Assembly (NCBI GenBank): GCA_009859145.1
Contig: VRVR01000033.1
Location: forward strand, 186,001 to 250,000
Length of the DNA stretch: 64,000 nucleotides
Reading direction: 5' to 3'
From: Andalucia godoyi And28
Taxonomy: Eukaryota; Protista; Jakobida
Both the position numbers and the translations under genes were made by a program. Positions 1-64,000 of this stretch are shown piece by piece. The notes under the pieces were generated by a model, which did not search any database, was not told where the DNA came from, and saw only the letters and a list, made by a program, of their open reading frames with translations. How positions within the stretch are numbered: the first letter of the stretch is position 1; each line of letters begins with the position of its first letter.

Positions 1-1
1 T

Positions 2-1222
2 GTCGTGACTGGAGCAATTGCGAACGGCGCCGTGACGTCGGAAAAACTGCGCATCTCAACAACGGTCATCAGCTCAAGCACACAACTTGCAACAAACACA
101 GCAGGGGCAGTTTTCGTTTCAGGAAACACAACCGTGGCATTGCCGAATCCTGCAGCAACAGTAGGGACGCAAATCACGTTTAAAAAGACGGATGCCGGCA
201 CGAAGAGCACTATTGCGGGCACAATAGACCAGTACACGACCGTCGTGCTGTCTTCTCAAAACGCAGTGTTGAGCGTGATGAGCGACGGTACCAAGTGGTC
301 CATACTGTTTGCGATTCCAGATTCGATGACTCCACGCCCCGGTCAAGGTGGACTTATTACTCTTGCGGATCGCAGCTCCACGAGAGCTGAAATCAAGTTC
401 TTTTGGGCCACGGACGACGACGACGATGTTGGTTCTCTGCAATACCGCATGTACTACTCGTCCTCGAGTGCAGACATGATGACTGTGCAAGGGATCGAAG
501 CAACCGGTATCCCCATTGGGATAACTTCTTGGAGTACAATGGCCCAGCTGACCGCAAGTGAAGAACAGTCCGATAAGAACTACGCCTACATTTCGGCCAG
601 TCTTCCTAGTGTTGGTGCGTATTTTCTGAACGTGCTTGTTCGAGATCCGCACAACAACACTGCTGCATACTCGTATCTTCAGGTCACCCCTGCGTCTCTC
701 ATTGCTGTCTGGGCGTACGAAACCCTTCTTGACGGCAACATTGGCGGTCGAACCGGTGCGAATGCAAAATGTGCTTCTTCCTCGTTTCGTCCGCTTGGAT
801 TCAACGGATATGGCGCTCTGATCTCTGTCGGAGGAAATGACCGCTGGAAGACGGGCAATGTTCCATGGAAAGACTGGAACGACGGAGTTCCTTATTTCTA
901 CACGATTACCGGGCAGTATTTAGCAGCGCAGATGGTGAACACATGGACGACCAACGGATTCTCCTTGAGTTCTGCGCTGAATTCCTCCAGCCAGATTGCA
1001 CAGTACACGGCATCTTCCAATGCCAAATACTGGACCGGTACATTTGCGAATGGAACTGCAACTCCCGACACATGCAATGGATGGACATCGAACTCTGCCC
1101 TGCTCTCGGGGACCCTTGGAGACGGGTCAAGCAAAACCCCCCTGTGGATAAACAACGGCACTTCTTCTTGCAACCAAATGCTCCCAATGCTGTGCATCGC
1201 CTACTGGAAGAGTTTTGCTTAA
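2..1222 (+). CDS. 5'-truncated mosaic protein: phage tail-fibre-like segment + FN3-like domain + C-terminal DUF1554 (Leptospira endostatin-like) domain
   Basis: The frame is open from the window edge. Motifs: GAIANGAVTSEKL; VALP..TFKKTD..TIDQ..LSSQ..SDGTKW; W-ATDD..LQYRMYYS..YFLNVLVRDPHNN (FN3-like); GNIGGRTGANAKC..YWTG..TCNGWTS..SCNQMLPMLCI (DUF1554-like). Confidence 0.6.
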   Translation, partial: VVTGAIANGAVTSEKLRISTTVISSSTQLATNTAGAVFVSGNTTVALPNPAATVGTQITFKKTDAGTKSTIAGTIDQYTTVVLSSQNAVLSVMSDGTKWSILFAIPDSMTPRPGQGGLITLADRSSTRAEIKFFWATDDDDDVGSLQYRMYYSSSSADMMTVQGIEATGIPIGITSWSTMAQLTASEEQSDKNYAYISASLPSVGAYFLNVLVRDPHNNTAAYSYLQVTPASLIAVWAYETLLDGNIGGRTGANAKCASSSFRPLGFNGYGALISVGGNDRWKTGNVPWKDWNDGVPYFYTITGQYLAAQMVNTWTTNGFSLSSALNSSSQIAQYTASSNAKYWTGTFANGTATPDTCNGWTSNSALLSGTLGDGSSKTPLWINNGTSSCNQMLPMLCIAYWKSFA

Positions 1223-1698
1223 CCACCGCATAGGAGTGGCGTACGCTACCTTTTTTTATAGCACTCGGTATCACCCAGTTCATAATAAATTCAGTCTTCT
1301 TCTTCTTCTAATAATAATGAAATGAATTAAAATAAACTGTTCGTAGTAGCAGAACCCCCCCGCTTTCCTCTCTCTTCTTTTGGATCCTGGTTTGATTTGA
1401 TGAGCAACTGAGCATTGAGGCTTGAGCAGCTCTCCGAAATAAATTGAGCGAGAACAAATATGAGATCACTGCGCTATTCGTTTCGCATCTCGGATTTTTC
1501 CAAATACACATTTCATTGTCACTTCGGTTTTCTTCTTCTCCCATTGTTATTATTTTTCCCCTTCTATTATTCAAAACACCTTTCTTCTTCTTCTTCTTCT
1601 TCTTCTTCTTCTTTTCTCTTCCTTTTCCCGTCTCTGTGCCTTTCCCTGTATCTCTATTCTGTGTGAGAAGAAATCCAGTTGAAATCAAAACGCGAGGA

Positions 1699-4600
1699 AT
1701 GTTGCGTCGAGTGATTTCTGGATCTGTTCGTCCGGCAATCCAGAGCCGCGCGTCTCTCGTTCTTCTTGGTTCCCGCTCCTATGCATCCTCCACTGTCGTC
1801 GTCGCCGCTGCCTCGACTTCTCCGTTTGCACCTCTTGATTCGTTTACGCGGCGCCACATTGGATCCTCCGACAAGGATCTTGGAGAAATGCTCAACACGG
1901 TCGGAGCAACCTCGCTTGACGGACTCGTCTCTGCAACTGTGCCGCCTGCTATCTACCGTTCCTCGTTGCTCAACCTTGGACCGGAGAAGGCAGAGTCGAC
2001 CTCCCTTTCTGAGCTCAAGGCAATTGCCTCGCAGAACAAGGTCCTGAAGTCGTTTATTGGCCAGGGATTCTACGGAACTATCACACCGCCCGTGGTTCTT
2101 CGCAACGTCATCGAAAACCCGGCGTGGTACACCTCATATACACCTTACCAGGCCGAGATTGCTCAGGGAAGACTTGAATCGCTGCTTAACTTCCAGCAGA
2201 TGGTTCAGGATCTTACCGGATTTGACTGCGCAAACGCATCCCTGCTAGACGAAGCCACTGCATGTGCAGAGGCTCTCTCGTTCACGCACCGTGTTGTCGC
2301 TGCGAATATCTTCTCTGGAGAGGCAGATGCAGCCGAGGTGAACGCAGGAAAGAACACGTTTATTGTGTCGGCAGATTGCCATCCGCAGGACATCGCTGTT
2401 GTCAAGACCCGTGCATATCCGCTCGGAATTACAGTGAAGGTTGTGCAGACCGTCGAGGAAATTGCAGTGTTGTTGAACGGAAAGGACGCTCTCAAGTCTG
2501 TTTTTGGTGTCATGTTGCAGTATCCGACAACGGACGGACGTGTGTTGTCTGTTGAGAAGCTTCAGAATGTGGCAGCAGCAGCAAAGAAGGCGGGCGCCAT
2601 GACGGTTGCCGTTACGGATTTGCTTGCCCTCACCATGGTGCGCCCGCCAGCGGAGTGGGGCGCCGATGTCGCAATCGGTTCTTCGCAACGTTTTGGTGTT
2701 CCCATGAACTACGGTGGCCCCCTTGCGGCGTTCTTCGCGACCTCCGAGAAGTTCAAGCGGCAAGCTCCCGGAAGAATTATTGGTGTTTCTAAGGACTCCC
2801 GTGGTCGCCCGGCCCTTCGTATGGCACTTCAGACTCGCGAGCAGCACATTCGCCGTGAAAAGGCGACCTCGAACATTTGCACTGCACAGGCTCTTCTTGC
2901 CAATGTGGCCGCGATGTACGCAGTTTATCATGGTGCTGAAGGGCTTACGGCAATTGCGAACCGAGCGCATGGAATGGCAGAGACGCTCCGCCAAGGTCTC
3001 GTTGATCTGGGTCTGTTGAATGGCGCACAACTCCAAGAAGTCTTTGACACCTTCGTTGTTGCAAATCTGACTTCTGCAGAAGCGGCTGCCGTTCACTCGC
3101 GCTCTGTATCCCTTGGTTTCAATCTTCGAAATGTGAATGCAACCTCGATTGGTGTTTCTGTTGACGAAACCACAACTCGTGAAGATCTTGTCAAGGTTCT
3201 TGCTGCGTTTGTTGGGGATTTGCCGTCGTGGAAGACAAGCACCGTCGAAAAGGTTCCCGCAGCCCAGTGGGAAAAGGAATTGGCGGCTCGCTTGAAGGCC
3301 CCGAAGGCAGAGAGTGTCCTTGAGCATCTTTACGAGCGTGCACAAAGTGCCGGGCGGTTGAGCTTCTCAAAGGATACGAAGAGAACGTCTGCTTTCCTGA
3401 CTCACCCGGTTTTCCAGTCATACCACACCGAGCATGAGATGTTGCGTTACCTCCATCGTCTGCAGGCTCGCGATATCTCGCTTGCCAATTCCATGATTGC
3501 TCTTGGATCATGCACAATGAAGCTGAATGCGACCGTTGAACTCATTCCCGTTACTTGGCCTGAGTTTGCAAACATGCATCCGTATGCTCCTGTTGACCAG
3601 GCTGCCGGATATGAGCGCTTGTTCGCCGACCTACGCACGTGGCTGTCCGAAATCACTGGATTTCCCGGCCTGTCTTTGCAACCGATCTCGGGATCTTCTG
3701 GAGAATATGCAGGTCTCATGGTGATCCGCAAGTATCTTGAAGCAAAGGGCGAAATTCCCAAGCGTAACATTTGTCTGATCCCTGTTTCAGCGCACGGTAC
3801 CAATCCCGCTTCTGCAGTTCTCGTCGGTTTCGATGTCATGACTGTTGCCTGCGACAAGGACGGAAACGTCGATCTGGCGGATCTTGAAGCCAAGTTGGCT
3901 CAACATGGAGAGAACGTCGCATGCGTCATGGTGACGTATCCGTCGACGCATGGAATTTACGAAGAGGGCATCCGACAGATCACTGCAGCAGTTCACAAGG
4001 TTGGCGCTCAGGTTTACATGGATGGAGCCAACATGAACGCACAGGTTGGTCTGACCCGTCCGGCGGACATCGGTGCGGATGTTTGCCACCTGAACTTGCA
4101 CAAGACGTTTGCGATCCCCCATGGTGGCGGTGGACCTCCTGCCGCTCCGATTGGTGTTGCCGCACATCTGGTGCCGTACATGCCGGGAAACCCTCTCGAC
4201 GTGGAGGCAAACTCTACAAATGTCCTCGGTGCTGTTTCAGGCACTCGTGTTGCAGTTCCCGCAATTCTCCCGATTTCCTGGACGTACATCAATTTGATGG
4301 GCGCGTCTGGTCTTCGCAAAGCGACGTCCGTGGCGATTCTTAATGCAAACTACATGGCCAAGCGGTTGGAAAAGCACTATCCTGTGCTGTATCGCGGAAA
4401 GAACGGATTCGCAGCTCACGAATTCATTCTTGATTTGAGACCCATCAAGGCAGTCACTGGCATTGAAGCTGAGGATATCGCAAAGCGCCTTATGGACTAT
4501 GGTTTCCATGCTCCCACGATGTCTTTCCCTGTTTCCGGTACCTTGATGATTGAACCTACGGAGTCTGAGTCCCGCGCAGAGCTTGATCGATTTTGTGATG

Positions 4601-4887
4601 TTATGATTCAGATCCGTGCCGAAATTGCCGAGATCGAAGCTGGTCGTATGGATCGCAAGAACAATCCTTTGAAGAATGCGCCGCACACTGCTGCTGACCT
4701 GTCGGATTCCAACTGGAATCGCCCGTATTCCCGTGAGACTGCGGCTTTCCCGCTCCCGTACCTCCGTAACTCCAAGTTCTGGCCCTCCGTGAACCGTGTG
4801 GATAACCTCCATGGCGATCGTGCATTTACGTGCTCATGCTGGGGTGTTCCACTGACCGAGTACAACAACCTGAAGAAGGTTGCGTAA
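1699..4887 (+). CDS. GLDC: Glycine dehydrogenase (decarboxylating), glycine cleavage P-protein, mitochondrial precursor
   Basis: WYTSYTPYQAEIAQGRLESLLNFQ, QTREQHIRREKATSNICTAQALLAN, LGSCTMKLN, HGTNPASA and the PLP-lysine motif HLNLHKTF. The first ATG is at 1699 (MLRRVISGSVRPAIQSR, Arg/Ser-rich presequence). 1062 aa, no intron. Confidence 0.97.
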   Translation: MLRRVISGSVRPAIQSRASLVLLGSRSYASSTVVVAAASTSPFAPLDSFTRRHIGSSDKDLGEMLNTVGATSLDGLVSATVPPAIYRSSLLNLGPEKAESTSLSELKAIASQNKVLKSFIGQGFYGTITPPVVLRNVIENPAWYTSYTPYQAEIAQGRLESLLNFQQMVQDLTGFDCANASLLDEATACAEALSFTHRVVAANIFSGEADAAEVNAGKNTFIVSADCHPQDIAVVKTRAYPLGITVKVVQTVEEIAVLLNGKDALKSVFGVMLQYPTTDGRVLSVEKLQNVAAAAKKAGAMTVAVTDLLALTMVRPPAEWGADVAIGSSQRFGVPMNYGGPLAAFFATSEKFKRQAPGRIIGVSKDSRGRPALRMALQTREQHIRREKATSNICTAQALLANVAAMYAVYHGAEGLTAIANRAHGMAETLRQGLVDLGLLNGAQLQEVFDTFVVANLTSAEAAAVHSRSVSLGFNLRNVNATSIGVSVDETTTREDLVKVLAAFVGDLPSWKTSTVEKVPAAQWEKELAARLKAPKAESVLEHLYERAQSAGRLSFSKDTKRTSAFLTHPVFQSYHTEHEMLRYLHRLQARDISLANSMIALGSCTMKLNATVELIPVTWPEFANMHPYAPVDQAAGYERLFADLRTWLSEITGFPGLSLQPISGSSGEYAGLMVIRKYLEAKGEIPKRNICLIPVSAHGTNPASAVLVGFDVMTVACDKDGNVDLADLEAKLAQHGENVACVMVTYPSTHGIYEEGIRQITAAVHKVGAQVYMDGANMNAQVGLTRPADIGADVCHLNLHKTFAIPHGGGGPPAAPIGVAAHLVPYMPGNPLDVEANSTNVLGAVSGTRVAVPAILPISWTYINLMGASGLRKATSVAILNANYMAKRLEKHYPVLYRGKNGFAAHEFILDLRPIKAVTGIEAEDIAKRLMDYGFHAPTMSFPVSGTLMIEPTESESRAELDRFCDVMIQIRAEIAEIEAGRMDRKNNPLKNAPHTAADLSDSNWNRPYSRETAAFPLPYLRNSKFWPSVNRVDNLHGDRAFTCSCWGVPLTEYNNLKKVA

Positions 4888-5135
4888 GCGGTGAAGATAC
4901 GTAGTTTTCAGTACGATTTGTGGTTTTGATGTGGTGTATGCATGTGCATGTGTATGCGCTGTATGTGTTTTTTGCATTGTGTGTTAGTAGCAATATGGTA
5001 TTCTTTGAAGGAATTAGTAATTAAAATTAAATAAAAAAAAAAGAAAACAAAAAACTCTTTGGAGGTTTTCTATATGTATTGCGCCTTGTGTGATCTTCGT
5101 TGCAGGGCAACAAAATCAACTAAATGCATGGGTGC

Positions 5136-7601
5136 TCACCATTGCGAAACTAATGGTCTTCTCGTTTTGGGTTGCAAGTGTCGATCGAAGAAGTCCAGTT
5201 GTTTCCAGTCATACCAAACATTCGATCCAACGCGCCTTAAACCATGCCGTTCGGCCATGAGAACCACCAAATCATGAGGCTTGCCTGCCTCGACAAGAGC
5301 GTCTATCAAGCATTCTGTATGTTTGAACAAGACATTTTCGTCCATGGATCCGTGAACGATCATCAATCGAGGGGGCATGGAGTCGGGAAATGTGTCTGTG
5401 TGTTCCACAACATTACCTGCAATGTACCCTTGTGCATTATCCGACGGCCGCTCCATGTATCGCTCTGTATACCCGGTATCATACAGTCTCCAGTCAACAA
5501 CAGGCGCGCCTGCGCTTGCACAGTTGAAGAAATGCGGGTACTGGCACATGGCCAGTAGAGACATGTACCCGCCATACGAAAAGCCAAAAATGCCAACCCG
5601 CCCCAGATCGATACGCAGTTTAACTTCCTCCTGCAGATATTGCAGTCCGTCGATCTGGTCTTGCAACTGCGAAGCATGGCCTAGACGACGGTAAAGGGTT
5701 GCCTCGAATTCCTGTCCGCGCCGGAACGATCCGGCACCGTCAACCATGACAACCACATAGCCCTGACTAGCGTACATTTGCATTCGACCCCACATTGTGA
5801 GGGAATACGACTCGGACACAAGTTGCACATGCGGACCACCATACACATACACGAGCACAGGAAACCGTGACTGTGATTCAGGCTCGGCGTAGTCTGGTGG
5901 CAAATAATAGCACCCGAACAGGCGTTCCTTATTTCCGGAAGTTCGGCAGAAGGAGAACATTTGAGGAGGGTGCATTTGCGGCCATGCAATTGGGCAGACT
6001 GACGGAGCGGGAACTCCACAATACGGGTGCGAGATCTCAAGTGCATCGTCGGCTCCCAGGACATCTTGCAGAAAGATTCTGTGCGGCTCACTTCGAGACG
6101 ACGTGCAATACACAAGAAGACGCCGCGGACCATTGAACGAGACCGCATCGACCATCCGTTTGGTACTGGTTACTCGGATAACACCATCATGCTGCTGTTG
6201 TTGGCACTCACTGCTAGCAAATGACGCCATATAAACATGCGACTCAACAGCAGAGTCACGGTTCGCCGTGAAAAAGATACGTCTCTGCGATTCGTTGATC
6301 CACGATCGTCCGTCGACCTGCCAGATCTGTGAAAAGTCGTCCATTGGAACCGAAGAATCCAGAATGGGTGAAAGGCGAGTAATGCACCGCGCGACTTCGT
6401 ATCGTGGCACAAGAGTGTCTGCTGAGACAGGGACCGCGTCAGCGCTGCGTCTGGTCAGCAAAAAGAGATTCCGCAGTCCATGAGAACACAGTGTCTCAGA
6501 CCCAATCACGAAATCCCCATTTGCCATCATGAAAGTGTGATTGTCTGTGTTAATCCATGTGGACGATGTCTCGTGGTACGCGAGGACCGGAACGAAGCGA
6601 TCTGCGTGAGAGGAGAAGTCGCATGAGAAGATCCAGCGGTTTCGCTGCAATCGATCCATTAACTCAAACCAGAACTGTGCTCCCGAAGAACTCCAACCCA
6701 TCCGCGTAATATACTCCCATTTTTCATCCATTCTCGAAAGATCTACAGGTGCATAACCAGTTACGGCCATCGGAGCGGAATCATTGCTTCTGCCGAGATA
6801 CGCAACAAACAATGACACCAGCGCATTCGGTGTCCCAGCCAGTGGATAGGCGTACGAGTCGACGCCCGCGGGATCCTTTGGCTTCACGACAAGTACCTGG
6901 CCGACAGGGCTGGAATCAACTCTGCGGAACAGGATGGCCTGGCCAGACGGCTGGAGGCTCGATCCAGAAACAAGATCAAATTCTTCCTGCATGATGAACT
7001 CTGCCATGCCATACGCTACTTTCTCTCCTGTTTCCCCCAGAACAGACTCGGCATTCACGGTAACACAGGACTCTGTGCGAGACACCATATCGAAAACATA
7101 GAGATGTTTTCCGAGAACGTATGTCAAAAACGAGCCGTCGGAGGAGCATTTCAGGTCGAGGAACGCATCACCGTTTGCGCAGCTTGTCAAAAATTGAGGG
7201 ATCAGATCTAAAGACGTTTCGGTTACACACGAGCAGTCCGCATAAAACATGTTATTTCCAGAAGCAAACAAGACATAGTCTTTCGATGGGCAGTACACAA
7301 ACGACGTAATTCCCGTTCCGGTCTGTCGAAGTCGCTCACGCAGCAGCGTTTCTTCAAGAGTGAGCGTCTGTTGATCCACCGGCAACGAGGATACCAGCAC
7401 ATTCGACTTATTCCATTTTGGAAAATACACAAATAGCGCTTGCCTTCCACCACGCGAGCTGTCTGCCGCTAGATAGTACACTTTTTCAGAGTCGCTCGAA
7501 AACGCAAACGCATGCGGAATTCCAGCAAGCCGCGTCCGCAGAAACGTGCATTTTTCCACAAACGAAAGAACGTCGCTCTTATGCCTCATTTCCCTGCCCA
7601 T
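5136..7601 (-). CDS. DPP9: Dipeptidyl peptidase 8/9-like serine peptidase (family S9B)
   Basis: VYVYGGPHVQLV, GFSYGG (Ser), YDTGYTERYM, HGSMDENV (Asp), ERHGLR (His) and the IMQEEF double-Glu motif. No signal peptide. Confidence 0.9.
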   Translation of the reverse strand: MGREMRHKSDVLSFVEKCTFLRTRLAGIPHAFAFSSDSEKVYYLAADSSRGGRQALFVYFPKWNKSNVLVSSLPVDQQTLTLEETLLRERLRQTGTGITSFVYCPSKDYVLFASGNNMFYADCSCVTETSLDLIPQFLTSCANGDAFLDLKCSSDGSFLTYVLGKHLYVFDMVSRTESCVTVNAESVLGETGEKVAYGMAEFIMQEEFDLVSGSSLQPSGQAILFRRVDSSPVGQVLVVKPKDPAGVDSYAYPLAGTPNALVSLFVAYLGRSNDSAPMAVTGYAPVDLSRMDEKWEYITRMGWSSSGAQFWFELMDRLQRNRWIFSCDFSSHADRFVPVLAYHETSSTWINTDNHTFMMANGDFVIGSETLCSHGLRNLFLLTRRSADAVPVSADTLVPRYEVARCITRLSPILDSSVPMDDFSQIWQVDGRSWINESQRRIFFTANRDSAVESHVYMASFASSECQQQQHDGVIRVTSTKRMVDAVSFNGPRRLLVYCTSSRSEPHRIFLQDVLGADDALEISHPYCGVPAPSVCPIAWPQMHPPQMFSFCRTSGNKERLFGCYYLPPDYAEPESQSRFPVLVYVYGGPHVQLVSESYSLTMWGRMQMYASQGYVVVMVDGAGSFRRGQEFEATLYRRLGHASQLQDQIDGLQYLQEEVKLRIDLGRVGIFGFSYGGYMSLLAMCQYPHFFNCASAGAPVVDWRLYDTGYTERYMERPSDNAQGYIAGNVVEHTDTFPDSMPPRLMIVHGSMDENVLFKHTECLIDALVEAGKPHDLVVLMAERHGLRRVGSNVWYDWKQLDFFDRHLQPKTRRPLVSQW

Positions 7602-8083
7602 CCCTCCACCAGAGCTTCAGCGATTCAACAGAAATGAAAACGGAAAGCGGGAAGCAGAAAGCAGAAAGCAGAAAGCAGAAAGCAGAACGGATTTCAGGCA
7701 TTTTTGCGAATCAAACTCGAAATGCAAACTCGAAACTGGGAAGAAAGACCATGTCTTGCGGCCGTTCAATTGTAGTGCGCATGTGTGATGTATGAATTAT
7801 GATACTCCCTGACTCTCGATGGTCGTCGGCTTGCGGCTTAGCGAGTGCTTATGGGCAAGGGGCAAGTGCTCGTGGATGAAGGACTAAGAAGCATAGAAAC
7901 CTGTGAAGGCTCGCGCGTGAGAGTCCTGGCATCCATTGCTGGAAGATGGGACCAACGAGCAAGCCCAGGCACGACTGCGGGGTCGTGCAATACGACGGAA
8001 GACAGTTAAGAAGGACGGAAGAGGAAGGAATAGCTCTGATTTACTTTTGCATTGGAAGGGAGAGAGAGAGAGAGAGAGAAGGC

Positions 8084-8536
8084 CTAGTGTTTCTTGTCCT
8101 CGACGGCCTTTGCATAAGCCTTTGCATCGAGCAAGGACTCGAGTTCCTTTTCGTTATCGAGCTGAATCTGGATGAGCCAGCCCTCGGTCTCTGGGGCAGT
8201 GTCAATGAGGGAATTGTCATCGACTGCCGCCTTGTTGATGGCAACGATCTTTCCCGATGCCGGAGCATACAGCGAAGCAGTCGTCTTGACATTCTCAATG
8301 ACTCCAAACTCCTTACCCTGCGACACCTTGGTTCCAACAGCAGGCAAGTCGACGTTCGCCACTCCATTCAGCGTGTCAGACGCAAACTTTGAGATTCCAA
8401 CCGTTGCAAGCTTCTTGGCTGCATCATCCACACGGATCCACTCATCGGACTTTGTGTAGCGAGACGCAGAAGAGGAAAACAAACGCAGAGTAACTGCAGA
8501 TCGAGGGCACACTACAGTTCGCACAAACGACAGCAT
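8084..8536 (-). CDS. GCSH: Glycine cleavage system H-protein (lipoyl carrier), mitochondrial precursor
   Basis: ATG at 8536 (MLSFVRTVVCPRSAVTLRLFSS presequence), YTKSDEWIRV, TVGIS, GVIENVKTT with the lipoyl Lys codon at 8285-8287, LYAPASGKIVAIN, PETEGWL. 150 aa. Confidence 0.92.
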   Translation of the reverse strand: MLSFVRTVVCPRSAVTLRLFSSSASRYTKSDEWIRVDDAAKKLATVGISKFASDTLNGVANVDLPAVGTKVSQGKEFGVIENVKTTASLYAPASGKIVAINKAAVDDNSLIDTAPETEGWLIQIQLDNEKELESLLDAKAYAKAVEDKKH

Positions 8537-9054
8537 CCTTTCCAATAGACGACGGTAATCCCTTGGAGCCAACAAAAGCCAATAAAAAAATTTAGAAAAA
8601 AAATCAAAAAATTTGAAGAAAAACAGACAAACAACAAGCAATGCTGCTATAATCGCAGCAAACGCAATGGAGCCAGCAGAGAGAAGGGAACCATTGAACA
8701 CGGACGAAAAGTCGCAGAAAAGACAGAGAGAGAGAGAGAGAGAATGGCCAATGACAGGACTGACAGGCGTTCTGATGTTTCCCTCTTGATGCACAGAGAG
8801 TGCCAATGAGTCGACACGCGTAGACATTGATGGAAAACAACAGCCTCTCTCTCTCTCTCTCTCGCGTGCGCGCACACGCACTTGCTGGGCTTTGGATAGG
8901 TTTCTTTTTTTGCTTCGTTGCAGATTTTGTTCCGTGGGTTGGCGAGGGTGTGTCAAGGCAAAATAAGAAGAAAGAAAAAGAAAAAGAAAGACGGAAAGAG
9001 AAGAGAAAGAAAGAAAGAGAAAGGGAGAGAAGAGAGGAAATAGAAAAAGTCAAA
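8537..9054. promoter_or_regulatory. Putative bidirectional promoter shared by GCSH and SHMT
   Basis: 518 nt between divergent ATGs, containing (GA)n, (CT)n and purine-rich tracts. Inferred from gene geometry only. Confidence 0.55.
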
Positions 9055-10452
9055 ATGCTGTCAGTTCGTTCTGTTGCCCGTCGTTTGTTTGGTTCTGGAC
9101 CTGGTTCTGCGCGTAGTCTGCCTACGCACCGGACGCTGGCGGAGCAAGATCCCGAGCTCTCATCGCTTTTGAAACGTGAGATGCAGCGGCAGTTTTCCGG
9201 ATTGGAGCTGATTGCATCCGAGAACTTCACCTCGCGAGCGGTTCTCGAGTGCCTTGGATCGTGCCTTACGAACAAGTATGCGGAGGGTCTTCCGGGTGCC
9301 CGCTACTATGGAGGAAACGAGGTTGTGGATGAGATTGAACGTGTGTGCCAGAAACGATCTCTCGAGGCTTTCTCGCTCAACCCTGATGTATGGGGAATTA
9401 ACGTACAGCCATACTCGGGGTCGCCGGCCAACTTTGCTGCGTATACGGCGCTGCTGAATCCTCATGACCGCATTATGGGTCTTGACTTGCCCTCTGGTGG
9501 CCACTTGACGCACGGTTTCTACACCGCAAAAAAGCGTGTTTCGGCGACCTCAATCTACTTTGAGTCGCTTCCGTATACTGTGGACAGAAACACAGGAATC
9601 ATTGATTACGATGGCCTTGAAAAGATGGCGAACGTGTTTCGTCCGAAGTTGATTATTGCAGGATATTCTGCGTATCCCCGAGACTTGGACTATGCTCGCT
9701 TCAGAGCTATTGCAGACTCTGTTGGAGCACTGCTGATGTGCGACATGGCGCATTTTTCGGGATTGGTGGCTGCAGGTTTGCTGAAATCGCCGTTTGACTA
9801 CTGCGATGTTGTCACCACCACGACGCACAAATCGCTCCGTGGACCAAGAGCAGGTCTGTTCTACTTCAAGAAGGCGATTGGCGAGGAGAAATGCAACAAT
9901 GCAGTGTTTCCTTCTCTGCAAGGAGGGCCACATGTGAATGCGATTGCTGCGGTGGCAGCGCAGATGAAGGAGGTCAATACAGCCGAGTTCAAAGAATACG
10001 CAAAACAGATCATCAAGAATTCGCAGGCCATGGGTAACAAGCTCAAGCAGCTTGGAAACACCCTTGCAACCGGTGGCACCGATAACCACCTGTTATTGTG
10101 GGATGTGCGGCCACTTGGGCTGACGGGATCGAAGCTCGAGAAGCTCTACGACTTCGCGCACATCACCGTGAACAAGAACTCCGTTGCAGGTGATGTGTCA
10201 GCCATGACGCCTGGTGGTGTCCGACTTGGAGCACCGGCTCTTACGTCAAGAGGATTTATTGAAAAGGACTTTGAGCAGGTTGCCGAGCTGTTGAACACCG
10301 GAGCCGAAATCGCAGTTTCCATCCAAGAGAAGAGCGGCAAGGCACTCAAGGACTTCGTTTCATCGTGCGCGACGGATGAGCGTGTGAAGAAGCTCGGAAG
10401 CGATGCAAAGGAATTGGCTACCAAGTTCCCCATTCCAGGATTCACGCCTTAA
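9055..10452 (+). CDS. SHMT: Serine hydroxymethyltransferase with mitochondrial-type presequence
   Basis: [53 protein letters not shown] (PLP Lys), LQGGPH. ATG at 9055 ([14 protein letters not shown]). 465 aa. Confidence 0.98.
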
Positions 10453-10797
10453 TTGTACACTGAGCATCCATAGCCATCGCTGACGATGCATAAATAAATG
10501 TTTGCAAACGGGAACTGTGTTGCAGTTCCGAGAATGGGGATAGACCCCAGCACGCATTTCGGCGTTCTTGAGATACGTGTTACCCGCGCCATTTCAATCA
10601 CCGATTTCTCAATAACTGATCACCCGCTGTACTTACAATTTCTACTTGTCGCCTATTGGCTTCTTTTTTTGCGCCTTGCTTTTTCGTTTCGTCTTTTCTC
10701 TTCTCTTTGTTTTTTCATGTCATACTTGAAATAGACACTTACGCTTGTATCTGTGCGGTGCTTGACGGTTTTAAAAAAAAATAATTAGCAAGACACG

Positions 10798-12846
10798 ATG
10801 TGGGGACAAGGTCGCGGTCCGTCACAAGGGTACGTTCCTTCGAATCCACCACTCTCACAACCAACGTTTGCGACGCCAATTTTTTCATCCAATGTTTCTC
10901 CAGCGCAGCAGAGCATCCAGAGTACGCTGAATGCGGCCGCCAGTGCAGCCGGTGCAGCCGGTGTAGCGAATACGGGTCTTAAGACACTTCGAGGTCAAAC
11001 GGCACAAGATTGGATCGAAGGAAGAACACCAGATGGGAAGGCGTACTGGCATAATGTCGTCACGAAGGTCTCGGTTTGGGATATGCCAAATGAAGTTCGA
11101 GCTTTTCGAGAGGCATCATGGACTCAGCATTCGGCCCCGGACGGAAAACCATACTATTACAATGCAGTCACGCAGGAGACAACTTGGGACAAACCACAGT
11201 TCTTCACGCCTCCGCAAGCGACTGCCACGAGCAACGTCGGCAGTGTCCGTGTATGCACCAACACCACCACGTCCTTCTTCCCGACCACCGCCACGACCAC
11301 CGCTACCACATCCTCCAGCGGCAGCTCTCTTAGTGATGTCGTGAGTAAGAATCGAGCTTCAAGCCCAACGCATTCGGTGGATGGGTCGATTTCTTCTTCT
11401 GTTGTTTCCGAAAAAGAAAAGGACAGCGGGAAAAAGAAGTCACTGGATCGGCGAAAAGAGGAAGTACTGGAACCATCGGAAGACATGATGCCCATTCTTG
11501 AAAATTTGAAAAGAGAATTTCCAACGCCGTTGGAGAAAAGGCAGAGCTTCCGAAGCATGCTTTATGATCTGGACATCACGGTTGATGCAGTTTGGGAGCG
11601 TATTCAGCGGGTCCTTGCTCGGGATGCAAGGTACTTCCTTATCAAGTCGGCTGGTGAGCGCAAGCAGATATTCATCGAGTACGTCGCACAAAGAAAGAAG
11701 GAACAGCGGGAGCAGCGTGCGTTGGAGAAGAAACGGCAGCGAGAGGATTTTGTCAGTATGCTGCAGGAGTGCAAGGATCTGAACTCAGGAATGTCGTTTT
11801 CCCGTGCTTCAGTGTTCTTGAAGCTCGATCCACGGTTTTGTGCGTTGCAGGACGAAAGGGAGCAACGGGATTTGTACGAGGACTACATGATTGATTTAGA
11901 GAAGAAGGAGCGCGAGCAGGAGTCTCTTCTGAAAAAGAAGCTGGAAGATGACTTCATTGCTCTGTTGGAAGAGAATCGTGGAATAATGGATGGCTCCAAG
12001 ACGCAATGGACAAGAATCGCTCCCTTTTTGCAAGCAGATTTGCGGTACAAAGCCGTGACTTCTGATTCGCAAAGGACGGACCTGTTCATGCATTTCATGA
12101 AGAAGCTTCGAACAGAGGAGGACGAACGGTTCGTTCGTGAGCGGGCAGAGCGCAAGCAAAAGGAACAGTCTCTCCGCGAACAGTTCAAAGATTTCGTGAA
12201 GAGCCAGGCTTTGGAGGGCAATGTTCATTTGCGAATGTCTTGGGGTGAGTTCGAAAAGTCTCATATCAATAGCGGTGAGAAAGTGTTTGTCACAGTGTGG
12301 GATCAGCCGGTCCATCCCCGCGAACTGTTTGAAGATGTCATTGACTGGTGCGAAAAACACTACGCGGACAACAAGCAGGTAGTTCGCAGCTTGTTGGATC
12401 AGTTGAAAGTGAATCTTTCTTCTACGTTGACGTTTGATTCTGTGTGGAACAACCCCAACACTGTAGAAAAATGGAACAGTCTTCCAGAGTCAGCTCGTTC
12501 GGTTCCTTTGTGGATCATTCGCTTGTGCGTGACAGAATTCATTGAAAAAGAAAAGGATGCCGCATCAAAGTGGAAGATGACGCGAGACAAGTGCATCGAA
12601 TTGTTGAAATCGAGCGATGTTCCGGGCGATGCCAGATTCGACGATTGGGATCCCAAACTCAGTCTTCACAACTGCTGGGTGCGAATGCCGTATCTTGACA
12701 GACATGATCTGTTCCAAGAGTTCGTCTCTCACCGTCTGCCGCGTGAAGAAGCCAAGGATGGGGGTTCTGCGTCGCTGAAGCGGGATCACGGACCCAATGA
12801 TGTTGAAGCGGATGACGCTCCCGCAGCAAAGAGACGCCTCTGCTGA
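10798..12846 (+). CDS. PRPF40: Pre-mRNA-processing factor 40 (two WW domains + FF repeats)
   Basis: WIEGRTPDGKAYWHNVVTKVSVWDMP and WTQHSAPDGKPYYYNAVTQETTWDKP, followed by FF repeats (FRSML..W..L..DARY..ERKQIF). Confidence 0.9.
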   Translation: MWGQGRGPSQGYVPSNPPLSQPTFATPIFSSNVSPAQQSIQSTLNAAASAAGAAGVANTGLKTLRGQTAQDWIEGRTPDGKAYWHNVVTKVSVWDMPNEVRAFREASWTQHSAPDGKPYYYNAVTQETTWDKPQFFTPPQATATSNVGSVRVCTNTTTSFFPTTATTTATTSSSGSSLSDVVSKNRASSPTHSVDGSISSSVVSEKEKDSGKKKSLDRRKEEVLEPSEDMMPILENLKREFPTPLEKRQSFRSMLYDLDITVDAVWERIQRVLARDARYFLIKSAGERKQIFIEYVAQRKKEQREQRALEKKRQREDFVSMLQECKDLNSGMSFSRASVFLKLDPRFCALQDEREQRDLYEDYMIDLEKKEREQESLLKKKLEDDFIALLEENRGIMDGSKTQWTRIAPFLQADLRYKAVTSDSQRTDLFMHFMKKLRTEEDERFVRERAERKQKEQSLREQFKDFVKSQALEGNVHLRMSWGEFEKSHINSGEKVFVTVWDQPVHPRELFEDVIDWCEKHYADNKQVVRSLLDQLKVNLSSTLTFDSVWNNPNTVEKWNSLPESARSVPLWIIRLCVTEFIEKEKDAASKWKMTRDKCIELLKSSDVPGDARFDDWDPKLSLHNCWVRMPYLDRHDLFQEFVSHRLPREEAKDGGSASLKRDHGPNDVEADDAPAAKRRLC

Positions 12847-12978
12847 GTTGGCTTCAGACTGCTGTCCACATCATGATGGTTTCCGTTCAGTTCAGTCCAG
12901 ATGCCCGTTTACAAAGGATGAATGTACAGTACATAGATATTGATAGACCCACCCGTGGATTCGCAGCGGGTCACTTCA

Positions 12979-14988
12979 TCAAGAGTCGATGTGTTCGACG
13001 TAAGCTGGATCTTCGCCACCCATTGTCAACGATGGCCACGACTGCGAGCGTTTCAGCGGAACTTCAAATCCAATTTGACGACAGGCTGGAGTTTCATCGG
13101 CAGAGAACGACACGTGTGCGAATGCCACATTCGAGTACAGACGCAACGACCACGTTCGCAACTGAACAATTCCTGTTTGCGAAACTGTTCGGTATCGAAC
13201 GTGGAACGAATTCTGCCGAACGTCCCACACAGGGTTGTCGTCCGGAGGACTTGGAAGTGGATCGCAGATGTGCACAACCAAAACCTTCTTTTTTGAAGAT
13301 CCATCTACAACATCATTGATGCGCCACTTCAGCAAGGCACGCGGCGCATCATCTGGGAAAATGACGGGCTGATGCTCCTGCGCCCACACGGACCGCATCG
13401 CATATGTTTTATCCTCTAGATGGACTTTCAGCGACGTCGCGTCCAAACGATCGAATCCGGACTGGGCGAAGATTTGACGGAACCCCGCAGAGTCCTTGTC
13501 GACATGCAGCAAATGCGAATAGCGAGAGAAATCACCACTTTTCTCATTCTTGCTGTACCTCCACCCAAGATCCGCGCGCTCCAGAAATCGAGATACGCCC
13601 GTCATGGTGGCACTTGTGTCCATATGGACGAACTTCCTCGGAGAAGCATTTTCAAGGCGGTGCAAGGAAACGAGGGCGTGGCCTCCCGGATAGTTCAGTG
13701 CGCTGACGTAAGCAAAACCAAGAGTTGCTCCGGCAGTGAGTATCAGGAAGCAAATGGAAACGTGGGTCAACACATGCCGAGATCTCGTCCACACCTCGGA
13801 GAACCCATGCGCTGCCACAGCTGTGAACAGCGGAATCGCGTAAAAGATAAAACGAAGCTCCTTGTGAGGCAAAAAAGAGTATAAAAAGACGAACAAGAAC
13901 GCCGGGGCAAACACTCGCACACCACGCCGACCGTTGAACAGAAGGCCTAAGGTCATGATGAAGTAAGTACCAGTCATGGCGCGAGGCAGAGCAGACGAAA
14001 AGTACCAGTCGAAGCTCGCGGTTCCCCAATCGGAAGACTTGTTCAGCACGGTGTTGAAGAACAACACTTCGAATTCTGGCCACAGCAGACGTCTCCAAAA
14101 ATACGAGTCAATCAAGACGGACGCCGTTACTGCGATCCCCGACGCGATGAGACCGGCTTTGAAGACCTTTGAGAGCACGACAGACTTGAAGACAAACAGC
14201 TCCAGCAAGATAAACGGCACTGCAAAGATGACCAGTTCTGCACGAAACACTGCTGCAGCAAATGCAAGAACAGCGATAGCTACGTACACCTTGCTTCGCA
14301 GCCACAATCCAAACGCAACGAGTGCGAAGCAGAGTGCGAACGTGTTGGGCAGTGGCCGTGACATGTAGAACGGGATGTGAAACTGACAAAGGGACATCAC
14401 TCCAAACGCCGTTGCAGCAACAGAGCCAAAATGCAAGCGCACGGAAGCTCTAAAGTACGAATACGCTGCAACCAGATACAACCCAAGAACCAGCCGACAC
14501 GCATACAGCGCCGCGAGCTTCGACGAAACAAGCCCGGTTCGCACGAGCAGCTGCACCGGCAGCGAGACCGCCAGCGCGCCAATGAACGTCCGCGGCACAA
14601 CGCCCGGAAACTGCAGGTGATCGTACTCCGCAATGTCCATTCCGTGAAACAGCATGTCGTGCATTGCCTGCACATTGAACGACTCCTCAACTTTTGTGTA
14701 CGGCCCCACGCAGACATACAGTGCCACCACAAAAAACATAACGATGTCCAAGATCCGGAGTCGCAGCCACTTTTTCCACGACACACCCTGCATTGGAGAT
14801 CCCAGAGCCGCCGCCGACGAGGACCCTGCGGCGATCATCATCGACGACTTTACGATTTCGTCGAGCTTCGAAGGATTTTTCAGCAGGTCTTGGTACAGCT
14901 TTTCGTACGCACCAGCATTCAGCCGCGGTGAAGGAAGCGTCTCGCTCATGTTCCCCACCCGCTTTCGAACACTCGAGCCACCACTCAT
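12979..14988 (-). CDS. ALG12: Dol-P-Man alpha-1,6-mannosyltransferase ALG12 (GT22) with a ~135-aa C-terminal p23/CS-like extension
   Basis: PYTKVEESFNVQAMHD, YDHLQFPGVVPRTF, FHIPFYMSRPLPNTFAL, LPHKELRFI, NYPGG and HMDTSATMTGVSRF, with multiple TM helices. Confidence 0.92.
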   Translation of the reverse strand: MSGGSSVRKRVGNMSETLPSPRLNAGAYEKLYQDLLKNPSKLDEIVKSSMMIAAGSSSAAALGSPMQGVSWKKWLRLRILDIVMFFVVALYVCVGPYTKVEESFNVQAMHDMLFHGMDIAEYDHLQFPGVVPRTFIGALAVSLPVQLLVRTGLVSSKLAALYACRLVLGLYLVAAYSYFRASVRLHFGSVAATAFGVMSLCQFHIPFYMSRPLPNTFALCFALVAFGLWLRSKVYVAIAVLAFAAAVFRAELVIFAVPFILLELFVFKSVVLSKVFKAGLIASGIAVTASVLIDSYFWRRLLWPEFEVLFFNTVLNKSSDWGTASFDWYFSSALPRAMTGTYFIMTLGLLFNGRRGVRVFAPAFLFVFLYSFLPHKELRFIFYAIPLFTAVAAHGFSEVWTRSRHVLTHVSICFLILTAGATLGFAYVSALNYPGGHALVSLHRLENASPRKFVHMDTSATMTGVSRFLERADLGWRYSKNEKSGDFSRYSHLLHVDKDSAGFRQIFAQSGFDRLDATSLKVHLEDKTYAMRSVWAQEHQPVIFPDDAPRALLKWRINDVVDGSSKKKVLVVHICDPLPSPPDDNPVWDVRQNSFHVRYRTVSQTGIVQLRTWSLRLYSNVAFAHVSFSADETPACRQIGFEVPLKRSQSWPSLTMGGEDPAYVEHIDS

Positions 14989-15639
14989 TTTTTTAAATTA
15001 AAAAATTAAAAAAATAAAATCCCTTTTAAATTTCGTTCTATCTCCTCTCTCTTTCTCTTCTGATCCTCTCTAGTCTATCGAAGTACCAGGTTACGGGGCT
15101 ACCGGCAGCACCCTCCACACTTACTTCTTTCTCCTTACGCCTGTATCAAGCACCGATGTTCAACGACGTCCGCCCCGCTCTGCAGAAACTCACTGTGTAC
15201 CTCGTGTGCTGTGTGTGTATTCAATCCTTCTCAAGTCCGAGACTCTGCGAATGCAGCAAAGCGTGCGGTCGTCGACCTTGAACTTGCACCTTCAAAGGAA
15301 AATTGAGTCGGTGGGCCTCAACAAACAACAAAAGCCGGGAGAGAAACCTTATCTCCCGAGCTCCGTACGACTGCTTGTGCCTTCTGTGTCGGCGTCATGG
15401 GCCGCTGTGTGCTCCGTCAGCGTCCTCATTGTTCTGCTTTTTGGCGCAGTGTACTCTGTCACTTCTTTCTGTTGCAACGCTCTTCCGGCAACAACGTGCT
15501 ATGATGCACGCGGTCGCAGCGCCACAGCAGGAAAAATGAAAAAAAAGGCAGTAATAAACGGGTTTCAACGCTTGTAAAACTTCTTGTGCAGCCTCAATTG
15601 ATGCTGCCATTGCTCGCTTCACGACAAAATGCAGAAGAG

Positions 15640-15643
<4 letters not shown>

Positions 15644-15673
<30 letters not shown>

Positions 15674-15724
15674 GAACAAACACACACACACACACGAACA
15701 AACAGACGGACACACACGCGCACA
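15644..15724. repeat. Imperfect (CA)n microsatellite upstream of CPSF2
   Basis: Direct inspection. Confidence 0.85.
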
Positions 15725-15791
15725 CATAAACGATAGCAAAAAAAAAGTAAGAAGAAGAAAAAGAAGAGGTGCTGATTCTTACGAGGAGAAA

Positions 15792-18350
15792 ATGTCGCAA
15801 GTCAGTTTTCGTGCTCTTTTTGGCCATCGCAATAATGGGGGACCGGTGAGTCACCTTTTGAAAGTGGAAGGATGCACAATTCTGTTGGACTGCGGCTGGA
15901 ACGAGGACTTCGACCCAACGTTGCTGGAGCCACTCCGAGAAGTGTGCCCGATTGTGAACGTGGTGTTGGTGTCTCACTCGGATGTGTACCACATGGGCGG
16001 TCTTGTGTATGCGTTCAAACATTTTGGACTGAATGCACCTGTTTATGGAACACTGCCCGCGCTTAAGATGGGAGAAATGTTTCTCTTTGATGCGTTTGTC
16101 AACAAGGAAAACCGAACAAACGAATTTTCTACGTTTTCTCTGGAGGATGTGGACAGCGTAGTCGAGAAATTCATTACTGTCAAGTATTCCCAGACAATCC
16201 GGATTGCCCCATTTGACGTTCCCGTTACTCCGTTTTCGGCTGGCCGGTCTCTTGGAGGCGCGGTTTGGCAGATTAACGAGGACATTGTATACGCGGTGAA
16301 CTTCAACCATCGGAGAGAGAGAATGCTGGATGGATCGGCAATCATTCGGCTTGAGAAGCCAGCAGTCCTGATCACGGATGCGCTCTCGGCGTTCCAGGAA
16401 GCCGTCAAGGTCGAGGACCGTGAGAAGAAGCTTGCAGAGTCTGTTGCGTCTGCTTTCGCTGTTGGTGGGAATGTTCTTATTCCGTGCGATGTTGCGGGCC
16501 GATCGTTGGAGTTGTTGCTGTATCTGAATCGCTGGTGGGAGGTGAATAACTTTTCCGGGAGGTACTCGCTCGTGTTTCTTCACTCACATGCTGTTCGAAC
16601 CATTGATCTAGCAAAATCGGAACTAGAATGGATGAGTGCACAAATGGTCGATTTCGATGCGCGCGGCCAAAATCCATTCGATTTGAAGTGTGTGATGTTT
16701 TTCCATTCTCTGGAAGAATTGTTTAGACAGCCGCTGGCACAGCCAATGTGTGTCCTTGCTACCTCCGAGTCGTTGAATGTCGGTCCCGCACTGGATCTGT
16801 TCTTGCTGTGGTGCCAGCATCCGTCCAACTTGATCCTGTTCATGAATGAAGGACCGCCGGATTCAAGAGCTCGAAAGATTCTCCAAGTTAAGAATCTTGT
16901 GCGGAAAGAGAGCGCCAATGCGGATCCGAACTCGCATGCAGATTCGACCCAGTCGACGTCGTCTCAGATGAAGATGGAAGATGAAGACAGCGTCAATGCA
17001 CTTCCGGCAGGATCGGATTCAGGAATTGTTGCCAATCCAGACGATTCATTCGACATTTACATCGATACCATTATCAAAGTCCCATTGGAAGGCGACGACC
17101 TGGTGGCTTGGAGGGAGGAACAGCGAGCCGTACTGGAGGCAGAACGACAGCGAGAGATTGAGGAGCGAGAACGGAAGAAGTTGATCATTTTGCGCGACGT
17201 GGAAGCCCAGCAACAGAAGATGGAGGAAGATCGTCACTATAAGAAGGGAGAAGATGTACATATGAAGAGTGCGACAAAGGGCGGAGTTAAAACGCGTGCT
17301 GCGAAAGACGAAGAAGGGCAGATTGACATGGAGGACGACTTGGATGGAGATGGCGACGGCGACGAAGAAGCCGACGAAGAAGGCGATGGCGACGAAGAAA
17401 CAGAGGATGAACGAGCGAAGCTGGATCGGTACAAGAACAATCCGCGGTTGTTCCTCCCGAGCAATATGCGGTACAACTCGGTCTATCCTATGTTTCCGCA
17501 CATTCCGGAGGATATTTTGTCTGGAAGACGACCAATGCTGCTGCAGACGGCGAATTCCACGATTGTGGATGATCCCGTGTACGGTTCTGTGATAGATTCT
17601 ACGTTTTTCGTCTCGGCTTTGAATGCACAGAACGAAGACCAGCGTTCTGGTGGAGCACGGACGGGCGCCGATGACAAGGCAGAATGGTCGGATGTTGAAA
17701 TAGAAGCAAAGCTAGACAAGCTTCCTGTTCCGAAAAAGGGACATCCTCTCCAGCAGAATCTGCGGGCCGTATGTCGCGTTGACTTTGTTGACTATTCGGC
17801 GAGACCGGATGCATTGTCCGTGAAGCGCATCATCACTCAACGTTTAGCAGCCCGGCGTGTCGTGCTTGTCCACGGCAGCCCTGAGCAGATCAGGTCCATG
17901 GGAGACTCCATTGCGCGCTCTGCCGCAGTGACTGTTCCTGATACGTCCGACTGGATTGATCTGGAGGTCGATTCCACTGTCATTTCCGTACGTCTTCGTG
18001 AAGACCTCTTAGAAAGCATGCGATGGGTGCCGCTGCAGAATGTTGAAGCCGCGTTTCTCGAAGGCAAGCTGCAGCCGCTGCCAGACGGTGCAGGATATGC
18101 AATTGCACCCCAGACCACGGGCCACATGTCCATCTACGTTGGGGATCTCAAGATGGCCGATCTGAAATCCATTCTACAACAGGCAGGCTTCCAGTCCGAC
18201 CTGCGTGCTGGCTCCGGAACTCTCATCTGTGCAGGGGGCCGTGTGCAAATTCGAAAATCATCTGCAACCACCGTCATTGTAGAAAGCTCGCTGTGTCGCG
18301 AGTACTACGGCATTCGAAGTGTCCTCTACTCGCAGTTCGTCACCCTTTAA
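15792..18350 (+). CDS. CPSF2: Cleavage and polyadenylation specificity factor subunit 2 (CPSF100)
   Basis: Inactive metallo-beta-lactamase fold (ILLDCGWNEDF, VSHSDVYHMGGL, SAGRSLGGAVW, YAVNFNHRRERMLDG), beta-CASP region, DYSARPD, VLVHG and a C-terminal CPSF100 domain. Confidence 0.92.
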   Translation: MSQVSFRALFGHRNNGGPVSHLLKVEGCTILLDCGWNEDFDPTLLEPLREVCPIVNVVLVSHSDVYHMGGLVYAFKHFGLNAPVYGTLPALKMGEMFLFDAFVNKENRTNEFSTFSLEDVDSVVEKFITVKYSQTIRIAPFDVPVTPFSAGRSLGGAVWQINEDIVYAVNFNHRRERMLDGSAIIRLEKPAVLITDALSAFQEAVKVEDREKKLAESVASAFAVGGNVLIPCDVAGRSLELLLYLNRWWEVNNFSGRYSLVFLHSHAVRTIDLAKSELEWMSAQMVDFDARGQNPFDLKCVMFFHSLEELFRQPLAQPMCVLATSESLNVGPALDLFLLWCQHPSNLILFMNEGPPDSRARKILQVKNLVRKESANADPNSHADSTQSTSSQMKMEDEDSVNALPAGSDSGIVANPDDSFDIYIDTIIKVPLEGDDLVAWREEQRAVLEAERQREIEERERKKLIILRDVEAQQQKMEEDRHYKKGEDVHMKSATKGGVKTRAAKDEEGQIDMEDDLDGDGDGDEEADEEGDGDEETEDERAKLDRYKNNPRLFLPSNMRYNSVYPMFPHIPEDILSGRRPMLLQTANSTIVDDPVYGSVIDSTFFVSALNAQNEDQRSGGARTGADDKAEWSDVEIEAKLDKLPVPKKGHPLQQNLRAVCRVDFVDYSARPDALSVKRIITQRLAARRVVLVHGSPEQIRSMGDSIARSAAVTVPDTSDWIDLEVDSTVISVRLREDLLESMRWVPLQNVEAAFLEGKLQPLPDGAGYAIAPQTTGHMSIYVGDLKMADLKSILQQAGFQSDLRAGSGTLICAGGRVQIRKSSATTVIVESSLCREYYGIRSVLYSQFVTL

Positions 18351-18652
18351 GCATGCGCGTTAAATTAAAAAAAAAAAAAGCTACAACAACCCAACACAAA
18401 CAAATGAATGTCTACAGTTGTCGATTTCGCGGCAATTCGCAATTGATGATTAGTGATTTTTCGCATGCGTGTGTGACTTTTTACCGAGTTGTTGTCGTCA
18501 TCGTCTTCGCATACGCAGTAATCGTATTTGCGGATTCATATTCTGGATTCTGCAGTTCGTGGACCACAGGGAAGCGCACGAGACACAACAAAAAGAGAGG
18601 AAACCACTACCCCACCCCACCCCCCTAAACGAGCGAGGAAAAAGAAAAAGAC

Positions 18653-19996
18653 ATGTATCGAGATCGAAATCAAACATCCGAGTATTATGGAAGCGCGTTT
18701 CTCGTTTCGAGTCACCGAATTTTATTCATTGTTTACGTGGTCTTCGTTCTTGCCATGTACTCATCATTTTCATTGTTTGTGGGAATCCAACGGTATTTTT
18801 GGGGCAGAGTGTACTATGCTGGCTGCTTCCATCGACACGATATGCCGCCATTGGACTATGAGATAGGTCGACACATAGCTCCCTCGTCGAGTCTCCCTGT
18901 CCTCCCTGCGCCTTCGGGATTTTCAGCTCTCTTGTTCTTTCAAACCTATGCAAATTGGAGAAAATCGCTTGTGAATTCGGCGCTTTCGGACAAGTACTGC
19001 TTGCCAAATGTGCTGGTTTGGAAACCAGACGAAGGCTTTGGCAACCGTATGATGCAGCTGTCAAATGCGCTTGTGTTTGCGTATCATACAAACCGTGTGA
19101 TTTTCATTGACTGGGAAAAGCCGTTTTCGTTCTTGAGCTTTTTTGAAGACTTGACGACCATTTGGGGCATGTTTCAGTACCAAGAGGCGGTGTCCAACGG
19201 CATCGTTTGTGTGAGCTCGTATGTTCCACACAAGTCCATTGACGTATTGCACGTGAACGATCCCTCGGGAAACACGGTGGATAAGTATTCGCCACCAAGC
19301 AAGATTGCGCCCTTTGTTTTCTTGTGTGGGTTTCAAGGATGTTTTGAGATCCTCGGTTACTTCAACTATCCTGTTTCATTTAATATTGACGCACTACCCG
19401 GCTATGTGTTCAGACCGGGGCCGAGCGTGCTGAAACACATCGCACCATTTGATGACGCCATAAGACCGGATTCGTCGTGGACATTTGGAGCACAAATTCG
19501 ATCGGAATACATCAACCCTGGCGAGGAGTATCTTTGGTACTGCTGCTACAACGCGCTGAAACGCAAGCTGCCCGCCACCATCACAAAGACTCGGTTCTTC
19601 CTGACGACGGAGAACGAGGAAGTTGCGCTCGAGTTCAGCAGGCATCTTGGAAACGAGCTCTTGTATTTGTCCAAGACCATTGTGCATACCCATGATTCCC
19701 AGAACACACCTGCTGTGCTGGACAGCTTTGAAAAGACCTTTGCGGATATCTTCATGTTATCAAGGTCGCATGTGCTGGTGTACACGAACGGCTCAACATT
19801 CGGCTCCTATGTTGGAGCAATGGAGCTCCAGGAGTTCCCCAATCGCCTTCGCGATTCTCTGGGACACACAAACGGGTATGTCAGTCGACGGCCTGTTGGC
19901 GAGCCTGCTACATTACCAGCTTTCTGCCCAGCCTCCTGCCTTGACGAGATGTGGAAGCCTTTCGGCTCTTTTGGCAAGCTTTTCGCCAGAAAGTAG
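18653..19996 (+). CDS. Type II membrane fucosyltransferase-like glycosyltransferase (GT23/GT37-like)
   Basis: N-terminal TM (ILFIVYVVFVLAMYSSFSLFV). Fucosyltransferase motifs EGFGNRMMQL, GAQIRS, FFLTTEN and ADIFMLS..NGSTFG. Confidence 0.7.
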   Translation: MYRDRNQTSEYYGSAFLVSSHRILFIVYVVFVLAMYSSFSLFVGIQRYFWGRVYYAGCFHRHDMPPLDYEIGRHIAPSSSLPVLPAPSGFSALLFFQTYANWRKSLVNSALSDKYCLPNVLVWKPDEGFGNRMMQLSNALVFAYHTNRVIFIDWEKPFSFLSFFEDLTTIWGMFQYQEAVSNGIVCVSSYVPHKSIDVLHVNDPSGNTVDKYSPPSKIAPFVFLCGFQGCFEILGYFNYPVSFNIDALPGYVFRPGPSVLKHIAPFDDAIRPDSSWTFGAQIRSEYINPGEEYLWYCCYNALKRKLPATITKTRFFLTTENEEVALEFSRHLGNELLYLSKTIVHTHDSQNTPAVLDSFEKTFADIFMLSRSHVLVYTNGSTFGSYVGAMELQEFPNRLRDSLGHTNGYVSRRPVGEPATLPAFCPASCLDEMWKPFGSFGKLFARK

Positions 19997-20355
19997 CCAC
20001 AAAAAATTGGAAAAAAAAATAATAATAAAAATAAATAATAATTGTTTCACGTAAAAAAAAATGGAAACCAAGAGCGCTCAACTGCCTTGTGTCACGACAT
20101 GCCCCCAGGCCCCAGAAGACAAGTCCCCGTTTTCTGCGATGATGGGGGTTGACTGTGCACTTTACAAATTTCTATTGCCTGCTCGCATCGGCAGCTGTCA
20201 TCCGGGGCCCGATGCAAGGACGAATCCTCGCGAGGAACGTTGCGCACCCCCTTGCTGGTTTGACAAAAAGTCGTGCAGGAAACCGCCTATTTCCTTCTTC
20301 TCTGTGCACATGTGATCGCTTGCGAGTCGCACATGGACGGAAAAAAGAAATACGC

Positions 20356-21162
20356 ATGAAGTTCCTGGCAATGAGAATGCTTTCGTGGATGACGACGTTG
20401 TGCATGCTCGCAGCTTCGTGTCAAGCATCGTCGCTACACAGACACGGTGATGCTGGATTCACAGCGTACATGGCGAATGCACTTCGGAACGCTGCAGACA
20501 TTGAAAAAATGTATGGATGCACGTCGGCGTTCGACGCAGACTGTTCCGCGAAAGCGTGCTCGGGCCATGGTTGGGTTTCTCTCGCGTTCCCGGACTACCC
20601 CTGTGGATGTTTTGATGATGACGTGCGTGGGCATTTTGAGCTTCCGAATTGCGCAAAGTGCAAGATGGGCTGGGGAGCAGAAGGAAATTGCACTGAGCCG
20701 ATCTTGTTTGAACAGCAGCATAAGAACGCCGAAGATATTGCAGTGCTTACGTCTCGTCTGAACATCGATGAGAAAGGGCTTCCGGTGTTTATGGAAACCA
20801 TCTTGTCTCAGCTGACTTCTCTCGCGGCCACCGTGACCAATCTGACTGCAGAAGTCGCCACTCTGCAGAGGTCTCAGCAGTGCCCACCTGGCACTAAGCT
20901 TACACTAGCGAAAACGACCACTGTGTATCCAATAGCCTGGGGATTTGGTTCCGTGACGCAGGCACTGCCTCTTAGCCCCTCGGACTCGTCGTGCTACCTG
21001 GAGCATGTCTCGGGTAACTGCGAGATGGACTGTGGAGTGTTCTACGCAGGAGCGTCTTATTTTGTATATCGTCGTCTTCCGTCCTCCTCCTCTGCCGAAC
21101 AAAAAGGCTGCATGGCCGGTTGCTCTGTTCGGTGCGATACCCCACATCTGCAGTGTACGTGA
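20356..21162 (+). CDS. Secreted Cys-rich protein: EGF/laminin-like module, coiled coil, Cys-rich C-terminal head
   Basis: Signal peptide MKFLAMRMLSWMTTLCMLAASCQA; CSGHG..CGC..GHF..CAKCKMGW..C; heptads LTSLAATVTNLTAEVATLQ. Confidence 0.65.
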   Translation: MKFLAMRMLSWMTTLCMLAASCQASSLHRHGDAGFTAYMANALRNAADIEKMYGCTSAFDADCSAKACSGHGWVSLAFPDYPCGCFDDDVRGHFELPNCAKCKMGWGAEGNCTEPILFEQQHKNAEDIAVLTSRLNIDEKGLPVFMETILSQLTSLAATVTNLTAEVATLQRSQQCPPGTKLTLAKTTTVYPIAWGFGSVTQALPLSPSDSSCYLEHVSGNCEMDCGVFYAGASYFVYRRLPSSSSAEQKGCMAGCSVRCDTPHLQCT

Positions 21163-21817
21163 CGCATGCACACACACTCTCACACGCACGCGCGCACACA
21201 TTCAAAGAACCTGCAACTACCGGTACACTCTTGTACGTTGCTGCTTCCATTACTTAATTAAACAGTTTCATTCTTTCCAGTACGTGTATGCTTGTATTTT
21301 TGCTGGACAAAAAAATTCTACGGCGATTTCACCATTCTGTTTTTCTGGTTTTTTCCCATTCACAAATTTTTTTTCGCTGCTGCTCGTGCCGAACGCTTGG
21401 AATCAGCTTGCATGTTCCTACCGCACTCCTCATGCAGAGCGGGAAGCAAATCAGCTTGACGTCTCACTCCTGTGCCCTTGCGGGCAAAACGGATTGGGAA
21501 CGGGTTGCATGTTGCATGAACTGTCTTTATTTGGGACCAAAAACGAACACCAACAAACAAAGAGGGAAAAAATAAATTAAAAGCAAGAATAAAAAGGAAG
21601 AAAAAAAGGCGATGCGAACGCCAGAGTAGGTTTCGCACGTTGCTTCATCATTTGCCCCAACAAAGATCAAGGAAAAACAAAACACGAGCCAATTCGATCG
21701 CCATTTCAGTGTTCTTTCATTGGTTGTTTGACTCACCATCTTCGTTGCCGATTCAACGGTCTATTGTTATCGTTATAATCATCACAACAGAGACCTCCGT
21801 CGTGCCGCTCCTGTACG

Positions 21818-24568
21818 ATGTCGTTTCGTTTCCAGTCGCCTGTTATTGAGGACAGCAGGTATCCGCTTGCGGTTTTCCATGTAGGCAAGTTGAGGAAGAA
21901 GCAGTTTCGGTCGTTTGTGGTACAAGACAAATACGTTGCGGTTGTCGACAACTATGTACTGTACTACCGGTTGAAAGACGGCCCACAAAGTGGTCCGCGC
22001 CACTGGATCCAGCTCTGTGCGCCGGATGACATTATCGTCGATGCAAGAAACAACACAGTGTCGATCGACCCCACGACCTGCAACACTGTATCGGATGTTC
22101 TTGCTTTAAAAAAGTGGACGTTCCGTGCAAAATCATCGGACGAAATGACCACTTGGCTCGACGTTCTGCGCGGAAGTGCGTCGTTTGGAGCCCGCGAGCG
22201 CCAAGCGTCCTTCTCAGCTCTGAGTCGCCAGACTGCGCATGCCGATGACCTGCTCTTCAGCTCCACCACCACGAACAACAAGTTGTTTTCGAGCTGTTCT
22301 AATGACGATTCTCCCTTACCGCTCTTTGCAAGCATTCGCGACATTATTCCATCGATGGCCGAGTGTACGTGTGCGCGAATCGACTCGATTGCGGATGCCC
22401 TTGCACATGTGTCGTCTGTTGTTGCGTCCGGAGTCGATCGATTCGCGCCCGAAGATGCTATTTTTCCTCCGTGGCTTCTTCGGCTCGACGATTCATCCTT
22501 CAACACGGGGTTTGTAAAGACGTTTTTCCTCGTTGCGGGATCTGTGCTGAATTCCTCCAGCGATTCGCAGTCCAGCGCCGTCTCAAGTTCTTGCTCTTCT
22601 AGCTTCAATGGCAGCGGCAAAAACTGCAGCATCAGCAGTTGCACAGAACTGTTCGATGCATTCCACTTTCTGCGGACGGACGTTTCGCGTTGGTCCAAAG
22701 CATCCGTTATGATGCCACCGACGCCGAAGTCTGCGCGATCAGCAATGGTCCAGCGCGGATTTCCCGAGCAAGCGTCTCGCCAACTTCGAATAGCAACACT
22801 TTTGTTTGCCCTCCTCTACCAATCCTCGATCGGCGCTTCATACTTCCTCGACTTGTTCAGCAATTCTAACGCTAACACCACGGGCATCGGAAGTAGCTTC
22901 GGTAGCAGCGCCGGGATTGTTGCGAATGATGAATGCGGAGTGTGGGACTTTTCGTCCGGCCTAGGAAGAGGAAGCTCCTCGTATCTCTTGCAGCAGTGTG
23001 TGGAGAGCCTTCGTCGTGCTCGAGCATTGATTGTGATTGTACCAGATTTTTCAATGACGAAGAGCGTGCGGTTTGATCTTCAGCCGTTCCGCGAGCGTCA
23101 GATCGATCCAGGCACCAAGCTCCAGTGGATGACATTTTATGACATTGTGCGCCGCATCACCCTCTGTCTCATTTTGCACCGGCATCAGGTTGCCGAACAG
23201 TCTACTCTGGTGCAGTTTCTCGAGGACCTGTCCAAAGATGTTTCCGCCTTTCAATCCGCCGTCCAAACTGACAAGCACGCTCTCAAGACCGGTGAAAAGC
23301 AAGCAGAATACTGGAATCCGCTGAACGAAGACCTCGAAGCGCATCTCGAAGCGACGCTCACTTGTGTTCTTGGCACGCTTCCCGAGGCTTATGGTTTTTT
23401 TACGTTTTGCAGACTCTCGACGCAGTACTCCATTCTCAACTCCACGGATCTTCCCTCTCTCTCGTCCCCCTCGTCCCCGACTGCAACGGCATCAGCACCA
23501 TCATCATCGCTGCTGCAATTGGCCTTGCCGACGAAGCCAGTGACAATGACGGGAGCGATCAAGATGGAAACTGAGCTGTGCGATCTGATGAAGATGTACA
23601 AATTTCCGCTGGATGATGTGTTTGAGTGGATTGATCTGTTGCAGTGCACGGATGGGTCGTGTCTTTCATCTGCAGCGGTGTCGAAGCTCGCGGGGTGTCT
23701 TATGCCGTTCTTCTTTCGCGACTCGACCGCGTCTCTCAAACTCAGACTCTTTCTCATTGTCCACATCGCCGCCCATGCCTCCACGTCGTCAGCGACTCCT
23801 GATGTCGAACACAAAGACAGTGTGCATGATGGCAGGAATCGTGACACCAATGGCAACTGCAGTCGACCTCGCGCCACTGTAGGGACCAAAATGGTAAGGA
23901 GATGCAGTCGAAGCGGAGAAGATGTGCTGCTGGAAATGCTCGCTCGGCAACCAGATGTGAACATGACCGATGCGTACGATTCCATCTTTTCCCATCGTCA
24001 TCATTGTCGTCATCAGGACGACGACAAAGACCAGGAAAAAGTAGAGAACGAAGAAGAGAACGGCGACAGCAATGATCAGGAAAAGAAGAAGAGGAATGGG
24101 TATCTAGAGTTTTTGGTGTTGCTGGTGCGTCGTCATCGGAGGTTCCAAGCTCTGATCGAGTTTTCATGGACGTCGACAGTCCGGTGCATGCTTCTTTCCA
24201 CCTCTCCCTCCGCAACTCAAGGCGTAGGAGTACGAGACGGAGGAAAAGGAAAAGGAGCCGGAGGAAGAGGAGATGGAGGAGATGGAGGAGATGGAGGAGA
24301 TGCGCGAGATGCAGCGGGAGATGCAGGAGCCGTGAACGACGCACAAGAAGGCAAGGCAGAAGAAGAAGAGATCATCAGCATGCTCGAGCGGCTACGATCG
24401 ACGCGCCAGAAGGCAGAACAGTGGCTGCAGCTGCTTGCAGAGGCCGAGCGCAAGCTTCGCACGTCCACGGATGCGCGCGATCGCGGCTTCGGCTGCCTGC
24501 ATCTCGCGCGCGTCATTGCCTTTTTCGAAACCAACCTCGCGCCTCTCTTCCAATGTAACGGACTGTAG
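21818..24568 (+). CDS. Uncharacterised 916-aa protein with N-terminal PH domain
   Basis: Long intact ORF with GKLRKK..YVAV..LYYR..WTFRAKSSDEMTTWLDVL (PH-type C-terminal helix with Trp). Confidence 0.7.
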   Translation: MSFRFQSPVIEDSRYPLAVFHVGKLRKKQFRSFVVQDKYVAVVDNYVLYYRLKDGPQSGPRHWIQLCAPDDIIVDARNNTVSIDPTTCNTVSDVLALKKWTFRAKSSDEMTTWLDVLRGSASFGARERQASFSALSRQTAHADDLLFSSTTTNNKLFSSCSNDDSPLPLFASIRDIIPSMAECTCARIDSIADALAHVSSVVASGVDRFAPEDAIFPPWLLRLDDSSFNTGFVKTFFLVAGSVLNSSSDSQSSAVSSSCSSSFNGSGKNCSISSCTELFDAFHFLRTDVSRWSKASVMMPPTPKSARSAMVQRGFPEQASRQLRIATLLFALLYQSSIGASYFLDLFSNSNANTTGIGSSFGSSAGIVANDECGVWDFSSGLGRGSSSYLLQQCVESLRRARALIVIVPDFSMTKSVRFDLQPFRERQIDPGTKLQWMTFYDIVRRITLCLILHRHQVAEQSTLVQFLEDLSKDVSAFQSAVQTDKHALKTGEKQAEYWNPLNEDLEAHLEATLTCVLGTLPEAYGFFTFCRLSTQYSILNSTDLPSLSSPSSPTATASAPSSSLLQLALPTKPVTMTGAIKMETELCDLMKMYKFPLDDVFEWIDLLQCTDGSCLSSAAVSKLAGCLMPFFFRDSTASLKLRLFLIVHIAAHASTSSATPDVEHKDSVHDGRNRDTNGNCSRPRATVGTKMVRRCSRSGEDVLLEMLARQPDVNMTDAYDSIFSHRHHCRHQDDDKDQEKVENEEENGDSNDQEKKKRNGYLEFLVLLVRRHRRFQALIEFSWTSTVRCMLLSTSPSATQGVGVRDGGKGKGAGGRGDGGDGGDGGDARDAAGDAGAVNDAQEGKAEEEEIISMLERLRSTRQKAEQWLQLLAEAERKLRTSTDARDRGFGCLHLARVIAFFETNLAPLFQCNGL

Positions 24569-24816
24569 TATAAAATAAAAAACCGCCTCTGCCAATGATT
24601 GCACGGTTGGAATTGCAGGATAAAATCTCCAATCCAATCACCAAAAAAAAAAACAAAAAAAAAACGGTTTTCTTCCACAACTTTTGTAAAGATGAAATAT
24701 GAAAATGCCCGCCTAACGCCCCGAGCTTCAGTTTGTTTCTCTCCTTTCCCCTCCAAGTTTTTGGAGGAGTCACACACACTCTCGCGAGACTGGCAAGATA
24801 GATAGAGGAAGCATCC

Positions 24817-25515
24817 ATGTCCTTTTCGCCTCCTCGGAATGCAGCGACGTACAAGCAGCATTCGCGGACTGACAACGCAGTCTACACCGCGCGCGAGGTG
24901 ACCGAGTTTCTCGTGAGCAAGGAACAAACAAGTCGCACAAGTCCGTCCTCGTTGCATCAACCGGATGTCCGCACAGCATCAAGCCGGTCGACACCTGTCG
25001 ATGCCGGACAGTACGCGAAGTATGTGCATTCCGCGCCGTTCGACACGAGCGTGCCGTTTCAGCCGCAGCCTGCCCGGCCGTCGCCGCCGGAAGTCCGCAA
25101 CTACTACACGCGACGTCCTCCCCCACCCGCCGCTGCCTCCTCTTCGCTTGCTTCAAAAGCCAACAGTCGCCAAACATGGTCGACAAAAGACAACGGGAGT
25201 GAAAAGAAGTCGACAGCGAAGACGGCGAAAGACGGCGGTCCCGTGGCAAAGCAGACGCACCTCGAGTACCTGTTTGCAGGGACGGTGTCGCCTGCTGCCG
25301 AGTACGAGCAAGCGCATCGAAGTACAACACTTGTTAAAAAGCGGACATCGCCGGTTGCGACTACGGCAGTTGAGAAGACCAGTCTCGAGTGGAATGAGGC
25401 GGCCAATGCGCGGGTGCCGGGCCAGGATGCACATTACACAAAGGGTCCGTTTGGGTCGTACACCGACACGTCCATTCGAATCATGCACGGACTCCCATAC
25501 AAGCATCCCCGGTAA
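24817..25515 (+). CDS. Hypothetical disordered protein (232 aa)
   Basis: ATG-initiated ORF filling the gap between AT-rich spacers. Pro/Ser-rich, no recognisable domain. Confidence 0.5.
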   Translation: MSFSPPRNAATYKQHSRTDNAVYTAREVTEFLVSKEQTSRTSPSSLHQPDVRTASSRSTPVDAGQYAKYVHSAPFDTSVPFQPQPARPSPPEVRNYYTRRPPPPAAASSSLASKANSRQTWSTKDNGSEKKSTAKTAKDGGPVAKQTHLEYLFAGTVSPAAEYEQAHRSTTLVKKRTSPVATTAVEKTSLEWNEAANARVPGQDAHYTKGPFGSYTDTSIRIMHGLPYKHPR

Positions 25516-25918
25516 CGCGGATCCACTCTACAACAGTTTATTGGTAATTAAGAAATGTATCCGCTCGCCAAAACACGACATTTTCGGACATGACCGGTTT
25601 GAGTTTATTGGGAAGATCTCTCTTTGGAGCCATGAGATGTTTTGTCTTTGGTGAAAGAGGGGTGCTTGAGGGTTCGATTATTAAAAAACAAGCAACAGAG
25701 AAAGAATTAAAATAAAAAAAAAGTGAAGAATGAAAGAAATTCTAGGCAGATAAACAAACCTACGACATACGCAAAAAATGCATCCGTCGGCTGTTACTCG
25801 AGTCGCTCGAGTCCTGCATTGCCTGTGACGTATTGTGCGGCAGACCTTCGGGAATGCGCTGCCGTTGACGCATATCATCCCCGGAATGACAATAAGAGGC
25901 GGACAGACAGACAGACAA

Positions 25919-25921
<3 letters not shown>

Positions 25922-26014
<93 letters not shown>
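25922..26014. repeat. (GA)n microsatellite, about 46 units
   Basis: Perfect dinucleotide run ending 26 nt upstream of the ATG at 26041. Confidence 0.98.
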
Positions 26015-26015
<1 letters not shown>

Positions 26016-26040
26016 CTTTAGATAGTTCGATACAGAAGCG

Positions 26041-27405
26041 ATGCGTGACTTGGCGAGTATTGCGCTTCCACAGTCGATAGATGGGAACATTCCCACAAAA
26101 GCATGGCAGGCGCGGGGATGCATCACTTGGGCCAAAACGATCATCATTTCCGAACTCGTTGACAAAGACGCCACGATTGCCGAGCTGGTCTGCGGCGTCG
26201 GGCTCGAATGGGGAAAGTGGATCCGCGCGTCTGCAAAGTTTCTCTACATGATTGATATGTGAATTTTTCCCTCCGCCTTTCCCCTTTCCTCATTCACTCC
26301 TTCGTTGCTATGCAGAGAAGAATGCACTGGTGAACCACATGACTAATTCGTGCTGTTTTTTGACCCCGCTTCTGCGTGTGTGTTTTATTGGGATACAGGA
26401 AGGGCGTGTACATCCGAGACGAAAGTGGTTGGAAGAAGCTCAGCACAAATGGGAAATGCGCAAGCAACCCGTGCCTGCTTGTTTCCTTCCTCTCCATCCA
26501 TGCTATGTATGTCCTCGCTTTTCTGCTTTCCCGCCTCCCGTTCTTCTCGTTTCTCTTATTTCTGCTGTTCTGCAATGCAATGATGACACCAACCAATATT
26601 GACGATGCTGCTCAATAGGAGAGACTACCGGATGAGATGAGCGGCAAATGCAACATTGTTTCCTGCTTTGAGTGTTTGGAATGGGCGTTTGAATCACTAG
26701 ACACGTGCGCCTGTTTCCTGGATAATGTGTCCAGATGCCTTGTACCTGGTGGGTTCTTCCTCGGTATCTGCATCGACTCTGCCTCTGTCTTGTATGATCT
26801 CTTCTTCGTTCATCTTCCTTCTCATCACCACGCTCGCCATCACCAATGTCTGTTCTCATCCTCAATAATTCCTATTCCGATTGTGGTGATGACGCTTCTT
26901 GTTCGTAACCACCTCCCCGCCCCGAATAACAAACAACAAACAACACAACACAACGAAACAAAACAAAAATCACGAATACGAAATACATAGACGGAGATTA
27001 TCGGATGCATCGTCGTCGACTGTCCGCGATGATCTGTACGAACTGAGTGTTGGGCCGCAAAGCGCGTGGCCGGCCTTTGGTGTACCGTACTCGCTGCGCA
27101 TTGCAGGCGAAGAAGAATCAAACCCTACCTCCGTTATCCCTACTCTTAACCATAGTCTGCGTCCCAGCTGCGACGGCGGCAGGTTTCTGGTAGATGTCGG
27201 GCTCCTGGGAACAATGGCGCGCGAACGAGGCCTCGAAATGGTCGATGCACCGAACATGGTTACCTTCTTCAATGACTACAACGTTCAGTACGAAGCGTTG
27301 CTGCGCTCGTTCCAGGTCTACAAGAAGAAGAACGCAGTCGACAGCTCGCAACTCGCCGTCCTCGGCCTCTTTTGCGCTGTCATCCTCAAAAAGGAGCCCG
27401 TGTAA
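26041..27405 (+). CDS. mRNA cap guanine-N7 methyltransferase-like protein (RNMT/Abd1 family, divergent), intron-containing
   Basis: The exons read WAKTIII..IAELVCGVGLEWGKW..YMID / WLEEAQHKW / NIVSCF..AFES..FLDNVSRCLVPGGFFLGICIDS / FGVPYSLRI..FLVD..GLEMV. Introns: 26259 (GTGAAT) to an uncertain acceptor, 26507-26618 and 26792-26990. The last two give in-frame joins. Confidence 0.75.
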
Positions 27406-27577
27406 AACGATTCACGAACCTGCTGCACTCCTGTTGTACTGGGACCATATCCTTTTCTTTTTGTGTGCTATGCTTGATGCTACCGCGTAGCTAGTCGATC
27501 GATAAAAACAAATCTGAAATGGAAAACCTTTCGGCTTCACTGACATATAATCTCAGCATAAGAAGAACGCTAGAGTA

Positions 27578-29905
27578 ATGTGGAGACGGCTGCTGAATCA
27601 TGTGACAGGCTCTCGAAAGCACAAGATGCTGCTTCGCGCTATCCCGTCGACTCGGACGCTAGGCATTCCGGTCTCATCATCTTCATCATCTTCTACTTCT
27701 GCCTCCTCGTCGTCGGGCGGGAGACTTCTTGGCGGTCGTAGTGTGGAGCTGCGGACGGTGGAGGACGAATACTCGTATCTCGAGTCTCCGCGGTTCCCGG
27801 CGCGCGAGACACTGCGGTACTTGCGTTCCGAGCGGGCGTTTGCGGACGGTGTGTTCGGCGGACAGTCGGTAGTGTCATTTGAAGCCCGAATACGAGCGTT
27901 TGAGCCGCCGTCGCTTGGATCGTCGTCGTTTGAAGTCATCGGGGAGTACGTGTACATACGACGGCCGTCTTCGCTCGTGCAGATTCGCCGTGGGCGGCAT
28001 GATGGCCTGCATCCGCTTCGAAATGGAGAAGCGGTCGTGGACTTCAGCAGGCATGGGCCGGGATACATCAACAAACTCGTGCTGTCAACGGACCACCGGT
28101 TCCTTGCATACACTTTCGACAAGAGTGGTGCAGAGTCTTACAGCTTGCATGTTGTCGACATTGCATCCGGTGACTTTGTGTGTGATCCGGTGCCGAATGT
28201 GTACAATGTGGTCTTTTCTGGTGTTCCTGGAACGCTGGTCTACACTACGCTGGACTCGTCCGGACGACCGTTTGCCGCCTTTTCCCACACCCTGTTCTCT
28301 CCGTGTGCCGACTCTGAACGCCCATCATTGGCATTGCCGCTGTCCACCACGACAACGGCGACTGCAGTGGGTCCGCCCGAGCTGCTGTATTCTGAGGCCG
28401 ATCCGTCGTTTTTAGTGGACGTTGGGCTGACGAAAGATGCGCTGTTTGTGTGTGTATCTGCGGCATCGAAAACAAGTACGGAAACGAGAATAGTGGACGC
28501 GGGGCTGCATCACGGGTCGCTGCAGCTTGTGCAGAAGCGGGTGCACGGATTGGAATACTTTGTGGAGCATCGCAAGGGGCACTTGTACATTGTCAACAAT
28601 GCCGTGCCGAGCAAGGGAAACCAGCTTTCCATCACAAGCATTGAGAAACCGGGGATCGAGAATTGGGAGCGGATTGCAGAGACAGGCGTCGTCGATGACT
28701 TGGAAGTGCTCAAGGATAATCTCATTGTAGTGGGCTCGAAGAGCGGCTTTCCAAATGTCCGATTGCTCACGCTTGGAGAGTCGCGTGACCGACCTGTGGT
28801 TGTGGAAAGCGAAATGGATGTGAATTTGCCGATCCAACAAGGCGTGGTTTCCCTTGGATCGAATCTGGATCCGGACGCAAGATTCGCGACCGTCATGATC
28901 GAGTCTCCTCTGCAGTCTCCGCAAGAGTTCAGCTTAGAGCTTTCCACGGGTGTCTTGCACAAAAAGTCGCTATCTCTTCTGTTGGATGCCAGGAACCGGG
29001 ATGGCAGCCACGAGCAGAGCAGTGAAAGGATTCGGAATTTAGTTGCCAAGGATGATGCTCCGGTGACATTCGACGTTTCGTCATTGCATGTCCTAGAAAC
29101 ACACATGGTGGGGCCGACAGCAGAGGTTCCTCTGACGGTGGTTCGGCACCGCGATACGCCGTTGGACGGGACTGCGCCGGTGTTCATGACAGTGTATGGC
29201 GCCTATGGAATTTCTCATTCCGCGAGATACGAGCCGTTTCGGCTTCCGATGATGCAAGACGGATGGATCTTTGCTCTTGCGCATGTTCGTGGGGGCAGTG
29301 AACTGGGTCCGCTGCACCATGAGTTTGGACGTCAGATGCACAAAAAGAACACGTTTCACGACCTGATCACCTGTGCCGAGTGGCTCGTTCGCAGCCGATA
29401 TTGTCAAAGCGGGAAAATTGTTGTTTCGGGGCACTCTGCGGGTGGCATGGCTGCTGCTGCGGTGCTTAATATGCGTCCCGAGCTCTTTTCAGCAGCGATT
29501 CTCAATGCACCGTTCGTCGATGTGTTGTCCACTGTCGCGAATCCAGAACTCCCGTTCACTATTCACGAGCGTGACGAATGGGGCAACGCAGATGACGACA
29601 ATGTGTTCCGTTACATCAAGTCGTATTGTCCGTACCAAAACATCCGAGACTCCCATTCGTATCCGCCCGTCTACGTGTCCTTGTCGCTCGATGATCGGAG
29701 AGTACCCGCGTGGGGTCCGCTGAAATACTTTGCTCGAATCAAGAGTCGCCGAGCTGCGGCGCTCGGTAAAGTTCCAGACTTGCTGCAAGTCCATGAACAA
29801 GGCGGCCACTTCGTGGACCTTGTGTCACCATCAAAGAAGGCACGCGAAATGTTCTTTGCCAACTCTTGCGTTGGGAATCTAGGGAACTCGGCATTCGCTT
29901 CCTAG
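27578..29905 (+). CDS. Oligopeptidase B / prolyl oligopeptidase family S9A, possible mitochondrial presequence
   Basis: VYGAYG, AHVRGGSELG, KKNTFHDLITCAEWL, GHSAGG (Ser), PFVDVLST, HERDEWGN, DDRRVP (Asp), GGHF (His). Confidence 0.88.
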   Translation: MWRRLLNHVTGSRKHKMLLRAIPSTRTLGIPVSSSSSSSTSASSSSGGRLLGGRSVELRTVEDEYSYLESPRFPARETLRYLRSERAFADGVFGGQSVVSFEARIRAFEPPSLGSSSFEVIGEYVYIRRPSSLVQIRRGRHDGLHPLRNGEAVVDFSRHGPGYINKLVLSTDHRFLAYTFDKSGAESYSLHVVDIASGDFVCDPVPNVYNVVFSGVPGTLVYTTLDSSGRPFAAFSHTLFSPCADSERPSLALPLSTTTTATAVGPPELLYSEADPSFLVDVGLTKDALFVCVSAASKTSTETRIVDAGLHHGSLQLVQKRVHGLEYFVEHRKGHLYIVNNAVPSKGNQLSITSIEKPGIENWERIAETGVVDDLEVLKDNLIVVGSKSGFPNVRLLTLGESRDRPVVVESEMDVNLPIQQGVVSLGSNLDPDARFATVMIESPLQSPQEFSLELSTGVLHKKSLSLLLDARNRDGSHEQSSERIRNLVAKDDAPVTFDVSSLHVLETHMVGPTAEVPLTVVRHRDTPLDGTAPVFMTVYGAYGISHSARYEPFRLPMMQDGWIFALAHVRGGSELGPLHHEFGRQMHKKNTFHDLITCAEWLVRSRYCQSGKIVVSGHSAGGMAAAAVLNMRPELFSAAILNAPFVDVLSTVANPELPFTIHERDEWGNADDDNVFRYIKSYCPYQNIRDSHSYPPVYVSLSLDDRRVPAWGPLKYFARIKSRRAAALGKVPDLLQVHEQGGHFVDLVSPSKKAREMFFANSCVGNLGNSAFAS

Positions 29906-30130
29906 AAAAAAGAACTCATTCGCGTCGGGTGTGTTTTTTTTATTAATATTTTAAAAAAATTAATAATATTATAAAAGTTTTTGGAACAGCCAAAATTGTA
30001 ATAATCAGAATGAGTAAAATGGCATGATAAATACCAAGAGAAAAAGACTCCCCAGAAGTCTTGATTCATTCTGGGATGCGATAGATGGACACCGGATTCG
30101 CAGTCTTCTTCCTGTTTGGGGTTTTCCCTT

Positions 30131-31882
30131 TCACGAAAGCATGGGACTCACGCCGGGACGCTCCTTGAAGATGAGCGACACTTTTCTAGGAGTTCGACTC
30201 GTGTAAGGTGATCCCGCAGCTGGCGGTTCCCACGGGATCAGCGCCGCGTTTGCACGACCTTCGTTTCGAATCGACTGGTGTGACCGTTCGCGACCCGTTG
30301 TCTTTTTCTTGATTGTTTCTCGCACGACTTTCTGCGACAGCACGCGCGGACTGACATTCGCAACGACATTTGCAGAGGCCGCGCAATTGCGACTGGTCGG
30401 TGCTTGCGAATCGCCGAACATCTTCGAAGCATCGTATACAGCAGCATTCCGTCCATGTTCTGATCCAGGCATGATGACTGTAACGGATCGGCCCGGGAAC
30501 TGGCTAATCGACTGCGGAGCAGCTATTTGCGTTGGAGGGGTCGACATCGTAGCGGGCGATGATGCGACGGTAGTCGCAAAATCCAACGGAAGCGCTGGTA
30601 TGTAGGTTGCACCGGTAATCAACACTTTGCGTGATGGTCCTGCGGTATGCAAGGTTTGTAACACATTTTCAGGCTGGAACTGGCTATGGAGATTGACGGG
30701 TTCCGCGGTTGACGTTGACGCCGAGTCCTTTGTATATTCCATGGAGTGCGACTTCCGTGCTGCCGGTTGCAGAAAGCTGCGGTTGTGCGATGGAAACGTT
30801 GAGCCAGTGATGGTGACCTTTTTCAACGTTGGCATGCATGTGCGATCTCCGAGAATAACGGGCACATCGTATTTCTCATTGTTGCCAGCGTCTTCTGATA
30901 TGGTGTTTGTTTCCGGGTTCTTTGAAACCTGGGAGTTCTTGTGCAGCATCGGAAGTGGAATTGACGAAATTGGAAAATGCTCCTCAAAGTACTCTGCTTC
31001 ATCAATGCGCGCAAGCTCGTCTTCCACAATCGGTTCGCGATTTCTCTGCACCGAGGCAGAAATATGAGCAATATCAGACATCGTAGACTGCTTTCGGTGC
31101 TGTCGAGTGGACTGATCCAAAGGTGAGCGCACACGCGGGGAAGTCGTGGACAAGCTGTTCCGATGATGCGGTCCATGTCTTGAACGGCCCGAAGAATGCA
31201 ATCCACGAACAAACTGGTCATTCAGATTCGATTTTGCATCCGCTTGAATATTCGCAGACGATCGAATCTCTTCTTGCATCATGAACAGTTGGTGTCGGAT
31301 CTGCTCGTTCTCATTCTCAGTCTCAGCAAGACGCTTGCGAATCCAGTTCAGCTCCGATTCGGGATCAAGTTTCATTACGTCCACAAAAGTCCCATCTGCT
31401 CGAGATGGCTCCAATTCCTCACCGTCTTCCGAGTCAACTAAATCACCATGTTGATCAACAGCATTCTCAAAATCCAACATGTCATCCGTGTCTTGTCCGT
31501 CCCCAACCGCAACCGCAGCACTGCCACTGGATTTGAAGGGGTTCATAGAATTCCGTCGACATGCAGCCGCAACAAGATGAGAAGCTCTTCGCAGTTTTGT
31601 CTCCAAGTCTGAAACCAGATGCTTCAACCGAATGTTCTCGCGAACAAATTGCACAGCATCCGTTTCTTTGCTAATGGTAACGAACAATTGCTGCTTCCAT
31701 CCACACAGCACCGAAGTCAGCTCGCGCTTGTCCGCCGGCACGATCGGCGCTTCAAACCGTTCTTCAAATTCAACATCGTCAATCTCTTCTTCGTTCTTGT
31801 ACTCTTGGGACAGCACAAGGAATTCAAGAATTGATGACAGAACAGACTTCCAACTGTCAATAGGAAGCGGGGCGTGTGCCAT
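30131..31882 (-). CDS. Uncharacterised coiled-coil/disordered protein
   Basis: Long ORF with a probable ATG at 31882 (MAHAPLP), because the upstream in-frame part runs through low-complexity spacer. Coiled coils at RENIRLKHLVSDLETKL and RLAETENENEQIRHQL. Confidence 0.6.
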   Translation of the reverse strand: MAHAPLPIDSWKSVLSSILEFLVLSQEYKNEEEIDDVEFEERFEAPIVPADKRELTSVLCGWKQQLFVTISKETDAVQFVRENIRLKHLVSDLETKLRRASHLVAAACRRNSMNPFKSSGSAAVAVGDGQDTDDMLDFENAVDQHGDLVDSEDGEELEPSRADGTFVDVMKLDPESELNWIRKRLAETENENEQIRHQLFMMQEEIRSSANIQADAKSNLNDQFVRGLHSSGRSRHGPHHRNSLSTTSPRVRSPLDQSTRQHRKQSTMSDIAHISASVQRNREPIVEDELARIDEAEYFEEHFPISSIPLPMLHKNSQVSKNPETNTISEDAGNNEKYDVPVILGDRTCMPTLKKVTITGSTFPSHNRSFLQPAARKSHSMEYTKDSASTSTAEPVNLHSQFQPENVLQTLHTAGPSRKVLITGATYIPALPLDFATTVASSPATMSTPPTQIAAPQSISQFPGRSVTVIMPGSEHGRNAAVYDASKMFGDSQAPTSRNCAASANVVANVSPRVLSQKVVRETIKKKTTGRERSHQSIRNEGRANAALIPWEPPAAGSPYTSRTPRKVSLIFKERPGVSPMLS

Positions 31883-32801
31883 CTCGACGGGGATCGTAGT
31901 TCTTCTGTGTACTGTACTCCTGAAGAATCCGACACGGTTGCCCAGAAAAGAAAAAAAAAGACTATGCAAATGTTGTTGCAGTGTTGCTGCAAATTTTTTT
32001 GGGGAGGAAAACAACAACAATAGCAATGGCAAAACTTTCAGTTGGGAAAAGAGGCCCTCCAGCTGAGGAAAGCGCAACCTGTCTTTTGATGGGATTCGAA
32101 CTGCTTGCACGCTTACATCATGTTTTTGCTTGCATCAGCAGCATTCAATCGCAGAAAAAAAAAACATTAACGTGAGCGACAGCAGTTTTTCTGTTTCATT
32201 TTCTCCCTTCGGTTTCTTCGCTCCCTCTAGCGCTGTGCAGATCCTGACGCTCGCCAACACGTAGAAAGTGAGAAAAAGAGAAAGAAAGAAAGAAAGAAAG
32301 AGAGGGGAGAGAGAGAGAGAGACGCGTCTTTTGCACAAACAGGTGCGAACAAAAGACCTGCTTCATGGTTGTGTGCAACCGCTTCCAAGTATTCCGGATC
32401 GATTGTCGTCGATTTCGACTTTGACCGGAGCAAAAGAAGCTGTCGTTCGCTTCTTAGCGAACTTCTATGGATCCTTCCTATCACTTTTTTATTTACTATT
32501 TATCCGCAAAGTCAGAAGTGCCTATTCCAAGCGAGAAATGTGCGTATCGACTATTCGCCCTTCGGAACATTTCCATATGCAGAGGTCCGTCCGTCGGCTG
32601 TAACGGATCCATATTTCCGAACGCGCCCCACCACGCACTAGGAACTGAGAATGTCGTGCAGACTTCCAAAAAGCCAGCAGTGGCCATTTCGTTTCGGCTT
32701 CCTGCTTTCTCTTACTTGACTTGGTTTTTCTTTTTCTTTCTTTCTTTTTCTGTTTTTGTTTTTGTTTTGTTGTACTTCACTTGGCAGGAGTTCCACGGTT
32801 G

Positions 32802-34205
32802 ATGAATTTCAGATTCGATTCAGCAACGATGATTGTGCCGAAGTGTACGGTTTCGACTCTGTGCGTTTTTGCATGTGTGCTTGCATTGTCGTCTGCATCG
32901 ACGATGGTTGCTGGGCATTCGTTCTCGTTTCTGAGTCTTCAGCAACTGACGAATGATCCACCACCAAATGTTCCATATGCACTGATTATTCAGAGATCAC
33001 AGTGCGAAAGTGACAATGAAGTGCTTGCGAATGCCACGGGAGTTTACACGATGTCTCGGGAAATTGATTCGATTCCTTCTGTTGCACTAGACAATACGAT
33101 TTACTTTGGATTTCGGTTTGCATTTAATATTTCTCGTCCTTCTGGTGGTTTTGCGTGCGGCTGCTTCTTTGCAGTTCAGTTTTTTGGAGATACTTACGAC
33201 ATTATCCAGCTTCCACAGCCGGGGGCGGCAGACACTTGCAGAGTGCTTGCGATTGACTATGTTCCTGGGTCCCCGGTGCTGACAGTTGCGTCGTCGGATG
33301 CGACAGCCGGGGCGAACGTTCAGCCATTTCACATTGAAACCCGCCAGTTCGGTGTCCCACTGGTGTTTCCTGTGGGTCTTCGCATTATTTCGTTGACCTC
33401 CATTGCAGCTCGAGACCTGAATGCGTCGTCCACGCAGTATGCTCTAGGTGGTGTATTTTCTTGGGAAGCGCAGGTTAGTCCGTTATTGATTTTCACACAA
33501 AATGGGATACTGTCGACTGTCACCATTCCTCAAAATGCGCCTTCTTATCAGGGTGGATTTTATCCAGTGGCGCCGTACGGGCTTGTCAACCGTGACGACG
33601 GTATCATTTTCATTGCCGGGCAGCTCTATGATGGCAACCTCGGAACGCCGGCTTTGTGGTACTCGACTTCCAGTCAATCGTGGACGACTCCGGTGGCACC
33701 CTTTTCGATCGGGACTGCTGTGACTGCGGATCCGCTGTCTTCTGACGTGTACTTTGCCGGATCAACGGCAGGATCATGGTCGGTGTACAAGACCACCAAT
33801 GCGTCGACCACGCTGTCCTTGGTTGCATCGGGCGATTGCACGCTTTGTCAAGTGAAGAGAGTGATGATGGTCACATCTCTTGCAACCTTGCATCAGAGAT
33901 TGTGGACGCTCGTTTCGTATCATTCATCAGAGGAATGGCAGCTCGGGTCAGCAATTGCGGTGATCGGACCGGAGAATGCATTCTTGTTCGGTGGCGTCCT
34001 CCAAGACCTGGACTACACCGCAGATTGCCCTTCCTCACCCGTCGTTCCTCCGCACCATGACGATGAGGGGTCATCGAATGACGACAAAAAACGCAATGTC
34101 ATCATCGGAGTCACTGTGACAATGGGCATCCTCGTCATCATCGCCGCCGCTGCCGTCTTCTTTGTCATCCGCAAGCGAAGATTGACCTCTTATGCCACCG
34201 TTTAA
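32802..34205 (+). CDS. Type I membrane protein, unknown function
   Basis: Signal peptide (TLCVFACVLALSSAS), beta-rich ectodomain, TM VIIGVTVTMGILVIIAAAAVFFVI and basic tail RKRRLTSYATV. The start is 32802 or 32829. Confidence 0.75.
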   Translation: MNFRFDSATMIVPKCTVSTLCVFACVLALSSASTMVAGHSFSFLSLQQLTNDPPPNVPYALIIQRSQCESDNEVLANATGVYTMSREIDSIPSVALDNTIYFGFRFAFNISRPSGGFACGCFFAVQFFGDTYDIIQLPQPGAADTCRVLAIDYVPGSPVLTVASSDATAGANVQPFHIETRQFGVPLVFPVGLRIISLTSIAARDLNASSTQYALGGVFSWEAQVSPLLIFTQNGILSTVTIPQNAPSYQGGFYPVAPYGLVNRDDGIIFIAGQLYDGNLGTPALWYSTSSQSWTTPVAPFSIGTAVTADPLSSDVYFAGSTAGSWSVYKTTNASTTLSLVASGDCTLCQVKRVMMVTSLATLHQRLWTLVSYHSSEEWQLGSAIAVIGPENAFLFGGVLQDLDYTADCPSSPVVPPHHDDEGSSNDDKKRNVIIGVTVTMGILVIIAAAAVFFVIRKRRLTSYATV

Positions 34206-34676
34206 GGCAAACTTCGCACCCTCCCTCTGCGGTATTCTCTTGTGTTATTTTCACTGCATGTCTTTTATATATTTAAATAAAAAAGTGAGTACTTATTTCA
34301 TTTGCCCGATATCCTCTCTCTGCCCTTCTCTGTCTCCGGCCGTATCGCTCGAAAGGACTGACCAAAAATAATAATAATGATAATAATGATTGGTATGAAA
34401 TAAATAGATTAAATACGATTAAAAAAAATTCTTGTAACGTTTGTAGTGCATGTGCCCCGACCGAACGGACTCGATAACTGCCGAGAATCAGTCACTCCGA
34501 CACAGCTGCCTTGTTCAGGATGTTGCTGTACTTTCAACACACACTTTCGATTCGGCAACAGCATGAGAAGTTTGCGTTGGAGGATAGTATCTGTTAAAGT
34601 TGAAGGAAAAGAAGTCGTATACTGATCATAATACAGAGACTAAGAGTTGTGAGGAGAAAGAGGAAAAAGAAATAGA

Positions 34677-37600
34677 ATGTCGTTTCCAAGCTCGACGCTG
34701 TTTGATGATCTTCCAGCGCCAGATTTTCCCTTCCCAGACCATCTTTCCGCAACCACGCTTCCTTCTTCCGTTCGGTTTCAAGTGTCATCTTCGTCGACCA
34801 ACGGCCTTTTTCTGACTCCACTGGACGCCGCGTCTTCTGCTGTGAATTCTGATCGACCCAGAACAACTAAGCAGATCACCTCCATAGCTGATCTAGACGG
34901 GATTTTGCAAAAGGCTCCGAGTGCAGTGTCCAGCATAAGTCTGTACAACGTGTATCTAGGGCAGAATGACGGACCTCGTGTGATTGCGTCGCTTATGCAC
35001 TTTTCGAAGATGCGAGTAGTGGATCTTGCATGTTGCGGGATCGACGATTCGATGTGCATTGCGATTTCAAGGGCAATCATCCGGTCTGCATCGTTGCGGT
35101 CGATTGAGGTTCTGTCTCTTGGTGGAAACAGGATCGGCAATGCGTCTGCATCGACGACGTTGGCGGACTGTCTCGCAGGAATGAAGAATCTTCATGTGCT
35201 GAACTTGCGCTTCAATGTGATTGGAGATGTCGGCATGCGTGGAGTTGCGAAGGCCCTGGAGAACCATGGATATCTGTCCCACGTGAACTTGTCGTCGAAT
35301 ATGATTGCCGATGGCTCATGCGATGCGTTAAGTGAGATGATTAAGAATGCTCCCTCTCTTCGAGTCCTGGAACTGCTGGGTAACCCAATAGGAGATGAGG
35401 GCCTTGCAAAGATTTGCGAGGGCATCCACTTCTCGCGGACTCTGAAGACTCTGGATTTGTGGTGCAATCGGTTCGGTCCAGATGGCGGGAGAGCGTTGGA
35501 ATCTGTGCTGTCGTCTGTGAATTGTCCGTTGCGAACGCTTTTGCTGGGCAAGAATGCTCTCGGAGATGCGGGAGCGGCAAGCATTGCAAATTCATTGTTT
35601 CGGAATGTGCAGCTGCAAGTGCTGGACCTCTCAGGATGCCAGTTGACAGATCGCTTCGCGCGCGTTCTGCATCCCATCCTACTAGGACAGTCAAGGCTTC
35701 GAGTCCTGTGCATCAAACAGAACGAGCTGACGTTTTCAGGATGCAAAGTTATCTTGGATGCCAGTTTACGGTCTCTTTCCATGCGCATCTTGCATGTCGC
35801 AGAGAACAGATTGACGATTGCTGAATGTGAGTTGCTTGCAAGTCACCATGAAGCGAGTCTTTCGATGCTACGCAGAGATAGCAGCAAGCATCAGAGTTAT
35901 CGATTGCTGGGAGCGGAATCTGATGTGAACGACGATTACAATCCGGTTTCTGATGTGAATGGGTTTACGCCAGCGAGCTTTTCAAACTCTGGATTCGATT
36001 CTCTGTTTTATGCGAATGGAAGGCATCTCAAGGATCTCGAGTCTTTGGAGCTCGTTTGCTTTTCTCCAACGTATCATGTTGACACTGAGCCGGAAGAGCG
36101 AGCACCACCTCTCATGATCGAAGTCCCTGAGGAGCTGCTTTCCGAAGAAGATAAACAGGAGCAGCAGCAGGATGAAGCGAAGGAGGAAGTAGAAGAGGAT
36201 TACGATGTTGAAGTTGATTTCGACGGTTCGGAAGAGTACAACGAATTTGCCGACGAAGAGTATGATCACTCCGCTGCCGGGACAGATCAGCGCTCCCATA
36301 AAAGCGAGAATCCAGATCTCGACGATCAGCGGCTGTCTGTATCGCATGAAGAGACTGTTCCGGAGTCAGATGAAGAAGATCGACTGAGCGAGCGTGCGTC
36401 TGCATGTTCCAGTGCTCCAGTAGATCCAGTTCCAACTGCTTCAGCATCTTCTGGTCAACAGGTTCATAACAACCATGTCGACAACGACAATGACCTAAAG
36501 AGAGAAGAGTCCATTGCGAAAGTTGTGCACGATTTGGAGTCGATGCAGACGAGTGATCCGGCGGCTTTTGAAGAATGGATTATCCGAATGGCAGATTCCT
36601 TGAAGAGGGAGCAGCAGAAAAAGAACGAAGGTATTGCAGTTCTGGCTCCTTCTTCTAAGGCGCGAAGCGAATCGAGTGAACAGACACCATCCGCAGCATC
36701 CGCTGCTTCAGCCGAGCCTACACATTCGTCCGTTATAGAAAATCAACAGCCACAGCCACAGCCACAGCCACAGCCACAGCCACAGCCGCAGCCGCAGCCG
36801 GAGGTGGCAGAGGATGTAGAGCCATCTGCAGCGGAGCCATCTGCAGCTCCTGTTTCGAGCTCATCACAAGCACATGCAGCTCCTCAATCGGCAACCGCTG
36901 GTCTTTCGGAGGGTGCTGCGAGGCAACGATCAACGTCTAATGCCCATCGATCTTCAGCAAAGGCAGATAACGCTACTTCTAGTAACTTGCCTGGCACCAC
37001 TGTTGCCGCATCTACTTCTGATTCACCGGTTATTTCCACCGTTCCTGCCTCCGCGGATGAGTCGTCTGCCTCTAATCACAGGAGGAATGAGAATAGCAAG
37101 CAGACGACGACGTCGTCGTCAACCACCACCAACCCAACGACAGCACCGCCACCAGCAGCAGCATCTCCCTTACCTGTCTCTCAAAAAGAGCATTCCCCGC
37201 CACCGAGCCCCGTCATTCGCAGTCGTGTGAATTCTCTGACCGACTTTGAAGCTCTTGAGCCTGATCACCATTCAAGTACTCACACATCGCGGCAAGCGGG
37301 TGTGAAGGAAGAAGCACTTCTAGATGAGAACGATGTCATTATCCGGGCCCTCAAGGAACGTGAGCAGCGGGAAGCGGCGTTGAATCTGAAAAAGGAAAGG
37401 GCAAACAGCACCAGCATGGCGTCACAGTCGTCAGTCGCCGAGCCTTCTACTCCGCAGAACGATGACCTCATTGTGAGGCTTCCTCCTGGCTACGAAGTTG
37501 ATGAACAAAGAGTGGCTGCGCCGCCGACGTTCGGTGAGTCCCAGAACGATCCAGTCGCCGTTGTTGTTGCGCAAGACAGTACCGCTGGAAAAGATGCGGC

Positions 37601-38501
37601 AGCTTTTGACACGCAGTCGAGATCCAGCTATGCTTTGGATGAGGACATGTCGTACCGGAGCAGCGAAGATGGGTTCGACGATAGACTTTCCGCTGCAGTC
37701 TCTGCGGGCGTCATCACCTTCCAACCAATCCGCCTGTTCATTCCTGAGCGAAACACATACGACAAGGTGTCCCTGGAGATTCGCAAGCAGTGGGTTTCCA
37801 TTAATAAGTCGTCTGTGTTTGGCGGCAAGAAGACATCCGTCATTATTTATACTATGTTACCAACACTGGAAATTGAAAGTCATCCGTTGCATCTCAGCGA
37901 GCTCACCATCAAAACGTCTGGGGAGCGCCTTCCGCCTTCGACGTTTATTGTGACGACTGCCGCTGGAAGAGCAAGTGATGTGGTCAGATCATTTATTGCT
38001 TTTAAGAGGGCGGCAGGTTTCATCACGGATGAGCCGTCTTTTGTCGAGGAGGTGTCGCAGCAACAGCCATTTTCGCCTCGAGCTGAGGACGGTCTCCTGG
38101 ATGAACCCGAAGAGAAACCAGTCTTCCTTGTCGCTGACTATTCCAACTCTCCGTCACACACGCAGTCTTCAGCGGCAGCATCTCCAAGCACGCCGCAGAA
38201 TTCTCATCATGAATCCTCATCACCTCATCTGAGGACGCAGGAGCGCCAGCGCTCAGGCAGTGTATTTTCGCAGTCATCGACCCACTCGTCGTCGTCTGCG
38301 CCAAAACAAAAGCGACGAGTGCGCGTCATTGCGGATTACGAGCCGAATGACGAGCGCATGTTGTCTGTCAAGCGTGGCGACATACTGGAGCAAATTCACG
38401 AGGAGCAGGGATGGTGGATGTGTCGCGATACCAAGAATCGCTTCGGATTTGTTTCCCCTTACTATTGCGAGGATGTGGATGAAGTCAACTCTACTTTGTA
38501 A
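34677..38501 (+). CDS. RNI-like leucine-rich repeat protein with acidic/disordered middle, PH-like region and C-terminal SH3
   Basis: LxxLxLxxNxIGDxG repeats (about 34900-35830) and SH3 VRVIADYEP..LSVKRGDILE..GWW..FGFVSPYYC (about 38320-38480). Confidence 0.85.
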   Translation: MSFPSSTLFDDLPAPDFPFPDHLSATTLPSSVRFQVSSSSTNGLFLTPLDAASSAVNSDRPRTTKQITSIADLDGILQKAPSAVSSISLYNVYLGQNDGPRVIASLMHFSKMRVVDLACCGIDDSMCIAISRAIIRSASLRSIEVLSLGGNRIGNASASTTLADCLAGMKNLHVLNLRFNVIGDVGMRGVAKALENHGYLSHVNLSSNMIADGSCDALSEMIKNAPSLRVLELLGNPIGDEGLAKICEGIHFSRTLKTLDLWCNRFGPDGGRALESVLSSVNCPLRTLLLGKNALGDAGAASIANSLFRNVQLQVLDLSGCQLTDRFARVLHPILLGQSRLRVLCIKQNELTFSGCKVILDASLRSLSMRILHVAENRLTIAECELLASHHEASLSMLRRDSSKHQSYRLLGAESDVNDDYNPVSDVNGFTPASFSNSGFDSLFYANGRHLKDLESLELVCFSPTYHVDTEPEERAPPLMIEVPEELLSEEDKQEQQQDEAKEEVEEDYDVEVDFDGSEEYNEFADEEYDHSAAGTDQRSHKSENPDLDDQRLSVSHEETVPESDEEDRLSERASACSSAPVDPVPTASASSGQQVHNNHVDNDNDLKREESIAKVVHDLESMQTSDPAAFEEWIIRMADSLKREQQKKNEGIAVLAPSSKARSESSEQTPSAASAASAEPTHSSVIENQQPQPQPQPQPQPQPQPQPEVAEDVEPSAAEPSAAPVSSSSQAHAAPQSATAGLSEGAARQRSTSNAHRSSAKADNATSSNLPGTTVAASTSDSPVISTVPASADESSASNHRRNENSKQTTTSSSTTTNPTTAPPPAAASPLPVSQKEHSPPPSPVIRSRVNSLTDFEALEPDHHSSTHTSRQAGVKEEALLDENDVIIRALKEREQREAALNLKKERANSTSMASQSSVAEPSTPQNDDLIVRLPPGYEVDEQRVAAPPTFGESQNDPVAVVVAQDSTAGKDAAAFDTQSRSSYALDEDMSYRSSEDGFDDRLSAAVSAGVITFQPIRLFIPERNTYDKVSLEIRKQWVSINKSSVFGGKKTSVIIYTMLPTLEIESHPLHLSELTIKTSGERLPPSTFIVTTAAGRASDVVRSFIAFKRAAGFITDEPSFVEEVSQQQPFSPRAEDGLLDEPEEKPVFLVADYSNSPSHTQSSAAASPSTPQNSHHESSSPHLRTQERQRSGSVFSQSSTHSSSSAPKQKRRVRVIADYEPNDERMLSVKRGDILEQIHEEQGWWMCRDTKNRFGFVSPYYCEDVDEVNSTL
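36747..36799 (+). repeat. (CAGCCA/G)n coding repeat giving a (QP)n tract
   Basis: Tandem hexamers inside the LRR-SH3 CDS. Confidence 0.9.
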
Positions 38502-38649
38502 AGCCGCAAGTCATGGAAGGGAGGAAAGAAAATAGTGAAAAAATTTGACGAGGGGAGAAAGAAACAGACGAAGAAAAGAAGCGACTAGATAAAATTAAAA
38601 AAGGATGCGTCCAGTTCGTGTTCTTTACGGGGATTGCTATAGCGTGAGC

Positions 38650-41600
38650 TTACCGTGCCGTATGTGCCCCGGATGCGGTGGGGCCTGCGGATCCCGGCCG
38701 TCCAAGAGACAGGCGACCGCGGTAAAGAAGATCCAGAACGGCCTGACGGCGATCTGGAGTCATGTTACTACTGCGCGATAGCGATCGATTCGGAGACTGG
38801 GAAGCTGGGCTGCCACCAAGAGAAAGTGCAGAGGGGCCGCGAGATTGCATGGAGTACGGAGCAGACGGCGGCCGGAATGACGGGGGAAGCACAGATGCAA
38901 GAAAACCTCCCTGATCGTCATCGAATGAAGATACCATTTGCCGACCTCCAGTATCGTACAAATTCTTGCGGAGGGAAGCGCCGCCGGAAGACCTGGGTCG
39001 TGCAGACTGCGGCATCGATGCATACGAGCCTGCAAGTCCTTCATCTTCGCTGGAATCGAATTCCTGAACACCTCGTCTTGGGGCACTGTGCTGTTTGCTC
39101 ATCTCTGACACTGAAATGCGTTTGATGCCACTTGCCGAAGGAGGTCTTGGAGACATTCCGGAAACATTGGACACGCTCGACGACACACCGCTCGAAGTGA
39201 GTCGGACGACTTCTCGTTCCTGCATTGACGGTTTGCTCTCCGATGGAGGGCCTTCGTTGGGAGTCGGCGACACAGCGACACGCTCGGCAGACTTTTCCTT
39301 GTCTCGTTTCATTGCAGAAAAATTGCGGTGACCATAGTAAGGGGCATTGGACTGTTGCGGACTCTTGGTTCGATTCGTTGCAGAAATTCGGGGCTTCTTG
39401 ACGGATTTTGGGCTGGGAGAATTGGTCGTATCTACGAATGGAATTCCGTGTTGCCGTGTAGACGTTGGCGTCACGTACGCATGCGGGTTTCCATATAGAT
39501 GAAGCGATGGAACGCGCCACGCTCGCTGCTTTTGCTGCGGGTTCACGAGCAATCGGCACGAGGACAACACACGTTCCATATTTCGTTGACGTTCCTTCAT
39601 CAGCGCTTCCTTCAACTGGCGCTGTCGTTCCAACATCAGATTGTAGCGTTCTGCCAGGCGGGTAAATACATCCAAGTGCGCCAATGGATCTTCTTTTGTT
39701 TCTTCGACTATTTTGAGTCGTGTTTGCGCCTTGATAATTCCCCAGTTCGTGCTTGCAATCTCAGCAACCAGTTCGTCATCGCGCTTCATGCCTTGGTCAA
39801 TCTCCTTCACAAGAGACTGGCTGATTGCATTCGCATTGGATTCCTTCAATCGCCTGATCTCGTCCTCCAAATCCTTGATACGCGTCTCGTATTTCCTCTT
39901 CTCTTCATCCAACGAAGCCCGCCCACGTGCAACTTCTCCTCGCAATTTTGTCAACTCACGAGCATTTGATCCGAGTCTCGACAAAGCGTCTTCGCGGCTC
40001 ATTTGAGCTCTTTCGAGCATCGACTGTGCATTAGACGCCGACGACTGCGCTTCCTTCAGCGCGTATTCAAGCTCCGTGATCTTTTGTTTGTACTCCAACT
40101 CCATTTGCTCCATTTGTGCCTTATGCGCTTGGTTAAGGTTCGCCATCTCCTCCTCGTGCTGCTGTGCTGCGTGTGCTATTTCTTCTTCCTTCAAACGCAG
40201 CCTGTCCGTCAACTCCTCCAACTCGCCCCGCAGATGTGCGAGTTCATCTTCATACCTGTCGCGAAGAGATCGTATTTCATCCTCATGCTCCGCTTTCATC
40301 GTCTCCATTTGCTCTTCGTATTCGCCCTTGACATCTCGCATTTGCTGATCAAAATCTCTCTGCATCTCGACAATCTTCGTTTCATACGAAGCTTTCATCG
40401 CCTGCATTTCTCGACGGTTTCTTTCTTCTCCTTCCGCCAATCGCTGCTGCGCTTCCTCCAGAGCAGCTCTCAGCTCATCCATTTCCTGCTTCATCTTGAA
40501 TTTCAGAGCATTCATTTCCTTTTCGAATTTCTCCCTCATGGAGTTCAGCTGTTGCTCAGCGGATTTTTCTCCGGTGCTCTGCGCTTCCTCCTCATTTCCC
40601 GTCCAGTCATAGAACATCATCCATTCCGGCCGGAACTTGTCTCCCAGCTTGCAAGCCTGGATCAGTTGCTCTCGCAGAACAGTCAGCTCCCGCAGGTATG
40701 CCTGACGCATCTTTTTGAACTGCGAATCTCGTCTTGCGAGTTGTCCTCGAAGATAGTCCAATTGCATATCGTTTCGTTTTAGACGATCGACTACTTCCTG
40801 TGTTCGCTGCTTATAGATCGACACGACTTCTTGAATCTTCTGACGCCCTTCCGCTGAAACGCCTCCCCCCATCGCCGCATTCGCAGACCCTTTTACATTT
40901 GGGGAAGGGCCAAGGGATGCGTTCATTCCGCCGGAATCCTCGTTACCACCGTTTCCGTTGTGGCTACTGTTGTTATTATTACTGGCATCTTTTGGATTCC
41001 CATTCGAACTGTGGAGATTGGAGGGGGCCACATTTGCGGAAACAATGGATTGCTTGCGAGGAGATACAGAAACGTCGTCCAAGCCAATTGCCGAAAACAC
41101 ATTCTCGAGAAACGAGTGCAAAGCTTGCGACAGCTCCTTGTCCAGCTTTTGCTTCTCAGTGAGCGACTGCGGGGTCCGTGCAGACATTGGCAGCACTGGT
41201 TTTTGTGCCGATGGAGGTTCTGCGGCCATTAAATTAGTAGGGAGGTAAGAGGAGAACATGGTGAAGATCTTGTCGCGGACATCAAATAACAGCCTTTCCG
41301 TCTCGGGAGCAGATCGCGCAGACGAAAGCAACACAGATCTTCGTGGAGACGAAGCCACATTCTGCGAGAGATCGAGCAGTGGAATCCCAGATGGCTTGCG
41401 CCCGCCACCATGCATGCTGCTTTTAGCATGGTTGTTGTTGTTGTTGTTGTTGCTGCTGCTGCTGCTGCTGCCGCTGTAATTATTACCATGGGAATTGTTA
41501 TTGCTATTGCCATTGTTGTTGATCTTATTACTGCCAACGTTCTTGGTATTGTCATCATTGTCATAATCCGATTGTGAAGCATCCAATTCTCTCCGCTGTC

Positions 41601-41802
41601 TCTGGTCAGAATTATAAAACGTTTGGACTTCTTCCAGATGTCCATCCCCGTCATCCCCATCGTCATCATCGGAAAATGCGGGATTGAAATCATCAGAGTC
41701 ATCGCCGCCGTGCTTTGCCAACTCAGTCCTTCGAATCACTGCTTCAATCTCCTTGTCATTGGGGTCTCGAAACGCACCCTGCCGCAATACATCCGCGTTC
41801 AT
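38650..41802 (-). CDS. Large coiled-coil protein with Asn/Ser-rich N-terminus and disordered C-terminus
   Basis: ATG at 41802 (the 41817 start in the ORF track is GTG). Long heptad region at about 39600-40800. Confidence 0.75.
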   Translation of the reverse strand: MNADVLRQGAFRDPNDKEIEAVIRRTELAKHGGDDSDDFNPAFSDDDDGDDGDGHLEEVQTFYNSDQRQRRELDASQSDYDNDDNTKNVGSNKINNNGNSNNNSHGNNYSGSSSSSSNNNNNNNHAKSSMHGGGRKPSGIPLLDLSQNVASSPRRSVLLSSARSAPETERLLFDVRDKIFTMFSSYLPTNLMAAEPPSAQKPVLPMSARTPQSLTEKQKLDKELSQALHSFLENVFSAIGLDDVSVSPRKQSIVSANVAPSNLHSSNGNPKDASNNNNSSHNGNGGNEDSGGMNASLGPSPNVKGSANAAMGGGVSAEGRQKIQEVVSIYKQRTQEVVDRLKRNDMQLDYLRGQLARRDSQFKKMRQAYLRELTVLREQLIQACKLGDKFRPEWMMFYDWTGNEEEAQSTGEKSAEQQLNSMREKFEKEMNALKFKMKQEMDELRAALEEAQQRLAEGEERNRREMQAMKASYETKIVEMQRDFDQQMRDVKGEYEEQMETMKAEHEDEIRSLRDRYEDELAHLRGELEELTDRLRLKEEEIAHAAQQHEEEMANLNQAHKAQMEQMELEYKQKITELEYALKEAQSSASNAQSMLERAQMSREDALSRLGSNARELTKLRGEVARGRASLDEEKRKYETRIKDLEDEIRRLKESNANAISQSLVKEIDQGMKRDDELVAEIASTNWGIIKAQTRLKIVEETKEDPLAHLDVFTRLAERYNLMLERQRQLKEALMKERQRNMERVLSSCRLLVNPQQKQRAWRVPSLHLYGNPHAYVTPTSTRQHGIPFVDTTNSPSPKSVKKPRISATNRTKSPQQSNAPYYGHRNFSAMKRDKEKSAERVAVSPTPNEGPPSESKPSMQEREVVRLTSSGVSSSVSNVSGMSPRPPSASGIKRISVSEMSKQHSAPRRGVQEFDSSEDEGLAGSYASMPQSARPRSSGGASLRKNLYDTGGRQMVSSFDDDQGGFLASVLPPSFRPPSAPYSMQSRGPSALSLGGSPASQSPNRSLSRSSNMTPDRRQAVLDLLYRGRLSLGRPGSAGPTASGAHTAR

Positions 41803-42387
41803 ACAAAATAACCCCACTTATTCAACTAGCAAAAGGAAAATCAACTATCAAAAAATAAAAAAGAAAAAAGATAAAGGAAAGAAAATTTGTCGCACAATCA
41901 AAAATCATAACAATCCCATGTATAACACAGCAGGATTCATTAGCAAACAAAAGGATCAGTATATATATATATATATATATTGATTCGGAGAAACGAAAAA
42001 TGGTTCGGCCGTTTTGACAAATGTAGGAACGGTTTTTGGAAAGACATGGAAGATAAGGGACCGGGGAAATGTAGGGCAACTCCACTTAGGGTTGCTCGCA
42101 CGCCCATTGGGGTCGGAGTGTGGCTTGGCTTTTCCCCCGAAAAAGTGTCGCGCATGCTTGGGACATTTGGAGCGATCTTTTTCGTCTGATTGTATTTTCT
42201 TTTGTTGTTAATATGTGTTATTTAAAATATTAGTTTTTTTTAAGGATTAGTTTTTGTTTTTTTGTTTTGTTTCTCTTCCCGCCTCTGCTCTGCAAATTCT
42301 TAAACAAAGTCATCGCTGCACATATTTCTGTAATCAGCAAGCCGAAGAAGAAAAGCCAAAGAACAACAGCAAGATACCAAAGAAGAA

Positions 42388-43923
42388 ATGTCGTCTCGCA
42401 AGTCAGAATCTGTTGTGGAGAAGCAACGCAAGGAGGATTTCCAAGTGGAGTCGTCGACCACAAAGCCAACTTTGGACACGACGGAGTGGCCTCTGTTACT
42501 GAAGAACTATGACAAGCTCCACATTCGCAGCGCACACTACACTCCGATTGCTGCTGGTTGTTCTCCGCTGAAGCGCCCCATTTTTGACTATGTTCGTTAT
42601 GGTGTGATCAACCTGGATAAGCCTGCAAATCCGTCGTCGCACGAAGTTGTTGCTTGGATCAAGCGGATTTTGCGCGTGGACAAGACCGGCCATTCCGGCA
42701 CTCTGGATCCCAAGGTTACAGGATGCTTGATTGTGTGTGTTGACCGTGCAACGAGACTTGTCAAGGCCCAGCAGGCTGCAGGAAAGGAGTACGTGTCCGT
42801 GCTTCGCATGCATGACAAGGTTCAGTCTGAGCTCCAAGTTTCCCGTGCTTTGGAGAAGCTGACTGGAGCGTTGTTCCAGATGCCGCCCGTCATTTCCGCT
42901 GTGAAGAGACAGCTGCGAATCCGAACCATCTATGAATCAAAGCTCTTCGAGTTTGACGCCGAGCGCAATCTGGCTGTCTTCTGGGTCTCTTGCGAGGCCG
43001 GCACCTACATCCGAACCCTCTGTGTGCATCTTGGACTGCTTCTTGGAGTTGGCGGACATATGCAGGAGCTGCGACGCGTGCGCTCTGGTATCATGTCAGA
43101 GAACGAACACATGGTTTCCATGCACGACGTGCTCGATGCCCAGTATGTGTACGACAACCACAAGGACGAGTCGTATCTCCGACGCGTCATCCGACCTCTT
43201 GAGATCTTGCTGACAAATTACAAGCGTATTGTTGTCAAGGACTCTGCCGTCAATGCAGTGTGCTATGGTGCAAAGGTTATGATCCCCGGCTTGCTGCGCT
43301 TCGACTCATCCATCGAGGTCGGCGAGGAAGTTGTCATCATCACCACCAAGGGCGAGGCTGTCGCAATCGGTGTTGCGCAAATGACAGGACCGATCATGGC
43401 CACTGTTGACCATGGAATTGTTGCCAAGATTAAGCGTGTCGTTATGGAACGCGATACGTATCCTCGTCGATGGGGACTTGGACCGGTTGCACAGGAAAAG
43501 AAGAAGCTCGTCGCTTCTGGAAAGCTCGACAAGTATGGCCGACCGAACGAGAACACCCCCAAGAACTGGGCAACGGCGTACAAGTATCATGATGGTGCCG
43601 CTGCTGCACAACAGGCAGAGGAGTCGAACGGACACTCTGCTCAAGAGTCGAAGCCTGCAAAGATGCTGATTGAAGAGGTTGAGGCCGTCACTCCAAAGGA
43701 GAAGTCCAAGGACAAGGATGAGAAGAAGTCTGAGAAGAAGGACCGCAAGCGTGAGCGCGAAGTTGCATCATCGGACTCGGAGCAGGAGTCCAAGAAGAAG
43801 AAGAAGGACAAGGAGGAGAAGAAGTCTGAGAAGAAGGAGAAGAAATCAGAGAAGAAGGACAAGAAAGAAAAGAAGGACAAGAAGAAGAAGAATGATACGT
43901 CAAGCAGCAGCGATGAAGAGTAA
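42388..43923 (+). CDS. DKC1: H/ACA ribonucleoprotein pseudouridine synthase (dyskerin/Cbf5)
   Basis: [55 protein letters not shown] domain and Lys-rich tail. Confidence 0.98.
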
Positions 43924-44034
43924 AAAATGATTTCCCCTTCTTTTTCTTGTTACGAGAACTCTTTCATTACTATTTTCTTTTGTTTTTGGTGTGGGTGCAG
44001 GAAGAAGAAATACGTCTTCCAGCGAATGTCGTCG

Positions 44035-45692
44035 TCATTTATGATGTTTGTGGCTTTGCTGTGGAGTCATAGGAGTGCGGTTTCCATCTTGCCGTGGTCG
44101 AAAAGGGTGGCTCGCAGACAGCAGAGAAAATACGTTTCCGCAAGATGCAGACGCTGGATCCGCAGAAAAGAACGGGTGATTGAGAGCGTCCGCTGCCGAA
44201 ACTCGCTTTGCTGGATCATACTGCAGCATTGACAAGAGAAGGTCGATCGCGAGTGTCAGATCCGCGGAAACGCGTTGTCCACTGCGCTCGCCTGGACGGT
44301 ATTGCAAAACCTTTTGCGATATTTGTCTCCGCTGCCGCTCCACATCGACATTCAAAAAGAACTTTTGAAAGTCAACGCTCCTTTCTGCATAGCTCTGCAG
44401 CTGTTGCCAGTGGACGGTTTGGGAGGCCGTCGGCCACGCTTGTTCGCAGGCCTTCCCGAGCAGCGCAAAGATCTGAAGAATCTGCGAGATCTCGATCGTC
44501 CGATCCGTCGAGGATGACTCAGGGTGATCTCGTTTCCCCGTTAGCAACGACGATGACGCAGTGGAGGAAGACGGCGGCACAGAAGAAGAGGAAGATGACA
44601 CAGGAACCCCGGGGCCGTTCGCCGCGTTTCCATTCGCAAGAACGGGGGGTTTTGCAGGCAGCTTGGACGACACTTGTCGGGACTGTCTTCCCGGGAACAT
44701 GACGTGCGTTGTGATCAATTCGTACATGATGCATCCAGCCGACCAGATGTCAATTGCGGGTCCGTAAGATGAAGAGCCAAGCAACAGCTCTGGCGCACGA
44801 TACCACAATGACACCACTTCTGGATCAGACGAATAGTCCACTGCTGACGGGCAAAGCAAGTGTGCTCGTGAGTGAAACGCTGCGGGTTTGGCCTGCCTTG
44901 CAAGTCCAAAGTCCGCAATCTGCACTTTTCCGTCACACACAAGAATGTTGGACGGCTTGATGTCGCGATGCAGAATTCGAACCGACGGGCCGTGCAGATA
45001 CCGTAGCCCTTGCAGCATCTGCCACATAATGCAGCGGATCACACGGAACGGAAGCAAGTACTTTGCATCTTTCGCTTGCTCCAGCAGCATTTGCAAGTCA
45101 TACTCTGCATAGTCAAACACAAACGCCGCCTGACCACTCTTTGGACTCATGAAGCAGTCTCGCAAACACGCAGCGTTCTCATGGCTCAACAGCTGCAAAA
45201 TCTATCGCTTTTTGCTATTTGTTTCTTGATTTTGTTTGTCCCCCGACCTCGTCATTCAAGAAAAACCATGCACACATAAGCAACAATAAACCAGACATCA
45301 TCAACAGCAACTTTAAAAGAAAGAAAGAAAAAACAATAAAAGTAAAAAGTAAAACAGCAGAAGAAGAAGACATGCACCAGCGGTCTCGTTCTTTTTCTCT
45401 TCTTTTTGGCGCATCGATGAAAACATACAGATAATTCCCGGATAAAAGCAGGTCGAAGCATGGATGACGACGACCCCGAGCTGGTCCGCAGTCTCACAGT
45501 CTTGATAACGACATCCTTTCCATGCACCAGGTCTCGGTATCGCTTCACTTCGCCGTGTGTTCCCGAGCTCACAAAGCCCACGTATTGGTACTTTGCGAAA
45601 TGATTCTTGTACTCGGTCTCGTAGTATCGTGCGATGTCCTCCAGCGAACATGCGTCGCCTTTCCAGCCCGCAGTCCGCCCTTGAATCGCCAT
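44035..45692 (-). CDS. CDK8: Cyclin-dependent kinase, CDK8/CDKE-like; join of 45692-45429 and 45192-44035
   Basis: FDYAEYDL, HRDIKPSNILV, DFGLAR, DPEVVSLWYRAPELLLG. A phase-0 intron at 45428-45193 (GTATGT..TTTGCAG) joins RELS to LLSHEN. Confidence 0.8.
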
Positions 45693-46369
45693 CGTCGACG
45701 ATTTGGCCTACATATCGCAGAATACTGCATGCAGTATGCATGCAACATGACCATCTCTGTAGCCCACTCGGTTCTCTCTGCGCGCGTGCTTGGAGGTCCC
45801 TTTCTCTTCAGGAAAATGTACAGTAGGTCATCCTTTTTTAAAAAATTCCTATATAAACTGATTTTTTAAAATAGAATAACAATCCACATCGGCCGCTGAT
45901 GCGCCTGCGATACAGGACACTGCATCAATAATACCTTACTGGGTCTAATTGAGAATATTGCAATGTTGCATAACAATCGATCCATCGAAAGCAATCGTCT
46001 AGATACTGTCGACGGCCCGTTTCCAAAACACCAGACTTGAAACATCGTATTTTCTTTTCAGGTCGTTCGTGCAAACCAGACCTGAAAGAGCCCAACGCTA
46101 GAGCCTTGAAGCCTCTTGTCAAGACGATGAAAACGATATTAGACACAATAAAAACAGTTCAAAAATAAATAAATAAGACGTCTACGGTGCTTATGGATAA
46201 CCAGCGAGAGAGAGGGGGGAAGCAAGCAATCAAAGATGTGAATTGGCAGCCAGGAACACAGATATAGTTTACACACAAAAGAAAAGAAAAGAAAAGAAAA
46301 GAAAAGAAAAGAAAAGAAGAAAAGAAGAGAAAAATTGTTGGGAGAGCGAGCTATCGATGGTCCGCGTAT

Positions 46370-47647
46370 CTATACTTCGTCGTGGGGGAGGTCGTCAGAG
46401 GCATCGTTGTCGGCAGACATCTCTACAGGTGGACCGAGCAAAACCGGCAGCGCATCGTATGGGTTCGTCTTCAAGGTTCCGCGGACGACCTTGTCGAGTC
46501 CCTTTGAGAGATCCGACTTTGTGAAGGAGCCAACATAGGCACCTGCCCGCTGCTTCGATGGACTAATGATGACTGCCGATGGGAAGCCGCCTGGCACAAC
46601 CAGCTTTCTCTGGAACTCTTCGGTAAGACGAGTGCCGTCGGCCCAGAAGAAGTGGAACAGCTTCAACGACGCCTTATCCTTTCTGACTTCTTCCAGCACC
46701 TTGGTGAACTTCTCAGTATCCTCTTTTTCGAGAGGGTCCAAAAAGGTGATGAAGCAAAGTCCCTTCTTGGTCAAGCACTGGCTCTCAAACGCTTCTTGCG
46801 ATTCGAGATAAATTACCTCGGAAGCGGGAACTTCAATATTTGCCGTCGCCTGCTGCTGCTGCTGCTGCTGCTGTCGTTCTTCCTCTTCGTCGTCTGCCTT
46901 TGCCTTTGCATTTCCGTTCGTATTCGTGTTTCCCTTTTTTGAAGAAAGCTCCTTGAAAGCCTTGGACAGCTCCTTCTGCTTCAACTCTCCATCGAATACC
47001 GATCGAGAACCATCGGCAGCGATAAAGACAACCGACGGGAACGCAGACACGCCAAACTCCGAGACGACATCCTTGCTCTTCTCGTGCACTTCGCCAATCT
47101 TCAGCTTATCCTTGAAATCAATCGAAAGAGCTTTGAGCATCGGGGGTGTCTGCTTCTTGGACAGGAACACCAAAACATCGTACTTTCCGGACGTCGCATC
47201 CGCTACAGAAGCCACAGGCTCGACAAATGAAACCATCTTGGACAGTGCAAAGTCCGCCATATCCTTCGCAGTTCTTGGTCCAGAATAATCGACCGGCGTC
47301 TTCTTGTTCTTCTTTCCACCAGGGAACACCTTGATAGTCGGGAACCCCTGGACGCCGTACTGCCCTCCAATCGCTCGCTCTGCGTCTGCATCGACAGCAA
47401 CAACCTTCACCAGTCCCTTGAGCTTCGTCGCAAGCTTGTCATAGATGGGTGCGAGGTTCTTGCAATGTCCGCACCACGGCGCAAAGAACTCCACAATGAC
47501 AGTGTGATCCGTATCAAGAACAAGCTTCTGGAACGTCTTTGCATCCGCCATAATCACATCCGACTTTGCATCATACAGCGCTGAGGCAAACGTAAGACTC
47601 GCAACCGCCAGCACCGCAATCACAAATGTGCCTCTGGACTTCAGCAT
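46370..47647 (-). CDS. Protein disulfide isomerase, PDIA6/P5-like, with a single CGHC domain
   Basis: ATG at 47647 with a signal peptide, FFAPWCGHCKNL, GFPTIKVF, P5-like C-terminal domain and HDEV terminus. Confidence 0.88.
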   Translation of the reverse strand: MLKSRGTFVIAVLAVASLTFASALYDAKSDVIMADAKTFQKLVLDTDHTVIVEFFAPWCGHCKNLAPIYDKLATKLKGLVKVVAVDADAERAIGGQYGVQGFPTIKVFPGGKKNKKTPVDYSGPRTAKDMADFALSKMVSFVEPVASVADATSGKYDVLVFLSKKQTPPMLKALSIDFKDKLKIGEVHEKSKDVVSEFGVSAFPSVVFIAADGSRSVFDGELKQKELSKAFKELSSKKGNTNTNGNAKAKADDEEEERQQQQQQQQATANIEVPASEVIYLESQEAFESQCLTKKGLCFITFLDPLEKEDTEKFTKVLEEVRKDKASLKLFHFFWADGTRLTEEFQRKLVVPGGFPSAVIISPSKQRAGAYVGSFTKSDLSKGLDKVVRGTLKTNPYDALPVLLGPPVEMSADNDASDDLPHDEV

Positions 47648-48032
47648 CTTGGTCCTCCAACACCGACGGATTGACACACCAACACAATATCCGTTGTAAG
47701 AATAGCAATAACAATAACAATAACAATTATGAAAGAGCAAAAGATAAAGCCAAAAAGAACGAAGAACGACGATTGTAGGATGAATAATCCAAAGACGATG
47801 CTGTCATCCGAGACACGAAGTTTGCCAAATTTTGCTTTTATCTTGAAATTCTGCATTGGGGGTGTTTCAGGTGGGAATGACGTGGCATTTGTTATCTTTA
47901 CGACGGTTTTTGTTCAAAGGAGACCATTTCTTTCTTTCTTTCTTGTTGTTGTTGTTGTTGTTATTATTCTATAATACAGCAGGAACCCACAATTCAGGTG
48001 TGGCGAGTACATATGCGAACAGCCTCCATGAG

Positions 48033-51000
48033 CTAATCCAAGAAGATGTCCAGTTTCTTGATCTCGGAAGCGTACCTTCCAGCGTCGCCAATCCTCTTGT
48101 AGAGCTCTTTTCGAACAAGGATGTCTGGACACGCGGCCTCCAAGAACTGGAATGCTCGACGTTCGTTCCAGAGGCCTGCAGTTTTCAGAGCGTCTAGTGC
48201 AGACCACGCCCAGTGACGCCATTCCGTGGATGACACACGGTTCCTAAAGTACGCCACAAATTGATCGATAAACGCGGTGTCATCCTTCTTGAAGAAACGA
48301 TCGAACAACACGGATGCAAACTCTTCATGCGGACTCAGACCATATGCTACGCACACCACATGGGCATGGCGGGGAGAATTCGCGGAACGGACAAACACTC
48401 GTGCGTCGTCACGTGTCAGGCTTAGCAAGTCCCTTCCAATCTCTTCAGAAAGAGTCAGAAGGGGGATTTTTGAACTTTGAATCTCATGCGAACGAACAAA
48501 GTTTCCTGCGAGATGGTACTGCACAGCTGCGATGCGGAACGCTTCAACACTTGGGTGCTCATTTGCCTCTTCCTCAAGTCGGAATGCAACTTCTTGCATC
48601 CGGTTTTCGCGGGCGAACACACGGTGCACACTCTTTCCGTATTGCGGGTAGCGCTTCAGGATAATCCTGGCCAAGGGCAGAGAGATCTCAAATGCAAACA
48701 GTTCCGGGGTGGCACCGGCAGCTGCAATTGCGTCCAGGTATGGCAGCAACAGAGAGACATCGCCCACGGCAAAAGAAAGAATGTGAAAATGTTCAATGAT
48801 GTGCGAACGTTGCACAGCATCGCCATCGACAAGGACTTTGGCCAGCAACGCAGAAAACCGCACATTCACTTCTTCCCAAACCCGCTGCGCAGCGAAACTG
48901 AATCCCATTGTTTCTTGCGCAAACATCACACATAGCAATCCAAGCACAGACGGAAACCCATCCCATGAAACAACAATCTTCTCCATGAGCTCCAGAAACC
49001 GGCGACGATCAACGGAGAGGCTGTGGATGAAGTCCAGGAACACGCCCCGAATATTTTCGATGCTCTTTTCGTTTTCCTCAGAGGCTACTTCTGCAAAAAT
49101 CGACTTGTTTGAAGTCAGGACGGACGACAGGGACAGCAGTGCGGAGTACACAATGGAAAGCGGCGATGAACGGCGAAAGGAAGAATCTACCTTGAGGGAT
49201 TGGGCAAGGTTCGGAATCTGCAGCCCCTTGGTCGCCAACGACGCATCGTGATACACGAACGCTCGAATGAAATCGCACCAAATCATTACCAAACTGTCCT
49301 CCCAAACAGCGCAAACGGACGGATGCTCTGCCGCGTAGCCACGAAGCAGACGCCAAACAGGTTGCTGCGAAATTAACGGACAAGGAAACAATAGCACTCG
49401 CGCCACCAGTTCGTGAAACGATCCGAGAGATATGTGCAATGGCGGACGATCCACAATGACATCCGTAAAGAGTCGAAGAATATCCGGAAACTGCTCCTTT
49501 GCCGCAAAGTAGCAATCGTGAGCAATTCGATGAAATGAGAACATTTCAGATTGCGAATCATCGTTGTCGCTCAACAGCGCCAGGATCAACGCATTAATGG
49601 AGACATTACGCACCAACTTCGTCTTCATCGAGGGTGACGACGAAGACGAGAAAGGCGGTGAGAGTGGAGTGATCGGATTCGAATACGACGCTCCAGAACC
49701 GGGAGACCGTATCGACCACGTCGTCCGGTCGCGTTCCATCAATGACCACAGCGTTTCTTTGGCGGTGCCGATTCGCAGCAATCCAATCAACTCGCTGAAC
49801 ATTTCCGAGTTATCCGATTCAAAATCCGTGAGGCATTCTACATCGATATGACATTCCTCAAGATACTTGACGGGAAACTCCGCCGAGTGCGCTCTTAAAA
49901 AGGTTTCAAGAACAAACCGAATGACTTCTGGCTCTCTACAAATGAAAGCAAGCTCAAAACACTCCTTGACGATGTCTTTCTGGTCTCGCAAAAGAGAGTA
50001 TGCGAGACACGCAATGAGAACAGCATCTGGATTTTCTCTAGAAATAAGCAGCAGCAAAAAGCAAAGCAGCGGACTGGTGTGATACCGAAAGTGATGGAAC
50101 CCAGTAGAAATCGCTCGAGAGAAGGAATTGCATTTGGACAAAAACAAGACCTCAAAGAACGTCCCCCACTCCGCGCTCAGTTTCCTTGCAGCGGCAAACC
50201 GATGCCGGCGAGAGAAGTACAGGATGAGATCCTCCTGTGGCAAGCCAAGCATCGACAGCGGCGCGAGTCCGTTTTCAAAGACATCAAAATGAGGCGGAAG
50301 AAACTGGGGAAAATACGGAGATATCATCTTGAGGAAGAGGAATTTGACCTGGTCCGGAAGAACGGCAGCAGTGGTCTTGATCACAGGTATCCACAGCAAA
50401 AGGCTGGGATTCGCTGCGTGAAATCGAGCAAAGCACTTGTGCGCTTTTGGAAAGTTCTTCATATGACAAGAATAGACAGCCTGCGCGTACCACAGAAAGA
50501 CACCGCAGTCGACATACCGTACCATCGATACTGCATCAAACGCACTCTCCGCAGTCTTGAAGGCATCAGGAACGACGATGTCCTCAGCACGAACAGGTGG
50601 CGCTTTCAGCTCTTCTTGTGCACAAGAAGGAGCATACAATTTTGTCAAATCCATGCCCGGAATATTCGCAAGCACATAAACTCCACCAACTGAGCACGGC
50701 AGATCCTGCATTCTCGGGGGATTTCCGAGGATGTGCGTGAAAAATGCCAACTGCAGTGCTGAATTGATGTCATTATTGCCGCTGCTCAGCATGACCTGCT
50801 CATCCTGATTCCTAAACACAGCATCCAAGTAATTCCACTGTAGCCTTGAACCAGACAGAATTTCTCCAGAGCGCAAAATGGATGCCCAGACAGACTGAGT
50901 ATCTGCAGACAGCGCACGCACAGGAGGGATCGTCGAGGAGTCGGAGGAAGAATAGAAACGAATGCAAAATGGGGACGCAGAGACATCTTCCAATTTCAAG

Positions 51001-53696
51001 AAGCAGTTTTGCACAGAGTCGCCCGAGAAATAGCATTCAAGAGCAGGAATCAGAAATTCGATGATGTTGGACAGTTCGGCAAACTTCAAGAGCCTGAGAT
51101 GCAACGAGTAGTCGCGAGAATTTGCAAGAATCGAAAACAAAACCTTTGCAATTAATCGGTAGGAGACAATCGAACAGTCATCAAGAAGGGGAACCTGAAT
51201 TCGGAAAGCATTTTCTTTGCAGAAGGTCCACAAATCCGTACCATCGGCATTGCCAAATACAAGAAGTTCAAATGGAATCAACAATCCAGGTACCTCCGGC
51301 AACTTCAAAGCGGCATCCGAGTGTGCCATCAAAAACTGGGGCAACGCATTCTCTGCACGAGGCGCCGATGCGTAGGGGATCCATAGCTCATCTGCTGTCG
51401 ACAAAAACAAGGATGCAACAGGATGGTCGCCAAGGACCGAAACCGCAGAACGGAGCCACTCTTCCCAGCCGTTCGTAGAGAATAGGAAGCGAATTGAACT
51501 CGGCAAGGCTGCATCCCTTGCACAACCAATGAGATCAAACTGCTGCATGTACTGAACACAGTCTCGGAACCGTCGATGGTCCGATAAAACATGCAGCGCC
51601 GCAATGTGCAACTGCGAGAGCTGGCCTCGTGGAAACACCTCTCTCATTCTTGTCAAAACTTCCTCCGTTGCACGAACACACAAATCCCAGATAGAACTAT
51701 CACTCACCCAGCGTTGCGCAAACACGTGGGGTTCCGCGGTAAGTCGGTGAAACTCGCATGGCAGCACGACCTTCCTTTTCCAGAAACAGAGAGCAAAATC
51801 CAAATAAAATGGCGCTGCTAATTGCGAGCCTACAATCGAGTCTAAATCAACCAGCTGCCAATCCTTTGCTCCAGTACCAAGCGTCAACTGATTCGCAACA
51901 TATTCTAAAAGCTCTCCTCCTCGCTGCAAGATGCAGCGAAGAACGGCGGCACCAAACAATGTGCATGCCCTCCATTCGTACTCTTCCCGGAACGGCATAT
52001 GCAGAATGGAGAGTATTTCCGAGGTAGAAGAGGACATCAGAATCTCGAGGACCAGAGACGAGAACTCCGAGTCACGCAACACCATCGGCAAGCTGGCTCG
52101 CGTCCGAAGAGCTTTCCACATTCCGAGCGCTTCAGTGTCTGACATTTTCACGAATTCCTTGGAAGACGGTCGATCGGCTTTTGTCAATAGCAGCAGTGGA
52201 GCGTTGCGAATGGTGGAGAGTAAATCAGGATGAATAACGGAATGAACGAGTTCTGGTGACATCAAAATCAAGCGCAAAAGAGTCTGATAGGAAAAGCCCC
52301 ATTGGGCAGAAAGTTCCAAAGCCAGCCGGAGATCAATAGACCCGGCGATAATCTCTCGGACAAGCCCAGACACATGGGTCGACTGAGCATCTCCAAATAT
52401 TGGAGCCTCCACAATCGGAACTTCCAGGCGGGGGACACCAGGCATTTCACTCCACGTGACCTTCCCTGACACAGCATCTGGAATCTTGCGAGACACTTCT
52501 ACACAGTAACGAATGATACTCTGCGCAATCCGCGGGAATTCACACAAGGGAGCAATCCACCTGTCCAGCTTCCGGCGCTCCTTTGCCGCGACCGCGAGCA
52601 GCTCACGCAACATTCCCTCATCTTTTTCCGTAACGGCTTGCTGGATCAAAGCATCAAACTCCTCGTCGGAAAGCGCCAACGCGTCAAGCGGAATGTACGT
52701 CGCAAGAAGGTGCCGAGGAATTTTCGACAAGCTGTCGCTCTGTGCGAAAGTAAACACGTGTCCGACTTCCGGGAAGCACACAACAACAGATCCTGCAGTC
52801 GCCGGGGGAACATACTCGAGGGGATTTTGACGAATCGTGGCTCCGCAAAAGGGAAAGTACAGGCAGTCTGAATTGGAAATGCTGAAGGCAGACACAACAT
52901 CAAGCGGCACTGCAGTCGTGTCCGACCCGCAAAATGTGAAACAATCCGAAGAAAACTTCCGTCGTGCGGAAGGGAGACGAACGATCGACGCCATGGCACT
53001 TTTGGATTCCGTTCCCATATGTCTCATGGCGAGAAGAAGCTGATTCGAGAAACAGAAGATGGATTCGCACGCTTGAATCCTGCAGACGCTGGTGAACTCG
53101 ACCGTCGCAGAATCGAACACGCAGAGCGATTGGTCTTCCAATAGCACATACAGCTCCTCATTGCAGAATGAAGCAACCGACTTGACGATTTTCGACAGCG
53201 TAACAAGCTGTCGTGAAACCATTTCCGTGCCAAGTACCTTCATAATTGTGCACTGCCTGCCGATGAACACAAATATGTACTGCGACGCTGTAGCCACAAA
53301 CACATTTTCAGTGCTGGACGTCGCGCTGAGCCGTGTTCCTCCACACAGTTCGTCGTATTGAAAGCGCCTTGCAAAGCAGTCTGCATAAACCTCATGTGCA
53401 GAGCCCGACACGAACGACAAGATCGACTCCTCAGCAACCATCTTCCTTTGCAAAAAGCTGCCTCTCACAAAGCACGTTGTGATGGACCGGTCTTCGTGCA
53501 GCATAACGAGCATCGAGCCTGCAAAGTTGTGGAGCATGCACAGCTGCACACACTGCACGCCCGAGTTACACAGCGAGATAGGCGAAGAAGTGAAAGGCAA
53601 AATACGAACGCAGCGCGACTCGTCGACGCCAAACGCGATCCTCTTCGATCGGAGAACATATATACATTTGCACGCACCATCGAGCAGCCTGCTCAT
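48033..53696 (-). CDS. SPG11: Spatacsin (SPG11)-like large alpha-solenoid protein
   Basis: 1887 aa with a beta-propeller-like N-terminus. The C-terminus LLSLTRDDARVFV..AHVVCVAYGL..EFASVLFDRFFKKDD..FIDQF resembles the spatacsin C-terminal domain. Confidence 0.6.
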   Translation of the reverse strand: MSRLLDGACKCIYVLRSKRIAFGVDESRCVRILPFTSSPISLCNSGVQCVQLCMLHNFAGSMLVMLHEDRSITTCFVRGSFLQRKMVAEESILSFVSGSAHEVYADCFARRFQYDELCGGTRLSATSSTENVFVATASQYIFVFIGRQCTIMKVLGTEMVSRQLVTLSKIVKSVASFCNEELYVLLEDQSLCVFDSATVEFTSVCRIQACESIFCFSNQLLLAMRHMGTESKSAMASIVRLPSARRKFSSDCFTFCGSDTTAVPLDVVSAFSISNSDCLYFPFCGATIRQNPLEYVPPATAGSVVVCFPEVGHVFTFAQSDSLSKIPRHLLATYIPLDALALSDEEFDALIQQAVTEKDEGMLRELLAVAAKERRKLDRWIAPLCEFPRIAQSIIRYCVEVSRKIPDAVSGKVTWSEMPGVPRLEVPIVEAPIFGDAQSTHVSGLVREIIAGSIDLRLALELSAQWGFSYQTLLRLILMSPELVHSVIHPDLLSTIRNAPLLLLTKADRPSSKEFVKMSDTEALGMWKALRTRASLPMVLRDSEFSSLVLEILMSSSTSEILSILHMPFREEYEWRACTLFGAAVLRCILQRGGELLEYVANQLTLGTGAKDWQLVDLDSIVGSQLAAPFYLDFALCFWKRKVVLPCEFHRLTAEPHVFAQRWVSDSSIWDLCVRATEEVLTRMREVFPRGQLSQLHIAALHVLSDHRRFRDCVQYMQQFDLIGCARDAALPSSIRFLFSTNGWEEWLRSAVSVLGDHPVASLFLSTADELWIPYASAPRAENALPQFLMAHSDAALKLPEVPGLLIPFELLVFGNADGTDLWTFCKENAFRIQVPLLDDCSIVSYRLIAKVLFSILANSRDYSLHLRLLKFAELSNIIEFLIPALECYFSGDSVQNCFLKLEDVSASPFCIRFYSSSDSSTIPPVRALSADTQSVWASILRSGEILSGSRLQWNYLDAVFRNQDEQVMLSSGNNDINSALQLAFFTHILGNPPRMQDLPCSVGGVYVLANIPGMDLTKLYAPSCAQEELKAPPVRAEDIVVPDAFKTAESAFDAVSMVRYVDCGVFLWYAQAVYSCHMKNFPKAHKCFARFHAANPSLLLWIPVIKTTAAVLPDQVKFLFLKMISPYFPQFLPPHFDVFENGLAPLSMLGLPQEDLILYFSRRHRFAAARKLSAEWGTFFEVLFLSKCNSFSRAISTGFHHFRYHTSPLLCFLLLLISRENPDAVLIACLAYSLLRDQKDIVKECFELAFICREPEVIRFVLETFLRAHSAEFPVKYLEECHIDVECLTDFESDNSEMFSELIGLLRIGTAKETLWSLMERDRTTWSIRSPGSGASYSNPITPLSPPFSSSSSPSMKTKLVRNVSINALILALLSDNDDSQSEMFSFHRIAHDCYFAAKEQFPDILRLFTDVIVDRPPLHISLGSFHELVARVLLFPCPLISQQPVWRLLRGYAAEHPSVCAVWEDSLVMIWCDFIRAFVYHDASLATKGLQIPNLAQSLKVDSSFRRSSPLSIVYSALLSLSSVLTSNKSIFAEVASEENEKSIENIRGVFLDFIHSLSVDRRRFLELMEKIVVSWDGFPSVLGLLCVMFAQETMGFSFAAQRVWEEVNVRFSALLAKVLVDGDAVQRSHIIEHFHILSFAVGDVSLLLPYLDAIAAAGATPELFAFEISLPLARIILKRYPQYGKSVHRVFARENRMQEVAFRLEEEANEHPSVEAFRIAAVQYHLAGNFVRSHEIQSSKIPLLTLSEEIGRDLLSLTRDDARVFVRSANSPRHAHVVCVAYGLSPHEEFASVLFDRFFKKDDTAFIDQFVAYFRNRVSSTEWRHWAWSALDALKTAGLWNERRAFQFLEAACPDILVRKELYKRIGDAGRYASEIKKLDIFLD

Positions 53697-53784
53697 TTCT
53701 CAACCAATTCTCTTGAGACGCGGAAACCCTTCAGTGCGATCAGTGCGGTTTCGGATAGCAGTAGTGTTCTGTATATAAAAATAC

Positions 53785-53785
<1 letters not shown>

Positions 53786-53822
<37 letters not shown>

Positions 53823-53846
53823 GCAATAACAATAACAATAACACAA
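53786..53846. repeat. (AAT)n / (AATAAC)n microsatellite upstream of the SPG11-like ATG
   Basis: Direct inspection. Confidence 0.85.
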
Positions 53847-54007
53847 TAATTTTAATTTTAAAAAACACTGCGGAATGAAAAAGATGCTTTGGGGTTTTGA
53901 CCGCATTTCACAGCGGACTACGACTGCCAGTGCTCACTATGGGCAGGAACGTGCATGGACTGTTCCCTTTCGGAAAGCGTGGGACGGGTGAAAAGCCGGA
54001 AGCGCGT

Positions 54008-55816
54008 TTACAGCTTGATGACGGAGCCAGATCCGCTGGCTCCGTTATAAATGAAGGTGTTGCACAAGGGGATTCGCTGGAAAGTAACAATTTTGAGAAA
54101 TTCCTGGGATGCGACGCCGCCCATGACAGCAGCGATGTTGTGGATTTCGGAAGTAGCGCCGCGACAACACTCCTTGACAAGATCGAGCGGAACTTCAGCG
54201 ATGTCCGGAAACATCTGGTGGATCAACACGAGAACCTCCGCTGCATCTCCTTCCATGTCCGAGGGAAACACGCCATGTTTCTCATGAAATGCCTCAAACG
54301 CTCGGAATATAGGATAAAAGACGCCGCAGTGGCCGCTTTCGAGCTGCTGCAGCGCCGCAATCACCTCGGACGTTGCCGGCTTCTCATACTCCTCACGCAG
54401 AGTTCTGCAATGAACGAGTCTGAGAGCCGTGGCATTGGAGACAACCTGCTCAATTAGATCTATCGGGATGCCGGCAACAGATTGGTCGTCTTGATCTGCA
54501 GACGAGCCGCCGAGATTTTGTGCCAGTATACTCTGAATGTGTGCGAGATCAGACTTTTGCTTTGCTCGATATGCTTCCTGCAGTGCAACATACTGCAGTG
54601 TATCAGCAGTCATATCTGGGACTTTCCCCAGAAGCGGCAACGAGCGCGTTTCCTTTACAAACTCGGAAATCGCTGCGACAACCGCCCATATCTGAGCCCG
54701 CTCCTTGTCGACCGCGGAAATTGCCTTCCCTGACGACCCTGTCGGACTCGAAAACGGCAAAGATCCTGAAGCCGTGGAAGTCGGATTACTGACGCCCGCA
54801 GTCGACTGCGAGGAACTGGACAAATTCATGGATAGCTTTGCATCCAAGGCCGTTCCAATCGAGCCTATCCTGCCGAAGCTTCTCGATCCACCACTGGCAC
54901 TTGTAAGACCTTGCGACATCATCGTTGAAAACGCAGACGTGCATTCCGAGTACGAGACCAGTGTTTGAAAATTCGGATCTCGCAGCACAGCATCTGCAGT
55001 GAAGAAGGCTGCGTGTGCAAACCTCTCTGCTTCTTCAAAATTCGCTTCATCGTGCGACCGTCGCAGCGCCCGCACAAACATTTCTTTGAACTCTGTCTTT
55101 TCCGAATAGGTAGCGGGAGGCTTGTCTGTCTGCTTCTCAGCTTTCCAGTTTGCGAGCGCAATTGCCAGGATAACAGGATATGGAATATGCGCGTGCTGCT
55201 CGCTGTCCATTTGCGCAATGGAGTCTGCAACTGCCCCAACAAGAGCATTGAGCTGTGGAAACCCGTCTGCGATTCTCAAGTGCTCTATCTGCTTTTCTGT
55301 TCGCGATTCGACTACAAGATGCCCTTGCGCAACAATGCGCAGCGACGAAAAGACCCCGAACGACCGGATGATGAGCAGCGGTATTCGAAGCGCAGACAGC
55401 TGCTGATCCAGAGACAGAAGCGCGGTCTTGGAGAGAAACGTCGCGACAACGACAGCCGAGAACTGCGAAAGCACATCACAGAGGTCGCATCGAGACAAGA
55501 AGTCCGAGAGCGGCGCATGGACGTATGATCCCTTTACAGACGGATTCAGTTCTCGCAGCAGCTTCGTCACAATCTCCGCTCGTGGCTGCCCGATCGAATC
55601 AACTGTCACGAAAAAGTTGTTGCCGCAATCCCGCTCCGTGATCAACGACCCGTCTACCACTGTAAAACTCCCAATGTTCGGCAACACTAGATTCTTCAAA
55701 AACTCGGTTCCGACCGCCGTCGCGCCCAACACTAGCACACTCGAGCGCTCCAGCCGACTCTGGCCATGATCACCCCACAGGCGCAGCTGCCGATCATACT
55801 TTTGCGTACTGCTCAT
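54008..55816 (-). CDS. NAE1: NEDD8-activating enzyme E1 regulatory subunit (APPBP1/AXR1/Ula1)
   Basis: KYDRQLRLWGDHGQ, EFLKNLVLPNIGSFTVVD, CGNNFF, HAHIPY, VPDMTADT..YVALQ, EIHNIAAVMGGVASQE. Confidence 0.95.
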   Translation of the reverse strand: MSSTQKYDRQLRLWGDHGQSRLERSSVLVLGATAVGTEFLKNLVLPNIGSFTVVDGSLITERDCGNNFFVTVDSIGQPRAEIVTKLLRELNPSVKGSYVHAPLSDFLSRCDLCDVLSQFSAVVVATFLSKTALLSLDQQLSALRIPLLIIRSFGVFSSLRIVAQGHLVVESRTEKQIEHLRIADGFPQLNALVGAVADSIAQMDSEQHAHIPYPVILAIALANWKAEKQTDKPPATYSEKTEFKEMFVRALRRSHDEANFEEAERFAHAAFFTADAVLRDPNFQTLVSYSECTSAFSTMMSQGLTSASGGSRSFGRIGSIGTALDAKLSMNLSSSSQSTAGVSNPTSTASGSLPFSSPTGSSGKAISAVDKERAQIWAVVAAISEFVKETRSLPLLGKVPDMTADTLQYVALQEAYRAKQKSDLAHIQSILAQNLGGSSADQDDQSVAGIPIDLIEQVVSNATALRLVHCRTLREEYEKPATSEVIAALQQLESGHCGVFYPIFRAFEAFHEKHGVFPSDMEGDAAEVLVLIHQMFPDIAEVPLDLVKECCRGATSEIHNIAAVMGGVASQEFLKIVTFQRIPLCNTFIYNGASGSGSVIKL

Positions 55817-55844
55817 CCCTCTCTCTATCTCTCCCTCTCTCTCC

Positions 55845-55876
<32 letters not shown>
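55817..55876. repeat. Compound (CT)n(GT)n microsatellite abutting the NAE1 start codon
   Basis: Direct inspection. Confidence 0.85.
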
Positions 55877-56348
55877 TGCGGTGTGCGGTGACTACGTGTG
55901 TGTTCAGGGGAGAGCGCGCACATGGTGTTTACAATGCACACTGTGAAAAAGATCCGGCGACCGACCGACGGTCACCAAGCAAACCGTCGTACGGCACGCA
56001 TACACAACCCCTGGCACGTCTGGATCGAGACTGGAGTAGTGCGCGCGACATCTGCTTTGAAGAACGCTTGGGCGTATTCGAGCCTGCCCCCCATTTCTGT
56101 ATTGAATTCACATCCCCGTTCGAATGCAAGACTGAGTATGGACAGGTCAGCAACGACTCGCCTTTTGCTTCGTGGACAACGTAGACATCTGCTGTAACAT
56201 GAACCTCTCTTGCTTTGTGTTTTGTATTCTGCTGCTCAAAACCCTAACCCTAAGGCAGTCCTTTTTCTGTTTTCCTCAACAGGGAATTCCCGTGTTTCCT
56301 CTCTATTATATATGCAGTTTCCGCATGAGACAGAGAGAGAGAGAGAGA

Positions 56349-56380
<32 letters not shown>

Positions 56381-56516
56381 AAGAGTTTGTGCGAATAAGC
56401 GAGTGTTCTTCCGTGTGTGTGTGCGTGTGAGTGGTTTGAATTGTGAAAAAAAGAAAAAAAAGAAAGGGTGTGACGAGTGACGAGGAAGGATAAGAAGAAC
56501 AGAAAGAAGAAGAAAA

Positions 56517-57437
56517 ATGAAGAAAAAGGTTCTGTTGATGGGAAAGTCGAACGCGGGAAAGACGTCGATGCGGTCGATTATTTTTGCGAATTATGTTGCG
56601 CGAGACACGATGCGGCTTGGAGCGACGATTGATGTGGAGCATTCACATGTGAAGTTTCTTGGAAACCTGGTGCTGAACATCTGGGATTGTGGTGGCCAGG
56701 ACACGTTTATGGAGAATTATTTGCAGAGTCAGCGCGATCATATTTTCCGGAATGTCGAAGTCTTGATTTATCTGTTTGATATCGAGTCCCGCGAATACGT
56801 CAAGGATCTGCAGTACTACAAGTCCATTGTGGAGGCGCTGAAGGAGCACTCGGAAAACGCGCAGATTTTCTGTCTGATCCACAAGATGGATCTTGTTGCA
56901 GAGGAGCAGCGAGAAATTGTGTTTGCGCAAAAGGAGGCAGAGCTGAAGAAGGCATCACAGCCGTTCAACATCCGCTGCTACAAGACGTCGATCTGGGATG
57001 AAACGCTGTATGCCGCATGGTCTGCAATCGTGAATGCGCTGATTCCGAACGTCAACACCCTTGCGCGGCACCTCGAGCACTTCGCGTCGGTGTGCGACGC
57101 TGACGAAGTCGTGTTGTTTGAGAGAGCGACGTTCTTGGTCATTGCCTCGGCGACGATCAAGCAGCAGCAGGACGTTCACAGGTTCGAGAAAATCTCAAAC
57201 ATCATCAAGCAGTTCAAGCTCTCAAGCTCAAAGCTGCAGGGTGCGCAGTTTGCGTCGCTGGAAGTGCGGAACAACTCTTTTGCGGCCTTCATGGAAGCAT
57301 TTACCTCCAATACGTACATTATGATTGTTTCTTCGGACGTCTCCATCCAGTCCGCAAGTATCCATATGAATGTGTCTGTGGCGAGACAGCACTTTGAAAA
57401 ACTCCAGTCCAGCTCACAGGCGGCAAACGTGCTCTAG
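56517..57437 (+). CDS. RRAGA: Rag GTPase A/B (Gtr1)
   Basis: [71 protein letters not shown]. Confidence 0.98.
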
Positions 57438-58082
57438 AAGATTTTGTTCCATCCATAATTCCATCCTGTCCCACCCATCCATACCCTGGCTCTGCTCTGA
57501 ACTGCGTGTGCCTGCGTGCATGTATGCGTGTCCTACATGTGTTAAAGAATTAATTAAAAAAAAAAAGATAATTCAATCACCGTTGCCGCTTATTGCGATA
57601 TGATGAAGCCATCTGAAGCGCACCAAAACAGGAACACTGCCATGCGCCATGCGTCTGTTATCTTAGCAACTCCGTCATACGATGCCCGATTCGTTTCGCC
57701 CCATTTTGATCATGAAATCCCTATGTAAATACGCCACCGCGTTGCATTGTGCATGTTGCTGGGTTGCAGCATTGATTATGGGTGATCGGCGATGATTATC
57801 CGTGGTTAGTGTACAATGTAGGCGAAGAACTGAAAGTCCCTGCGGCTCTGGGAGCGCCTTCGCAAATAGAACGGAAACGAACTCGAGAGGCTGTGCGGGG
57901 TGTTGTCTTTTTACTATTTAGAAAAAGGGCACAAGGAAGAAGAAGATGAAGGACAAGGAGAAGATCAATAAACACACACATACACACGCACACACAAAAC
58001 AAAAAAAAGAAAAAGAAAAAAGAAAAGGAAAGGAAAGGAAAGGAAAGGAAAGAAGGACTGGCTGTTGTTTTTCCTTGATTGT

Positions 58083-59495
58083 CTAGTAGCGGAGCATGTA
58101 AGTGAGTCTACGGAAACGGTTCAGGTCCGGAAGCGACTCGGTCGGTCCAATGGCGGCAAGCGACACCTCCTGATCATACACGTACTTCATCATGGTCTCT
58201 CGCAGCACCTTTGCATCGACATTGTCGATTAGCGCAAACATTTCCGCGGGAGAAATACGTCTTCCGTACGCCAAAACCTCTCTTCCAATGTCGTCACAGA
58301 CTGCTGCATTGTCATCCAAAGCCATCATTGCCTGAGCCTTGAGCTGGGCCTTTGCACGCTCAACGTCCTCCTCAGTAGTCTTCATGCACATGCGAGTGAG
58401 TTCGTGCATGACCTCGTATGCAACGTCGTCCAAACGACCAGGCTTTCCGACAACATACACTCCGAACAAACCGGTGTCCTTGTAGCAAGTGTTGAAGGCC
58501 GAAACATGACTGACAAGATCATCCGCTACGAGTGCCTGGACAAGCTTTGATCCCATATTTGCACCTGCTGCGCCTGACGCACGGGACCAGGAGCCAAGCA
58601 TTGTCTGTGCAACCATCAGCGGCACACTATCCGGGTTCACCCACGACGCGCCCTCGAATCCGATTGCAACATGTGCCTCGTGCATTTCGTCATTGCGAAC
58701 ACGCACGTCTGCACCGACAAATCGAACCTTCCCTGCGCTGGCATGTCCACTGGCGTCCAGCAACGGTCCGGAGCCCACAGTCGGGACCTTTTCAAATGCA
58801 CGCGACACCAACTCGACAATCTTCTCGTGCTGGATGTTTCCGGCAGCAGCAACAACCATTCGCGGAGCAGTGTAGAACGCATTGACGTAGTTGACGATGT
58901 CATCGCGCTTCATGTTGCGAATGTTCTTTTCGTTGCCGAGAATGTTGCGTGCAAGTGACGATCCCTGGAACGCTACGGCATGCAGATGGTCAAAGACCGC
59001 TTCATAATGGTTATTCTCAACTTCTTGTTTTTCCCTCAGAATAACCTGACGCTCTGCATCGACAGCCGCCTCCGAGATTGCCGAGCGCTGCAAGATATCC
59101 GCAATGATGTCGACTGCTTTCGGCACGTCGTTTGCGAATGCACGGGCATAGAACGCCGTCATTTCGCGTGACGTATACGCATTCAGATGTGCACCAAGCG
59201 ATTCAATCTCGAGCTCGAGTGCAGCTTGCGGCCGCGAAGCAGTTCCTTTGAACAGAACGTGCTCGAGGAAATGCGCCACCCCATTGTTATTCGCATTCTC
59301 AAACCGCGACCCAGTGTCAATCCACACCCCAAGAGACGCTGTGTTTCCATGGCGCTCCTGCGTCGCAACACGCAGTCCAGACGGAAGAGTCGTCATCTTC
59401 GTTGACGGATAACGAAGAATGTGCGAAGGAAGATTCGCACTCGACATGCGCCGGAGGCCGCTCGCCATCGTCATCACACGCGTCGAAAACAGCAT
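58083..59495 (-). CDS. PMPCB: Mitochondrial processing peptidase beta subunit (M16B)
   Basis: ATG at 59495, presequence, GVWIDTGSRFE, zinc motif HFLEH, LNAYTSRE, FNTCYKDTGLFG, DIGREVLAYGRR. Confidence 0.95.
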   Translation of the reverse strand: MLFSTRVMTMASGLRRMSSANLPSHILRYPSTKMTTLPSGLRVATQERHGNTASLGVWIDTGSRFENANNNGVAHFLEHVLFKGTASRPQAALELEIESLGAHLNAYTSREMTAFYARAFANDVPKAVDIIADILQRSAISEAAVDAERQVILREKQEVENNHYEAVFDHLHAVAFQGSSLARNILGNEKNIRNMKRDDIVNYVNAFYTAPRMVVAAAGNIQHEKIVELVSRAFEKVPTVGSGPLLDASGHASAGKVRFVGADVRVRNDEMHEAHVAIGFEGASWVNPDSVPLMVAQTMLGSWSRASGAAGANMGSKLVQALVADDLVSHVSAFNTCYKDTGLFGVYVVGKPGRLDDVAYEVMHELTRMCMKTTEEDVERAKAQLKAQAMMALDDNAAVCDDIGREVLAYGRRISPAEMFALIDNVDAKVLRETMMKYVYDQEVSLAAIGPTESLPDLNRFRRLTYMLRY

Positions 59496-59951
59496 CTTTC
59501 TCAACAAATATATAACAATATTATTCTTATTATTATTATTATTATTATTATTATATCAGATTCTTCTTCTCCTTGGTTCCCGTGGACTACGCCTCCCCCC
59601 TCTGAGTATCTGTATCTGTATCTGTATAGCTGTTTGTAAACAACAAAAGAACCAAACAAAAAACAAAAAACAAAAAGGAAAAGAGAAAGAGAAAGAGAAA
59701 GAGAAAGAGAAAGGAAAACAAGAAAACTCAACAGACGCACACCAGACGAACGAGGGTTATTGGTACTGCACTGAGTGGACCGAGCAGGGCAGAACGAGAG
59801 AGGGTTAAAAATATGTGGGGGCACAATACAAAATGCTCGGGGAAGTGGTTTAGCATCAAGTCGACTTGATGCTTGTCTACGATCGGATGAATTGACCCGC
59901 AAGGATGAGAAACGTGCTGCAGGCGCTTGCTGGAGGGTGGTAGAGAACAAA

Positions 59952-60005
59952 GGGTAGAGGGTAGAGGGTAGAGGATAGAGGATAGAGGATAGAGGATAGA
60001 GGGTG
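59952..60005. repeat. Heptamer tandem repeat (GAGGGTA/GAGGATA)n
   Basis: About 7 copies ending roughly 30 nt before the DUSP ATG. Confidence 0.85.
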
Positions 60006-60033
60006 GGAGCTGAGGAAAGGATTTAGGGAGGCG

Positions 60034-61014
60034 ATGGACTTGCATGAAGTGTATCCACGACTGTTTATCTCGTCGCTGCGCGAAGCAGAGGATGTGTCTT
60101 TGCTGAAGGCGCACAAGATTGCACTTGTGATTAATGTTGCACACCGAATCGACTCTGCGTATCATCCTCAACATTTCCAGTATCTCACGCTGTCGCTGTC
60201 GGACGATGTCCACCAGGACCTTCTCTCTGCGTTTCCGGTTATTTTCCCGGCAATCCAGAACATTCTTCGATTCGATGTCATTGAGCGCGGAACAGTGCTT
60301 ATTCACTGTCTTGCGGGCCGATCGCGCTCTGCATCCGTCGCACTGGGATTCATTCTCTATGATCTCATGTGCAGAATAAAAGAAGATCGGCTGGAAGAAG
60401 GATACTCGGCGTTTCCATGCTCCATGCAAAACTGGGTCAAACACATGTTCCCGGTCTGCACGTCTCCTTCTCTTCCTGCAGCTGCCGCAACATCCATTCC
60501 GTCCTTTGCGGGATATTCGCGTTCTCCAGCGGCTTTTGCCAGCCCAATGCCGGTAGCCGTACAACACCAACACAGCACTAGCGGTAGCACTCCCAGTAAC
60601 AGCATTGGGACTGATAATCTGCTTGACCAGGAGTTGGCAACGAAAATCCCAAATTCCCTAGAGTTCCTGAAAAAGGCACTGGCGAGGTTCTCTGCCCTGC
60701 ATCCGCCGACTCGGATCAACGAAAACTTTTTCTGCCAGCTGCGGCTGTTTGTCTCCAAGCAGTGTTCGTTGGAGTTTTGTGCTTCCAGGAGGAACCAGAA
60801 ACTGGCTGCACAGAGCATCAGGAATCGTGAGCAGATCAAGGAGTTGTCGGATCTTGGAATCATGACGCCCGCACGAACACCCAGGAGTGATACTCGCACA
60901 TCGATGCTCAGCGCAAGCACAAGCAGCAGCACAGGTATGCTTTCGAGCGACGGTGCATTTACTGTGAGTGCTGCGGACGGTCACCCGAGCAGCGCGGGAA
61001 CTGCCAACCACTGA
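60034..61014 (+). CDS. Dual-specificity protein phosphatase
   Basis: EVYPRLFISS, LSLSDD, catalytic IHCLAGRSRSAS and INENFFCQL. Confidence 0.9.
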   Translation: MDLHEVYPRLFISSLREAEDVSLLKAHKIALVINVAHRIDSAYHPQHFQYLTLSLSDDVHQDLLSAFPVIFPAIQNILRFDVIERGTVLIHCLAGRSRSASVALGFILYDLMCRIKEDRLEEGYSAFPCSMQNWVKHMFPVCTSPSLPAAAATSIPSFAGYSRSPAAFASPMPVAVQHQHSTSGSTPSNSIGTDNLLDQELATKIPNSLEFLKKALARFSALHPPTRINENFFCQLRLFVSKQCSLEFCASRRNQKLAAQSIRNREQIKELSDLGIMTPARTPRSDTRTSMLSASTSSSTGMLSSDGAFTVSAADGHPSSAGTANH

Positions 61015-61165
61015 CTCGTTCCGAGAGTCCATTTTTTTAATTTTATTAATATATATACATATTTGTTTTATATTTTCGTATCATGTTGTACAGCATCATG
61101 TAATGTAATATATAGTGTATTAGCATGCTGTTCTGTTGGATGCCGGTGGTGCCGGTGTGCCTTTC

Positions 61166-61924
61166 TCACTTTTTGTGAAAGTGTCGTCTGTCAGAGGACA
61201 GGTTCGCTGGCGAGCTGGACAGTGGCTGCATCTGGCTCCGGGAGCTTGCAAACGAATTGAAAGTGGAGTCGCGTACGCTGACGGACTGTCGTCCAACTCC
61301 AGTGTATGAAGCGGAATGTTGCGACCACTGTTGCTGCTGCTGCTGCGACGGTTTTGTGACCGATGACTGCTGGAGATTCCCAATGACAGTATGCTTCCTT
61401 CGAATGTCTTCTTGTAAATGGGCTACTCGTTGCTCCAGCAAGCTGTTCGCTTCTTTCAGGATCCGGCATTCCTCGGACATTCTGACGTTCTCCACACTGT
61501 CCATCTTGTTCAAGCTGCTTCGTGGATTCATCATTTCCTTGCTGCGAGCCGCCGCCGTCTTTAGTTCCCGATTTTCTCTCTCCAGCGCGTCGAGCTTCTT
61601 GCTTGTCTTTTCGGACCACGATTCCCATACGATTTTCAAGGTGCGCAGCAGTTCCATGTCCGTCTTCATTTGCTCGACGTCCTTTTTCTGAGCCTCATAC
61701 TTTCCCTGCAAGGTCGTCATGTTGACATGAATTCGACGGAGGTATTCGGCAGCAGCCGCATGGCCCTGCAAACTCGGGATGAGTTGCAGCTTCGTTTGGT
61801 CAAGCTCGGCTGTCAGCCGCTGCACAAGCGATGAGAGAATCGCTACTTCATCCGCAGCATCGGGCTGCCCCAGGACACGCGAACTGGCTTCTGAAGCACC
61901 CTGTGTCGGTGTTCGTTTGGCCAT
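61166..61924 (-). CDS. Uncharacterised coiled-coil protein
   Basis: ATG at 61924 (MAKRTPTQ), with heptad repeats throughout. Confidence 0.65.
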   Translation of the reverse strand: MAKRTPTQGASEASSRVLGQPDAADEVAILSSLVQRLTAELDQTKLQLIPSLQGHAAAAEYLRRIHVNMTTLQGKYEAQKKDVEQMKTDMELLRTLKIVWESWSEKTSKKLDALERENRELKTAAARSKEMMNPRSSLNKMDSVENVRMSEECRILKEANSLLEQRVAHLQEDIRRKHTVIGNLQQSSVTKPSQQQQQQWSQHSASYTGVGRQSVSVRDSTFNSFASSRSQMQPLSSSPANLSSDRRHFHKK

Positions 61925-63880
61925 CTTTGCTGCTTTCGGGAACTGAGGCAAGTTCTCCTAGATTCAGTTTTTTTTTTTTTTTTTGGTTTCAAAAACGAAG
62001 AACAAACGAAAACGACGAGACGTTTAAAAAGCAGAGTAAGCAAACCCTTCGTGTTATCACACATGGAAAATTAAGAATGATGGGGTTTCCCGGGCTGTTC
62101 ATACGAGTTTTTGTGTAGTATTAATGCCAGTGCTTTGTGCAGTCGCAGTCACAGTCGAAGCTGCAGTCAATGGCCTTGCGGCGAGGCCTGAAACGGATTT
62201 TTCGTCCACAATGCGGTCTGCATCCATAACCAGTAAGCACGTGTTTTGTACATGAGTGAAATTCCACCGAGCCCGCAGGTCTTTTCTCAGGTCACGCAAA
62301 AAAGAAAAAGAAAAAAGACAAGATGGATGAAAGAAAATCGAGAGACAAACAACAATGGAGTCACATACCGAGTTCCGCTTCGAGCGCGTCGTCAAACTGC
62401 TCTGGAATGCTTTCGGCCATACGAGTAACGCACCTTACGCCCCCTTCTTCCCAAAGGGTATCTGCAAACAAGCAAAAAAGAAGAAGAGTACTGCAAACCG
62501 ACGAGAAAAACGAAAGCATTAATCAGTCCGGGATGTGCAGAGTGGAGGAGACACGACTTTTCTGGAATTTTCGGACCAAGTGATGCTCCGACTTGATACT
62601 TACTAGAGCGCAGTTTGAATTATTATTAGTCATCGCCTGCATCACACACTGAACATGACGAATAGACATGCATATTCAATTTTGCATGGAAGGGGATAGG
62701 CCCCAACACGCCTCACAGCGCTCTTCAGATAAATGTTCCGCGCTCCGTTTCCCAATCTCGATCAATCGGTGAGCCACCTTCTCAGCGTGACACGTTGTTT
62801 CTGAGAAGGGTGCATTTTTTTGATTCCGACGGCCCTAGCAGCAGGCGCTTTCGTGTCCTCAGTTGCAGCGATTGATGCAACTGGAGCTACGAGAGGAAGA
62901 GGCGGTAGGCGTAGTGACACGTGGTCTCTTAGGAGGTCTGCGGGACCTAGGAGGCCCTGTATCACGAATTCCTGTGAAACAAGCGTGCTAGTGTCGGCCA
63001 GTATTGACCGTGTCTGTTTATGTACACTTCCTTCCGTATGCATGACAATGACGTGTTATTAGTCATCAGCTGAGCTGTCACCAAAGACAGATCCAAGCCA
63101 CATGTTTTTATTATAGTTGGGGAGGACATCACCAATTCCATGCAGTCAAAAGGATCATCGCAACCGGCATATTTCCCATACGATTCAACATTCAAAAATT
63201 GAAATGTTGAAATGTTGGAGGAAACAGAATGTGGCCGGCGGCGCTGCACATCGCATCCGCAATTCTCACGTGCGCATCGTGTGGCTGATTTTCAATACGG
63301 TGTGACACATCGATCACATCCTCGTGATATGATCATCCGCAGTTTGATCAACAAGGTGCGGCGAGAGGGAATCAACCGGTTTCTTGGTTCTCGGTATCCT
63401 CGGGCATGGTCGGTTTGCGTTTGCAGAGAAGATTCCTCTCTGGAGCCGTGGGTGTTTTGTCCCTTGATGAAAGGTGCCGCTGGAGGGTTCGATTACAAAA
63501 GACAAAGCAAACAGAAGGAACAACAGAGAGAGAACGAAAAGTGGACTTGACTACGGTAAGACAATCGCGTCTCCTTAGGGTTAGATACGTAAAAGTCAAG
63601 CTTCTGCTATAAGTGTGTTTGCTTGATGTTCAATGTTGACACGCAAAAACGGTAAACCGTTTGTAAAACACTCTGGGCGCGGCGGGCAACACAAGTTTTC
63701 TCTTTGCAACTCTTGTTGTCTGTGTTCTATTTTTTCTTCTTCTTCGCTAATACACACTCGACTGGGTTCGTTTGGGTTGCTTTCCGAGGCCGCTCAAGTC
63801 TAGTTGTTATTGTTTATTGTTTATTGTTTATTGTTATTGTTATTGTTATTATTTTTGGGAGGCGCGAGAGTTGGAAAGCG

Positions 63881-64000
63881 ATGGCCACGATTACCGATGA
63901 GCTGATCAAGCGATTGGTGAAGGAACAGGAGTTGTTTCGAACGTACGAACTGAATGATATACTGTATCTGCATTTCAAAGGCCTGATGCGAATTTCCAAC
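63881..64000 (+). CDS. DNAAF1: Dynein axonemal assembly factor 1 (ODA7/LRRC50), 5' fragment running off the window
   Basis: MATITDELIKRLVKEQELFRTYELNDILYLHFKGLMRISN matches the characteristic LND.LYLHFKG..I.N start of DNAAF1. Confidence 0.8.
   Translation, partial: MATITDELIKRLVKEQELFRTYELNDILYLHFKGLMRISN

Follow-up and report, generated by a model that had tools for sequence, protein, structure and literature searches.

A conserved head-to-head pair of GCS H-protein and SHMT genes near a P-protein gene in the jakobid Andalucia godoyi

In bacteria, genes of the glycine cleavage (GCS) pathway are organized as gcvT-gcvH-gcvP operons, of which gcvTHP of Escherichia coli is one, and these operons are sometimes located near glyA. 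Co-regulated gene pairs and clusters also occur in eukaryotes, such as GAL1-GAL10(-GAL7) and the DAL cluster in yeast, the nitrate-assimilation clusters of algae and fungi, and divergent histone pairs. Clusters for primary metabolism are rare in eukaryotes and are known chiefly from fungi, plants and algae. Full-text literature searches for a eukaryotic cluster or bidirectional promoter of GCS/SHMT genes gave no matches. The P, H and SHMT genes of A. godoyi have previously been annotated and their products predicted to be mitochondrial (Gray et al., 2020; PMC7050145). In those parts of the text and supplements of that paper that were reached by term searches, linkage of the three genes is unmentioned, and tight gene packing is remarked on only in general terms. 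A conserved H/SHMT pair with a nearby P gene in a jakobid would be a case from a deep-branching and little-studied lineage.

In this study, the gene locus was analyzed in a stretch of 64,000 nucleotides (the window) of the A. godoyi nuclear scaffold VRVR01000033.1 (assembly GCA_009859145.1), which is 300 kb in length. According to the ORF list and Pfam assignments, the P, H and SHMT genes span 8,754 bp and lie within four consecutive, intact genes in the strand order P (+), DPP (-), H (-) and SHMT (+), each of which is one uninterrupted, intronless ORF by its coordinates. P and DPP are convergent, H and SHMT are divergent, and the P gene lies 3.2 kb from the H gene with the functionally unrelated DPP gene in between. 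Pfam thus places the four genes as the initial annotation had done, with GCS-P, GCS-H and SHMT in 8.8 kb split only by a DPP9-like gene. The same annotation had described the cluster as operon-like, which is contradicted by the occupation of both strands and the divergence of H and SHMT; the contiguous, co-directional layout of an operon is not found, and a single common transcript is impossible because H and SHMT are on opposite strands. The locus is a divergent gene pair with a third gene close by, not an operon. T-protein and L-protein had been reported missing from the window and were not found there; a search to the left of position 1, which had been proposed, covered 8.3 kb and encountered neither, so that no GCS T or L gene is present from -8.3 kb to +64 kb. 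T and L are located elsewhere in the genome, which counts against the interpretation favored below. The remaining genes of the window are functionally mixed, as claimed, and those flanking the locus are of a typical eukaryotic kind (a WW-FF protein, CPSF100, dyskerin and RagA). Genes in the window switch strands and have short spacers, the divergent ones usually being 0.5-0.8 kb, and the sequence is free of N and hence contiguous.

The P gene (1699-4887, forward strand; ANDGO_06511) encodes the GCS P-protein, glycine dehydrogenase (decarboxylating), with Pfam matches to GDC-P and GcvP2_C (E = 6e-172). The protein is of the single-chain alpha2 type (1062 aa), carries both the GDC-P and the C-terminal domains in one chain together with the PLP-Lys motif NLHKTF, has a presequence-like N-terminus of ~45 aa and scores 1050-1102 bits against human and Synechocystis structures. 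Exactly this protein is on record in GCA_009859145.1, and the published model has 1062 aa, 0 introns and a mitochondrial-targeting score of 87 (PMC7050145). A tail-to-tail spacer of 248 bp (4888-5135, from ORF coordinates) separates the P gene from the DPP gene (5136-7601, reverse strand), which encodes a DPP-IV/8/9-type serine peptidase (S9B) of 821 aa. Pfam DPPIV_N and Peptidase_S9 and the motifs GFSYGG, DENV and HGL identify the propeller and Ser-Asp-His of an S9B peptidase; the N-terminus is not presequence-like, and the closest relatives in a universal library are just 36-39% identical. DPP is without an evident pathway role, yet it is linked to H/SHMT in a second organism as well. That this unrelated gene has been retained too, as passive inherited synteny would also give, is a further observation that speaks against the interpretation favored below. 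The H gene (8084-8536, reverse strand; ANDGO_06476) encodes a GCS H-protein of 150 aa (Pfam GCV_H, E = 4e-33; translation checked), with a presequence-like N-terminus of ~25 aa and the lipoyl-Lys motif ENVK of H-proteins at residues 78-81. The published model likewise has 150 aa and 0 introns, with a targeting score of 87 (PMC7050145). A (GA)10 tract (8060-8079) is located directly 3' of the H stop codon.

The SHMT gene (9055-10452, forward strand; 465 aa; Pfam SHMT, E = 1e-171) contains the PLP-Lys motif THK and is unambiguously of the eukaryote type, judging from the protein sequence: bit scores are ~600 for plant and 546 for human SHMTs versus 365-380 for bacterial GlyA (PDB structures), and the best database matches are all eukaryotic. 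It bears a presequence, as does a eukaryotic mitochondrial isoform, targeting being predicted; a second A. godoyi SHMT (ANDGO_06720, P0128) lies elsewhere in the genome and has no presequence. A targeting score of 80 has been given for glycine hydroxymethyltransferase ANDGO_06395 (PMC7050145), which is taken to be the window SHMT. Within their 30 N-terminal residues, P, H and SHMT have 5 Arg/Lys, 0-1 Asp/Glu and 7-10 Ser/Thr apiece, and these counts and the published scores of 87, 87 and 80 agree with the Arg/Ser-rich N-terminal presequences claimed for the three proteins in the initial annotation.

The probability of finding three of the five pathway genes in four consecutive genes by chance is ~2.4e-6 if ~8,700 genes are assumed; on a base-pair model with a 20.09-Mb genome, the same clustering of GCS/SHMT genes has a probability of 5.7e-6. 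With a generous look-elsewhere factor, in which 100-1000 comparable gene sets are looked at, 2e-4 to 2e-3 such clusters are expected. The earlier claim that the co-location of P, H and SHMT is unlikely by chance was therefore upheld by the computed values (~2-6e-6, or at most ~2e-3 with the look-elsewhere factor). The clustering is very unlikely by chance, and, as in a eukaryotic functional gene cluster, three non-homologous pathway genes are in closer proximity than chance would give.

A related arrangement is present in a second protist, represented by one contig of 4.5 kb (Logan L002, SRR15116022) that ends short of any P position. Here, a GCV_H gene (150 aa, -) lies head-to-head with an SHMT gene (482 aa, +) across a spacer of 411 bp, followed by a DPP ortholog, and the N-termini of H and SHMT are both presequence-like. 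Identities to the window proteins are 66% for SHMT, 37.5% for H and 38% for DPP. The order is H(-) SHMT(+) DPP(-) in L002 and DPP(-) H(-) SHMT(+) in A. godoyi, a cyclic permutation in which every orientation is retained, so that the H/SHMT pair stayed whole as its surroundings changed. In L002, H is flanked by an LSm gene that is missing from the A. godoyi window; three gene adjacencies can be seen in L002, and H|SHMT is the only one of them that A. godoyi retains. The head-to-head arrangement is thus conserved across species, with the same orientation and different flanks. The SHMTs of L002 and the window were sisters in 46 of 60 bootstraps, the adjoining clade comprising the second A. godoyi SHMT and kinetoplastid-type SHMTs. 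The two DPPs were sisters in 96 of 100 bootstraps of a neighbor-joining tree in which long-branch attraction is possible, although the L002 DPP ranks only 35th by raw score. The second protist is deeply diverged and probably also a discoban, and the H-SHMT arrangement would be older than the split between the two organisms. Synteny in other protists, which had been proposed as a check, was recovered in part: H, SHMT and DPP are linked in L002, whereas neither H nor P lies near SHMT in Naegleria, in the four environmental eukaryotes or in the three kinetoplastid-like groups sampled, the kinetoplastid-like contigs being long co-directional gene arrays.

The divergent H-SHMT spacer (8537-9054) comprises 518 bp between the two start codons and, like the 411-bp spacer of L002, is within the <1 kb of a head-to-head pair. 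A repeat scan located a (GA)9 tract at 8726-8743; a (CT)9 tract follows at 8846-8863, 102 nt away, and is succeeded by an alternating GC/GT run. Between the two tracts are two copies of GCCAATGA (at 8747 and 8802), a duplication whose counterpart is absent from L002, and a polypurine tract of ~95 nt (8960-9054) touches the SHMT ATG. When aligned, compared locally against shuffled sequences and examined for shared k-mers, the A. godoyi and L002 spacers showed low-complexity similarity only (GA-rich and GC/GT). The sequence upstream of P likewise has no cis-element in common with the H-SHMT spacer except low-complexity GA-rich and GC/GT tracts. Both results count against the interpretation favored below. 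The spacer is a putative bidirectional promoter region. In a genome of this compactness it must contain both promoters, and H and SHMT probably have a bidirectional promoter in common. A promoter region in common follows automatically from the adjacency of the two genes and is not special, since divergent spacers of 0.5-0.8 kb are the norm in the window.

On balance, the locus is somewhat better described as an ancient, vertically inherited nuclear neighborhood with a core of H and SHMT paired head-to-head, for which coordinated transcription would be the likeliest benefit. The H and mitochondrial SHMT genes would be transcribed outward from the common spacer of ~0.5 kb, each gene would be monocistronic, and the products of P, H and SHMT would each be imported under their own predicted mitochondrial presequence. 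Most likely, H and SHMT, perhaps together with P, would benefit by being transcribed in a coordinated manner from a common promoter or chromatin domain. Such coordination would match the supply of the enzymes that convert glycine to 5,10-methylene-THF to that of SHMT, which makes serine from 5,10-methylene-THF. Co-expression of the genes and selection for their linkage are inferred.

Alternatively, a gcv/glyA operon of bacterial or mitochondrial-endosymbiont origin could have entered the nucleus whole and left the arrangement as its remnant; transfer as a block had been among the suggestions of the initial annotation. Bacteria do cluster gcv genes, for example in contig L098, where gcvH-gcvPA-gcvPB and an SHMT-GcvT fusion ORF lie in ~8 kb, and all 119 of the P matches listed look bacterial (54-58% identity). 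However, the C-terminal half of human GLDC is 62-68% identical to the same bacteria versus 60% to A. godoyi P; since the human protein is likewise nearer to the bacterial sequences, the bacterial top matches were rejected as evidence of horizontal transfer of P and are attributed to the slow evolution of the bacterial sequences. The search with H, which was word-indexed and missed the L002 H, returned only three matches (bacterial-like, 129 aa), and the placement of H is uninformative because the sequence is too short and divergent. Thus, of the origin comparison that had been proposed, SHMT was settled as eukaryote-type by its bit scores, P and H were uninformative as to donor, and a bacterial type with a common donor was not found across the members. 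Neither gcvH nor glyA lies next to the nearest bacterial P gene (Nitrospira), the bacterial relatives of H accompany a split P whereas A. godoyi P is fused, both strands are used, and a eukaryotic peptidase gene is interposed. Furthermore, an SHMT alignment scan of 80 metagenome SHMT/glyA loci found H (gcvH), P (gcvP) and DPP in the flanks of none; these loci are mostly bacterial-like and 43-51% identical to the query, with some short eukaryote-like contigs, and constitute a negative baseline with little bearing on eukaryotes. The linkage is also missing in the other eukaryotes sampled. Block transfer is accordingly very unlikely, as is the notion that the H-SHMT-P linkage is left over from endosymbiotic genes transferred en bloc, and the finding has no bearing on mitochondrial origins and lends no support to a transferred operon. 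The chance that an assembly artefact or contaminating DNA has produced the locus is negligible. The assembly is a 454/Illumina draft in which some scaffolds were joined manually, and no support for an artefact was found; the window is gap-free, the locus is inside a 300-kb scaffold between typical eukaryotic genes, the curated models are concordant with RNA-Seq, with which the genome is in excellent agreement (Gray et al., 2020; PMC7050145), and the H-SHMT-DPP linkage is repeated in an independent assembly of another organism.

A neutral history, in which a chance rearrangement occurred once and was followed by unbroken inherited microsynteny without selective or regulatory meaning, is the rather unlikely but more serious competitor. 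It would account for the conservation of the unrelated DPP gene in the neighborhood, the failure to find a cis-motif in common between the spacers, and the lack of linkage in Naegleria, kinetoplastid-like and other eukaryotic contigs; moreover, DPP and SHMT trees both group the two organisms, and common ancestry thereby explains the arrangement. It nevertheless requires an initial coincidence of 2-6e-6 (at most 2e-3 with the look-elsewhere factor). In addition, the functionally coupled H|SHMT junction is the sole L002 adjacency that was kept while the flanks were reshuffled, and the depth of the divergence (H and DPP ~38% identical) implies that the pair outlasted the breakage of neighboring junctions. 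A stronger form of the inherited-neighborhood interpretation is put forward only tentatively: the H/SHMT pair together with P may be a selectively maintained module of eukaryote-type genes, conserved in deeply diverged discobans, that responds to glycine or one-carbon status via the 0.5-kb spacer; it would then be the functional counterpart, in a eukaryote, of the gcv operon of bacteria.

The locus would offer a tractable case for asking whether head-to-head pairing in compact protist genomes balances enzymes that hand on methylene-THF. It also indicates that microsynteny can persist in protists whose orthologs are <40% identical, which aids the reading of environmental contigs. As in bacterial gcv operons, enzymes of a coupled pathway are encoded side by side, and linkage would coordinate their dosage. 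Unlike those operons, the A. godoyi locus has no polycistron and no T, uses both strands, includes an interposed eukaryotic DPP gene, and combines mitochondrial presequences with an SHMT of the eukaryotic type. The compact, largely intronless character of discoban genomes is shared with kinetoplastid polycistronic units; however, the A. godoyi genes switch strands, whereas kinetoplastid arrays are co-directional and have no H or P nearby. The resemblance to clusters of the GAL1-GAL10 type lies in non-homologous pathway genes that are adjacent, head-to-head across a short common intergenic region and conserved between species, although co-regulation has been demonstrated for those clusters, whereas that of the A. 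godoyi genes is putative, and only three of the five pathway genes are linked.

The genes for the P- and H-proteins of the glycine cleavage system (GCS) and for serine hydroxymethyltransferase (SHMT) lie at 1699-4887 (+), 8084-8536 (-) and 9055-10452 (+) of the window, with a DPP-IV/8/9-type S9 peptidase (DPP; DPPIV_N/Peptidase_S9 domains) at 5136-7601 (-) between P and H; these gene calls of the initial annotation were confirmed by Pfam. Each of the four is one uninterrupted ORF. Two curated published models, ANDGO_06511 (1062 aa) and ANDGO_06476 (150 aa), match the P and H products exactly; neither contains an intron, and each is listed with a mitochondrial-targeting score of 87. Glycine hydroxymethyltransferase ANDGO_06395 is listed with a score of 80 (PMC7050145). 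The nuclear genome is described there as compact, with 20.09 Mb in 66 scaffolds and introns absent from most genes (PMC7050145). The cofactor-binding motifs are intact in P (NLHKTF), H (ENVK) and SHMT, and the Arg/Ser-rich N-termini attributed to the three proteins are indeed present, with almost no acidic residues. A second A. godoyi SHMT (ANDGO_06720, or P0128), 67% identical to that of the window, has no presequence, so the window SHMT is the predicted mitochondrial isoform. In the gene index of GCA_009859145.1, P, H and SHMT are the only called genes across 23 kb of the window's scaffold (loci L001 and L088), and the clear ORFs for DPP, a WW-FF protein and fructosamine kinase are missing; the deposited or indexed annotation seems to be restricted to the curated mitochondrial set.

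The arrangement had been described as operon-like, a description that gene orientation contradicts. P and DPP are convergent, with stop codons 248 bp apart, DPP and H are in tandem with 482 bp between them, and H and SHMT are divergent, with start codons 518 bp apart, so that no common transcript of H and SHMT is possible and the two have an upstream region in common. Divergent pairs elsewhere in the window are ~0.57-0.8 kb apart, which makes the H-SHMT spacing ordinary for this genome; most convergent pairs are separated by ~0.11-0.25 kb.

The proposal that the co-location is improbable by chance was borne out. Assuming a total of ~8,700 genes, inferred from the largest gene number appearing in published tables, the probability of three given genes falling inside four consecutive genes is 2.4e-7. 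For any three of a five-gene pathway set (P, H, the GCS T- and L-proteins and mitochondrial SHMT) it is 2.4e-6, and a base-pair model of the same clustering gives 5.7e-6; if 100-1000 comparable gene sets are considered, 2e-4 to 2e-3 such clusters are expected. Random gene order is not plausibly the source of the co-location. That it was created by an assembly artefact is scarcely conceivable; the window contains no assembly gaps.

A similar arrangement was found in a second organism. The best full-length SHMT match (P0126, 66% identity) is encoded on L002, a 4.5-kb Logan contig (58% GC) of run SRR15116022 from a comparator protist, where a 150-aa GCV_H gene (-) stands head-to-head with SHMT across a 411-bp spacer. 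Past SHMT the contig ends inside a partial S9 peptidase gene whose product shares 38% identity with the window DPP (tblastn E ~1e-65 to 1e-67), and before H there is an LSm-domain protein gene without a counterpart in the window. The order is LSm(+), H(-), SHMT(+), DPP(-) in L002 and P(+), DPP(-), H(-), SHMT(+), WW-FF(+) in the window; the orientation of H, SHMT and DPP is the same in both and their order is cyclically permuted, as could result from local transposition or from the loss of copies after a tandem duplication. Among the 1.84 billion representative proteins searched, no relative of the window DPP exceeded 39% identity over a long stretch, and the L002 fragment ranked 35th by raw score. 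In a neighbor-joining tree (64 sequences, 458 columns), the window and L002 DPPs are sisters in 96/100 bootstraps, and the SHMTs of the two pair as sisters in 46/60 bootstraps of a distance-based tree, adjoined by a clade of A. godoyi SHMT2 and kinetoplastid-type SHMTs, including that of Herpetomonas. Because distances underlie both trees and each DPP has a long branch, this grouping is suggestive, not secure. We conclude that a deeply diverged relative of A. godoyi, which is probably discoban and may be a jakobid, is the source of L002, and that the gene arrangement common to the two was inherited.

Synteny in other protists is seen for H-SHMT (with DPP) in L002, and not at the other loci compared. 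Neither H nor P occurs within 10 kb on either side of the Naegleria gruberi SHMT, nor in the flanks present in four environmental eukaryotic SHMT contigs and three groups of kinetoplastid-like contigs whose genes run in one direction. H or P was likewise found in the flanks of none of 80 metagenome SHMT/glyA loci, most of which are 43-51% identical to the query and thus bacterial-like. The environmental contigs L089-L095 encode a mitochondrial-type SHMT (MLRR... presequence), and their genes all share one direction, as in the polycistronic units of kinetoplastids. Downstream of SHMT, L089-L091 and the P0217 contig carry a conserved gene of 124-138 aa, which gave no tblastn match to H-protein among the contigs compared and has no Pfam match on record.

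The initial annotation had also suggested transfer as a block, and such an acquisition of bacterial gcv/glyA genes is very improbable. The window SHMT scores ~600 bits against plant SHMTs and 546 against human SHMT2, compared with 365-380 against bacterial GlyA, and its database neighbors are eukaryotes of several supergroups (including Stenamoeba, Cyanophora, a diatom, Ectocarpus and Naegleria); it is of eukaryotic type. The best 119 matches of P are all bacterial-looking (54-58% identity). However, in an alignment of 419 C-terminal columns, A. godoyi P shares 60% identity with human GLDC and 64-71% with those bacteria, and human GLDC shares 62-68% with the same bacteria, so that bacterial top matches are no sign of transfer. 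They were rejected as evidence for a bacterial origin of P on this ground, human GLDC being likewise nearer to those bacteria than to A. godoyi P; the two eukaryotic proteins are simply longer branches than the slowly evolving bacterial sequences. The gene contexts also differ: the closest bacterial gcvP, from Nitrospira, is isolated, gcvT being 4.7 kb distant and gcvH and glyA not found beside it, and bacterial relatives of H lie in a gcvH-gcvPA-gcvPB operon with a split P, whereas A. godoyi P is fused. One such operon is found on a bacterial metagenome contig (L098:8001-16390; ENA k141_1147376), where ~6.6 kb downstream, on the opposite strand, a 1057-aa called gene matching SHMT and GCV_T is an apparent SHMT-GcvT fusion.

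The H-SHMT spacer contains (GA)9 and (CT)9 tracts, 102 nt apart, on either side of two GCCAATGA copies, an alternating GC/GT run (8863-8881) directly after the (CT)9 tract and a polypurine tract of ~95 nt touching the SHMT ATG; an additional (GA)10 tract lies just past the H stop codon. The L002 spacer has an alternating purine-pyrimidine GC/GT run (L002:1396-1412) ~30 nt past a GA-rich tract. The GC/GT runs of both have the low-complexity 10-mer GCGCGCACAC in common, and comparison of the H-SHMT spacers yielded no conserved cis-element. Seven (GA)n tracts of at least 12 nt occur in the window (0.06 expected), three of them around the H gene; the longest (~46 copies) is at 25922-26013 and further ones are at 32307-32322, 56333-56348 and 56365-56380. 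A (CTT)n microsatellite of ~10 copies lies ~90-115 nt upstream of the P ATG (~1583-1614; also 1297-1310). Control of the yeast GCV genes involves a glycine regulatory region whose core is CTTCTT; the resemblance is probably coincidental, because purine/pyrimidine tracts are common in A. godoyi spacers.

T and L lie outside the window, as had been noted: the T-protein (ANDGO_03077) gave no tblastn match in the window or the 8.3 kb leftward, and the remaining window genes include no GCV_T or L-type domain. T is encoded elsewhere in the genome, without a predicted mitochondrial targeting score in the published table (PMC7050145). Its sequence opens straight in the conserved domain (MALKTALYDLH...); either the model is missing an upstream start or import occurs without a classical presequence. 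The rest of the window is functionally mixed, as originally stated, with genes for a WW-FF protein, an ALG9-like mannosyltransferase, CPSF100, a prolyl oligopeptidase, an LRR-SH3 protein, dyskerin, a protein kinase, PDI, a spatacsin-like protein, a ThiF-type E1, RagA, an M16 peptidase and a dual-specificity phosphatase; the window has no tRNA genes. The prolyl oligopeptidase (27578-29905, +) is a second S9-family peptidase, 20 kb from the DPP gene. The M16 peptidase (58083-59507, -; 474 aa, Peptidase_M16 and M16_C) has as its probable identity a mitochondrial processing peptidase or core-protein subunit, which would make it another mitochondrial gene of the window. To the left are genes for fructosamine kinase, a saposin-repeat protein and a DUF1554 protein. 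The last (525 aa; window 5-1222, full ORF L088:7947-9524, +, where L088 position 8303 equals window position 1) is directly upstream of P and is a possible lateral-transfer candidate, since the DUF1554 domain is found mainly in bacteria (Leptospira and relatives).

The P/H/SHMT cluster is genuine and non-random, and at least part of it is ancient; the divergent H-SHMT pair forms the stable core. With slightly better than even confidence, it is interpreted as an inherited neighborhood under putative co-regulation. In divergent spacers of ~0.5 kb the promoters of H and SHMT would have to overlap or abut, which would make coordinated transcription the most economical functional explanation. The biochemistry is consistent with this: the 5,10-methylene-THF set free by the GCS by way of H is joined by SHMT to a second glycine, giving serine. 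Neutral, inherited synteny is possible and clearly less probable; it would account for the retention of the functionally unrelated DPP gene, and the failure to find a conserved cis-element and the reliance of the comparison on one contig, L002, also leave room for it.

The A. godoyi paper annotates the P, H and SHMT genes, and term searches of its text and supplements found no mention of their linkage (PMC7050145). In the full-text literature searched, the coverage of which is incomplete and leaves absence unproven, no GCS/SHMT cluster or bidirectional pair was found described for a eukaryote. Eukaryotic genomes are known to contain head-to-head pairs of co-functional genes and small clusters for primary metabolism, and the A. 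godoyi cluster is a further example of the same kind as the GAL, DAL and nitrate assimilation clusters and the histone pairs.
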